Source of the DNA: Thermoleophilaceae bacterium
GTDB lineage: Bacteria; Actinomycetota; Thermoleophilia; Solirubrobacterales; Thermoleophilaceae
DNA: 64,000 nucleotides
Assembly: GCA_044867325.1 (NCBI GenBank)
Contig: JBIOUS010000012.1
Span: forward strand, 11,771-75,770
Direction of reading: 5' to 3'
Shown here: positions 1 through 64,000 of the stretch, piece after piece
Layout of the letters: each line of letters starts with the position of its first letter
Position numbering within the stretch: position 1 is the stretch's first letter
The notes under the pieces: generated by a model
What the model saw: only the letters and a program-made list of their open reading frames with translations
Databases searched by the model: none
Told to the model about the DNA's origin: nothing
Program-made: the position numbers and the translations under genes

Positions 1-642
1 CACGTGTTGGATCTGGCTCCCTTGGACGGGTCGGATCCCGTGGAGAACCATGTTGCTGTCGAGAACGAGCTGCGTGAGCATGGGCATGGACTGGCCGAGC
101 TGCCGCGGATTCTGTGCCTCTCGAAGGCGGATCTGGTGGCGCCGGAGGAGGTCGAGGCAGCGATCGCGGAGTGGCGTGAGCGACTTGGCTTGGGTTCCGA
201 GCCGGCTATCGACGCGACGGCTGAGGAGCTAGCCGTGGGAGCGGTGCAGCCGACGGGCGAGCGAGTGCTCGATGTCGTAGCGACGTCTTCGGCGGTCGGG
301 ACGGGGCTCGAGGAGCTACGCGCCGCGATCGTGCGGGCGGTTCCGGCGGACGAGGCGCCAGTCGTAGCGCCGGCCGAGGTGGTGGCGGAGCATCGCGTCT
401 ATCGCCCGGGCGCCAACGACGCCTTCTACGTCGAGCGCACCGACTCGGGCGGCTACCGGGTCACCGGGATGCGTGTGGAGCGGCTGCTGGCGCGCCATGA
501 CCTCGAGAACGAGGAGGCCCAGCGCTACGTCGAGGACCGGCTGCGCCGCATGGGCGTGATCGCGATGCTGGAGTCCGCCGGCTTCGAGCCCGGCGACGAC
601 GTCGAGATCGCGGGCACGGTTTTCGAGCTGGACCCTGGATAG
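1..642 (+). CDS. obg: GTPase Obg/CgtA, C-terminal part (5' end lies outside the window)
   Basis: The frame is open from base 1. It has the 'LSKADL' G4 motif and a C-terminal OCT-like domain ('YRVTGMRVERLL...RLRRMGV...GFEPGDDVEIAGTVFELDP'). The conserved neighbourhood obg-proB-proA-nadD-rsfS supports the call. Confidence 0.9.
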   Translation, partial: HVLDLAPLDGSDPVENHVAVENELREHGHGLAELPRILCLSKADLVAPEEVEAAIAEWRERLGLGSEPAIDATAEELAVGAVQPTGERVLDVVATSSAVGTGLEELRAAIVRAVPADEAPVVAPAEVVAEHRVYRPGANDAFYVERTDSGGYRVTGMRVERLLARHDLENEEAQRYVEDRLRRMGVIAMLESAGFEPGDDVEIAGTVFELDPG

Positions 643-651
643 CCTGCGCGA

Positions 652-1752
652 ATGGCTTCGCTAGTGGTGAAGATGGGGTCGAGCATCGTGGCCGACCCGA
701 CGGGGGAAGTTCGGGCCGACGTGCTCGCGCAGATCTGCGATGCCGTGGCTGCCCGGCACGCCGCGGGCGACGAGGTCGTGCTGGTCACCTCAGGGGCGAT
801 CGCGCGCGGGATGCGGCTGATGGACCTGCCGGCGCGGCCGGCGGCGATGGAGGAGCTGCAGGCGGCCTCGGCGGTCGGACAGGGGAAGCTCTACCGGACC
901 TATGACGAGCTGCTGGCGGCGCGCGACGTACCGAGTGCGCAGGTGCTTCTGACCTTCTTCGACATGTCGGCGCGGACGCACTACCTCAACGCGCGCCACA
1001 CGCTGCGCAAGCTGCTCGACTGGGGTGTCGTGCCGGTGATCAACGAGAACGACACGACGACGACCGACGAGATCTCGTTTGGGGACAACGACTTCCTCGC
1101 CGCTCAGGTGGCGATCCTGCTCGGCTCCGACCGGCTGGTGCTGCTGACCAGCACCGACGGTCTCTACAGCGCCGATCCGACGCTCGACCCGAGTGCCCGC
1201 CCGGTCGCCGAGATATCGAGCATCGAGCAGCTCGAGGAGCTCGACATCGGCTTCTCGTCGTCGCCGCTCGGCTCGGGCGGGATGCGTTCGAAGGTCGTCG
1301 CCGCCGAGATGGCGACCGCGGCTGGCATTCCCGTGACGATCACGACCGGGCTCGATCCCGAGACCGTCGGCCAGGCGCTCGAGGGCGCCACCGTCGGGAC
1401 GCTCTTCCACCCACAGGACGGGCGCGTGTCGAGCTTCAAGCTGTGGCTGAAGTACGCCAAGCCGACCCACGGCTCCCTGACCGTCGACGACGGCGCCGAG
1501 CGGGCGCTGCGCGAGCGCGGGACGAGCCTGCTGCCGGACGGGATCGTCGACGTGCGCGGCGATTTCGAGGCCGGCGACGCGGTCGAGATCCGGCCCGCCG
1601 CCGGTGGCGGACGACCGATCGGCAAGGGGATCGTCAACTACTCGGCGGCCGAGCTGCGGCGGATCAAGGGGATGAAGTCCGAGGCGGTGCTGGAAGCGAT
1701 TCCGCGCGCCGCCGAGGAGGCCGTCCACCGCGACTACTTCGTGTTGGATTGA
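652..1752 (+). CDS. proB: glutamate 5-kinase with C-terminal PUA domain
   Basis: Translation carries 'VVKMGSS', 'VLVTSGAIA', 'VPVINENDTTTTDEISFGDNDFLAAQVA' and a PUA-like tail 'LTVDDGAERALRERGTSLLPDGIVDVRGDF..GDAVEI'. Confidence 0.95.
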   Translation: MASLVVKMGSSIVADPTGEVRADVLAQICDAVAARHAAGDEVVLVTSGAIARGMRLMDLPARPAAMEELQAASAVGQGKLYRTYDELLAARDVPSAQVLLTFFDMSARTHYLNARHTLRKLLDWGVVPVINENDTTTTDEISFGDNDFLAAQVAILLGSDRLVLLTSTDGLYSADPTLDPSARPVAEISSIEQLEELDIGFSSSPLGSGGMRSKVVAAEMATAAGIPVTITTGLDPETVGQALEGATVGTLFHPQDGRVSSFKLWLKYAKPTHGSLTVDDGAERALRERGTSLLPDGIVDVRGDFEAGDAVEIRPAAGGGRPIGKGIVNYSAAELRRIKGMKSEAVLEAIPRAAEEAVHRDYFVLD

Positions 1753-1856
1753 GAACCGGGGGCTCGCGCCCCGGACCCCCATGGCGCCTGGCCGGTCGGT
1801 GGGGGCTCCTTCTCCTTCGGCTCGAGTGGTCGCACCTGGGTCGTTACTCTGCCTGT

Positions 1857-3128
1857 ATGGCAACGACCGCCCAGTCGGTAGCTGACGTTTGCATGGCCGC
1901 GCGCGAGGCTTCGCGTGCGCTCGCGACCGCCAGCGACCAGACCAAGGACGCCGCGCTGGAGGCGATGGCGAGCGCGCTCGAACAGCGGCTCGGCGAGGTG
2001 CTCGAGGCCAATGAGCGCGACATGGCGGCCGGTGTCGAGGCGGGCCTCTCAGCTGCGCTGCTCGACCGGCTGAAGCTCGACGAGACGCGCGTGCGGGGGA
2101 TCGCCGCCGACGTGCGCAAGATCGCGGCGCTGCCCGATCCGGTCGGCGAGGTGCTCGAGGGCTGGCGTCTGGAGAACGGCTTGGAGATGCGCAAGCTGCG
2201 CGTCCCGCTCGGTGTCGTGGCCGTCGTCTACGAGGCGCGGCCGAACGTGACGATCGACTGCTCCGCGCTCTGCTTGAAGTCGGGTAACGCGATCGTGCTG
2301 CGTGGATCGTCGGCCGCGACCCACTCGAACGCGGTGCTGGCCGAGGTGGCCGGCGCGGCGGTCGAATCGGCGGGGCTACCGCGCGCCGCGGTGTCGCTGG
2401 TTGCTGGAGGCGGGCGTGAGGAGCTCGCCGAGCTGGCGACCCAGGCCGGCGTCGTCGACCTGATCATCCCGCGCGGTGGCGAGGGCCTGAAGGCCGCGCT
2501 GCAAGAGGTCGCGACGGTTCCCGTCATCTACGCGGCGGCCGGCAACTGCCACGTCTACGTCGACGCCAGCGCCCATCTCGACGACGCGCTGAAGATCGTG
2601 CTGAACGCCAAGGTCCAGCGGCCCGGTGTCTGCAACTCGGCCGAGACGTTGCTCGTCCACGCCGATGCGGCGCCTGAGTTCCTGCCGCGTGTGCTCGGCG
2701 AGTTGCGTGAGGCCGGTGTCGAGCTCCGCACCGATGCACGTACGCGTTCGCTCGCCGGCGATCTCGCCGACTCGCTCGGCGTCGCTGACGAGGACGACTG
2801 GGCGACCGAGTACCTGGCGCTGATCCTGGCGGTCAAGGTCGTCGACTCGCTCGACGAGGCGATCGACCACGTCAACCGCTACAGCTCCGGCCACTCCGAG
2901 GCGATCGTCACCGATTCGACCGAGTCCGCCGAGCGCTTCACCCACGCCGTCGACGCCGCCTGCGTCTACGTCAACGCTTCGACACGCTTCACCGACGGCG
3001 GAGTGTTCGGCATGGGCGCCGAGATCGGCAACTCGACGCAGAAGCTGCACGTGCGCGGTCCGATCGGCGTCCGCGAGCTGACGACCTACAAGTACGTGGC
3101 CGAGGGCACCGGCCAGATCCGCGAGTGA
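1857..3128 (+). CDS. proA: gamma-glutamyl phosphate reductase
   Basis: ATG at 1857 begins 'MATTAQSVADVCMAAREASRALA'. Motifs 'LRVPLGVVAVVYEARPNVT', 'GNAIVLRGSS', 'CNSAETLLVH' and 'HSEAIVT' are present. The upstream part of ORF 1443.. is Arg-rich overlap with proB, not coding. Confidence 0.95.
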   Translation: MATTAQSVADVCMAAREASRALATASDQTKDAALEAMASALEQRLGEVLEANERDMAAGVEAGLSAALLDRLKLDETRVRGIAADVRKIAALPDPVGEVLEGWRLENGLEMRKLRVPLGVVAVVYEARPNVTIDCSALCLKSGNAIVLRGSSAATHSNAVLAEVAGAAVESAGLPRAAVSLVAGGGREELAELATQAGVVDLIIPRGGEGLKAALQEVATVPVIYAAAGNCHVYVDASAHLDDALKIVLNAKVQRPGVCNSAETLLVHADAAPEFLPRVLGELREAGVELRTDARTRSLAGDLADSLGVADEDDWATEYLALILAVKVVDSLDEAIDHVNRYSSGHSEAIVTDSTESAERFTHAVDAACVYVNASTRFTDGGVFGMGAEIGNSTQKLHVRGPIGVRELTTYKYVAEGTGQIRE

Positions 3129-3772
3129 GCGTCGTCGGCAGCGGACAGCGCGATCGTGTCGGGATCCTCGGCGGCGCGTTCAACCCGCCACATCTCGGTC
3201 ACCTCTGGCTTGCGCAGGAGGCTCACACCCGGCTCGGCCTCGACCGCGTCCTGCTGGTGCCGTTCGGAGAGCCACCGCACCGTGTGCTCGACGCCGACCC
3301 CGGCCCGCGGGAGCGGCTACGGCTCGCGCAGATCGCCGCGAGCGACGACGACCGCCTCGTCGTGTCGCCGATCGAGACCAACCGCTCCGGTCCGTCCTAC
3401 ATGGCCGACACACTGACCCTCTTGAGAGAGATCGAGCCTGCCGCCGAACTGATGCTGATCTTGGGCGCCGACCAGGCGATGAAGCTGCGCAGCTGGCATG
3501 AGCCGGAGCAGGTCTTGGAGCTGGCGCGGCTCGCGGTCGCCGACCGCGGCGGTGTGGGGCGCGACGATGTCGCCGCCGAGCTCGACGGGCTAGCGGGCGC
3601 CGACGCGATCGAGGGCTTCGAGATGCCGCGGATCGAGGTCAGCTCGACGCTTGTCCGCGCGCGCGTCGCCGCCGGCCTTCCGATCCGCTACCTCGTGCCG
3701 GATGCCGTCGCCGAGCACATCGCGACGACCGGCCTCTATCGCGCAGCCTCCGGCGTGGAGGCCGCCCGATGA
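3125..3772 (+). CDS. nadD: nicotinate-nucleotide adenylyltransferase
   Basis: 'GILGGAFNPPHLGHL' matches the (H/T)xGH motif and 'IEVSSTLVRARV' is ISST-like. The start overlaps the proA stop by 4 nt. Confidence 0.9.
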   Translation: MSVVGSGQRDRVGILGGAFNPPHLGHLWLAQEAHTRLGLDRVLLVPFGEPPHRVLDADPGPRERLRLAQIAASDDDRLVVSPIETNRSGPSYMADTLTLLREIEPAAELMLILGADQAMKLRSWHEPEQVLELARLAVADRGGVGRDDVAAELDGLAGADAIEGFEMPRIEVSSTLVRARVAAGLPIRYLVPDAVAEHIATTGLYRAASGVEAAR

Positions 3773-4152
3773 ACGCCGAGCAGTCCGCGACCGCCGACGG
3801 CGCCGCCCTCGACTCGGAGCAGCTCGCCAACCGGATCGCCGAGATCGCGTCCGACCGCAAGGCGATCGACATCCGCGTCGTCGACGTCCGTGGCCTCGTC
3901 AGCTACACCGACTACCTCGTCATCTGCTCCGGCAACACCGAGCGCCAGACGACCGCGATCCGCGATGCGATCCACAAGGAGCTCAAGGACGACAACGGCC
4001 TGATGCCGCGCCGCTCCGAGGGAGCGGGTGAGGCGCGCTGGATCCTGCTCGACTATCTCGACTGCGTCACCCACATCTTCACGCCCGACGCGCGCGACTT
4101 CTACCGCCTCGACAAGCTCTGGGGCGACGCCCCGCAGCGCAGCGTCGACTGA
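3769..4152 (+). CDS. rsfS: ribosome silencing factor RsfS (iojap-like)
   Basis: 'KAIDIRVVDVRGLVSYTDYLVICSGNTERQ..AI', 'WILLDYLDCVTHIFTPDARDFYRLDKLW'. The ATGA start overlaps nadD. Confidence 0.9.
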   Translation: MNAEQSATADGAALDSEQLANRIAEIASDRKAIDIRVVDVRGLVSYTDYLVICSGNTERQTTAIRDAIHKELKDDNGLMPRRSEGAGEARWILLDYLDCVTHIFTPDARDFYRLDKLWGDAPQRSVD

Positions 4153-4191
4153 CCGTCGCGTCCGCGCCTCGCTAGACTCAGCGCTCTTCGA

Positions 4192-4264
4192 GGGGCTATA
4201 GCTCAGCTGGAAGAGCGCCGCCATGGCATGGCGGAGGTCGTCGGTTCGAGCCCGACTAGCTCCA
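4192..4264 (+). tRNA. tRNA-Ala (anticodon GGC)
   Basis: Canonical 7/5 cloverleaf: acceptor GGGGCTA/TAGCTCC with the G3:U70 Ala identity pair, and D arm GCTC/GAGC with AGCTGGAA loop. The anticodon stem is CCGCC/GGCGG with loop ATGGCAT, giving anticodon GGC. The T arm is GTCGG-TTCGAGC-CCGAC, the discriminator is A, and CCA is not encoded. Confidence 0.92.
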
Positions 4265-4282
4265 CTCTGAAAGGCTGCGGCC

Positions 4283-4828
4283 GTGATCAGGCACGCAGAT
4301 CCCGAGATCGACAGCGGCGCATGCGCGACGATCTATGCGCCGTATGTCGCGGGCGCCGCGACTTCGTTCGAGGAGCTGGCGCCTGACGCCGACGACTTCG
4401 CGGAGCGGATCGAGCGGGTGTCGAAGACACATCCGTGGCTGGTCACCGAGCGCGACGGCGTGGTGGCGGGGTTTGCATATGCGGCGCCGCACCGGGCGCG
4501 GCCGGCATATCGCTGGACGGCTGAGACGAGCGTCTACGTGGCGAACGGGCATCAGCGCGCGAGCGTCGGACGCGAGCTATACGGCGCTCTGATCGACCTG
4601 CTGCGTCGCCAGGGCTTGCACGTCGCCCTGGCGGGGATCACGTTGCCGAACGACGCCAGCGTCGGCCTGCATACTGCGCTCGGCTTCGAGCGGGTCGGGA
4701 CCTACCGCCAGATTGGCTACAAAGCCGGCGCGTGGCGCGACGTGAGCTGGTGGCAACTCGTCCTACATCCTGATGGCGACGGACCACCAGCGGAGCCACT
4801 TGGCCCGCAGCGTCTCGACGCGGCATAG
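4283..4828 (+). CDS. GNAT N-acetyltransferase, phosphinothricin/methionine-sulfoximine acetyltransferase-like
   Basis: GTG start. 'IYAPYV...TSFE...PD...F..RI', 'GFAYA.P.R.RPAYRWTAE.SVYV', 'RGLG.L' equivalent 'SVGRELYGALIDLLRRQG', 'ALGF..VG' resemble the PAT/MddA family pattern. Confidence 0.8.
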   Translation: MIRHADPEIDSGACATIYAPYVAGAATSFEELAPDADDFAERIERVSKTHPWLVTERDGVVAGFAYAAPHRARPAYRWTAETSVYVANGHQRASVGRELYGALIDLLRRQGLHVALAGITLPNDASVGLHTALGFERVGTYRQIGYKAGAWRDVSWWQLVLHPDGDGPPAEPLGPQRLDAA

Positions 4829-4838
4829 ACTCGGGCAG

Positions 4839-5258
4839 ATGGTTGCGTCTCCGCTGCAACCGCTTGCCAAGGCGGCGCTGATCGCCCTGATGGCGCTCGG
4901 CAGCATCCTGCTCTGGATCGGCTCGCCGCTCGGTTGGCTCTGGATCGCCTCGCAGATGCAGAAGGACACCCAGGCTGCCGGCTTTGGGCCGTACATGGTG
5001 GTGCTATTCGGGATCGCGATCACCGCGGTGGTGCTCGCCAAGCTCCTCCAGCGGCTGAACCGGCTCTACGGGGTGGTCGCCGGTGTTGACGAGCCGGTGC
5101 GGGTGGTGCTGCCTTGGCATCGCGGGCTGCGTGGCGAGAACGAGGGCCGGCCGCCGCGCACGGTGCTCGACGTCGTGATGGTGATCAGCGTTGCGATCGG
5201 TGTGATCGCGCTGACGATCTGGTTCTTCTTCTTCGCCGGCTCTTCGCTGCCGGTCTAG
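4839..5258 (+). CDS. hypothetical integral membrane protein (about 3 TM helices)
   Basis: An ATG at 4839 lies inside ORF 4773..5258. The product has hydrophobic helices 'AALIALMALGSILLWIGSPLGWLWIA', 'YMVVLFGIAITAVVLA' and 'VVMVISVAIGVIALTIWFFFFA'. I recognise no family. Confidence 0.55.
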   Translation: MVASPLQPLAKAALIALMALGSILLWIGSPLGWLWIASQMQKDTQAAGFGPYMVVLFGIAITAVVLAKLLQRLNRLYGVVAGVDEPVRVVLPWHRGLRGENEGRPPRTVLDVVMVISVAIGVIALTIWFFFFAGSSLPV

Positions 5259-5270
5259 CCGGGGCGGCGC

Positions 5271-6017
5271 TCAGGCGCTGATGTCGCGGCGGCGCAGCAG
5301 AATCGCGCCGGCGATGGCGAACAACGCGGCATAGCCGAGCAGCAGCAGTCCACCTGCTACCTGGCCGATCTCCGCACCGCCGTCGAACTGGGTGTCGCTG
5401 ACGGCGGCGATCGCACCGCCGATGCCGTAGTCCTCGATCCAGCCGCCGACCTTCGGGATCGCCGTCAGCAGCGGCTCGATCATGAAATACCAGGCGAGTC
5501 CCCCGATCACCGCGCCGACCTGGTTGCGGATCACCGCCCCGACTCCGACGCCGATCGCCGCGAGCAGCGCGATGCAGACCACTCCGCCGACGACCTGCTC
5601 GACTCCGTCGCCAAGTGGCAGCCCGGTTGGGATGTCACGCAGCGGCAGGATGATCCACATCAGGATCGCCGCTAGCGCGTAGGCGACGACGCCGAGCACC
5701 AAGCCGGCGGTGACGTGCGCCGACAGCTTCGCGATCATCAGACGCATCCGGTCCGGCGTCGCGAGCAAGGTCGGCGTGATCGTGCCGTGGCGGAACTCCG
5801 TGCTCACGGCGAGGAGGCCAAGCACGAGAGCGAACGGTTGGGCGAGCCCGGCGACGTCGAGCAGGTCGACGCCCGGCGTGGAGCCGGCGTCGAAGGAGTC
5901 GGCCGCGGCCTGTGCACCGGCGATCAGCGCGACGAGGGCGAGCGTCGCGATCACGACGCCGAGGAAGGTCCTCGTAGTGCGCAGCTTCAACAGCTCGCTG
6001 CGGATCGCATCGCTCAT
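5271..6017 (-). CDS. ABC-2 type transporter permease
   Basis: The 248-aa product has 6 predicted TM helices. Its ATGA start overlaps the stop of the upstream ATPase gene. 'IRSELLKLRTTRT' is a typical ABC-2 N-terminus. Confidence 0.8.
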   Translation of the reverse strand: MSDAIRSELLKLRTTRTFLGVVIATLALVALIAGAQAAADSFDAGSTPGVDLLDVAGLAQPFALVLGLLAVSTEFRHGTITPTLLATPDRMRLMIAKLSAHVTAGLVLGVVAYALAAILMWIILPLRDIPTGLPLGDGVEQVVGGVVCIALLAAIGVGVGAVIRNQVGAVIGGLAWYFMIEPLLTAIPKVGGWIEDYGIGGAIAAVSDTQFDGGAEIGQVAGGLLLLGYAALFAIAGAILLRRRDISA

Positions 6018-6934
6018 GCCGCCTGCTCCTCGTCGGCGGTCTCTGGCTGCTCGTCGGATGTCAGCTCGAAGAAGACCTCCTCGAGCGTTTGCCCGGCTGA
6101 GGCGAGCTCGGAGATGTGGATGCCGTTGGCGGCGATCAGCGCGCCGACCTGCTCGCCGCTGCGGTCTGCGACGACGATCGCGCCGTCGTGACCGTCGCTG
6201 ACCTCGGCGCCGTTGGCGCGCAGTAGCTCGGCAAGCCGACTGACGTCGGGCCCGGCAACGCGCACGCCGCCGCCGCGCCCGGCGAGCAGCTCGCCGATCG
6301 GCGCCTGCTCGATCGAGCGACCGCGGTGGATCACGACCACCTCGTCGACGGTCTGGGCGACCTCGGAGAGCACGTGGCTGGAGACCAAGATCGCGCGGCC
6401 CTCGGCAGCCAGCGAGCGCAGGAAGTCGCGCAGCCAGCGGATGCCCTGTGGATCGAGTCCGTTGGCCGGCTCGTCGAGCACCAGCACGCGCGGGTCACCG
6501 AGCAGCGCTGCTGCCAGGCCGAGCCGTTGACGCATGCCGAGCGAGTAGCCGCCGGCGCGCCGGTTGGCGGCGTCGCTGAGGCTGACGAGCTCGAGCAGCT
6601 CATCGACACGCGTGGTGGCGACGCCTGCCGCAAGCGCGATCGCGCGCAGGTGGTTGCGGCCGCTGCGACCAGGATGGAACATGCCCCCGTCGAGCACGGC
6701 ACCGACGGTCGCCGTCGGGTCGTCGAGATCGGAGTAGGGGCGGCCCTGGATCGTCGCGGTACCAGCGGTCGGCTGGATCAGGCCGAGCAACGCGCGCAGC
6801 GTCGTCGTCTTGCCAGCGCCGTTCGGGCCGAGGAAGCCGACGATCTTCCCCGCCTCGACCGAGAACGAGAGATCGTCGACGGCGAGCGTCTTGCCGAACC
6901 GCTTGCTGAGGCCGTTCACCTCGATCGCAGGCAT
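6014..6934 (-). CDS. ABC transporter ATP-binding protein (ABC-2/DrrA-like exporter)
   Basis: Walker A 'GPNGAGKTT', signature 'YSLGMRQRL', Walker B 'VLVLDEP' and H-loop 'ILVSSH' are all present. Confidence 0.92.
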   Translation of the reverse strand: MPAIEVNGLSKRFGKTLAVDDLSFSVEAGKIVGFLGPNGAGKTTTLRALLGLIQPTAGTATIQGRPYSDLDDPTATVGAVLDGGMFHPGRSGRNHLRAIALAAGVATTRVDELLELVSLSDAANRRAGGYSLGMRQRLGLAAALLGDPRVLVLDEPANGLDPQGIRWLRDFLRSLAAEGRAILVSSHVLSEVAQTVDEVVVIHRGRSIEQAPIGELLAGRGGGVRVAGPDVSRLAELLRANGAEVSDGHDGAIVVADRSGEQVGALIAANGIHISELASAGQTLEEVFFELTSDEQPETADEEQAA

Positions 6935-6987
6935 CGCCGCATCCTTGCAGGACCGTCAGTCGTCGCACAGATACGCTGCCGTGCGGC

Positions 6988-9429
6988 ATGGCCGCGGAAA
7001 TCTACGAACCACGCGACATCGAGCGCCGGTGGCAGCGCGTCTGGAACGACGAGCGCACCTGGGAGGTCTCCAACGAGGACGACGGGCGGCCGAAGTCCTA
7101 CGTGCTCGAGATGCTGCCCTACCCGTCCGGCGAGCCGCACATTGGCCACCTCAAGGTCTATTCGGTCGGCGACGCGATCGCCCACTTCAAGCGCCGCACC
7201 GGCCATCGCGTGCTGCATCCGCTCGGCTACGACGCCTTCGGCCTGCCGGCCGAGAACCACGCGATCAAGACCGGCCAGCACCCGCGTGAGTCGACTGAGG
7301 CGTCGATCGCCGAGTTCCGGCGCCAGTTCAACGATTGGGGCGTCTCGATCGACTGGTCGCGCGAGCTCGGCACGCACGAGCCGTCCTACTACCGCTGGAC
7401 ACAGTGGCTGTTCCTGCGGCTGTTCGAGAACGGCCTCGCCTACCGCAAGGACGCAGCGGTCAACTGGGACCCTGTCGAGGAGACGGTGCTCGCCAACGAG
7501 CAGGTGATCGACGGCCGCGGCGAGCGCTCCGGCGCGCTGGTCGAGAAGCGCCAGCTCGAGCAGTGGTTCTTCAAGATCACCGACTACGCCGACCGGCTGC
7601 TCGACGACCTCGACACGATCGACTGGCCGCAGAACGTCGTCACGATGCAGCGCAACTGGATCGGCCGCTCCGAGGGCGCCCAGGTCGTCTTCCACTGCGA
7701 CGCGCTCGACGCCGACTATCCCGTCTTCACGACGCGGCCCGACACGCTGTTCGGCGCGACCTTCTTCGTGATGGCGCCCGAGCATCCCGACGTGCTTAAG
7801 CTCAACAACTCGCCGGAGGTGGCGGAGTACGTCCGGCGCGCGCTGACCGAGTCGGCCGAGGAGCGTGGGGCGGAGGACCGCGAGAAGACCGGCGTCGCGC
7901 TCGGCACGACCGTGACCAACCCGGTCAACGGCGAGCAGATCCCGATGTACGTCGCGGACTACGTGCTGATGGAGTACGGCACTGGCGCGATCATGGCCGT
8001 CCCGGCCCACGACGAGCGCGACTTCGAGTTCGCGACCAAGCACGGGATCGAGATCCGCCGCGTGATCGAGAACCCGGACGGCGACGACGAGCTTCCCTAT
8101 TCGGGCGACGGGCCGATGGTCGCCAGCGGCCGCTTCGACGGGCTGCACAACCGCGAGGCCTTCACGCAGATCGTCGAGTGGCTCGGCTCGGAGGGCAAGG
8201 GCGAGCTGGCGGTCAACTACCGCCTGCGCGACTGGCTGTTGTCGCGCCAGCGCTACTGGGGCTGCCCGATCCCGATCGTCCACTGCGAGCAGTGCGGGAT
8301 GGTGCCGGTGCCCGACGACCAGCTGCCGGTCGTGCTGCCCGACATCGAGGACTACAAGCCGAAGGGTCGCTCGCCGCTCGCGGCGGCCGAGGACTGGGTC
8401 AACGTCGACTGCCCGAAGTGCGGCGCGCCGGCCAAGCGCGAGACCGACACGATGGACACCTTCGTCGACTCCTCCTGGTACTTCATGCGCTACTGCGACG
8501 CGCGCAACGACCAGGCGCCGTGGGACCGCGACGTGCTCGCCTCATGGATGCCGGTCGACCAGTACATCGGCGGCGTCGAGCACGCGATCCTGCACCTGAT
8601 GTACGCGCGCTTCTTCACGAAGGCGTTCGCGGACATCGGCCTGCTGGATGTCCAGGAGCCGTTCGCGCGGCTGTTCACACAGGGGATGGTCACCCGCGAC
8701 GGCGCGAAGATGTCGAAGTCGAAGGGCAACGTCGTCAGCCCGCGTGAGCTGGTCGACGAGTTCGGCGCCGACGCCGCGCGCAGCTACATCCTCTACGTCG
8801 GCCACCCCGCCGAGGGCGGCGACTGGAACGACAAGGGGATCGAGGGCATTCACCGCTTCCTGGCGCGTCTGTGGCGCGCGGCTGCCGACGCGGCTGCGAA
8901 CACGGAGGCCTCCGACGGGCCGACCGGCGAGCCGACCGCCGTCCTGCGCAAGGCGCACTGGGCGATCGACAAGGTGACGACCGACCTCGGCGAGCGGTTC
9001 GCGACGCACACGGCGATCGCCGCCGTGATCGAGCTGGTCAACGACATGACCAAGCAGCGCGACGAGCTGCTCGCGACGCCGGAGGGTGCCTCGCAGTACC
9101 GCTTCGCGGCGGCGACCGCCGGCTCGCTGATCTTCCCGTTCGCGCCGCATCTCGGCAGCGAGGTCTACGAGCTGCTGACCGGCCGCCGGGTCTGGGAGGA
9201 GCCGTGGCCCGAGGCCGACCCGGCGCTGCTCGAGACCGACACGGTCACGATCGTCATCCAGCTCAACGGCAAGGTCGTCGACCGCTTCGACGTGGCCGCT
9301 GGCATCGCCGACGGGGAGCTCGAGGGCCTGGCCCGCGGCTCGGAGAAGGTCGGCGAGCGGCTCGACGGCCGCGAGATCGTCAAGGCGATCGTCGTACCGG
9401 GCCGCCTGGTCAACCTGGTCGCCAAGTAG
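6988..9429 (+). CDS. leuS: leucyl-tRNA synthetase
   Basis: 'MLPYPSGEPHIGHL' is the HIGH motif and 'KMSKSKGN' is the KMSKS motif. A CP1 editing domain is present, and the 813-aa length fits. Confidence 0.97.
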   Translation: MAAEIYEPRDIERRWQRVWNDERTWEVSNEDDGRPKSYVLEMLPYPSGEPHIGHLKVYSVGDAIAHFKRRTGHRVLHPLGYDAFGLPAENHAIKTGQHPRESTEASIAEFRRQFNDWGVSIDWSRELGTHEPSYYRWTQWLFLRLFENGLAYRKDAAVNWDPVEETVLANEQVIDGRGERSGALVEKRQLEQWFFKITDYADRLLDDLDTIDWPQNVVTMQRNWIGRSEGAQVVFHCDALDADYPVFTTRPDTLFGATFFVMAPEHPDVLKLNNSPEVAEYVRRALTESAEERGAEDREKTGVALGTTVTNPVNGEQIPMYVADYVLMEYGTGAIMAVPAHDERDFEFATKHGIEIRRVIENPDGDDELPYSGDGPMVASGRFDGLHNREAFTQIVEWLGSEGKGELAVNYRLRDWLLSRQRYWGCPIPIVHCEQCGMVPVPDDQLPVVLPDIEDYKPKGRSPLAAAEDWVNVDCPKCGAPAKRETDTMDTFVDSSWYFMRYCDARNDQAPWDRDVLASWMPVDQYIGGVEHAILHLMYARFFTKAFADIGLLDVQEPFARLFTQGMVTRDGAKMSKSKGNVVSPRELVDEFGADAARSYILYVGHPAEGGDWNDKGIEGIHRFLARLWRAAADAAANTEASDGPTGEPTAVLRKAHWAIDKVTTDLGERFATHTAIAAVIELVNDMTKQRDELLATPEGASQYRFAAATAGSLIFPFAPHLGSEVYELLTGRRVWEEPWPEADPALLETDTVTIVIQLNGKVVDRFDVAAGIADGELEGLARGSEKVGERLDGREIVKAIVVPGRLVNLVAK

Positions 9430-9497
9430 CCAGCTCCCGTTAGGACAAGCGTCCAGGGCCGTCGAGGACAGTTGGCGGAAGGCGTGCATGTGCCGAT

Positions 9498-10376
9498 GTG
9501 CGCAGTGTGGAACTCGTTATCGCTCGCCGGCTCGCGCTGGCGCTCACCGCTCTGTTGCTCGCCACCGTCGCATTCGCCCTCCCGGCGGTCGTGCCGACCA
9601 GCGCCGTCGCCCAGAGCGGCGGCCAGCAGTTCGACGACGAGGATCCTGGCGACGACGAGTTCGAGGATCCAGGTGACGATTTCGGCGACGATGAGGAGTT
9701 CCTCGACGATGAGGACTACGTCGACGAAGAGGTTGTGGCGCTCCAGGAGGCGACCGGCGATCTCGGTCGTGCCAAGCGCGCCGCAGCCGGCAAGGTCGCA
9801 CGGCTGAGCAGCAGCTCGTCTGTCCTACGCCCCTGCTTGCGCGGTGGGCCCGGATGGAAGCGGATCCGCGCGATCAAGCATGCCCCTCAGCGTGCTCTCT
9901 ACACCGCCGCCGCACGCCGCCTGCTGGCGGACATGAAGCTGCTGCTCGACGGCCAGCAGCCGCGGATCGTCGTCTACGAGTCTGCCTTCCAGCGCTTTGT
10001 CTCAGAGCTGCGCGCCGCACCGGTGTCCGATCCGACGCTGAGCGAGGCGATTGCCGCCCAGGCGCGCCGCGTGGCCTCCTACCACGACATCCGCGCGATC
10101 AAGGCAAACTGCGCTGTCTTCAACAAGCTGACCAAGCGGGTGCGCGAGTTCCCGACCCGCACGGCCGCTCAGATCGTCCGCGCCGACTACCGCGCCACGC
10201 CGCTGGCGCGCAAGATCCAGCGCAACATCTCAGACCAGCTGACCAAGATCGACCGTCGCCACGGCATCACCTACCGCGACGCCGAGAAGCTCGCGGACGC
10301 GGCCGAGCTGATGGTCGACCTCGGTGGCGAGCCTGGTTATGCGACCGGCTTCCAGTACGCCTTGTCGCTGCGCTGA
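9498..10376 (+). CDS. hypothetical secreted protein with acidic low-complexity linker
   Basis: GTG start. The signal-like N-terminus is 'RRLALALTALLLATVAFALPAVVPTSAVAQ'. It is followed by a D/E-rich tract (about aa 45-80) and a basic helical C-terminal domain. I recognise no family. Confidence 0.6.
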   Translation: MRSVELVIARRLALALTALLLATVAFALPAVVPTSAVAQSGGQQFDDEDPGDDEFEDPGDDFGDDEEFLDDEDYVDEEVVALQEATGDLGRAKRAAAGKVARLSSSSSVLRPCLRGGPGWKRIRAIKHAPQRALYTAAARRLLADMKLLLDGQQPRIVVYESAFQRFVSELRAAPVSDPTLSEAIAAQARRVASYHDIRAIKANCAVFNKLTKRVREFPTRTAAQIVRADYRATPLARKIQRNISDQLTKIDRRHGITYRDAEKLADAAELMVDLGGEPGYATGFQYALSLR

Positions 10377-10435
10377 CGCACTCTCGTAACGCCTGAGTCG
10401 TCCCCAGGCACAGACGCGCGCCTAGCGTCGCGCGG

Positions 10436-11002
10436 ATGGGCGATCGCGGCTGGCAGGCGGTGGGTTGGGTGATCGCCGCAGTCGTGGCGGTCCTGCTTGG
10501 GGCGCGGCTGCTGGACTCCGGACCAACACCGCCACCGGTCCGGGTTGGCGCTGCGAGCGCTGGCGAGCGACACGGCGCCGACGCTGGACCGCGCGGTCCC
10601 TACGTCCATGTGGCCGGGGCGGTGCGTCGGCCCGGGCTCTACCGGCTGTCCCAGGGTGCCCGCGTGGCTGCCGGCGTCCGTCGCGCCGGCGGGCCTTCCG
10701 CCCGTGCCGATCTCGACCTGATCAACCTCGCCGCGCGGCTCCAGGACGGCCAGCAGGTAGTCGTTCCCACGACGCCCGGGGCCGGTGGAGCCGCCGTGGC
10801 TGGTTCCGCTGCTCCGATCAGTCTCGGCTCGGCGACGGCGGAGCAACTCGACGAGCTCGACGGGATCGGGCCGACGCTCGCCGAGCGGATCGTCGAGTAC
10901 CGCCAAGCCAAGGGCGGCTTCGGCTCGCTCGATCAGCTCGCGGAGGTCGAGGGGATCGGTGAGAAGCGGCTCGAGGCGTTGAAGGCCGCGCTGACGCCGT
11001 GA
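10436..11002 (+). CDS. comEA: competence protein ComEA (helix-hairpin-helix DNA-binding)
   Basis: It has an N-terminal TM helix, a SLBB-like middle ('VHVAGAVRRPGLYRL..GARV..AV') and a tandem HhH C-terminus ('ISLGSATAEQLDELDGIGPTLAERIVEYR...L..VEGIGEKRLEAL'). Confidence 0.87.
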   Translation: MGDRGWQAVGWVIAAVVAVLLGARLLDSGPTPPPVRVGAASAGERHGADAGPRGPYVHVAGAVRRPGLYRLSQGARVAAGVRRAGGPSARADLDLINLAARLQDGQQVVVPTTPGAGGAAVAGSAAPISLGSATAEQLDELDGIGPTLAERIVEYRQAKGGFGSLDQLAEVEGIGEKRLEALKAALTP

Positions 11003-13224
11003 GCTGGCAGCGAGTGGCGTTCCTGGCAGCGGTCGTGGCGTTGACGGTCGCCGTTGGCTTGGTGCGTCTCGATCGGATCGACGCCCCGAGCGAGCGGTTG
11101 CTCGACGGGCAGGCGATCGCCGGCACCGCATATCTGGCCCAGCGGCCACAGCCCGGACCGTTCGGGGCCTCCGCCGAGATCGAGTTGACGGCCGGCGCCG
11201 AGCATGGGACCCGCCTGTTGGCGCGACTCCCTCGGGACGCGGAGATCCTCGTCGGCGCCGCGCCGGGCGCAGAGCTGAAGCTGGCTGGGCGCTTCAAGCG
11301 CCCGGAGGCGGGGGAGGGGAACTTCGACTTCGCTGCCTATCTGAAACGACGTGGGATCGCCGGGGAGCTGACAGTCGACCGGGTTGCGGCCACCGGTCGC
11401 CGCCGCGCCGGACTTCAAGGCGCGATCGACCGTATGCGCGAGCGGGCGCTCGACGGGATCGCCTCCGGCCTGCCGTCCGCGCTCGGGGCGCTCGCACAGG
11501 GAATGGTCCTCGGCGCTGACGAGGACATACCCGACTCGGTCCGCGAGGACTTCCGCGACGCCGGCCTAAGCCATGTCCTGGCGGCCTCCGGCACGAACGT
11601 GATGCTGCTCGTCGCGCTGGCGATTCCGCTGCTCGCGGCCGCAGGACTGTCATACAGCGCTCGCATCCCGGTCCTGATCGGATCGATCGCCCTCTACATA
11701 CCGCTCGCCGGAGGCGGACCTTCGATCCAGCGCGCAGGCGTGATGGGCGCCGCGGGACTGCTGGCGATCCTCCTCTCGCGCCCGGCGTCACGCTGGTACG
11801 CGCTCTTCCTGGCGGCCTGCGTGACCTTGGCACTCAACCCACGCGTCTGGTCCGACCCCGGCTGGCAGCTGTCGTTTGCCGCGGTCGTCGGCATCCTCCT
11901 GCTGGCGCCGGGCATCGGTCGCCGGCTCAGCGCGCTGCCGGGCGCGCTCGCCGACGGCGTCGCGCTGACCGTCGCCGCCACCATCGCGACAGCGCCGCTC
12001 GTAGCTCACCACTTCGGCGCGGTCTCGCTCGCCAGCTTGCCCGCGAACGTCGTCGCGCTGCCGCTGATCGCGCCGATCATGTGGATCGGGATGCTGCGCG
12101 GCCTGCTCGGACAGGTCGGCGGGCCGCTCGCGACCGTCAACGACCTGCTCGGGCACCTGATCGCTCCGCTGCTGTCCGGTTTCGAGCGGCTGGCAGCGCT
12201 GTTCGCCGATGCCCCCGGCAGCACGCTGACGGTGCCGCTCGCTGGGCTCGATCTCATCCCGGCGTACGCGATCCTCGGCTTCGCGGTTCTCGCTGCCCGG
12301 CGAGCGTCAGACCGCCTCGATACGCGCGCTTCGACCGCTGTCGCGCGTCTGCGCCGCCTGCCGCGCGGGCGGAGGCTCGCGTTCTCGATGGCGGCCGTCT
12401 CACTCGTCCTGCTCGCCGCCGCTCACGGTCTCACGCCAGCCCGGCCGCCGGCGACCCTGACGGTCACCTTCCTCGACGTCGGCCAAGGAGACGCCACGCT
12501 CGTCCAGCACCCCGACGGCAGCGCGGTCCTGTTCGACGGCGGCCCGCCGGAGGGTGGGGTGGCAAGGCTGCTGCGCCGCGCCGGGGTGCGGCGCCTGTCC
12601 GCCGTCGTGATGACGCACGCCTCGCGCGATCACCACGGCGGACTCGCCGAGGTAGTCGAGCGCTTCCCGATCGACCTGCTGCTCGACGGCGGCGACGACA
12701 CCCGTGACCGCGACTTTCAGGCGATCGTCGCCGCGGCCCACGCCCACGGTGTCCGACGTGTCGCCGCGCTCGCCCCGCTGACCATTCATGCCGGGTCGCT
12801 GCGGATCGACGTCCTATCGCCAGCGCCCAGGGCGCCGGGTCCGCCGCCCGAGGACCCCAACCCGCGCGCCGTTGTGGCCGTCGTCAGCAGCGATGGCTTC
12901 GACCTACTGCTCTCCGGTGACGCCGAGAGCGAGGCGCTGCTGCCGCTCGCGCTGCCCGACATCGACGCGATGAAGCTGCCCCACCACGGCAGCTCCGATC
13001 CTGGGCTGGCGCAGGTGCTCGACCAGCTACGGCCCGAGGTCGCCTCGATTCCCGTCGGAAAGAACAGCTACGGCCATCCCGCGCCCTCGACGCTGACCGC
13101 CCTCCGCGCGGCGCGCATTCCCACCTGGCGCAACGACCTGCACGGCACCGTCCAGCTGTCGGTTGACCACGGCGTCCAAACTGTCGACCCCGACCACGGC
13201 GACGCCGTCGAGATCCGACGCTGA
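10999..13224 (+). CDS. comEC: DNA internalization competence protein ComEC/Rec2 with C-terminal metallo-beta-lactamase domain
   Basis: It has a polytopic competence domain ('GLSHVLAASGTNV') and an MBL domain ('TFLDVGQGDATLV', 'MTHASRDHHGG', 'LPHHGS'). The start overlaps the comEA stop. Confidence 0.9.
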   Translation: MSWQRVAFLAAVVALTVAVGLVRLDRIDAPSERLLDGQAIAGTAYLAQRPQPGPFGASAEIELTAGAEHGTRLLARLPRDAEILVGAAPGAELKLAGRFKRPEAGEGNFDFAAYLKRRGIAGELTVDRVAATGRRRAGLQGAIDRMRERALDGIASGLPSALGALAQGMVLGADEDIPDSVREDFRDAGLSHVLAASGTNVMLLVALAIPLLAAAGLSYSARIPVLIGSIALYIPLAGGGPSIQRAGVMGAAGLLAILLSRPASRWYALFLAACVTLALNPRVWSDPGWQLSFAAVVGILLLAPGIGRRLSALPGALADGVALTVAATIATAPLVAHHFGAVSLASLPANVVALPLIAPIMWIGMLRGLLGQVGGPLATVNDLLGHLIAPLLSGFERLAALFADAPGSTLTVPLAGLDLIPAYAILGFAVLAARRASDRLDTRASTAVARLRRLPRGRRLAFSMAAVSLVLLAAAHGLTPARPPATLTVTFLDVGQGDATLVQHPDGSAVLFDGGPPEGGVARLLRRAGVRRLSAVVMTHASRDHHGGLAEVVERFPIDLLLDGGDDTRDRDFQAIVAAAHAHGVRRVAALAPLTIHAGSLRIDVLSPAPRAPGPPPEDPNPRAVVAVVSSDGFDLLLSGDAESEALLPLALPDIDAMKLPHHGSSDPGLAQVLDQLRPEVASIPVGKNSYGHPAPSTLTALRAARIPTWRNDLHGTVQLSVDHGVQTVDPDHGDAVEIRR

Positions 13225-13274
13225 TAGTCGCGCTAGACCCTTCGCCGTCCGCCAGCGCCCTAGGATCGAGACGC

Positions 13275-14228
13275 GTGGCCGACCTCAAGCCCGTCTATCT
13301 GATCTGCGGCGACGACGACGCCAAGACCGACGCCTGGCGATCCCGCGTCCGCAAGCGCGCCGAGGCTGAGAACGGTCCCGGCGGGCTGGAGTCCTTCGAC
13401 GCCAGCCGCGACGACGCCGAGGCCGTGGTCGCCTCGCTTGCCGCGCTGACCTTCGCGACCGGCACGCGCTACGTGATGGTCGACGACGTCGGCGCCTGGA
13501 AGGCGCCCGCCGCGGCGCCGCTGACCGACGCAATCGGCGCCCTGCCACCCGACACCGTGCTCGTCCTCGTCGTCCGGGGCAAGCCGCTCAAGAGCCTCGT
13601 CACGGCAGTCGAGCAGGCGGGGGGAGAGGTCCGCGAGCACGCCGCGCCCAAGCCCTGGGAGATGCCCAAGTGGGTGACCGGCCGCGCACGCGAGCTCGGC
13701 CTGCGCCTCGACGGCGAGGCTGCCAAGACCCTCGTGACGATCGTCGGGCCGGGCCAACAGCGCCTCTCCCGCGAGATCGAGAAGATCTCGATCGCCCTCT
13801 ACCCCGAGCCCACCGCCACCGTCGAGGACATCGAGCAGCTCGCCGCCGGCGAGGCCAGCCCCAAGGTCTACGACCTCGCCGACGCCGTCGTCGGCGGCAA
13901 CGTCGAGTCCGCCATCGAGCTCGCCGAGGAGCTCACCGAGTGGGGCGAGCGCCCAAGCCGTTTCGTCTACCCGATCGTCGGCCGCCTCCGCGAGGTCCAC
14001 CGAGCGGTGGAGCTGCTCGAGGGCGGCCTCACCGAGAAAGAGCTCTCCAGCGCCCTCAAGATGCCACCCTGGCGCGCCAAGAAAGTCGTCGCCCTAGCCC
14101 GCCGCGCCGACCGCGAGACCCTCCAACGCGCAATCTGCCGCTTCGCCGACCTCGAGATCAACCTCCGCGGCGGCGGCACCCTAGACGAGGAAACCGCCGT
14201 AACCCTCACGTTGGCTAGGGCCGCGTAG
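13275..14228 (+). CDS. holA: DNA polymerase III delta subunit
   Basis: GTG start. 'KPVYLICGDD' is a typical HolA N-terminus, the length is 317 aa, and the position after comEC is conserved. Confidence 0.82.
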   Translation: MADLKPVYLICGDDDAKTDAWRSRVRKRAEAENGPGGLESFDASRDDAEAVVASLAALTFATGTRYVMVDDVGAWKAPAAAPLTDAIGALPPDTVLVLVVRGKPLKSLVTAVEQAGGEVREHAAPKPWEMPKWVTGRARELGLRLDGEAAKTLVTIVGPGQQRLSREIEKISIALYPEPTATVEDIEQLAAGEASPKVYDLADAVVGGNVESAIELAEELTEWGERPSRFVYPIVGRLREVHRAVELLEGGLTEKELSSALKMPPWRAKKVVALARRADRETLQRAICRFADLEINLRGGGTLDEETAVTLTLARAA

Positions 14229-14235
14229 CGTTTTC

Positions 14236-14289
14236 GGGCTAGGGCTCTGGCTGTGCTGGCCGCGGGAAGCACGCTCCGATCCCTAGCCC
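14236..14289. terminator. inverted repeat / hairpins between convergent holA and aldehyde dehydrogenase (possible bidirectional terminator)
   Basis: GGGCTAGGG (14236-14244) is the perfect reverse complement of CCCTAGCCC (14281-14289). An inner hairpin GTGCT..AGCAC lies between them. The repeat sits in the 54-nt gap between two gene ends, and no clear U-tract follows. Confidence 0.35.
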
Positions 14290-15755
14290 AAAGAACCGCC
14301 CCCATACGGATACCACCAATCCTTGGCCTCGATTCTCGTCTCCATGTGGACGTGCTTCGTCTCCTGGAAGGCCTCCAACCCCTCCTGCCCGAGCTCGCGG
14401 CCAAGTCCCGACTGCTTGAAGCCGCCGAATGGGCCGGCGTCGTTGTCGGTGAGGGGGTCGTTGATCCAGCCGGTGCCGGCTTTGAGCTCGCGCATGCAGC
14501 GGACGGCGGTGGCGAGGTCGCGGGTGTAGACGTTGGCGCCGAGGCCGAACTGGGTGCCGTTGGCGAGCTCGATCGCCTCGTCGAGCGAGCGGACCGGGAC
14601 GATCGGGGCGACGGGACCGAAGGTCTCCTCGCGCAAGAGGTCGGTGTCGGCGGGGGCTCCGACGATGACCGCGGGCGAGTAGTAGTGGCCGCGCTCGTGA
14701 CCGGCGCCGTCGCCGCCGACGATCAGCTCGGCGCCGGCGGCCACGGCGGCGTCGACCTGGGCGGCTGCCTTGCTGCGCTGGGCCGCTGAGACCATCGGGC
14801 CGACGTCGGTCTCGGCGTCGAGTGGGTCACCGACGATCAGTGAGCGGGTGTGGTCGGCGAAGGCGGCGACGTAGTCGTCGAACAGCGACTCGTGGACGTA
14901 GAAGCGCTCGGCTGAGGTGCAGACCTGGCCGGCGTTGAGGTAAGCGGCCCAGGCGCCGCCGCGGGCCGCGATCTCGACGTCGGCGGCGACGTCGGCGCAG
15001 ACGATGAACGGGTCCTTGCCGCCCATCTCGAGGTTGATCCGTGCGGTTCGCTCAGCGCACCGAGCGGCGATCCGCTTGCCGGTGGGAACCGATCCGGTGA
15101 AGGCGACGCAGTCCACGCGCTCGTCGGAGACGATCTGCTCGCCGACGTCGCCGGCGCCCGCGAGCAGTGCGACCAGACCAGTGGGGAGGTGGTCGAGGCA
15201 GGGCGCCAGCATCAGCGTCGAGATCGGCGTCAGCTCGGACGGCTTGCAGACGACGGCGTTGCCGGCGGCGAGCGCGGGGGCGAGCTTCCAGGCGAGCAGC
15301 AGCAGCGGGTAGTTCCACGGCACGATCGCTCCGACGACGCCGAGCGGCTCCTTGAGGACCAGCGCGAGCTGGCTCGACTCGATCGGCGGGATCACACGGC
15401 CGGCGAAGTTGCGGCCCATCTCGGCGTAGTAGTCGAACGCGGCGGCGGTCCAGCCGACCTCGTCGGAGTTCTCGACCAGTGGCTTGCCGCCCTCGATGGT
15501 CATCGCGTGGGCCAGCTCGGCGGTCTGGGCGCGCAATCGGGTCGCGACCTCATGGAGCAGCTCCGCGCGCTCGGGCGCTGGGGTCGCCGCCCAGCCGGCA
15601 AAGGCCTCGCGCGCGGCAGCGATCGCTGCGTCAACCTGCTCGGGGGATGCGGCGCCTACCTGGGCGACGGTCTCCTCGGTCGCCGGGTTCTCGACGGCGA
15701 TCCGCTCACCGTCGCCCTCGACTTGCTCGCCAGCGATCAGTAGCCGAGTCTCCAC
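14283..15755 (-). CDS. NAD(P)-dependent aldehyde dehydrogenase
   Basis: 'FTGS...G', 'LEMGGKDP' and 'GQVCTSAERFYV' hold the catalytic Glu and Cys motifs. 'PFGG.K.SG.GRE' lies near the C-terminus. GTG start. Confidence 0.92.
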   Translation of the reverse strand: METRLLIAGEQVEGDGERIAVENPATEETVAQVGAASPEQVDAAIAAAREAFAGWAATPAPERAELLHEVATRLRAQTAELAHAMTIEGGKPLVENSDEVGWTAAAFDYYAEMGRNFAGRVIPPIESSQLALVLKEPLGVVGAIVPWNYPLLLLAWKLAPALAAGNAVVCKPSELTPISTLMLAPCLDHLPTGLVALLAGAGDVGEQIVSDERVDCVAFTGSVPTGKRIAARCAERTARINLEMGGKDPFIVCADVAADVEIAARGGAWAAYLNAGQVCTSAERFYVHESLFDDYVAAFADHTRSLIVGDPLDAETDVGPMVSAAQRSKAAAQVDAAVAAGAELIVGGDGAGHERGHYYSPAVIVGAPADTDLLREETFGPVAPIVPVRSLDEAIELANGTQFGLGANVYTRDLATAVRCMRELKAGTGWINDPLTDNDAGPFGGFKQSGLGRELGQEGLEAFQETKHVHMETRIEAKDWWYPYGGGSLG

Positions 15756-15814
15756 CGCTGCCGACTATAGACCGGCCACTAGGACGCCAGGGCTCGATGT
15801 CGAACCCCTAGCGG

Positions 15815-16537
15815 ATGGATGCGCGCAGCGAACGGATGGCCAGGCGCTTCGAGCCGATCGTCACGGTTGCGGCGCTGTTGGTGATCCCGGTCTTGATCCT
15901 TCAACAGGAGGATCGTGGCGCGACTGTCAACGCGATCGGCGACGTGCTCGACTGGCTCTCCTGGGGCGCCTTTGCGGCAGAGGCGGCGGTGATGCTGTCG
16001 ATCGTCCCGGACCGTCGTGCCTGGCTGCGCACGCACTTCCTCGAGGTGTCGATCGTCGTCCTCACCCCGCCGTTCATCGGAGCCTTCAAGTCGGTACGGC
16101 TGTTGAAGCTGCTGCGGCTGCTCTGGCTGTTCCGGCTGGCTCCGCTGGCGCAGCGGCTCTTCACCGCGGCCGGCGTGAAGTCGGCCGCGCTCCTGGTGGC
16201 GCTGACCGCAGTTGTAGGCGGCGCCGCGTTCGCCGAGCTCGAGAAGGGCCAGACGACCGCGAACGGCATCTACTGGGCCGTCACGACGATGACCACCGTC
16301 GGCTACGGCAATCCGCAGCCGACGAACACCTCCACGAAGATCCTCGCGGTCGTCGTGATCTTCGTCGGCATCGGCTTCGTCGCCGTGCTGACCGGTTCGA
16401 TCGCCCAGCGCTTCCTCGCGCCGGACATCGCGGAGGAGGAGCAGGAGCAGACCGAGATCGTGGCGACGAACAAGCAGATCCTCGCCGAGCTGCGCGAGGT
16501 CAAGGAGCGCCTGGCGGCGCTGGAAGGGCGTACCTAG
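15815..16537 (+). CDS. voltage-sensor-type (6TM) potassium channel, compact, no RCK domain
   Basis: The selectivity filter is 'TTVGYGN'. An S4-like helix 'KSVRLLKLLRLLWLFRL' has a basic residue at every third position. The C-terminus is a coiled coil, 'ILAELREVKERLAALEG'. Confidence 0.85.
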   Translation: MDARSERMARRFEPIVTVAALLVIPVLILQQEDRGATVNAIGDVLDWLSWGAFAAEAAVMLSIVPDRRAWLRTHFLEVSIVVLTPPFIGAFKSVRLLKLLRLLWLFRLAPLAQRLFTAAGVKSAALLVALTAVVGGAAFAELEKGQTTANGIYWAVTTMTTVGYGNPQPTNTSTKILAVVVIFVGIGFVAVLTGSIAQRFLAPDIAEEEQEQTEIVATNKQILAELREVKERLAALEGRT

Positions 16538-16800
16538 GAAGAAGCGCCGGCGCGGAGCCTTGCGGCCCGGGCCTTCTTGCGTGCGCCGGTGTTCTTGTGC
16601 AGCGCTCCACTGCGTACGGCGCGGTCGATCCGTGAGACCAGGGCGCGGAACTCGCTCTCGACCTCGTCGGCCTTGCCGGACTCGGCGGCGGCCTCGAGGC
16701 GACGGAAGTAGGTCTTGATCGCCGAGGTGTAGCGACGGTTCTCGTCGCGCTCGCGCTCGGTGCGCAGGATCCGCTTCTTTTGGGATGCGATGTTGGCCAT
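16534..16800 (-). CDS. rpsT: 30S ribosomal protein S20
   Basis: An internal ATG (complement of 16798-16800) begins 'MANIASQKKRILRTERERDENRRYTSAIKTYFRR...'. The product is 88 aa. The rest of ORF 16534..17430 is a shadow of murJ. Confidence 0.95.
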   Translation of the reverse strand: MANIASQKKRILRTERERDENRRYTSAIKTYFRRLEAAAESGKADEVESEFRALVSRIDRAVRSGALHKNTGARKKARAARLRAGASS

Positions 16801-16855
16801 GATCTTGGGTCCGTCGCGCCAGGGAACGGCGCGGCGGCGGCGTAGTGTAGCGCTG

Positions 16856-18472
16856 ATGGCCGATTCGACGACCGCGGCACCCGCACCGCGGGGAGAAGAC
16901 GCCAGCCAGCGCGGCGGCAGGTTGGCCCGCAGCACCGCTTTCTTCTCGGCTGCGACTGGGCTTTCGCGCATTCTTGGACTGGTGCGCGAGATCGTCGCGG
17001 CGAAGTACTTCGGCGTCACCGCGGCGATGTCGGCGTTCACGATCGCGTTCCAGGTGCCGAACCTCGTCCGTGCCCTGTTCGCCGACTCGGCGTTGCAGGG
17101 GGCGTTCGTCCCGGTCTTCACGGAGCTGCTCGAGAAGGGCAAGAAGCGTGAGGCCTTCCACGTCGCGTCGAGCCTGTTCTTCCTGATCTTCGTCGTGCTC
17201 GGCCTGACGACGGCGCTGTTCATTCTCTTCGCCGAGCCGATCATGTCGGTCTTCGCGCCCGGCTTCGACGACCAGCCGGCGCTGCGCGAGCTGACGGTCG
17301 GCCAGTCGCAGCTGATGTTCCCGATCGTCCTGCTGCTCGCTCTGTCTGGCGTGATCGTCGGGATGCTGAACAGCTTCGAGCACTTCAGCGTGCCGGCGCT
17401 GGCGCCCGTCGCGTGGAACCTCGTGATCATCGCGGCGCTGATCTTCCTGACGCCGCTGTTCGAGGGTCAGGATCGGATCTACGCCTACGCGATCGGCGTC
17501 CTGGTCGGGACGATCGTCCAGTTCCTGCTGCCGATCCCCTGGCTGCGCGGCCGCGGCGGCCATTTCACGATCACGTTCGATTGGCGCAACGAGCACGTCA
17601 AGCGAGTGCTGTGGCTGATGCTGCCGGTGACGCTGGCGCTCGGGATGATCAACCTCAGCCTGCTGATCAACTCGCTGTTCGGCACGCTCGTCTCCGACTC
17701 CGCGCCGGCGGCGATCGACAAGGCGTTCCGGATCTACCAGCTGCCCCAGGGCCTGTTCTCGATCTCGATCGCGACGGTGCTGTTCCCGACGCTGTCGAAG
17801 TTGGCCGCCCGCGGCGCGAATGACGACCTGCGCGCGACGATGAGCAACGGCGTCCGTCAGATCTGCCTGCTGCTGATCCCCAGCGCGGTGCTGATGGCCG
17901 TGCTCGCCGAGCCGATCGTGCGGCTGCTCTACCAGCGCGGCGAGTTCGGGCCCGAGGCGACCGACCTCGTGACGACAGCGCTGGTCTGGTGGGCGATCTC
18001 GCTGCCGTTCCAGGGCGTCAGCCTGCTGTTCTCACGCACCTTCTTCGGCCTTCAGCAGCCGTGGGCGACGACCGCGTTGGCGGTGGTCAACATGGTTGTG
18101 AACGCGGCTGTGGCGTTCGCGCTCTACAAGCCGTTCGGCATCGCCGGCATCGTGCTCGGAACGGTCGCCGGGACGCTCGTGATGACGGTCGCCCAGGGTT
18201 GGATCCTGCGTGGCGAGCTCGGCGGCATCGAGGGCCGCAGGTTGATCGGCGGCGTCCTGCGGATGCTCGCGGCCGCCGCGGCGCTGGGCGCCGTTGCCTA
18301 CGGGGCCTGGTACGGCCTCGACGAGCTGCTGGGCCGCTCGCTGATCGCCCAGGTCGTCACCGTCGGCGTCGGCGTTGCGGCTGGCGTACTCGCCTACGCA
18401 GCGGCTGTTTGGCTGTTGCGCGTGCCCGAGGCGCACCAGGTGGCGCGCCTCGTCCGCTCGCGCCGCGGCTAG
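16856..18472 (+). CDS. murJ: lipid II flippase MurJ/MviN
   Basis: ATG at 16856. 'SRILGLVREIVAAKYFG', 'AFTIAFQVPNLVRALFADSALQGAFVPVF' and about 14 TM helices are present. Confidence 0.9.
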   Translation: MADSTTAAPAPRGEDASQRGGRLARSTAFFSAATGLSRILGLVREIVAAKYFGVTAAMSAFTIAFQVPNLVRALFADSALQGAFVPVFTELLEKGKKREAFHVASSLFFLIFVVLGLTTALFILFAEPIMSVFAPGFDDQPALRELTVGQSQLMFPIVLLLALSGVIVGMLNSFEHFSVPALAPVAWNLVIIAALIFLTPLFEGQDRIYAYAIGVLVGTIVQFLLPIPWLRGRGGHFTITFDWRNEHVKRVLWLMLPVTLALGMINLSLLINSLFGTLVSDSAPAAIDKAFRIYQLPQGLFSISIATVLFPTLSKLAARGANDDLRATMSNGVRQICLLLIPSAVLMAVLAEPIVRLLYQRGEFGPEATDLVTTALVWWAISLPFQGVSLLFSRTFFGLQQPWATTALAVVNMVVNAAVAFALYKPFGIAGIVLGTVAGTLVMTVAQGWILRGELGGIEGRRLIGGVLRMLAAAAALGAVAYGAWYGLDELLGRSLIAQVVTVGVGVAAGVLAYAAAVWLLRVPEAHQVARLVRSRRG

Positions 18473-19137
18473 CGCGCCGCCGCCTCGATCTCGGCGAGCG
18501 CCTCCGCCTCTTGGGTGGCTACGACTGTGCGCACCAGCTCCACGATCTCAGCCGGCGCCTTCTCGGGCGAGCCGGCGTCGAACGGCGGCTGGGGGTCGTA
18601 CTCGAGTCCGAGCTGGATCGCCTGGGCGACCTCCGGACCGGCGATCCTGGCCGTCAGCTGCAGCGCCATGTCGAGCCCGGCGGTGACGCCGGCGCCGGTC
18701 ACGACCTTGCCGCGCTCAACGACCCGCTCGGCGACGGGGCACGCGCCGAGCTCGCGCAGCAGCTCGTACTCGAGCCAGTTGGTCGTCGCGTCGACCCCGT
18801 CGAGCACTCCAGCGGCTGCCAGCACCAGCGAGCCGGTGCAGACAGACGTCGTCCACTGTGAGCTGGCGTGGGCGCCACGGACCCAGTCGAGCAGCCGCTC
18901 GTCGTGCAGCAGCGCGCGGGTCCCGATTCCACCAGGGACGACGAGCACGTCGGGGTCCGGCAGGTCCTCCCAGCGCTCCTCCACGAGCACGGTCAGCATC
19001 CGGTTGTCGGTCCGCACGGGGCCCGGCTCGGGTCCTGTGAAGCGAACCGTCGCGCCTGGGATCGCCGACAGCACCTGGTAGGGCCCGATGGCGTCTTGAG
19101 CGGTGAAGCGGTCGAACAGCGGAATGGCGATCTGCAT
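18469..19137 (-). CDS. DJ-1/PfpI family protein (class I glutamine amidotransferase-like)
   Basis: An internal ATG at 19137 begins 'MQIAIPLFDRFTAQDAIGPYQVL'. The nucleophile elbow is 'SVCTGSLVLAAAG', and 'VVTGAGVTAGLDMAL' is also present. Confidence 0.85.
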   Translation of the reverse strand: MQIAIPLFDRFTAQDAIGPYQVLSAIPGATVRFTGPEPGPVRTDNRMLTVLVEERWEDLPDPDVLVVPGGIGTRALLHDERLLDWVRGAHASSQWTTSVCTGSLVLAAAGVLDGVDATTNWLEYELLRELGACPVAERVVERGKVVTGAGVTAGLDMALQLTARIAGPEVAQAIQLGLEYDPQPPFDAGSPEKAPAEIVELVRTVVATQEAEALAEIEAAAR

Positions 19138-19150
19138 CGGGTCTCCTTGG

Positions 19151-20125
19151 TCAGGCGGCGGGATCGAGCGCGCCGCGGAAGCGGTCGCGGTACTCGCTGG
19201 GACTGACGCCCAGGCGGCGGCGGAAAGCGCGTCGGAAGGTCTCCGGGGTGCCGAAGCCGCAGGTTGCGGCGATCTGCTCGGCGCCGGCCGCCGTAGTCTG
19301 GAGCAGCTCGACGGCACGCTCGACGCGGACCGTCTCGACGTAGGCGGCCGGTGTAACGCCGACCTCGCGGCGGAAGGCGCGCGCGAAACCGCGCACGCTC
19401 ATGTGGGCGTGCCCGGCGAGCACCTCGACGGTCAGCTCGGCCTCGGGCCGGGCGCGTGCCAGCTCTTGCGCCGCGCGGATCGGCGGCCGCTCGGCGATCT
19501 GGGTCGCGAGCGGAGCGGAGAACTGGGCCTGGCCTCCGGGGCGCTTCGCGAAGACGACGAGCCAGCGAGCGATCTCCAGCGCTGTCGCGCGTCCGCAGTC
19601 CTCCTCGACGAGCGCCAGCGCTAGGTCGATCCCGGCTGTGACGCCGGCCGAGGTCCAGACGTCGCCGTCGCGAACGAAGATCGAGTTGGGATCGACGTCG
19701 ATGCTCGGATGACGCGCGGCGAGCCAGTCGACGGCCGACCAGTGCGTCGCCGCACGCCGCCCGTCGAGTAAGCCCGCCTCGGCGAGCAGAAAAGCGCCGG
19801 TGCAGACGGACGCCACTCGCCGCGTGCGGGCAGCCGCGCCAACGATCGAGGCGACCAGCGGTTCGTCACGTGCGGCGTCGCCGGTGCCACCGCCGCCCGC
19901 CACGATAAGCGTGTCGATCGCACCCTCGACTGCGTTGAGTGCGCCAGCGGGTGCGATCGCGAGCCCGCTGGTGGTCGCGAATGGTGCGCCGTCGCCGCTG
20001 ACGACGCTGTGCGCGTAACGGCCGGGGGAGAGCCGCTCGGCGATGTCGAAGACCTCGAGCGGCCCGCTGATGTCGAGCGACTGGCAGCCCTCGAAGCCGA
20101 GAATCACTACCTGGCGACGTCCCAT
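19151..20125 (-). CDS. GlxA-family transcriptional regulator (DJ-1-like domain fused to an AraC HTH)
   Basis: The start at 20125 begins '[26 protein letters not shown]'. '[24 protein letters not shown]' marks the DJ-1-like domain. The C-terminal AraC HTH shows '[24 protein letters not shown]'. Confidence 0.87.
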   Translation of the reverse strand: [324 protein letters not shown]

Positions 20126-20210
20126 GAGCCGATGATTGCGCTTCCGTCGCCTGACCGCAATGCCAGCTAGCGGACGATTTCGGCCAGTAGTGGCCGATCC
20201 GTGCGCCACA

Positions 20211-21194
20211 ATGGCCGCGGTGGTCGTCGACTACGCGATCTACGAGCACGGTCGGCGGCGCGAGGAGCCGCTGCCGCTCGAGGACGCGGTCATCGCCTGT
20301 CGTGCGCCCGACACCTTCGTCTGGATCGGCCTCTACGAGCCGACCGAGCAGGAGTTCGCGACGATCAGGAAGGAGTTCGATCTCCACGAGCTCGCCGTCG
20401 AGGACGCGATCCACGCCCACCAGCGGCCGAAGCTGGAGCTATACGGCGAGATGGTCTTCGTGGTCCTCAAGACCGCCCGTTACGTCGATCCCGACGAGGT
20501 TGTCCAACTCGGCGAGATCCTCGTCTTCCTCGGCGAGGACTTCGTGATCACCGTGCGTCACGGCGAGGCCAGCTCGCTGCACGGGGTTCGCGAGAGCCTC
20601 GAGGCCGATCCGAAGCGACTCCGTCACGGCTCGGGCGCCGTCCTGCATGCGATCGTCGATCGGGTCGTCGACGACTACGGCCCGGCGATCGAGGGGCTCG
20701 GCGAGGACATCGACGAGGTCGAGAGCGAGGTCTTCTCGTCCGGGCGCGGCAACCCGACGGAGCGGATCTACAAGCTCAAGCGCGAGGTGCTCGAGTTCAA
20801 CCGGGCGACCGCGCCGCTGCTCGAGCCGGTCAACCGCATGGGGCGCGGCGACTACTCGGTCATCCCGGAGGAGATCCGCGCCTACTTCCGTGACGTCGAC
20901 GACCACCTGCGCCGTGTGCGCGAGCAGCTCGAGGGCTACCGCGACCTGCTGACCAGCGTCCTGGAGGCAAACCTCGCGCAGGTCACGGTGCGGCAGAACC
21001 AGGACGTACGCAAGATCTCGGCGTTCGTCGCGATCCTCGCCGTTCCCACGATGATCGCCGCGATCTATGGGATGAACTTCGAGGACATGCCCGAGCTCGG
21101 CTGGAGCCTGGGCTATCCGGCCGTGCTCGTCTTGATGGCGACGATCTGCTTCGCCCTCTACCGCTACTTCCGCCGCATCGGCTGGCTCGAGTAG
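20211..21194 (+). CDS. corA: magnesium/cobalt transporter CorA
   Basis: 'YGMNFEDMPE' is the GMN motif, and two C-terminal TM helices are present. The likely start is the ATG at 20211 ('MAAVVVDYAIYE') within ORF 20136... Confidence 0.92.
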   Translation: MAAVVVDYAIYEHGRRREEPLPLEDAVIACRAPDTFVWIGLYEPTEQEFATIRKEFDLHELAVEDAIHAHQRPKLELYGEMVFVVLKTARYVDPDEVVQLGEILVFLGEDFVITVRHGEASSLHGVRESLEADPKRLRHGSGAVLHAIVDRVVDDYGPAIEGLGEDIDEVESEVFSSGRGNPTERIYKLKREVLEFNRATAPLLEPVNRMGRGDYSVIPEEIRAYFRDVDDHLRRVREQLEGYRDLLTSVLEANLAQVTVRQNQDVRKISAFVAILAVPTMIAAIYGMNFEDMPELGWSLGYPAVLVLMATICFALYRYFRRIGWLE

Positions 21195-21230
21195 CTGGTC
21201 ACGATCGGACGACCCGCATAATCAGGGGCC

Positions 21231-23045
21231 GTGAGCGCGCCCGCCTCGAACATTCGCAACTTCTCGATCATCGCCCACATCGACCATGGCAAGTCGACGC
21301 TGGCCGACCGCATCCTCGAGGTGACCAAGACCGTCGAGGCGCGCGACCACCGGCCGCAGCTACTCGACTCGATGGATCTCGAGCGCGAGCGGGGGATCAC
21401 GATCAAAGCCCAGGCGGTGCGGGTCGAGTACATCGCCAAGGACGGCGAGACCTACCGTCTCCACCTGATCGACACACCGGGCCACGTCGACTTCACCTAC
21501 GAGGTCTCGCGCTCGTTGGCTGCCTGCGATGGGGCGCTGCTGGTCGTAGACGCGTCCCAGGGCGTCGAGGCTCAGACGGTCGCCAACACCTACCTCGCGG
21601 TCGATGCTGGACTCGAGCTGATCCCGGTGATGAACAAGATCGACCTGCCGGGATCGGAGCCGGAGCGCGTTGCCGGGGAGATCTCCGAGCTGCTCGGGGA
21701 GCCCGCCGACGGAGTGATCTCGATGTCGGCCAAGACGGGGGAGGGCGTCACCGAGGTGCTCGAGGCGATCGTCGCCAAGGTCTCCTCGCCGGAGGGCGAC
21801 AGCGATGCCCCGGCACGCGCGTTGATCTTCGACTCCGAGTTCGATCAGTACCGCGGGGTAGTCGCCTATGTCCGTGTGGTCGACGGTGTCTTGCGCAAGA
21901 ACGACGCGATCGTCGCGATGCAGACCGGCACCCAGGCCGAGATCGATGAGATCGGCTTCTTCGGACCGCAGATGACGCCGGTGAGCGAGCTCAGGGCCGG
22001 CGAGGTCGGCTACATCATCACCGGCATCAAGGAGGTGTCGTTGCTGCGCGTCGGCGACACGTTGACGACGAAGATCCGTCCCGCTGCCGAGCCGCTGCCC
22101 GGCTACCGAGAGGTCAAGCCGATGGTCTTCTGCGGCCTGTTCCCGGTCGAGACCGACCGCTTCGCCGACCTACGCGACGCGCTCGAGAAGCTCTCGCTCA
22201 ACGACGCCGCGCTCTCGTGGGAGCCCGAGACCAGCCAGGCACTCGGGTTCGGCTTCCGCTGCGGTTTCCTCGGCCTGCTGCACATGGACATCGTTCGTGA
22301 GCGGCTGGAGCGCGAGTACGACCTCGAGCTGCTGGCGACCACTCCGAACGTCGAGTACGACTGCACGCTGACCAACGGTGAGGAGGTGGTCGTCCACTCG
22401 CCGAACGACATGCCCGATCCGGGTGTGATCGCCGAGGTCCGCGAGCCCTACCTGAAGGCGACGATTCTCTGTCCGAAAGATGCGGTCGGCGCCGTGATGG
22501 AGCTGTGCCAGGATCGTCGTGGCACCCACGTCGGGATGAGCTTCCTCTCCGAGCAGCGCGTCCAGCTCCACTACGACCTGCCGCTCGCCGAGGTCGTGCT
22601 CGACTTCTTCGACCAGCTCAAGTCGCGCACCAAGGGCTACGCCTCACTCGACTACGAGCTGACCGGGATGCGGCCGTCGGACCTCGTCAAGCTCGACATC
22701 CTGCTTGCCGGCGACCAGGTCGACGCACTCTCGATGGTCGTCCATAAGGACAAGGCGTACGACGCCGGCCGTGGCTTGACGGAGCGGTTGCGCAAGCAGA
22801 TTCCGCGTCAGCAGTTCGAGGTCGCGATCCAGGCGGCGATCGGCTCGCACATCGTCGCCCGCGAGTCGGTCAAGGCGGTTCGCAAGGACGTGATCGCGAA
22901 GTGCTACGGCGGCGACATCACACGTAAGAAGAAGCTGCTCGAGAAGCAGAAGCAGGGCAAGAAGCGGATGAAGCAGGTCGGCCGCATCGAGGTTCCGCAG
23001 GAGGCGTTCCTGTCGGTGCTGACGCTCGGCGACGGCGACGACTGA
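21231..23045 (+). CDS. lepA: translation elongation factor 4 (LepA)
   Basis: '[20 protein letters not shown]', 'DTPGHVDF', 'NKID' and the LepA-specific C-terminal '[35 protein letters not shown]' are present. Confidence 0.97.
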
Positions 23046-23135
23046 GCACCGTTCTGCAACGGACCCGCAACAACTTAAGAAAACCTTTGCGCGCAGCTTA
23101 GAAACGCTTAAGGGGCCAGGCGTAGTTTCTCCGCC

Positions 23136-24002
23136 ATGGCCGCGCTACAGACAGCACCCAACCCGACAGTCGACTCGCTTCAGCTTTTCCTGGACGGCAT
23201 CGCGAAGACGCGTTTGCTGACCGCCGCCGAGGAGCTGGATCTCGCCAAGCGCATCGAGCGCGGCGACCTCGAGGCGAAGAACCGTATGACCGAGGCCAAC
23301 CTGCGTCTCGTCGTATCGATCGCCAAGCGCTACCGCAACCAGGGTCTCGACTTCATGGAGCTGATCCAGGAGGGATCGATCGGTCTGGTCCGCGCCGTCG
23401 AGAAGTTCGACTACCGCAAGGGATTCAAGTTCTCGACTTACGCGACCTGGTGGATCCGGCAGGCGATCTCCCGTGCCCTCGCCGACAAGTCGCGCACGAT
23501 CCGGATCCCGATCCACATCAATCAGCAGCTACAGAAGCTCGATGGCGCGCAGCGCAGGCTCGAGGCTGCTCGTGACCGCGACCCCTCGTTCGAGGAGATC
23601 GCTGCGGCGTCCGGCCTCGACATCGACCCGGCCGAGGCGGAGCTGATCATGCGCGCCTCACGGGCGCCGGTGTCGCTCGACAAGCCGGTCGGCGGAACCG
23701 GCGACGACGACGCTGCCGAACTGGGCCATCTGATCCCAGATCAGGGCGCCGTGTCGCCTTTCGAAGCGGCCGCTGAGGCACTTGACCGTTCACGGCTGGC
23801 GCTGGCGCTGGAGAACCTCTCCTACCGCGAGCGACGTGTCGTGGAACTGCGCTACGGCCTCTTCGGAGAGCAGCCGCGCACGCTCGACGACGTCGGTCGG
23901 ATGTTCGGCTTGACCCGCGAGCGGGCGCGCCAGATCGAGGAACACGCCGTGCGCAAGCTGTCCTCGTTGGCCGAGGCCCAGGGCCTACGCGAAGCCGCGT
24001 AA
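23136..24002 (+). CDS. RNA polymerase sigma-70 factor, group 1/2 (RpoD/SigA-SigB-like, short N-terminus)
   Basis: Region 1.2 is '[27 protein letters not shown]'. Region 2 is '[11 protein letters not shown]...[42 protein letters not shown]'. Region 4.2 is '[20 protein letters not shown]'. Confidence 0.9.
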
Positions 24003-24199
24003 GAAATTCGCTGCATCTTTGTGATCCAAAATATGTCGCTCCGCGTATAGCGGAGCAAAACTGGACTTCAAAGCCTGGGCGCGGAGCCCTCCCTCCATTT
24101 GGCTCTGCTGCCTGGGGCGGGCGCCAAAAGGGTGGGCACGGCCGCTTCACACCGCGGTCGTGCCGCCCGCCCGCCGCGGGCTGTTATTAGACTGGCCGC

Positions 24200-24640
24200 G
24201 TGCCAGTAGATGCAAGCGCGAAGGGCAAGCAGTACCCGCCCTTCGAATATGAGGTCGGCAAGGAGAAGATCCGCGAGTTCGCCCAGGCGGTCGGCGAGGA
24301 CAACGCTGTCTACTTCGAGCGTGCCGCCGCCAAGGAAGCGGGTCTGCGCGACATCCCCGCTCCGCCGATGTTCGCCGTCGTCTACTCGGCTGGTGCGATG
24401 GGGCCGGCGATCCTCGATCCCGAGGTTGGGATCAACTTCGCGCTGATGGTGCACGGTGGCCAAGAGTTCGCCTGGGGCGAGCCGGTCTGCTCAGGCGACA
24501 CGATCACGACGGTCGCCGAGTGCAAGGACATCTTCGAGAAGGACGGCAAGGGCTTCTACGTCTTCGAGTCGGTCTCGACCAACCAGGACGGCAACGAAGT
24601 CGTACGAGCTACCTGGACCAACATCGTGAGGGGGGTTTGA
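24200..24640 (+). CDS. MaoC-like/FAS1-type dehydratase N-terminal-type subunit (HadA-like, UPF0336 family)
   Basis: GTG start. 'GKQYPPFEYEVGKEKIREFAQAVGEDNAVY..' is typical of HadA/HadC-like hot-dog proteins. It is immediately followed by a MaoC subunit gene. Confidence 0.78.
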   Translation: MPVDASAKGKQYPPFEYEVGKEKIREFAQAVGEDNAVYFERAAAKEAGLRDIPAPPMFAVVYSAGAMGPAILDPEVGINFALMVHGGQEFAWGEPVCSGDTITTVAECKDIFEKDGKGFYVFESVSTNQDGNEVVRATWTNIVRGV

Positions 24641-24642
24641 CG

Positions 24643-25029
24643 GTGAACGTCGGCGATTCGATCCCAGAGCTGCGCGTGACTCCCGACCGCTTCCTGCCGC
24701 ACCGCTATGCGGGCGCATCGGGCGACTTCAACCCGATTCACATCGACAAGGAGTTCGCCACCCAGGTCGGTCTGCCGGGCAACATCCTTCACGGCCTCTA
24801 CGGAATGGCGCTGGTCGCCCGGGCCAACGCGGCGGCCGCTGGCGGCGATCCGCGCTCGCTGAAGCGGCTGTCTGTGCAGTTCCGTGGCATGGGATTGCCG
24901 GAGCAGGAGATCGTCGTCAGTGGAACGGTCACCGCGGCCGACGGCAACAACGCGACCGTCGACACGGTCGCTGAGCAGTCCGGCAAGCAGATCATCAAGA
25001 ACGCAGTCGCCGAGCTGCGGGCAGTCTGA
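24643..25029 (+). CDS. MaoC-domain (R)-specific hydratase/dehydratase subunit (HadB-like)
   Basis: A GTG at 24643, in frame with ORF 24520.., is preceded by GAGGGGGG. 'YAGASGDFNPIHIDKEFA...G....ILHG' is the hydratase 2 motif. Confidence 0.8.
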   Translation: MNVGDSIPELRVTPDRFLPHRYAGASGDFNPIHIDKEFATQVGLPGNILHGLYGMALVARANAAAAGGDPRSLKRLSVQFRGMGLPEQEIVVSGTVTAADGNNATVDTVAEQSGKQIIKNAVAELRAV

Positions 25030-25052
25030 GCGCGTCCGTCACAATTCAGGGC

Positions 25053-26078
25053 GTGCAGGTAACGGTCCGCCAGCAGTTCCTACTTCGCAAGGTCGTCGAG
25101 GGTCATGCGGACCTGAACACCCCCGTCGGGTCGAGATGGCTCGCCGATCAGGCCGACGTCCCGTGGGGTCCGTCCACCGTCCGTTCGGAGCTCGCGCGAC
25201 TCGAGGACCTCGGGCTGCTCGAGCATCCACATACCTCGGCGGGACGGGTTCCGACCGACAGCGGCTACCGCCACTACGTCGACGAGCTGCTCGAGCAGGG
25301 AGTGCAGCCGGCGCCGCGCAAGTCCGTCGAGCTGTCCGACATGCGCCGCGAGCTCGACGACGCGATGCGCGCGACGACCGAGCAGCTTTCGCAGGTCACG
25401 GATCTGCTCGCGCTGGTGACGGCGCCGCCGATCGAGACAGCGACGATCCATCGCGTCGAGGTGCTTGCGCTCCAGCCGAGCGTCGCGATGGTCGTCGTGA
25501 TCACCTCGACCGGCGGTGTGACCAAGCGCGTGATTCCGTTCGACGGGCCGCTCGACGGCGGCCTGATCGACTGGGCCGGCGCCTATCTCAACGAGGCGCT
25601 TGGCGGGCTCGACGTCGGTTCGCGTCTGCTCGCGGGCAAGCTCGCCGATCCCGAGTTGAGCAGCCGCGAGCGTGAGTTTCTCGCCCAGCTCTCGCCGGCT
25701 TTCACCGAGCTCGAGGACAGTGCCGAGCACACGCTCTTCTACGACGGCGCGGCGCGGTTGATCTCCGAGCAACGCTTCCAGGAGCTGCCGCAGCTGTCCG
25801 ATCTGATGGACGTGCTGCAGCGCCGCCAGGCGCTGCTGTCGCTGATGCGCGCGTCGCTGGCGGAGCCGAACGTCTACCTGCGGATCGGTCAGGAGAACCC
25901 AGCGCCGGAGCTGCGCTCGCTGAGCATGGTCGCCGCCAACTATGGAGTTGCGCGCCGCAACCTTGGCGCGGTCAGCGTTCTCGGTCCGGTGCGGATGGAC
26001 TATCCAGGGGCGATCATCGCGGTCCGCCAGGCGGCGGCCGAGCTGTCGCGCTTCGTTGCCGAGGTATACGACGAGTAA
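25053..26078 (+). CDS. hrcA: heat-inducible transcription repressor HrcA
   Basis: GTG start. The winged-helix N-terminus shows 'PVGSRWLA......GPSTVRSELARLEDLGLLEHPHTSAGRVPTD.GYR'. The length is 341 aa and it lies directly upstream of dnaJ. Confidence 0.9.
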   Translation: MQVTVRQQFLLRKVVEGHADLNTPVGSRWLADQADVPWGPSTVRSELARLEDLGLLEHPHTSAGRVPTDSGYRHYVDELLEQGVQPAPRKSVELSDMRRELDDAMRATTEQLSQVTDLLALVTAPPIETATIHRVEVLALQPSVAMVVVITSTGGVTKRVIPFDGPLDGGLIDWAGAYLNEALGGLDVGSRLLAGKLADPELSSREREFLAQLSPAFTELEDSAEHTLFYDGAARLISEQRFQELPQLSDLMDVLQRRQALLSLMRASLAEPNVYLRIGQENPAPELRSLSMVAANYGVARRNLGAVSVLGPVRMDYPGAIIAVRQAAAELSRFVAEVYDE

Positions 26079-27202
26079 TGGCCAGGCGTGACGCGTATGA
26101 GGTGCTCGGTGTCGAGCGCGGCGCTGACGAGCGCCAGATCAAGAAGCGCTTCCGCGTAGTCGCGCGCGAGCTGCATCCCGACGTCAACTCCGAGCCCGAC
26201 GCCGAGGAGCGGTTCAAGGAGGCAGCCGAGTGCTACGAGGTGCTCAGCGACAGCGAGCGGCGTCAGATCTATGACCGCTCCGGCTGGGAGGGCCTCGATT
26301 CGCGTGGCAAGGCACCGCATGCGCACGGCTTCGGCTCCTTCTCGGACATCTTCGACGCCTTCTTCGGCGGTGACCCCTTCGGCGCCGGCCGTGGTGGCGG
26401 TCCTGGTCCGGTCCAGGGCGGCGACGTCGGCGTGGAGGTCGAGATCACGCTCGAGCAGGCGGCCCAGGGAGCGACCGTCACGGCCAGCTTCGACGCGGTC
26501 GAGACGTGCGGCCACTGCCACGGCAACCGCGCCGAGCCCGGTACCCCGATCGAGATCTGCCCACGCTGCGATGGCGCCGGCCAACTACGGGCGGTATCGC
26601 AGACAGCATTCGGCCAGATGGTCAGGGCACAGGTCTGCGACCAGTGCGGCGGCGACGGCAAGGTCGCGACCACGCCCTGCAAGGAGTGCCGCGGCCAGGG
26701 ACGCAAGGCGGCGCGCCGTTCGCTCGACATCGACATCCCGGCCGGCATCGCCGATGGTCAGCGGGTGCGGCTGACGAGTAGCGGTCACGCCGGCGACCGC
26801 GGCGGCCCGCCCGGCGATCTCTACGTGATCGTTCAGGTCGCCGAGGACGAGCGTTTCGTGCGCGACGGCGCCGATCTGGTCAGCATCGTCGACATCGCGG
26901 CTCCCGATGCCGCGCTCGGCGTAACCGTCACCGTGCCGACGCTCGACGGCGACGAGGAGATCGACATCGCCGCCGGTACCCAGCCAGGGACGATCGTCAC
27001 TTTGCGCGGTCACGGCATGCCGCAGATCGGCCGTGGTCGTCGCGGCGATCAGCGCGTCGTCCTCAACGTGGTGATCCCGCGCAATCTCGACGAGCGTCAG
27101 CGTGAGTTGCTCTCCGAGCTCTCAGCCACGATCACCGAGGACAACCTGCACGAGCCGCGGCGCGAGTCGATCGTCGACAAGGTCCGCCGGGCATTGCGTT
27201 GA
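26078..27202 (+). CDS. dnaJ: molecular chaperone DnaJ
   Basis: The J domain shows 'DAYEVLGVERGADERQIKKRFR..ARELHPD'. A G/F region follows, then four CxxCxG zinc motifs (CGHCHG, CPRCDG, CDQCGG, CKECRG). Confidence 0.96.
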   Translation: MARRDAYEVLGVERGADERQIKKRFRVVARELHPDVNSEPDAEERFKEAAECYEVLSDSERRQIYDRSGWEGLDSRGKAPHAHGFGSFSDIFDAFFGGDPFGAGRGGGPGPVQGGDVGVEVEITLEQAAQGATVTASFDAVETCGHCHGNRAEPGTPIEICPRCDGAGQLRAVSQTAFGQMVRAQVCDQCGGDGKVATTPCKECRGQGRKAARRSLDIDIPAGIADGQRVRLTSSGHAGDRGGPPGDLYVIVQVAEDERFVRDGADLVSIVDIAAPDAALGVTVTVPTLDGDEEIDIAAGTQPGTIVTLRGHGMPQIGRGRRGDQRVVLNVVIPRNLDERQRELLSELSATITEDNLHEPRRESIVDKVRRALR

Positions 27203-27999
27203 TCCGGCTGGCGATCCGCGCCCCGGCGGCCGACGCCGAGCTGGTGCTGGCGGCGCTGCTCGAGCTCGCCCCATCCGGCGTTGAGCAAGTTGATGGTGTC
27301 GACAGCGTCGAGTTCGCCGTCTACGGGGCGCCCGGCGAGCTGCCGGAGCTCGACGAGGGCGAGGCCGAGGTCGGCGGCATACGCGTCACGGTCTCCGGCG
27401 AGGAGGTGCCCGACGACTGGGCCGAGCGCTGGAAGCGCTTCCACACGCCGATCCTCGTCGCCGACCGCCTCTACGTCCGTCCGCCTTGGGAGGAGGCGCC
27501 GGTCCGGCCGGGCGTGATCGACCTGAGAATCGATCCGGGCCGCGCCTTTGGCACCGGCGCTCACGCGACGACCCGGCTCTGTCTCGAGCTGTTGGCCGGC
27601 CTCGACGGCAAGGGCTCGTTCTGTGACCTCGGCTGTGGCTCCGGCGTGCTGGCGATCGCCGCCGCCAAGCTCGGCTACGGACCGATCGAGGCCGTCGACT
27701 CCGACCGCCTCGCCGTCGACGCGACCAACCTCAACGCCCGCGACAACGGCGTTGCGCTCGACGTCGTGCGGCGCGCCAACCTGCGCGAGGAGGCGCCGCC
27801 ACGCGCCGACACGATCGCTGCCAACCTGATGCGCCCGCTGCTGCTGCAAGTCGCCAAGCTGATCGATCACCGCCCCAACGGCCTGATCCTCTCCGGCCTG
27901 CTCGACCACGAGGCCGACGAGGTAGCCGCGGCCTTCGCCCCGCTCCAGGAGCAGCGCCGCCTGTCCGATCGTGGCTGGACTGCGTTGCTCTTGACTTAG
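27199..27999 (+). CDS. prmA: ribosomal protein L11 methyltransferase
   Basis: 'IDPGRAFGTGAHATTRLCLE' and the SAM motif 'DLGCGSGVLAIAAAKLG' are present. The position after dnaJ is conserved. Confidence 0.9.
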   Translation: MIRLAIRAPAADAELVLAALLELAPSGVEQVDGVDSVEFAVYGAPGELPELDEGEAEVGGIRVTVSGEEVPDDWAERWKRFHTPILVADRLYVRPPWEEAPVRPGVIDLRIDPGRAFGTGAHATTRLCLELLAGLDGKGSFCDLGCGSGVLAIAAAKLGYGPIEAVDSDRLAVDATNLNARDNGVALDVVRRANLREEAPPRADTIAANLMRPLLLQVAKLIDHRPNGLILSGLLDHEADEVAAAFAPLQEQRRLSDRGWTALLLT

Positions 28000-28003
28000 C
28001 GGG

Positions 28004-28102
28004 GCTAGCGGAGGCGCGCAGCCGGACCGGTCCAAGTACCGCGTGTCGCGGCTAGCGGGAGCGAGGTCCGGTGAGTACCGCAGCATGGATTAGTGTCGCG
28101 CC
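28004..28102 (+). repeat. copy 1 of a ~100-nt conserved intergenic element (second copy at 42694-42794), ending at the ATG of the cupin gene
   Basis: Block 1 (28007-28033, AGCGGAGGCGCGCAGCCGGACCGGTCC) matches 42694-42719 at 26 of 27 positions. Block 2 (28055-28086, GCGGGAGCGAGGTCCGGTGAGTACCGCAGCAT) matches 42741-42772 at 30 of 32. The spacer between blocks is 21 nt in both copies. Confidence 0.7.
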
Positions 28103-28492
28103 ATGGACTACTCGATCAAGAATTTGCGGCAGGTTGAGGACTCGGCGCCGAAGCACGGCTTCTCGGAGGTCGGCGAGGCGCGTTTCCCGCGAACCGACTT
28201 GCGAGCGGAGACCACCGGCCTGGCCTACCACGTGCTGCGTCCGAACAAGCGGCAGGCGTTCGCCCACAAGCACGACAAGGCCGAGGAGATCTACGTCGTC
28301 CTGTCGGGCAGCGGACGGATCAAGCTCGACGACGACGTGGTCGAGCTCGAGACGATGGACGCCGTTCGGATCGCGCCGAGCACCGTGCGCGCGCTCGAGG
28401 CCGGCGACGACGGACTCGAGCTGCTGGCCTTCGGCCCCCGCCACGAGGCCGACGGCGAGATCATGCCGATCGACGGCTTTTGGAGCAGCTGA
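28103..28492 (+). CDS. cupin domain protein
   Basis: The 129-aa product has a cupin-like core, 'HKHDKAEEIYVVLSGSGRIKLDDDVVEL...DAVRIAP'. Confidence 0.72.
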   Translation: MDYSIKNLRQVEDSAPKHGFSEVGEARFPRTDLRAETTGLAYHVLRPNKRQAFAHKHDKAEEIYVVLSGSGRIKLDDDVVELETMDAVRIAPSTVRALEAGDDGLELLAFGPRHEADGEIMPIDGFWSS

Positions 28493-28505
28493 CTCCAGCT
28501 ACCGC

Positions 28506-29579
28506 TCACGGAGCGGCGGCGGATGACGCCGGCAGCCAGGTGGGCGAGGCGGAGCTACGGGCAAGGCGGCTCGGCTTCCCGGATCCGTCGGCGCGGACGG
28601 CGTAGACCTCCCGTCCGTTCGAGTAGGCGACGAGGCGGTTCCCGAGCCATTCGGGCTGATCGTCGAGCGAGAGCGTCTCGGCCAGCGCGACGTCGCGGCC
28701 GTCGCGCAGGTCGCGCACATGCAGGCGCCAGCCGCCGGGACCTGCCCCGGCCGTGCGCCAGTAGGCGATTCGCCGCCCGTCGGGCGACACCGAGGGATCC
28801 CTGGCGCCGTCGGCGACGACATGAGCACGGTCGTCGCCCAACCGCCCCGCGATCATGAGGCGGCTGGTCCCGGACGCCAGGGCGAGGGTCGCGTAGAAGC
28901 GATCTCCCGACCCGAACGTCACGCTCCATAGCTCGGCGCCGTCGAGGCTCACGGACCTGCCACCGCGGCGAACATCGAGGTCCTCCAGTCGCATCGACGT
29001 ATCGCCGTGGCGCATGTCGACGATGCGCGTCACCGTCGAGAAGCTCCTGGTGTGCGCCGTGTAGCCGTTGCCGTCGACGAGCACGGTGTAGGCGCCGTAG
29101 CGTCCGTCACGTGTGACGCGAGCGCGGCTCGGCACGCCGTCGACCCGTCGATGCGCCACCGGTCGCAGCCGACGGTCGACGACGATGACGTCGGAGGCAG
29201 ATCCGGTCGGGGACCTCTGCAGGCAGAGTCCCGCTCCCGTCGGGCTGATGTGGAAGCGGTCGCAGGCGATCCCGCCGATCTGGCGGACACCGACGAAGCT
29301 GATGAGCTCGAGCAGCCTTCCGTCGCTGCCGGGGGCTCGCTCGTCGACCAAGCGCACGAGCAGCCGGCCGGGAAATCTCACCGCGTGTCCGGCTTTCAGC
29401 TCGTCACGGCTATGCGTGGGCTCGGCCGGTGGCGACTGGCGCTTGGCGCCGGCGACCGATGGCGCGGGCTGATCTGGCGAGTCGCCTCCGCAGCCGGCGC
29501 TCGCGCATACGGCGACCAGCAGCATCGACAGGCAGGTCGAAGCGGCTCCCCTCCTGAGCCAGATCACGGTCACTCTCAC
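28506..29579 (-). CDS. lipoprotein with TolB/PD40-like beta-propeller repeats
   Basis: The GTG start is preceded by AGGAGG. The lipobox is 'LLVAVCASAGCGG'. 'DPSVSPDGRRIAYW' and 'VTRDGRYGAY' are PD40-like. The specific function is unknown. Confidence 0.65.
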   Translation of the reverse strand: MRVTVIWLRRGAASTCLSMLLVAVCASAGCGGDSPDQPAPSVAGAKRQSPPAEPTHSRDELKAGHAVRFPGRLLVRLVDERAPGSDGRLLELISFVGVRQIGGIACDRFHISPTGAGLCLQRSPTGSASDVIVVDRRLRPVAHRRVDGVPSRARVTRDGRYGAYTVLVDGNGYTAHTRSFSTVTRIVDMRHGDTSMRLEDLDVRRGGRSVSLDGAELWSVTFGSGDRFYATLALASGTSRLMIAGRLGDDRAHVVADGARDPSVSPDGRRIAYWRTAGAGPGGWRLHVRDLRDGRDVALAETLSLDDQPEWLGNRLVAYSNGREVYAVRADGSGKPSRLARSSASPTWLPASSAAAP

Positions 29580-29630
29580 TCCCTCCTAGTCGCCGCGACT
29601 CTACACCGCTCGCGGGTTGGAGCAAGCCTC

Positions 29631-31466
29631 TCAGGGCGCGGAGCTCTGTAGCACCGCGCCGGCGACCTCCTGCCACCAGGCTTTCGCCTCGGGGCTCCGA
29701 GCGCGGCCGACGCGGTCACGGCAGAAGCGGACGAGCTGGCGCGGGCTGCCGGTCGCGACGACGCCCTCGCCGGTCACGGCGAGCCGCCCGTCGGCGAGCA
29801 GCACTAGCGCGCCGCGGGCCTCGCGGCGGGTTCGTAGCGTGCGGTTTACGGCGACGTCGGCGATCTGCTCCGGCGCCGCCGGATCGCCGTCCGCGTCGCG
29901 CCACGGCCTGACGCTGAAGATCGGGCTGCGGCCTTGCGGGGCGGAGATTCGATCTGGCGCCGGCCGGGCGATCGGGCCGTCGCGCCAGCGCTCGAACAGC
30001 GCCTCGACGTCGCCGCGGGCGTTCTCGCGCACGACGATGTGCAGTCGGTCGCCGGCGGCGACCTCAGTCGATCCTCGCGGCAGCAGCGCCTCGTCGTCGC
30101 GGACGATCACGTTGACGAGCGCGTCGCGCGGCAGGCCGAGCTCGTTGACGAGCCGGCCGACGAGCGCGTGGTCGTCGCGGACCGGGAACTCGAGCACCTC
30201 GGCGCCGAGCCGGCGGATCGTTCCGACCTCCATCACGGGCGGCGGCACCGCCTCGGCGCGGCTCGTCAACTTCAGGAAGCGCGCGAGCGGATTTATCGTC
30301 GCTCCCTGGACGAGGGCCGAGGTGATGACGACGAAGAAGACGAGGTTGAACAGCTCCTCGGCGTGCGGGACGCCGTCGATCACCGGGAAGGTGGCGAATA
30401 CGACCGGGACCGCGCCGCGTAGCCCCGACCAGCTGAGCAACGTCGCCTCGCGGGCGTTGTAGCCACTTGGGACGGTCGTCAGGAAGGTGGCGACCGGGCG
30501 GGCGACGAGCGTGAGGACGAGCGCCAGCGCCAGTCCCTCGAGCGCGATGTCGCCGAGCTCGGAAGGGAAGACCAGCAGGCCGAGCGTGAAGAAGAGCGCG
30601 ATCTGGGCGACCCACGCGAGGCCGGCGTGGAAGTCGTCGATCGTGCGCCGTGCCGGGATCCGCGCGCTGCCGAGGCTGAGACCGGCCATGTAGACGGCGA
30701 GGAAGCCCGATCCTCCGAGTTGATCGGCGGCGCCGAACGCGATTGCCGCCGTGGCGATCGAGGCGACGGGGTAGAGGCCGGTCGTCGCGAAAGCGACCTT
30801 GCGAAACGCGGCCACCGCGGCGGCGCCGACCGCGAAGCCGACCAGCGCGCCGATCGACAGTTGTTGGACCATCAGCACCAACATGTCGGTGACGCCGTAG
30901 CCGTCGGGCGTCTGGATCCACTCGATGAAGCCGAGCACCAGCAGCACAGCGATCGGGTCGTTGAAGCCGGACTCGGCCTCGAGCGTGCGCGCAATCTTGC
31001 GCCGGATGCTCGAGCCGCGCAGCACCGAGAAGATCGCGGCGCTGTCGGTCGACGCGATCACCGAGCCGAGCAGCAGCCCCTCGAGCACCGTCAGGTCGAA
31101 CAGCAGGTGCGAGAGCAGGCCGGTGATCGCGGCCGTGATCAGCGTTCCGAAGCTCGCCAGCGGCAGCGCCCCCCGCAGTACCGGCCGGATCTCGCTCCAG
31201 CCGGCGCCGAGCCCGCCCTCGAACAGGATCAGCGCGAGCGCGATGATCCCGATCGTGCGTGCCAGCTCGACATCGCTCTCGGTCGAGCCGAAAGTGATCA
31301 GCCCGAGCCCGTCGGATCCGATCGCCATTCCGAGCACCAGGAACAGCACCAGGCCGGGGACGCGCAGCCGCCCGGCCAGCAACGTCGCTCCGATCCCGAG
31401 CGCCAGCAGGCTGCCGGCGATCAGGATGAGCGTGCCGTCGTGCATTGGCCGGCAGCCTAGACTCAT
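29631..31466 (-). CDS. monovalent cation:proton antiporter (CPA1/NhaP2-type) with C-terminal TrkA-C (RCK_C) domain
   Basis: It has about 12 TM helices with 'ESGFNDPIAVLL' as the Na/H-exchanger motif, and RCK_C shows 'GDRLHIVV'. An alternative start is the ATG at 31445 ('MHDGTLILIAG'). Confidence 0.9.
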   Translation of the reverse strand: MSLGCRPMHDGTLILIAGSLLALGIGATLLAGRLRVPGLVLFLVLGMAIGSDGLGLITFGSTESDVELARTIGIIALALILFEGGLGAGWSEIRPVLRGALPLASFGTLITAAITGLLSHLLFDLTVLEGLLLGSVIASTDSAAIFSVLRGSSIRRKIARTLEAESGFNDPIAVLLVLGFIEWIQTPDGYGVTDMLVLMVQQLSIGALVGFAVGAAAVAAFRKVAFATTGLYPVASIATAAIAFGAADQLGGSGFLAVYMAGLSLGSARIPARRTIDDFHAGLAWVAQIALFFTLGLLVFPSELGDIALEGLALALVLTLVARPVATFLTTVPSGYNAREATLLSWSGLRGAVPVVFATFPVIDGVPHAEELFNLVFFVVITSALVQGATINPLARFLKLTSRAEAVPPPVMEVGTIRRLGAEVLEFPVRDDHALVGRLVNELGLPRDALVNVIVRDDEALLPRGSTEVAAGDRLHIVVRENARGDVEALFERWRDGPIARPAPDRISAPQGRSPIFSVRPWRDADGDPAAPEQIADVAVNRTLRTRREARGALVLLADGRLAVTGEGVVATGSPRQLVRFCRDRVGRARSPEAKAWWQEVAGAVLQSSAP

Positions 31467-31472
31467 GGATAG

Positions 31473-31904
31473 ATGGCGGTTGTCGACCAGGTTCAGGAGG
31501 ACGCGATCACGGCGCTCAAAGCGGGCGACCGCGAGCGTGCCGGTGCGCTGCGATTGATCGCCTCTGAGCTGCAGAAGGCGGTCAAGGACGGCGGCGACGA
31601 CGAGGTCGCGGTGCTCCAGCGCGAGCGCAAGCGGCGGCTCGAGTCGGCACAGGCCTACCGCGACGGTGGGCGCGACGACCTCGCGACCACCGAGGAGGCC
31701 GAGGCCGAGCTGATCGTGAGCTACATGCCGGAGCAGATCGGCGACGCCGAGCTGGCCGAGATCGTCGCGGGAGCGGTGGCCGAGTCAGGCGCCAGCTCGC
31801 CACGCGACATGGGCAACGTGATGAAGCTGGTGATGCCGCAAGTAGTGGGCCGTGCCGACGGCAAGCGTGTGAGCGCGGCCGTGAAGGAGAAGCTGACCGC
31901 CTAG
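31473..31904 (+). CDS. yqeY: GatB/YqeY domain protein
   Basis: 'AGDRERAGALRLI.SELQKA....', 'VLQRE.KRR.ESAQAYRDGGR.DLA..EEAE..I...YMP', 'MG.VMK.VM' match the family. Confidence 0.85.
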   Translation: MAVVDQVQEDAITALKAGDRERAGALRLIASELQKAVKDGGDDEVAVLQRERKRRLESAQAYRDGGRDDLATTEEAEAELIVSYMPEQIGDAELAEIVAGAVAESGASSPRDMGNVMKLVMPQVVGRADGKRVSAAVKEKLTA

Positions 31905-32884
31905 TGCGCCGCCAGATCGAGCTCTCGAACGACGTCGCCGCGGAGCTGGCCGGGCCTGAGGACCTGATCATGCGCACGCTCGAGGGTCATCTCGACTGCG
32001 AGGTATTCCTGCGCGGCAACGTGCTGACGCTCGACGGTTCGGACGAGCAGATCGAAATGGGCGAGACCGTCGTCCGCGAGCTGTCCGACCTGATCCGTCA
32101 AGGCCACGACGTCGCGCCGGGGACGATCGAGGCGATCGGCTCGGCGCTCGATGAGCACGAGAGCCCGAGCAAGATCCTCGAGGACGTGATCTGGCGTCAC
32201 CGCGGGTTGAAGGTCGCTCCGAAGACGGTCAACCAAAAGCGCTACGTCGATGCGATCCGCTCGAACACGATCACCGTCGGAATCGGTCCCGCCGGCACCG
32301 GCAAGTCGTTCCTCGCGGTTGCGATGGCGGTAGCCGCGCTGCAGCGGCGTGAGGTCAACCGGATCGTCCTGACGCGGCCGGCGGTCGAGGCCGGCGAGCG
32401 ACTCGGCTTCCTGCCGGGCGATCTGATGGCGAAGGTCGATCCGTACCTGCGGCCGCTGTTCGACGCGCTCTACGACATGCTCGAGGCGGAGAAGGTCAAT
32501 CAGCACCTCGAGCGCAACGTGATCGAGGTGGCGCCGCTCGCATTCATGCGCGGACGCACGCTGAACGACTCGTTCATCATCGTCGACGAGGCGCAGAACA
32601 CGACGCCGGAGCAGATGAAGATGGTCATGACGCGGCTCGGCTTCGGGTCGAAGATGGTCGTCACCGGCGACGTGACCCAGGTCGACCTGCCGAAGGAGAC
32701 GCACTCCGGCCTCGTCGTGATCGGCGACATCCTCGCCGACGTCGAGGGGATCGAGTTCGTTCGCTTCGGCGGCGAGGACGTCGTCCGCCACAAGCTCGTC
32801 CAGCGGATCGTCGCGGCCTACGGCGAGTACGCCGAGTCCCAGGCGCCGGAGCTGCGCAACTCGCAGTCACGCAGGAGAGCCTGA
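31904..32884 (+). CDS. phoH: PhoH-like ATPase (YbeZ)
   Basis: Walker A is 'GPAGTGKSFLA'. 'LTRPAVEAGE.LGFLPGDL..K..PYLRPL.DAL' and 'IIVDEAQN' are also present. Confidence 0.92.
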   Translation: MRRQIELSNDVAAELAGPEDLIMRTLEGHLDCEVFLRGNVLTLDGSDEQIEMGETVVRELSDLIRQGHDVAPGTIEAIGSALDEHESPSKILEDVIWRHRGLKVAPKTVNQKRYVDAIRSNTITVGIGPAGTGKSFLAVAMAVAALQRREVNRIVLTRPAVEAGERLGFLPGDLMAKVDPYLRPLFDALYDMLEAEKVNQHLERNVIEVAPLAFMRGRTLNDSFIIVDEAQNTTPEQMKMVMTRLGFGSKMVVTGDVTQVDLPKETHSGLVVIGDILADVEGIEFVRFGGEDVVRHKLVQRIVAAYGEYAESQAPELRNSQSRRRA

Positions 32885-33261
32885 TCGAGATCGAGATCAT
32901 CGACGCGCCGGAGGCCCCGGCGGGCTTCGACGCGGCCGCCCGCGCCGCGCTCGCGGCGGCGGGGGTCGACGGCGAGCTGCACCTGGCGATCGCCTTTGTC
33001 GGCGAGGCCGAGATCCACGAGCTCAACCGCGACCACCGCGACCGCGCCCAGCCGACCGACGTGCTGTCGTTCCCGATCGACGGGGACGGGCCGGCCGCGG
33101 GCCCGCGCGAGCTCGGCGACGTGGTGATCTGCCCGGAGCAGACCGAGGATCTGACCGAGGCCGTCGTCCACGGCGTGCTGCACCTCTGCGGCTACGACCA
33201 CGAGACCGACGACGGCGAGATGCTCGCACTCCAGGATCGCGTCATGGAGGGACTGCGGTGA
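32881..33261 (+). CDS. ybeY: endoribonuclease YbeY (rRNA maturation factor); start codon uncertain and non-canonical
   Basis: 'IHELNRDHRDRAQPTDVLSFP' and the zinc motif 'HGVLHLCGYDH' identify it. The conserved N-terminal half lies upstream of the first in-frame ATG/GTG/TTG (33061). Initiation is therefore probably at the CTG at 32881, overlapping the phoH TGA. Confidence 0.8.
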   Translation: MIEIEIIDAPEAPAGFDAAARAALAAAGVDGELHLAIAFVGEAEIHELNRDHRDRAQPTDVLSFPIDGDGPAAGPRELGDVVICPEQTEDLTEAVVHGVLHLCGYDHETDDGEMLALQDRVMEGLR

Positions 33262-34145
33262 GCGCTACTCGGGCGGGGTTCATCGCGCTCGCCGGGCGGC
33301 CGAACGCCGGCAAGTCGACGCTCGTCAACCGGATCGTTGGCGACAAGGTGGCGATCGTCTCCGACAAGCCGCAGACGACGCGGCGTGAGATCCGCGGCAT
33401 CGCGACCGGCGACGACTGGCAGTTGGTCTTGGTCGACCTGCCCGGCGTCCAGCGGCCACGCGATCCGATGACCGAGCGGATGCAGCACCGCGTCGAGCAC
33501 GCGCTGCGCGATGCCGACGCGATCCTCTTCATGCTCAACGGCGCGCAGCGGATCGGCCCCGGCGACCGCTACATCGCACGAGCGATCCGCTCGTCCGGCG
33601 TTCCGACCGTCACCGCCGTCAACAAGGTCGACAAGCTGCGTAGGGCCGAGACGGCGGCGGCGCTGACCGCGGCCGTGGGGCTCGACGTTCCCGGCGACGT
33701 CTTCCCGATCAGCGCGAAGTCGGGCGACGGCGTCGAGCCGCTCGTCGAGCACCTCGTCGGTCTGCTGCCCGAGGGTCCGTGGCTCTACCCGCCAGAGGAC
33801 AGCTCCGATCAGCCAGAGCACGTCCAGATCGCCGAGCTGGTGCGCGAGCAGGTGCTGCGCCGCACGCGTGAGGAGCTTCCGCACGCCGTCGAGGTCGAGG
33901 TGACGAGCATCGCCGAGCGCGAGACCGGCGTGCTCTGGGTCGAGGCGAGCATCTGGGCCGAGAGCGAGTCGCAGAAGGGGATCCTGATCGGGGGCGGCGG
34001 CCGGATGGTCAAGGCGGTTGGGACGGCGGCGCGGGAGCAGATCGAGGCGGTGTTGGGGCGGCGCGTTCATTTGGAGTTGCGGGTTCGGGTGCGGCGGGAT
34101 TGGCGAGCTGATGATGCTCTTTTGGACCGGCTGGGGATTGAGTAG
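33258..34145 (+). CDS. era: GTPase Era
   Basis: G1 is 'GRPNAGKSTL', G3 is 'DLPG' and G4 is 'NKVD'. The KH domain shows 'I..E..SQKGI.IG..G..VK'. Confidence 0.95.
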   Translation: MSATRAGFIALAGRPNAGKSTLVNRIVGDKVAIVSDKPQTTRREIRGIATGDDWQLVLVDLPGVQRPRDPMTERMQHRVEHALRDADAILFMLNGAQRIGPGDRYIARAIRSSGVPTVTAVNKVDKLRRAETAAALTAAVGLDVPGDVFPISAKSGDGVEPLVEHLVGLLPEGPWLYPPEDSSDQPEHVQIAELVREQVLRRTREELPHAVEVEVTSIAERETGVLWVEASIWAESESQKGILIGGGGRMVKAVGTAAREQIEAVLGRRVHLELRVRVRRDWRADDALLDRLGIE

Positions 34146-34179
34146 GGCTCCGGCGTTGCTGCCCGCGGGTCCTGTCTCC

Positions 34180-34224
34180 GATTTTGGTCTGGATGCTCGC
34201 AAGCTCCGCTCCAGACGCAAAATC
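34180..34224. promoter_or_regulatory. AT-flanked palindrome upstream of hisIE-trp genes (operator- or terminator-like)
   Basis: GATTTTGGTCTGGA (34180-34193) and TCCAGACGCAAAATC (34210-34224) form a near-perfect inverted repeat with a 16-nt spacer. It lies in the gap between era and hisIE. Confidence 0.35.
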
Positions 34225-34271
34225 GTCGCCACCCGCGGAGGCATACGGTGCGGCTCTGGGACAATGGCGTG

Positions 34272-34871
34272 ATGGAGGAGATCCGCTTCGACGACGATGG
34301 GCTCGTGCCGTGCGTGATGCAGGATGCGCGTACGGGGGAGGTGCTGACGCTCGCGTACATGAATGAGGAGGCGCTGCGGCTGACGCGCGAGACGGGGGAG
34401 ATGCACTTCTGGAGCCGCTCGCGTCAGGAGATCTGGCATAAGGGCGCCACGTCGGGGAACACGATGAAGGTGCGTGCGCTGCGCGTCGACTGCGACGCCG
34501 ACGCGATCGTCGCGTTGGTGGATCCAGCCGGTCCCGCCTGCCACACCGGCGAGCGGAGCTGCTTCCACGCTGGCGAGCTCGATCCGCAGCCGGGCGAGGC
34601 GCTTGCCGAGCTGGAGCGGACGATCGCGGCGCGCAAGGCGACTGGAGACGGCGGATCGAGTTACACGGCGCAGTTGCTCGCCGATCCGCCGTTCATCGGC
34701 GAGAAGGTGCGTGAGGAGGCCGAGGAGGTGACGCGCGCCGCACGCGAGGAGTCCGACGAGCGCGTGCGTGAGGAGGCCGCTGACGTGCTCTACCACCTGG
34801 CCGTGCTGCTGGCGTCGCGCGACATGTCCTACGCCGACGCTTTCGAGGAGCTCAATGCCCGTCGCAAGTGA
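34272..34871 (+). CDS. hisIE: bifunctional phosphoribosyl-AMP cyclohydrolase / phosphoribosyl-ATP pyrophosphatase
   Basis: The HisI part shows '[26 protein letters not shown]', '[17 protein letters not shown]' and 'CHTGERSCF'. The HisE part shows 'SYTAQLL.......KV.EEAEEV', '[12 protein letters not shown]'. An upstream ATG at 34248 is also possible. Confidence 0.9.
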
Positions 34872-36342
34872 GGGACTGGAGGTCTCGCCGTCGCTGGAGG
34901 AAGTTCGTGAGCTGGCCCGCGAGCACACGCTGGTGCCGCTGCGCCACACCTTCATCGACGACTGCGAGACACCGGTCTCGGCCTATCTGAAGCTGCGCGG
35001 CGACGGGCCGTCGTTCCTGTTGGAGTCGGCCGAGCAGGGGCAGCGCTTCGGCCGCTGGTCGTTCCTCGGCTTCCGCCCGCGCAGCGTGATCCGGCTCGAG
35101 GACGGCCAGCTGACAGTCGACGGCGGGCGCCGCGACTTCGACGACCCCTATGCGGCGGTCGCCGACGAGCTCAGCCGCTACCGGATCGCTCCGATCGAGG
35201 GCCTGCCGCCGTTCGTCGGCGGCGCGGTCGGCCTGTTCGGCTACGACCTCGTCCGTCATGCCGAGCCGTCGGTCGGCCCCGGCAACCCGGACGAGCTGGG
35301 CGCGCCCGACATGGCGTTGATGGTCACCGACGTGCTGGTCGTCTTCGACCACCTGCGTCACGAGCTGTCGATCCTCGCGAACGTCTTTGCCGAGGGCGAT
35401 CTCGACGAGGCATACGCCGATGCGCGGTCGGCGATCGCCGAGGTGCGCGAGCGACTGGCGGGGCCGGTGCCGCGGGCGGAGGCCGGCATCCAGGACCCGC
35501 CCAGCTACGAGTCGAACATCGGCTCCGAGGGCTACGCCGCCGCTGTCGAGCGCTGCAAGGAGTACATCCGCGCCGGCGACGCCTACCAGGTAGTGCCGAG
35601 CCAGCGTTGGAGCGCCGACTGTCCCGTCAGTGCGTTCTCGATCTACCGCGGCCTGCGCGCGGTCAACCCGAGTCCCTACATGTACTTCCTCGACTTCGGC
35701 GACTTCGAGATCGCCGGCGCGTCGCCGGAGTCGCTGGTCAAGGTGACCGGCCGCCGTGCCGAGCAGCGGCCGATCGCGGGTACGCGTCCGCGTGCCGCCA
35801 CCGCCGCCGAGGATCTCGAGCTGGCCGAGGACCTGCTCGCCGACGAGAAGGAGCGGGCCGAGCATGTGATGCTCGTCGACCTCGCGCGCAACGACCTGGG
35901 CCGCGTCTGCGAGTACGGCAGCGTCAAGGTCGACGAGCTGATGGTCGTCGAGACCTACTCGCACGTCCTGCACATCGTCTCGTCGGTCTCCGGCACGCTG
36001 CGCGACGACGTCACGCCGATGGACGCGCTCGCGGCATCGTTGCCTGCCGGCACGCTGTCCGGCGCGCCGAAGATCCGCGCGATGCAGATCATCGACGAGC
36101 TCGAGCCGACCAAGCGCGGTCCCTACGGCGGCTCGGTCGGATACCTCTCCTACAGCGGCGATCTAGACGCCTGCATCTACATCCGCTCGGCCGTCGTCAA
36201 GGACGGCCGCGTCCACCTCCAGGCCGGCGGCGGCATCGTCGCCGACTCCGATCCGCAGTATGAGGTGCGCGAGACCGAGCACAAGGCCGGCGCCGTCTTC
36301 CAGGCGATCGAGCTCGCGTGCAGGCAGGTGGACTGGGCATGA
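34855..36342 (+). CDS. trpE: anthranilate synthase component I
   Basis: An ATG at 34855 lies inside ORF 34768.. and overlaps the hisIE end. 'LLESAEQG...GRWSF', '[11 protein letters not shown]', 'NPSPYMYF' and '[16 protein letters not shown]...RG.YGG.VGY' are present. Confidence 0.95.
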
Positions 36343-36905
36343 GCACGACTGTCGTCCTGGACAACTACGACTCCTTCACCTACAACCTCGTCCAGTACCT
36401 GGGCGAGCTGGGGGCTGAGATCGACGTCGTGCGCAACGACGAGGCGAGCGTCGACGAGCTGCTGAAGCGCGCCCGGGGCGGTCGCCTGATCGTCTCCCCG
36501 GGCCCGTGCACGCCGACCGAGGCGGGCGTCTCGGTCGAGGCGATCCGCCGCTTCGGTGAGGAGCGGGTCCCGGTGCTCGGCGTCTGCCTTGGCCACCAAG
36601 CGATTGGCGCGGCCTTCGGCGGCCGCGTCGTCCGCGGTGAGCCCGTCCACGGCAAGACCGCGACGATCGAGCACGACGGCAAGACGATCTTCGCCGGGCT
36701 CAGCGGCCAGCTCGAGGTCGGCCGCTACCACTCGCTGGTGGTCGATCCCGACCTCCCGCCCGAGCTCGAGCGGTCGGCGTCGTTCGGCGACATCGTCATG
36801 GGCGTCCGCCACCGTGAGTTGCCGGTCGAGGGCGTGCAGTTTCACCCGGAGTCGGTCCTGACCGGCGAAGGTATGGCCATACTTCGCAACTTCCTCGCGC
36901 TCTGA
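36339..36905 (+). CDS. trpG: anthranilate synthase component II (glutamine amidotransferase)
   Basis: 'VVLDNYDSFTYNLVQYL', 'SPGPCTP', 'GVCLGHQAIG' (catalytic Cys) and 'VQFHPESVLT' are present. The ATGA start overlaps trpE. Confidence 0.95.
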   Translation: MSTTVVLDNYDSFTYNLVQYLGELGAEIDVVRNDEASVDELLKRARGGRLIVSPGPCTPTEAGVSVEAIRRFGEERVPVLGVCLGHQAIGAAFGGRVVRGEPVHGKTATIEHDGKTIFAGLSGQLEVGRYHSLVVDPDLPPELERSASFGDIVMGVRHRELPVEGVQFHPESVLTGEGMAILRNFLAL

Positions 36906-36927
36906 AGCGAGGCAAGGGGGACACCGA

Positions 36928-37956
36928 ATGCCCAATCCGATCCTGACCGAGGCGATCGACCGGCTCTGCCGGGGCGAGGCGCTGAGCGCCGACGAGGCGA
37001 CAGCCTGCCTGCACGAGGTGATGGAGGGACGCGCCTCCGAGGTCCAGACGGCCGGGTTGCTGATCGCGTTTCGAACGAAAGGCGAGACCGTCGAGGAGAT
37101 CGCGGGCATGGCGCGTGCGATGCGTGAGCTTTCGACGCCGGTGAAGTCGTCACGCGCCGAGCTCGTCGATACCGCTGGTACTGGCGGTGGCCGCCCAACT
37201 TTCAACGTCTCGACGACGGCGGCGTTCGTCGCCGCCGGAGCCGGCTGTCCGATGGCCAAGCACGGCAACCGCTCTTCGACCGGCCGCTCGGGCTCCGCCG
37301 ACGTGCTCGAGGCGCTCGGCGCGCGGATCGACCTCGGTCCCGAGGCGGTCGCCGCATGCATCGACGAGATCGGCTTCGGCTTCATGTTCGCGCCCGCGCA
37401 CCATCCGGCGATGAAGCACGTCGTCCCGGTTCGCAAGGAGCTCGCGGTAAGGACGATCTTCAACTTCCTCGGGCCGCTGACCAACCCGGCCGGAGCGCGC
37501 CGTCAGCTGATCGGCGTCTCGGATCGGCGCTTCCTCGACTTCGTAGCCGCTGCACTAGGTGAGCTCGGCTGCGAGCATGCACTGGTGGTGGCAAGCGACG
37601 ACGGCCTCGACGAGCTGAGTGTCTCCGGCCCGACCCATGTGGTCGAGCTGCGCGATGGCGATATCTCCGCCTCGGTCGTGACACCCGAGGCAGTTGGACT
37701 GGCCGTTTCACCGCAGGATGCCGTCGCCGCCGGGACCCCCGAGAAGAACGCCGGGATCGCCCGCCGCGTGCTCGCGGGCGAGACAGGCGCCGAGCGCGAC
37801 CTGACGGTGCTCAACGCCGGCGCTGCGATCTACGTCGGTGGGTTGAGCGACTCGATCGAGAGCGGCGTCCGGCTCGCCGAGCAGGCGATCGACTCCGGCG
37901 CCGCCAAGGACCTGATGGAGCGCTTCGTCGCCCGGACGCAGGAGCTGGCGGCGTGA
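36928..37956 (+). CDS. trpD: anthranilate phosphoribosyltransferase
   Basis: 'VDTAGTGGGRPTFNVSTTAAFV.A.AG..MAKHGNRS.....GSADVLEALG', 'RTIFN.LGPLTNPA' match the family. Confidence 0.95.
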   Translation: MPNPILTEAIDRLCRGEALSADEATACLHEVMEGRASEVQTAGLLIAFRTKGETVEEIAGMARAMRELSTPVKSSRAELVDTAGTGGGRPTFNVSTTAAFVAAGAGCPMAKHGNRSSTGRSGSADVLEALGARIDLGPEAVAACIDEIGFGFMFAPAHHPAMKHVVPVRKELAVRTIFNFLGPLTNPAGARRQLIGVSDRRFLDFVAAALGELGCEHALVVASDDGLDELSVSGPTHVVELRDGDISASVVTPEAVGLAVSPQDAVAAGTPEKNAGIARRVLAGETGAERDLTVLNAGAAIYVGGLSDSIESGVRLAEQAIDSGAAKDLMERFVARTQELAA

Positions 37957-38750
37957 GCCAGCGACTCGACGCACTGGTCCAGGCGACCCGCGAGGCAGTC
38001 GAGCGCCGCCGCGCCGCTGTGCCGCTCGCCGATCTGGAGCGTGCCGCCGCTGCGCGCACCGACGATGGGCGCCCGTTCACCGAGGCGCTGTCACGTCCCG
38101 GCACGTCGCTGATCGCCGAGCACAAGCGCCGCTCGCCGTCTGCGGGCGACATCCGACCCGGCTCGAGCTGCGAGGAGATCGTGTCCGCGTACGAGCGCGG
38201 TGGCGCCGCGGCGCTGTCTGTGCTCACCGAGGAGGCGCACTTCGGCGGCTCGCTGGACGATCTGCGCGCCGCCCGGGCGGCGACCGGCCTGCCGATCCTG
38301 CGCAAGGACTTCACGGTCGACCCGTACATGCTCTACGAGGCGCGTGCCGCCGGCGCCGATGCCGTGCTGCTGGTGGTGGGCTCGGTTCGCGACGGTGAGC
38401 TGGCGGACCTGCTGGCGGGAGCGCGCGAGCTCGACCTCGACGCGATCGTCGAGGTCCACAAGCCGGATGAGCTCGAAGTGGCGCTTGCCGTCGACGCCGA
38501 CGTGATCGGGATCAACAATCGCGATCTGACGGATTTCAGCGTCGACGTCGCACGGACCTTCGACCTTCTGCCCGACGTACCGGCAGGCAAGGTCGTCGTC
38601 TCAGAGTCGGGCATCGTGCGTCGCGAGCAGATCGAGGAGCTCGAGGGCGTTGGCGTCGACGCCGTCCTGGTCGGGGAGACGGTCATGCGCTCCGACGACC
38701 CCGAGGCGGCGGTTCGCGGGCTTTTAGGCGCGCTTAAGCAGCACGGCTAA
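37953..38750 (+). CDS. trpC: indole-3-glycerol phosphate synthase
   Basis: 'LIAEHKRRSPS.G.I', 'LSVLTE...F.GSL.DL', 'PILRKDF..D.Y', 'IGINNRDL.DF', 'V.ESGI' match the family. The start overlaps trpD by 4 nt. Confidence 0.95.
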   Translation: MSQRLDALVQATREAVERRRAAVPLADLERAAAARTDDGRPFTEALSRPGTSLIAEHKRRSPSAGDIRPGSSCEEIVSAYERGGAAALSVLTEEAHFGGSLDDLRAARAATGLPILRKDFTVDPYMLYEARAAGADAVLLVVGSVRDGELADLLAGARELDLDAIVEVHKPDELEVALAVDADVIGINNRDLTDFSVDVARTFDLLPDVPAGKVVVSESGIVRREQIEELEGVGVDAVLVGETVMRSDDPEAAVRGLLGALKQHG

Positions 38751-38761
38751 GACTGCGTGTC

Positions 38762-40000
38762 ATGAACGACACGACCCCGCCGCAGAAGCGCTCATCGATT
38801 CCAACTTTCCTGGCCGGGGCACTTGGGGGCCTGCTCGTGCTCGTCCTCGGTGCCGCGCTGATCGCGACCGACGTGATCGACACCGGGGACGACACGACGA
38901 CCGTCGAGCGCACGGCGCTGCCGACCCGTGCCGTGTCGGACTCCGGCGGCGACGGCCGAACTGTCGCCGACATCTACAAGCAAGAGGGCGCGGGGGTCGT
39001 GTTCGTCGTCGCGCAGCAGGAGGCGAGCTCTGAGACGTCGCCTTTCGGAACGCCGGACGGCGGCGGCGAGGCGACCGGCTCCGGCTTCGTCGTCGACAAG
39101 GACGGGACGATCGTCACTAACGCCCACGTGGTCGGCGAGGCTGAGAACGTGCAGGTCCGCTTCAAGGAGGACGGCGACCTCGTCGACGCCAAGGTTGTCG
39201 GCAAGGATCCGTCGACCGACGTCGCGGTGCTCAAGGTCGATCCCAGCGACGCCGATCTCCAGCCGCTGCCGCTCGGCAGCAGCGGCGACGCGCAGGTCGG
39301 CGACGCGGTCGTGGCGATCGGCAACCCGTTTGGCTACACCCGCTCGGTGACGACCGGCATCGTGTCGGCCAAGCAGCGCCAGATCACCGCGCCGAACGGC
39401 TTTTCGATCGAGAACGTGATCCAGACCGACGCTGCGATCAACCCCGGCAACTCGGGCGGTCCGCTGCTCGACGCCGAGGGTCGCGTGATCGGCATCAACT
39501 CACAGATCGCGACCGGTGGCTCACAGGGCTCGGTCGGGATTGGCTTCGCCGTGCCGATCGACACCGTCAAGGGCTTGCTGCCGACGCTGAAGCAGGGCGA
39601 GGAGATCGAGCGCGCCTACATCGGCATCGAGATGATCGGCGTGACCGAGGACATCGCACGTGACTTCAACCTCGAGGCCGACCAGGGCGCGCTGATTCAG
39701 AAGGTCGTCCCTGACGGCCCGGCCGACAAGGCGGGTCTGAAGGCGGGCGGCACGTCGACGGCTGACGGGATCCGCGCCGGTGGCGATCTGATCGTCGAGG
39801 TCAACGGCGAGGAGATCAAGACTCCGGACGACGTGCCCGCGGCGATCGCCGACCTCAAGCCTGGCGATGACGTCGAGGTCGTCTTCTACCGCGGCGACGA
39901 GCGCAAGACCGTCAAGGTCGAGCTCGCCAAGCGGCCTGCTTCGCTGGATAGCAGCCAGCAGCAGGACCAGGGTGGAGGCACCCTGCCAGATCTTCCATAG
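38762..40000 (+). CDS. HtrA/DegP-family trypsin-like serine protease with one PDZ domain and an N-terminal membrane anchor
   Basis: The catalytic triad contexts are 'TNAHVV', 'DVAVLKV' and 'GNSGGPLLD'. The PDZ domain shows 'GALIQKVVPDGPADKAGLKAG..'. The gene lies between trpC and trpF. Confidence 0.9.
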   Translation: MNDTTPPQKRSSIPTFLAGALGGLLVLVLGAALIATDVIDTGDDTTTVERTALPTRAVSDSGGDGRTVADIYKQEGAGVVFVVAQQEASSETSPFGTPDGGGEATGSGFVVDKDGTIVTNAHVVGEAENVQVRFKEDGDLVDAKVVGKDPSTDVAVLKVDPSDADLQPLPLGSSGDAQVGDAVVAIGNPFGYTRSVTTGIVSAKQRQITAPNGFSIENVIQTDAAINPGNSGGPLLDAEGRVIGINSQIATGGSQGSVGIGFAVPIDTVKGLLPTLKQGEEIERAYIGIEMIGVTEDIARDFNLEADQGALIQKVVPDGPADKAGLKAGGTSTADGIRAGGDLIVEVNGEEIKTPDDVPAAIADLKPGDDVEVVFYRGDERKTVKVELAKRPASLDSSQQQDQGGGTLPDLP

Positions 40001-40039
40001 CCGGCTCGATCGCTCCCACGGAGCCGGCTCGGAATACAC

Positions 40040-40068
40040 GCAGGCCCGTCCCTCCAGGGCGGGCCTGC
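40040..40068 (+). terminator. GC-rich hairpin after the protease gene (second of two; the first is 39999-40029)
   Basis: GCAGGCCCG(T)CCC-TCCA-GGGCGGGCCTGC forms a 12-bp stem. It is preceded by hairpin AGCCGGCTC..GAGCCGGCT. The U-tract is weak (GACGATTGTGGTGTG), so terminator function is inferred only. Confidence 0.35.
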
Positions 40069-40080
40069 GACGATTGTGGT

Positions 40081-40728
40081 GTGACCCGATTCAAGTCCTG
40101 CGGCATCACCAACCTCGACGACGCCCAACGCTGCGCCGATCTCGGCGCCTGGGCGGTCGGGCTGATCCTCTGGCCCGGTAGTCCGCGCGCCTGTCAGCCT
40201 GCGGCCGCCGAGCAGATCGGCGCCGCGCTGCATCGCCGCTGCGAGGTCGCGGGTGTCTTCGTCAATGCCACGCTCGACGAGGTCGCGCTGGCGGCCGACC
40301 GCTTCGGCCTGTCGCTGCTCCAGTTCCACGGCGACGAGGGGCCGGTCTACTGCCGCGAGGCCGCTCGTCGCACCGGCTGCAAGACGATGAAGGCCGTGCG
40401 CGTCAAGGACGCCGCATCGGTCCGCGGCATCGAGGCTTTCGGTACCGACTTCCACCTGCTCGATGCCTACGTCCCCGACGTGCGCGGTGGAACTGGCGCG
40501 ACCTTCGAGTGGGACCTGCTGCGCCACCACCGCGGTAGCGTGCCGGTCGTGCTCTCAGGGGGTCTGACAGCGGACAACGTCGGCGAGGCGATCGCCGCCA
40601 CGCACCCGTTCGCGGTCGACAGCGCGAGTGGGACAGAGTCCAGGCCCGGTCGCAAGGACCCCGCCAAGTTGGAGGCGTTCGTAAGGGCGGTGGCATGGGC
40701 CGACGAGCGTCAGGCGGTTCACGCTTGA
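40081..40728 (+). CDS. trpF: phosphoribosylanthranilate isomerase
   Basis: GTG start. 'FKSCGIT', '[10 protein letters not shown]', 'LLQFHGDE' and 'LLDAY.....GGTG..F.W' are present. Confidence 0.9.
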
Positions 40729-41903
40729 CCGCGTCAGACGCAATTTCCGGCGGCCGTGAGCGCGAGTTCGGCCCCTATGGCGGCCGATTCGTGCCGGAGA
40801 CGCTGATCCCGGCGCTCGACGAGCTCGAGCAGGCTTGGATCGAAGCGGTCGGCGACGCCGCTTTCGAGGACGAGCTCGGCGGCTTGCTGCGCGACTACGT
40901 AGGCCGTCCGACGCCGCTCTACCTCGCGCGCCGTCTGTCGGCGGAGGTCGGGGCGAAGGTCTATCTCAAGCGCGAGGACCTCAACCACACTGGCGCCCAC
41001 AAGATCAACAACGCGCTCGGCCAGGCGCTGCTGGCGAAGCGGATGGGCAAGCGGCGGATCATCGCCGAGACGGGCGCCGGCCAGCACGGTGTCGCGACGG
41101 CGACTGCCTGTGCGCTGCTCGACCTCGAATGCGTCGTCTACATGGGCAGCGAGGACATGCGCCGCCAGAAGCCGAACGTCGAGCGAATGGGTCTGCTCGG
41201 CGCGCGCGTCGAGGCCGTCGAGGCCGGGGCACGGACGCTCAAGGAGGCCGTCAGCGCGGCGATCCGCGACTGGGTCGCCAATGCCGCCACGACCCACTAC
41301 ATCATCGGCTCGGCGGTCGGGCCGGCCCCTTACCCGGCGATGGTACGTGACCTCCAACGCGTGATTGGCGATGAGCTGCGCGAGCAGATCCAAGCGATCG
41401 AGGGCCGGATGCCCGATCGGGTGATCGCCTGCGTTGGCGGCGGCTCGAACTCGATCGGGGCGTTCGCTCCGTTCGTGCTCGACAGCGAGGTCGAGCTGAT
41501 CGGTGTCGAGGCGGCGGGGGACGGGATCGAGACCGGACGCCATTCGGCTCCGCTGACCACCGGTGCGCGTGGCGTTCTGCACGGCGCAATGTCGGCGGTG
41601 CTCCAGGACGCCGACGGCCAGGTGCTGGAGGCGCACTCGGTATCCGCCGGGCTCGACTATCCGGGCTCCGGGCCAGAGCACGCGTGGCTGCGCGACGAGG
41701 GCCGTGTCCGCTACGTCGCCGTCGAGGACGACGACGCCGTCGACGCCTTCAAGCGGCTGGCACGGCTCGAGGGGATCATCCCGGCGCTCGAGCCGTCGCA
41801 CGCGCTCGCGTGGCTGCTCGCCAATCCGAACGCCGGCGGCGTCGACGCGCTCGTGCTGTCGGGTAGGGGCGACAAGGATCTCGCCGAGGTGCTGGCGCGT
41901 TGA
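40695..41903 (+). CDS. trpB: tryptophan synthase beta chain
   Basis: '[13 protein letters not shown]', '[16 protein letters not shown]' (PLP Lys) and '[11 protein letters not shown]' are present. A TTG at 40725, which makes a TTGA overlap with the trpF stop, is an alternative start. Confidence 0.95.
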
Positions 41904-42694
41904 GCACGGCCGGGGCGGTTTCCGGGGCGCAGCGGATCGAAGCGGCCTTCGCCGGTCACGGCAAGCGCGCTGCGCTGATGCCCTATCTGATGGGCGGCTA
42001 TCCCTCCGTGGACGAGTCGCTGGCCGCGGGGCTGGCGGCGGTCGACGCCGGCGCCGACCTGATCGAGCTTGGGATCCCGTTCTCGGATCCGCTCGCCGAC
42101 GGGCCGGTCATCCACGCCGCCGGTACGGCCGCCTTGGAGGCCGGGGTCACGCCGAGCGACGTGCTTGCCGTCTGCAAGAGCCTCTCGGAGCGCGTTCCCG
42201 TCGTCCTGATGGTCTACGCAAATATCGTCTTGGCGGACGGCACCGACAGATTCGTACGTGAGGCTGCCGCGGCCGGCGCGGCCGGGCTGATCGTCCCCGA
42301 CATGCCGCAGGACGAGGCGGCGACCACGCGCGCGGCCTGCGACGCCGCGGGCCTGGCGCTGGTTCCGCTGGTCGCCCCGTCGAGCACGCCCGAGCGAGTC
42401 GCCGAGATCGGTCGTCAGGCGCGCGGCTTCGTCTACGCGGTATCGCTTGCTGGCACGACCGGCGAGCGCGCCGAGCTGCCACCCGAGTTACCGCGGATGG
42501 TCGAGCGGATTCGCGCGGCGACCAGCGTCCCGGTAGCGGTCGGCTTTGGCATTTCCACCGGTCCACAGGCCGCCTCCGTCGGCGATCTCGCCGACGGAGT
42601 CATCGTCGGCAGCCGCATCGTGCGCGCCGCCGGCGAGGGCGGGGCGGACGCCGTCGGCGAGGTCGTCGCCGAGCTCGCCCGAGCGCTTCGGTAA
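41900..42694 (+). CDS. trpA: tryptophan synthase alpha chain
   Basis: The TTG start overlaps the trpB TGA. '[11 protein letters not shown]', '[21 protein letters not shown]' and 'GFGIS' are present. Confidence 0.94.
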
Positions 42695-42794
42695 GCGGAG
42701 GGCGCAGCCAGACCGGTCCGAGGGCGACGCCACGATGCTCGCGGGGGCGAGGTCTGGTGAGTACCGCAGCATCATCCGATAATCTGCCGCGCCC
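42694..42794 (+). repeat. copy 2 of the conserved intergenic element (see 28004-28102), ending at the ATG of a 62-aa membrane protein gene
   Basis: Blocks 42694-42719 and 42741-42772 match copy 1, with the same 21-nt spacing. A GATAAT hexamer at 42778-42783 lies 11 nt before the ATG. Confidence 0.7.
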
Positions 42795-42983
42795 ATGATC
42801 GTTCTAGTCACCCTCACCTTCGGCCTCGTCGTCTGGATCGTCGCCTGGGCCTTCGGCATCAAGGCTTTCGACGCGTTCCTGTTCACCGGCTTCGTCGCGC
42901 TCGCGGCCGCCGCGGTGCGGATCGCGATGCCGTTCGTGAAGCAGATCCTGACCGGCAAGACAGCGGCGCCGGGCGAGCAGTAG
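42795..42983 (+). CDS. small hypothetical membrane protein (2 TM helices, 62 aa)
   Basis: It has two hydrophobic helices, 'IVLVTLTFGLVVWIVAWAFGI' and 'FLFTGFVALAAAAVRIA', and GC3-biased codons. I recognise no family. Confidence 0.5.
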   Translation: MIVLVTLTFGLVVWIVAWAFGIKAFDAFLFTGFVALAAAAVRIAMPFVKQILTGKTAAPGEQ

Positions 42984-43009
42984 CCGCACTCTTCCTAGAA
43001 TCGGCGGCT

Positions 43010-44020
43010 GTGCGCCGCGCCCTCCCGCTCCTGTTCGCCGTCCTGGCGACGTCGATAGTCGCCTGCGGCGACGACAAGCCTGAGTCGACGCGCGTCCGCG
43101 GCGACACGCTGACCGTCTACGCGAGCGTTCCGGCGCATGGCGCCGAAGCGCGTGCCGGACGCGCGGCGGAGCTCGGAATGCGCCGTGCTCTCGCCGACGC
43201 CGGTGGCAAGGCCGACGGGCTCGAGGTCAAGCTCGTCAGCCTCCCGTCGACCCGCCCCGGCGACGAGACGTGGGATCCCGGGACGGTCGAGTCGAACGCC
43301 GACCGCGCCGCCGAGGATCCCACCACGATCGCCTACATCGGCGAGCTCGACCGCGGCGCCTCGGCGGTATCGCTGCCGGTCACCAACCGCGAGCAGATCC
43401 TTCAGGTGTCGCCGGCAGACACTCTCACCAGCCTGACGCGCCGACCTCCCGGCCGTCCGCGCGCCGGGCCGGAGCGCTACTACCCCTCTGAGCTGCAGAC
43501 GTTCGTCCGGCTGGTGCCGCCCGACCTGGGCGCCGCCCGCCGGGTAGTTGCCGATCTGCGCGCTCATAAGACTCGGCGACTGGCGATCGTCACCGGCGAC
43601 GGCATCGCCGACCACGAGTTCGAGGCGATGCTGCTCGGCTTGATCGGCACCGGTCAGCCGCAGACGGTCGATCGGTTCGCGGCGCCCGACCGGGACGATG
43701 GCCAGGACAGCGTCAGCGACCTCGCCGACGATCTCGTCGAGAGCGAGCCGCAGGCAATCGTCTACGTCGCCGCCGACAGCAGGCCGACGCAGGCGGTGCT
43801 GGCTGCGATCGCGGCGCGGATGCCGGGCGTGACCCTGATCACGGGGCCGGCTGCGGCGCGGCAGCAGGAGCTGCTTGCCAGGTCGGCGCGCTGCGCGCGC
43901 CTGCTCGGTCACGAGGCGATGCGCTTGACGCTCGCAGCGATCGACGCGGCGGGGCCGGACCGGCGCGCCGTCGTCAAGGCGGCGAAGGCTGCGCCGAAGC
44001 CGGTCAGTCCTTGCCGGTAG
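43010..44020 (+). CDS. hypothetical lipoprotein, possibly periplasmic-binding-protein (type I, LivJ-like) fold
   Basis: GTG start. The lipobox is 'LATSIVACGDD'. 'LTVYASVP..G' and 'IAYIGELDRGASAVSLPVTNREQILQVSPA' resemble branched-chain amino-acid-binding-type SBPs. The assignment is tentative. Confidence 0.55.
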   Translation: MRRALPLLFAVLATSIVACGDDKPESTRVRGDTLTVYASVPAHGAEARAGRAAELGMRRALADAGGKADGLEVKLVSLPSTRPGDETWDPGTVESNADRAAEDPTTIAYIGELDRGASAVSLPVTNREQILQVSPADTLTSLTRRPPGRPRAGPERYYPSELQTFVRLVPPDLGAARRVVADLRAHKTRRLAIVTGDGIADHEFEAMLLGLIGTGQPQTVDRFAAPDRDDGQDSVSDLADDLVESEPQAIVYVAADSRPTQAVLAAIAARMPGVTLITGPAAARQQELLARSARCARLLGHEAMRLTLAAIDAAGPDRRAVVKAAKAAPKPVSPCR

Positions 44021-44927
44021 CGAGCTCGAGCGCTCGCTCGAGCTGCGGTTCGCGGAACTCGTAACCCAGCTCCTGCAGGCGCGTTGGGACGGCACGTACA
44101 CCAGTCGTGACGATCTGGGCCATGTCGCCGTAGAGCGCCTTGACCGCGAGACCGGGGACCGGCGCGAAGGCCGGGCGGTGGAGGACACGGCCGAGGGTCT
44201 TCGACAGCGCGGCATTGGTCGCGGGCTCCGGCGCGGCGAGGTTGAGTGGCCCGACGGCGCCGCCGTTGTCGAGGCAGAAGATCAGCGCGCCGACGACGTC
44301 GTCGGTATGGACCCACGGCAGGTACTGGCGGCCACCGGCGACGGGACCGCCGACTCCGAGCTTGAACGGCGGCAGCATCTTCTCGAGCGCGCCGCCGGAG
44401 TCCGACAGGACGACACCGGTGCGTGTCAGGGCGACGCGGACGCCGAGATCGCCGGCTGCCTTCGCCTCGGCCTCCCAGTCGACGCAGACCTGCGCGAGGA
44501 AGTCGTCGCCAGCCGGCTCGTCCTCCGTCACGCGCTCGTCGCCACGCGGGCCGTAGAAGCCGCTCGCCGACTGCGAGACGAGGACGCCGGGCCGGCTCTC
44601 GGCCGGGAGCTCGCGCAGGCCCGCCACGAGGTTGCGCGTCGCCAGGACGCGCGAATCGCGGATCTCGCGCCGCGCCTGCTCGGTCCAGCGCTGCGCCACC
44701 GGCTCGCCGAGCAGGTGGATGACGCCGTCACGGCCGCTGAGTGCGCTCTGCTGCGGCTGCTCGCCCTTCGGGTCGGCCCACGTCGCGCCGGTGACACGGC
44801 CGGCGAACAGGTGCTCGGCCTTGCCGGCGTCGCGCGTGAGCACCGTCACCTCGTCGCCGCGGTCGAGCAGCTCCTCGACGAGCGGGCGGCCGAGCATGCC
44901 GGTCGCGCCGGTGACGGTGACTCTCAT
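44004..44927 (-). CDS. TIGR01777/YfcH-family NAD-dependent epimerase (SDR with DUF1731 C-terminus)
   Basis: 'MRVTVTGATGMLGRPLVEELL.RGDEV..L.R' is a Rossmann GxxGxxG N-terminus, and 'P.R.LQELGY.F..P.L..AL' is the tail. The ATG at 44927 is preferred over the TTG at 44933. Confidence 0.85.
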   Translation of the reverse strand: MRVTVTGATGMLGRPLVEELLDRGDEVTVLTRDAGKAEHLFAGRVTGATWADPKGEQPQQSALSGRDGVIHLLGEPVAQRWTEQARREIRDSRVLATRNLVAGLRELPAESRPGVLVSQSASGFYGPRGDERVTEDEPAGDDFLAQVCVDWEAEAKAAGDLGVRVALTRTGVVLSDSGGALEKMLPPFKLGVGGPVAGGRQYLPWVHTDDVVGALIFCLDNGGAVGPLNLAAPEPATNAALSKTLGRVLHRPAFAPVPGLAVKALYGDMAQIVTTGVRAVPTRLQELGYEFREPQLERALELATGKD

Positions 44928-44967
44928 CTCCAAGACCTTACGCGCGCCCGCGCCGGTCGGATGAGGT

Positions 44968-46416
44968 CTAGCTGGGGAGGCTCAGCTCGGCGGTCTGGTC
45001 GTCGAGACGGGCCGCGCCCTCGCGCTCGGCCTCTTCGGCGACCACGCGGGCCACCTCGCGGGCGACGTCGCGGTTGAATACCGAGGGGATGATGTAGTCC
45101 TCGGTGAGCTCCTCGTCGTCGATCGTCGCGGCGATTCCCTTCGCGGCGGCGATCTTCATCTCCTCGCTGATCTTGCGCGCGCGCACGTCGAGCGCGCCGC
45201 GGAAGATGCCCGGGAAGGCGAGCACGTTGTTGATCTGGTTCGGGTAGTCCGAGCGGCCGGTCGCCATCACGCGCACGTAGGGGGCGGCGTCCTCCGGCTT
45301 GACCTCGGGGTTCGGATTTGCCATCGCAAACACGAACGGGTCGGGGTTCATCCGCTGCAGATCCTTCGCCGAGATGATCCCGGGGCCGGACAGGCCGACG
45401 AATAGGTCGGTGCCCTCGAGCACGTCGGCCGGCGAGCCGTCGCGGCGCTCTTCGTTCGTGTTCTCGGCCAGCCAGCGCTTCGGGGCGTTCATCGAGCCGG
45501 CCTCGTAGTCCTCGCGGCCGGTGTGGATCGCGCCGAAGCGGTCGCAGGCGACGAACTTGGTGATCCCGGCGCCCATCATGATCTTCGCGCAGGCGACGCC
45601 GGCCGCGCCGGCGCCGGCCATCGACACCGAGAGGTCCTCGATGTTGCGGCCGGTCAGCCGGCAGGCGTTGATCAGAGCGGCCAGCACGACGATCGCCGTG
45701 CCGTGCTGGTCGTCGTGGAAGACCGGGATGTCGAGCTCCTCGATCAGCCGCTGCTCGATCTCGAAGCAGCGCGGCGAGGAGATGTCCTCGAGGTTGATGC
45801 CGCCGAAGGTCGGGGCGATCAGCTTGACCGTTTCGATGATCTTCTCGGGGTCCTTGGTGTCGAGCGCGATCGGGAAGGCGTCGACGTCGGCGAACTCCTT
45901 GAAGAGCATCGCCTTGCCCTCCATCACCGGCATCGCCGCCTCGGGGCCGATGTCGCCGAGGCCGAGCACCGCGGTGCCGTCGGTGACGACGGCGACCGTG
46001 TTCGCCTTGATCGTGTACTTGAACGCCTTCTGGCGGTTCTCGGCGATCGCGGTGCAGACGCGCGCCACGCCGGGGGTGTAGGCCATCGAGAGGTCGTCGC
46101 GCGTCTTCAGCGCAGACGAGAGGCCGGTGTAGATCTTGCCGCGGCGGTGCAGCTCGAAGGTGCGGTCCGTCGTCTCGACGAGCTTCGCCTCCTGGACGCT
46201 CTGGACCGCCTTGATGACGCGGCCGCGGTGGTCCTGGCTCTCGCAGTCGATCGTGATCTCGCGGATCGTCCCGTCGCCGCCGGCCTCGACGGTGTCGACC
46301 GCGACGATCGCGCCGCCGACCTTCGAGATCGCGGCGGTGACCTTGCTCAACGTGCCGGACTCGTGCGGGAGCTCGACGCGCAGTGTCAATGAGAACTGTG
46401 CGCTTGGGATAGCCAT
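44968..46416 (-). CDS. NAD(P)-dependent malic enzyme with N-terminal ACT domain
   Basis: The ACT-like N-terminus shows 'LRVELPHESGTLSKVTAAISKVGGAIVAV'. 'LSMAYTPGVA', 'VTDGTAVLGLGDIGPEAAMPVMEGKA.LFK', 'FGGINLEDI' and 'FHDDQHGTAIV' are also present. Confidence 0.93.
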   Translation of the reverse strand: MAIPSAQFSLTLRVELPHESGTLSKVTAAISKVGGAIVAVDTVEAGGDGTIREITIDCESQDHRGRVIKAVQSVQEAKLVETTDRTFELHRRGKIYTGLSSALKTRDDLSMAYTPGVARVCTAIAENRQKAFKYTIKANTVAVVTDGTAVLGLGDIGPEAAMPVMEGKAMLFKEFADVDAFPIALDTKDPEKIIETVKLIAPTFGGINLEDISSPRCFEIEQRLIEELDIPVFHDDQHGTAIVVLAALINACRLTGRNIEDLSVSMAGAGAAGVACAKIMMGAGITKFVACDRFGAIHTGREDYEAGSMNAPKRWLAENTNEERRDGSPADVLEGTDLFVGLSGPGIISAKDLQRMNPDPFVFAMANPNPEVKPEDAAPYVRVMATGRSDYPNQINNVLAFPGIFRGALDVRARKISEEMKIAAAKGIAATIDDEELTEDYIIPSVFNRDVAREVARVVAEEAEREGAARLDDQTAELSLPS

Positions 46417-46483
46417 ACGGGGAGGCGAAACATATAGACCGGCCGGCCTCGGCTCGGGCCGCGCCGCTCAGTAGCCTGGGCGC

Positions 46484-64000: not shown

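Follow-up and report, generated by a model that had tools for sequence, protein, structure and literature searches.

TRIT (the tuberculosis Rho-independent terminator motif), Correia and REP elements are repeats that shape the 3' ends of mRNAs (PMC3152330, PMC13714241). TRIT was described from Mycobacterium, with 147 copies in M. tuberculosis (Gardner et al. 2011, PMC3152330). It is conserved in both sequence and structure, it is centred on stop codons, it is bidirectional, and it has been reported only from Mycobacterium (PMC3152330). The current view of TRIT, as of the Correia repeat, is that it is a 3'-end element processed by RNase III (PMC13714241). Among actinobacterial repeats, TRIT is the closest precedent for the one that we describe here, from the family Thermoleophilaceae.

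We analysed a window of 64,000 nt from a Thermoleophilaceae bacterium (contig JBIOUS010000012.1 of assembly GCA_044867325.1; 2.52 Mb in 84 contigs, 69% G+C), which we call the host genome. An earlier note on this window had reported two look-alike elements, one after prmA and one after trpA. Reading and aligning the sequence, we found both of them:

28007 to 28090, + strand: repeat copy 1, between the prmA stop and the cupin gene
42694 to 42779, + strand: repeat copy 2, between the trpA stop and a gene for a 62-aa protein

We think it likely that these are two copies of a dispersed, non-coding, hairpin-forming repeat of the REP/MITE/TRIT kind, and that this repeat is confined to Thermoleophilaceae.

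Copy 1 begins 7 nt downstream of the prmA stop (27997-27999) and has a AGCGGAGG...CCGCAGC core followed by an ATGGAT tail. Copy 2 begins within a stop codon and shares its first base, an A, with the end of the trpA stop (42692-42694). Both copies reach to 12-15 nt from the ATG of a small downstream gene (15 nt for copy 2 and the 62-aa gene). Pfam confirmed PrmA, the cupin and TrpA at these junctions, and the 62-aa protein had no Pfam family. If the two copies are aligned, block 1 reads AGCGGAGG(C)GCGCAGCC[G/A]GACCGGTCC, block 2 reads GCGGG[A/G]GCGAGGTC[C/T]GGTGAGTACCGCAGCAT, and a 21-nt centre separates them in both copies. The 17-mer GGTGAGTACCGCAGCAT, which is the 3' end of the element, occurs twice in the window (0.11 occurrences are expected). 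None of 100 shuffles had two matches to it, so the likeness of the two copies is not due to chance. Our covariance model of the repeat matched copy 1 at 28003-28096 (91.9 bits, E = 2e-22) and copy 2 at 42690-42782 (80.4 bits, E = 2.5e-19); these were its only matches in the window, and the next-best score was 14.7 bits.

The element is multi-copy, and it is not limited to the two copies in the window. BLAST found 7 full copies in the host genome, five of which are outside the window and on other contigs. The host genome also has one degenerate copy and two remnants that consist of the 3' end alone. Among relatives, a DNA search detected the element in 10 of 41 genomes. The covariance model (R1) matched 36 of the 45 genomes from the genus, and the other 9 had no copy at all. 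Three of these genomes have many copies: 43 in G015, 46 in G022, and 43 in G049, as counted by the covariance model. G015 is a complete genome of 2.6 Mb, and the DNA search found at least 28 copies in it. Some of the copies in G015 form head-to-tail arrays of two to four units with a period of 85-86 nt. The units of a tandem array carry identical centres, and the joints between the units lack TA.

More distant genomes carry a short form of 60-61 nt (AGGGGAGGAGCGCAGCCGGAAC-NNN-GUUCCGGCGAGCACCGCACC), which has the same stem and a loop of just 3 nt. The short form spans two genera and often occurs in direct clusters, while the 85-nt form is limited to about eleven close relatives. Since the stem is the same, the 85-nt form is the short hairpin with about 36 apical nucleotides added.

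To describe the structure of the repeat, we used an alignment of 72 distinct copies from MAFFT (alignment A3), which was also the basis for the covariance model. RNAalifold folds this alignment into a single long imperfect hairpin. By pair counts across the 72 copies, 98.1% of cells are paired. In 41 cells, both sides of the pair had changed, as compared to 9.1 ± 2.2 in shuffled alignments (0 of 500 shuffles were as high) and just 3-6 if the partner was slid by 1-3 columns. These double changes are far above both kinds of controls and bear out the covarying RNA helix that the earlier note had proposed between the two blocks. The note had named two findings that would speak against it, namely that there are only these two copies and none in relatives, or that further copies do not covary; neither is the case. 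In an unbiased scan of mutual information, the helix pairs also ranked at the top. For example, pair 25:68 is CG in 46 copies, UA in 22, and GC in 1; pair 21:72 is CG in 66, UA in 3, and AU in 2; and pair 19:74 is GC in 59, GU in 10, and AU in 3. The compensatory change that had been noticed between the window copies (G:C in copy 1 and A:T in copy 2) is real as well: it corresponds to pair 22:71, which is GC in 63 copies and AU in 7. The short form adds further compensations (CCGGAAC/GUUCCGG and CCCGAUC/GAUCGGG, and an outer pair that goes from C:G to G:C).

The covarying helix, which we call P2, has 8 bp, lies above the stem base, and has the consensus CCRGAYC/GRTCYGG. It is present in the minimum-free-energy folds of the window copies, with these arms (from RNAalifold and pair counts):

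28021 to 28028, + strand: 5' arm of helix P2 in copy 1 (GCCGGACC), which pairs with 28065-28072
28065 to 28072, + strand: 3' arm of helix P2 in copy 1 (GGTCCGGT); the closing pair is G:U
42707 to 42714, + strand: 5' arm of helix P2 in copy 2 (GCCAGACC); A 42710 is compensated by T 42755
42751 to 42758, + strand: 3' arm of helix P2 in copy 2 (GGTCTGGT)

The two sides of the stem base, GGAGGNGCGCAG and CGAGYACCGNAGC, are nearly invariant, and the stem base contains symmetric internal loops of the tandem G/A type (GGA/GNA and GCA/GA). In other words, the 8-bp helix only has to pair, whereas the stem base is kept in sequence. We also considered an alternative pairing, GCUGGA/UCCGGC, which appears in some minimum-free-energy folds; it does not covary, and we rejected it. 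Similarly, the GCA/GA loop does not read as a K-turn, as by inspection the 2b and 2n positions do not fit.

The two strands of the repeat are not equivalent. G:U occurs at seven of the helix pairs (six of them variable) and A:C occurs at none, across the 72 copies, which indicates that the fold belongs to one strand. In folding energy, the + strand is favoured over its complement by 4-7 kcal/mol. Thus, one strand of the repeat is under selection to fold.

The centre is less conserved than the blocks (mean pairwise identity of 0.49 vs. 0.84). The earlier note had described it as 21 nt of unrelated sequence in both copies. The length is right, but the centre is a less constrained part of the family rather than unrelated sequence, and the 21-nt centre contains conserved CG dinucleotides. 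The note had also suggested that the helix encloses a variable hairpin, but the centre does not form a conserved hairpin, as its folding energy is no better than that of shuffled sequences (mean z = +0.08).

We fetched the orthologous junctions from relatives by probing with the cupin and the 62-aa protein. The element was absent from the trpA-to-62-aa junction in all 28 relatives that have the locus, and it was absent from the prmA-to-cupin junction in all 7 relatives that have that locus. At these empty junctions, the two genes are 12-25 nt apart. In an independent soil metagenome, a relative with about 90% identity also has both junctions empty: one contig joins 27994 to 28091, and another joins 42667 to 42775. 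Because the relatives and the metagenome contigs are empty there, both window copies are lineage-specific insertions, and they lie at TA(R) directly behind the trpA and prmA stops. Comparing the filled sites to the empty sites identified these duplications, which are not assigned to a strand:

28006 to 28007: left duplicated TA at the copy 1 site
28091 to 28092: right duplicated TA at the copy 1 site; the TAGTGT hexamer, which was there before the insertion, begins with it
42692 to 42694: left duplicated TAA at the copy 2 site (the trpA stop)
42780 to 42782: right duplicated TAA at the copy 2 site; the TAATCT hexamer, which was there before the insertion, begins with it

The filled site of copy 1 reads CGGGGC-TA-[GCGGAGG...GCATGGAT]-TA-GTGTCGCG, and the empty site in relatives reads GCGGGG-TA-GTGTCGCGG. 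For copy 2, the filled site reads GCGCTTCGGTAA-[GCGGAGG...CATCATCCGATAA]-TCTGCC, and the empty site in relatives reads GCTCCGATAATCTGCC, that is, GCTCCGATAA-TCTGCC. Copy 2 is also flanked by a longer and imperfect duplication (TTCGGTAA at 42687-42694 vs. TCCGATAA at 42775-42782). More broadly, among 9 clean junctions, 5-6 have a duplication of TA, TAG or TAA. The other duplications are TCAC, CCTC, and one imperfect case of 6-8 nt, so there is no single duplication rule.

We also surveyed turnover across the family of repeats by comparing the flanks of the relatives' copies to the host genome with BLAST, which gave 44 orthologous sites. The host genome shares the copy at 2 of these sites, retains remnants at about 4, and lacks the element at about 38; at the empty sites, the flanks are 80-96% identical. 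What is left at the remnant sites is either a degenerate copy or only the 3' end of the element (AGCGAGCACCGCAGCTA), the latter apparently the result of a deletion between AGCG repeats. The repeat has been both gained and lost at orthologous sites, and species differ widely in copy number. Dispersed copies at separate places are never near-identical to one another, so there is no sign of a recent burst.

These insertions resemble the Correia elements of Neisseria and the MITEs that duplicate TA (RUP and the IS630/Tc1 type), which are inverted-repeat elements of about 100 nt at a duplicated TA and which differ in presence or absence between close species. The presence/absence polymorphism that is expected of a MITE at orthologous sites is what we observed for the Thermoleophilaceae repeat. 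When transcribed, the hairpins of Correia elements and these MITEs are substrates for RNase III and alter the expression of neighbouring genes. However, the arms of the Thermoleophilaceae repeat are only loosely inverted repeats, and its duplication is not uniformly TA. Also, the G:U asymmetry points to a single-stranded fold and not to double-stranded terminal repeats. We did not identify a parent insertion sequence or an IS630-like partner, and the host genome has no longer element that is bounded by the 5' and 3' blocks, as an autonomous element with the same terminal repeats would be.

We examined the genomic context of 78 distinct copies, using crude gene calls (open reading frames and a GC3 filter). 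Between co-directional genes, 23 copies were in the sense orientation and 22 were antisense. Another 18 copies were between convergent genes. Just 5-7 copies were in divergent intergenic regions, which is a depletion (7 of 73 vs. 25% expected, P = 0.002). For 51 of the 78 copies, the 3' end of a gene was at most 40 nt away. The median distance was 13 nt from the 5' end of the element to a stop codon on the same strand, and 4 nt from its 3' end to a stop codon on the opposite strand. In more than 12 cases, the stop codon overlaps the element's first AG or its tail (as TCA or CTA on the given strand). Within the host genome, three of the 7 copies are between convergent genes and one is antisense between two + strand genes. 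The neighbouring genes have unrelated functions, with Pfam matches to PrmA, cupin, TrpA, a YbaK-like editing protein, NadE, a penicillin-binding protein, a GT4 glycosyltransferase, and MMPL transporters.

This arrangement could also arise if the hairpin were a gene-end signal that is selected by the host, either a sequence-specific terminator or a 3'-end processing site for a host factor such as RNase III, with its spread being incidental and the repeat not being selfish DNA. Several observations fit this explanation. Copies are tightly tied to stop codons on either side and are depleted at divergent promoter regions; the invariant sequence of the stem base is kept across two genera; some copies lie between the cistrons of operons (for example, in an ABC-transporter operon in G015); and in one relative, the element interrupts the loop of a terminator-like hairpin that is older than itself. 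The profile of TRIT is the same (PMC3152330, PMC13714241). On the other hand, conservation at orthologous sites is very low, with just 2 of 44 sites being shared, and 9 of 45 genomes in the genus do without any copy. The two orientations are equally frequent even though only one strand folds without mismatches, and the hairpin is not followed by a U-tract. We consider a host-selected signal to be unlikely.

As a dispersed element of the REP/MITE/TRIT kind, the repeat probably spreads via a single-stranded or strand-specific intermediate, with an enzyme that recognises the invariant stem base. Such recognition would account for the conservation and pairing of the arms, in contrast to the drift of the apical 24 nt. 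The conserved arms and their pairing would be the trace of selection for propagation, or for recognition by a factor, and the apex would be unconstrained. Copies probably persist only where they are harmless, that is, at the 3' ends of genes, and the stop codon there is often part of the copy or overlaps it. The proximity to stop codons would also reflect the distribution of TA in a genome with 69% G+C, provided that TA is the preferred target.

Once transcribed, the hairpin (about -37 kcal/mol) probably acts as a 3'-end structure. It might be a barrier to 3' exonucleases, a substrate for RNase III, or a partial terminator. By analogy with TRIT and the Correia repeat, the trp and prmA transcripts probably gain a stable 3' hairpin from the window copies, and this would insulate the transcripts from the small genes downstream. 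The small genes keep their own, pre-existing TANNNT hexamers.

We searched for a partner that might mobilise the repeat. Y1/RAYT transposases (PF01797) were absent from all 24 genomes of the genus that we searched, and they were detected in control genomes. Reverse transcriptase (RVT_1) was absent from the host genome, from G015, and from G049 (which has 43 copies), and it does not track copy number, so we rejected retroposition. The TAR duplication had suggested an IS4/IS5 partner, but its DDE transposase (PF01609) was absent from the host genome and from G049 and was not correlated with copy number. In G015, the genes between neighbouring copies look like ordinary operons, and their lists of open reading frames contain nothing that resembles a transposase. 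Finally, we asked if the repeat is oriented with respect to replication in the complete genome of G015. We judged this from the position of dnaA (at about 100 kb); GC skew from short loci was too noisy. The repeat was co-oriented with replication at 19 of 34 loci, and the lack of a strand bias argues against lagging-strand insertion in the style of IS200/IS605.

These results bear on the comparison to REP, BIME and REPIN sequences of Proteobacteria. Both kinds of repeats are short, GC-rich, imperfect palindromes that are extragenic and have tens to hundreds of copies. As with REP sequences, we found the Thermoleophilaceae copies at the 3' ends of genes, between the cistrons of operons, and in clustered arrays. 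Copy number varies strongly between relatives for both, and strand-specific recognition of the hairpin is expected for both. However, REP sequences go with RAYT (a Y1 HUH transposase), and none of the 24 genomes that we searched has a gene for it. The Thermoleophilaceae arrays are direct and head-to-tail, instead of the inverted doublets of REPINs, and the unit is longer, has invariant internal loops, and lacks a GTAG-type head.

The repeat also resembles the mycobacterial interspersed repetitive units (MIRUs), which are actinobacterial intergenic units of 40-100 bp within operons, form head-to-tail arrays of variable number, and have ends that overlap the stop and start codons of the flanking genes. 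MIRUs differ in that they are oriented with the operon and have small coupled open reading frames, while the Thermoleophilaceae repeat has no open reading frame, occurs in both orientations, and is defined by its hairpin.

As judged by the published description of TRIT, the Thermoleophilaceae repeat and TRIT are both actinobacterial, multi-copy hairpins that are conserved in sequence and structure, that lie at or overlap stop codons in both directions, that are restricted to one lineage, and that lack a canonical U-tract. The Thermoleophilaceae repeat differs in its presence and absence between species, its head-to-tail arrays, and its two size classes of 60 and 85 nt. It adds an actinobacterial case to the few repeats at stop codons that are conserved in both sequence and structure (TRIT, REP and Correia).

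More speculatively, the invariant stem base might be the recognition site of a dedicated factor, either a mobilising enzyme or a host RNA-processing factor; we view this as doubtful. A candidate enzyme would be a mobiliser of REP-like hairpins that is unrelated to RAYT, IS200 or reverse transcriptase. A candidate host factor would define the ends of genes in Thermoleophilaceae, which lack terminators with U-tracts. If there is such a factor, then this would be a new hairpin-and-enzyme system and not just another repeat. With its covarying helix, its strand asymmetry, its two size classes, and its many filled and empty sites, the repeat lends itself to a search for whatever factor recognises such hairpins.

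The other explanations that we considered are much less probable. One is that the copies are a family of independently transcribed small RNAs, whose variable apical segment is a guide or target-recognition loop. The strand-specific folding, which is independent of the orientation of the neighbouring genes, and the conserved scaffold with its fast-changing 24-nt centre would suit such RNAs. However, the upstream flanks are unrelated, so the copies do not share a promoter. Furthermore, the centre is entirely missing from the widespread 60-nt form, it drifts even at orthologous sites, and it is identical across the units of tandem arrays. We consider small RNAs to be very unlikely.

It is even more improbable that the element is a promoter or operator, shared at the DNA level, for leaderless mRNAs. 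Both ATGs do have a TANNNT hexamer 6-9 nt in front of them, and relatives conserve these hexamers, but the hexamers lie outside the inserted segment. What the earlier note took for a shared -10 (GATAAT/TAATCT and TAGTGT) is flanking sequence that is already there, at the same distance from the ATG, in the relatives' empty sites. Block 2 and the hexamer are 4 nt further apart in one window copy than in the other, and many copies of the repeat are between convergent genes. The GACCGGTC palindrome, which had been suggested as the operator, is broken in about a third of copies. These copies read GGATCGGTCC instead, and block 2 compensates so that the pairing is kept. The 10-bp palindrome GGACCGGTCC is not the conserved feature.

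There is next to no chance that the element is a cis-regulatory RNA (a riboswitch or leader) for the small genes downstream, as the earlier note had proposed: the helix does covary, and both window copies are upstream of small genes and co-oriented with them, but 4 of the 7 copies in the host genome have no co-oriented gene downstream, sense and antisense copies are equally common, all of the relatives that we examined lack the element in front of the orthologous genes, and the apical region is not conserved, which leaves no ligand pocket. The unrelated neighbours, together with the convergent and antisense copies, rule out a leader or riboswitch for a coherent set of genes. The note's author could not match the element to a riboswitch consensus such as TPP, glycine, guanidine-I/II/III, fluoride, ZTP or yybP, and Rfam likewise gave no family over the element, either in a search of the entire window with gathering thresholds or in a search of 42500-43000 by E-value.

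For annotation, this removes a false lead to a riboswitch or promoter. The covariance model also flags several hundred intergenic hairpins in metagenome-assembled genomes (MAGs) of Thermoleophilaceae as repeats, rather than as candidate regulatory RNAs. When we searched across the order, the matches were confined to one family, Thermoleophilaceae, and mostly to two genera: most genomes of the host's own genus, nine genomes of a second genus, and two stray single matches. One full copy is filed under Acidimicrobiaceae, but its flanks are 89% identical to the host genome, so it is probably mis-binned. A collection of viral contigs had zero matches to two patterns for the element. In a pattern scan of GTDB genomes, matches in other phyla were just 20 nt long and are due to chance, and the hosts were soil MAGs of Thermoleophilaceae/Solirubrobacterales. 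The sequencing runs that contain the element are also from soil DNA only.

In a soil-metagenome run that is independent of our bacterium's genome (X4), the summed contig depth was 250-350 on the 3' half of copy 1 of the repeat (window 28034-28095), versus 15-80 in the flanks. This difference shows that the repeat is abundant across related organisms in that unrelated sample. In one relative (G010, locus L074), the repeat lies within the loop of another hairpin, which is GC-rich (ACGGGCGGCC-AAC-GGCCGCCCGT). At the same site in our bacterium (contig C1:26536-26578), this hairpin is intact and has no repeat.

Outside the window, our bacterium's genome also contains remnants and diverged copies, the latter falling under our search thresholds:

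C34, about 3745-3770: solo 3' remnant, GCGAGTACCGCAGCTATGGCTCA
C32, about 33985-34000: solo 3' remnant, TAGCGAGCACCGCAGCTA
C15, 24380-24450: diverged copy
C45, about 1570-1650: diverged copy

At the sites of both remnants, relatives have a full copy, and the remnants look like deletions between AGCG (at the 5' end of the repeat) and GGCGAGC (in the 3' arm). One of the two diverged copies has a degenerate 5' block and the helix CCGAACC/GGUUCGG, and the other reads GGAGCGCAGCCGG...GATCCGGCGAGCACCGGACC.

Head-to-tail arrays were found in another relative (G015, OY970313.1):

928510-928861: array
51114-51293: array
1136646-1136824: array
602795-602976: array
737543-737715: array

Each array has 2-4 units with a period of 85-86 nt and identical centres, and there is no TA at the unit joints. 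The arrays look as if they arose by local slippage or unequal crossing-over, much like MIRU-type variable-number repeats. Three other genomes (G022, G049, and G051; loci L198-L213) carry the 60-nt form as mosaic clusters that include partial units, and these clusters recall BIME-like composite arrays. Here, a further 5' arm lying inside the loop produces variants of 87 nt, and some tails, for example GGAGATTCTCCGGCGAGC, begin a 3' arm anew.

Both small genes that follow the repeat are preceded by a TANNNT hexamer:

28091-28096: TAGTGT, ahead of the cupin gene (TAGTGT or TAGGGT across the species)
42780-42785: TAATCT, ahead of the 62-aa gene

The ATG lies 6-9 nt downstream. At orthologous sites (L139-L143 and L169-L174), the hexamer is kept in several species while the spacer around it varies, and a Shine-Dalgarno sequence is absent. 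This arrangement fits candidate -10 boxes for leaderless mRNAs of both genes. Two more distant relatives have, instead, AAGGAG in a longer spacer.

Rfam's DnaX frameshift hairpin weakly matched a GC-rich hairpin within the coding sequence of trpA (42605-42636, forward strand; 22.8 bits against a gathering score of 35, with E = 0.0085), most likely by chance.
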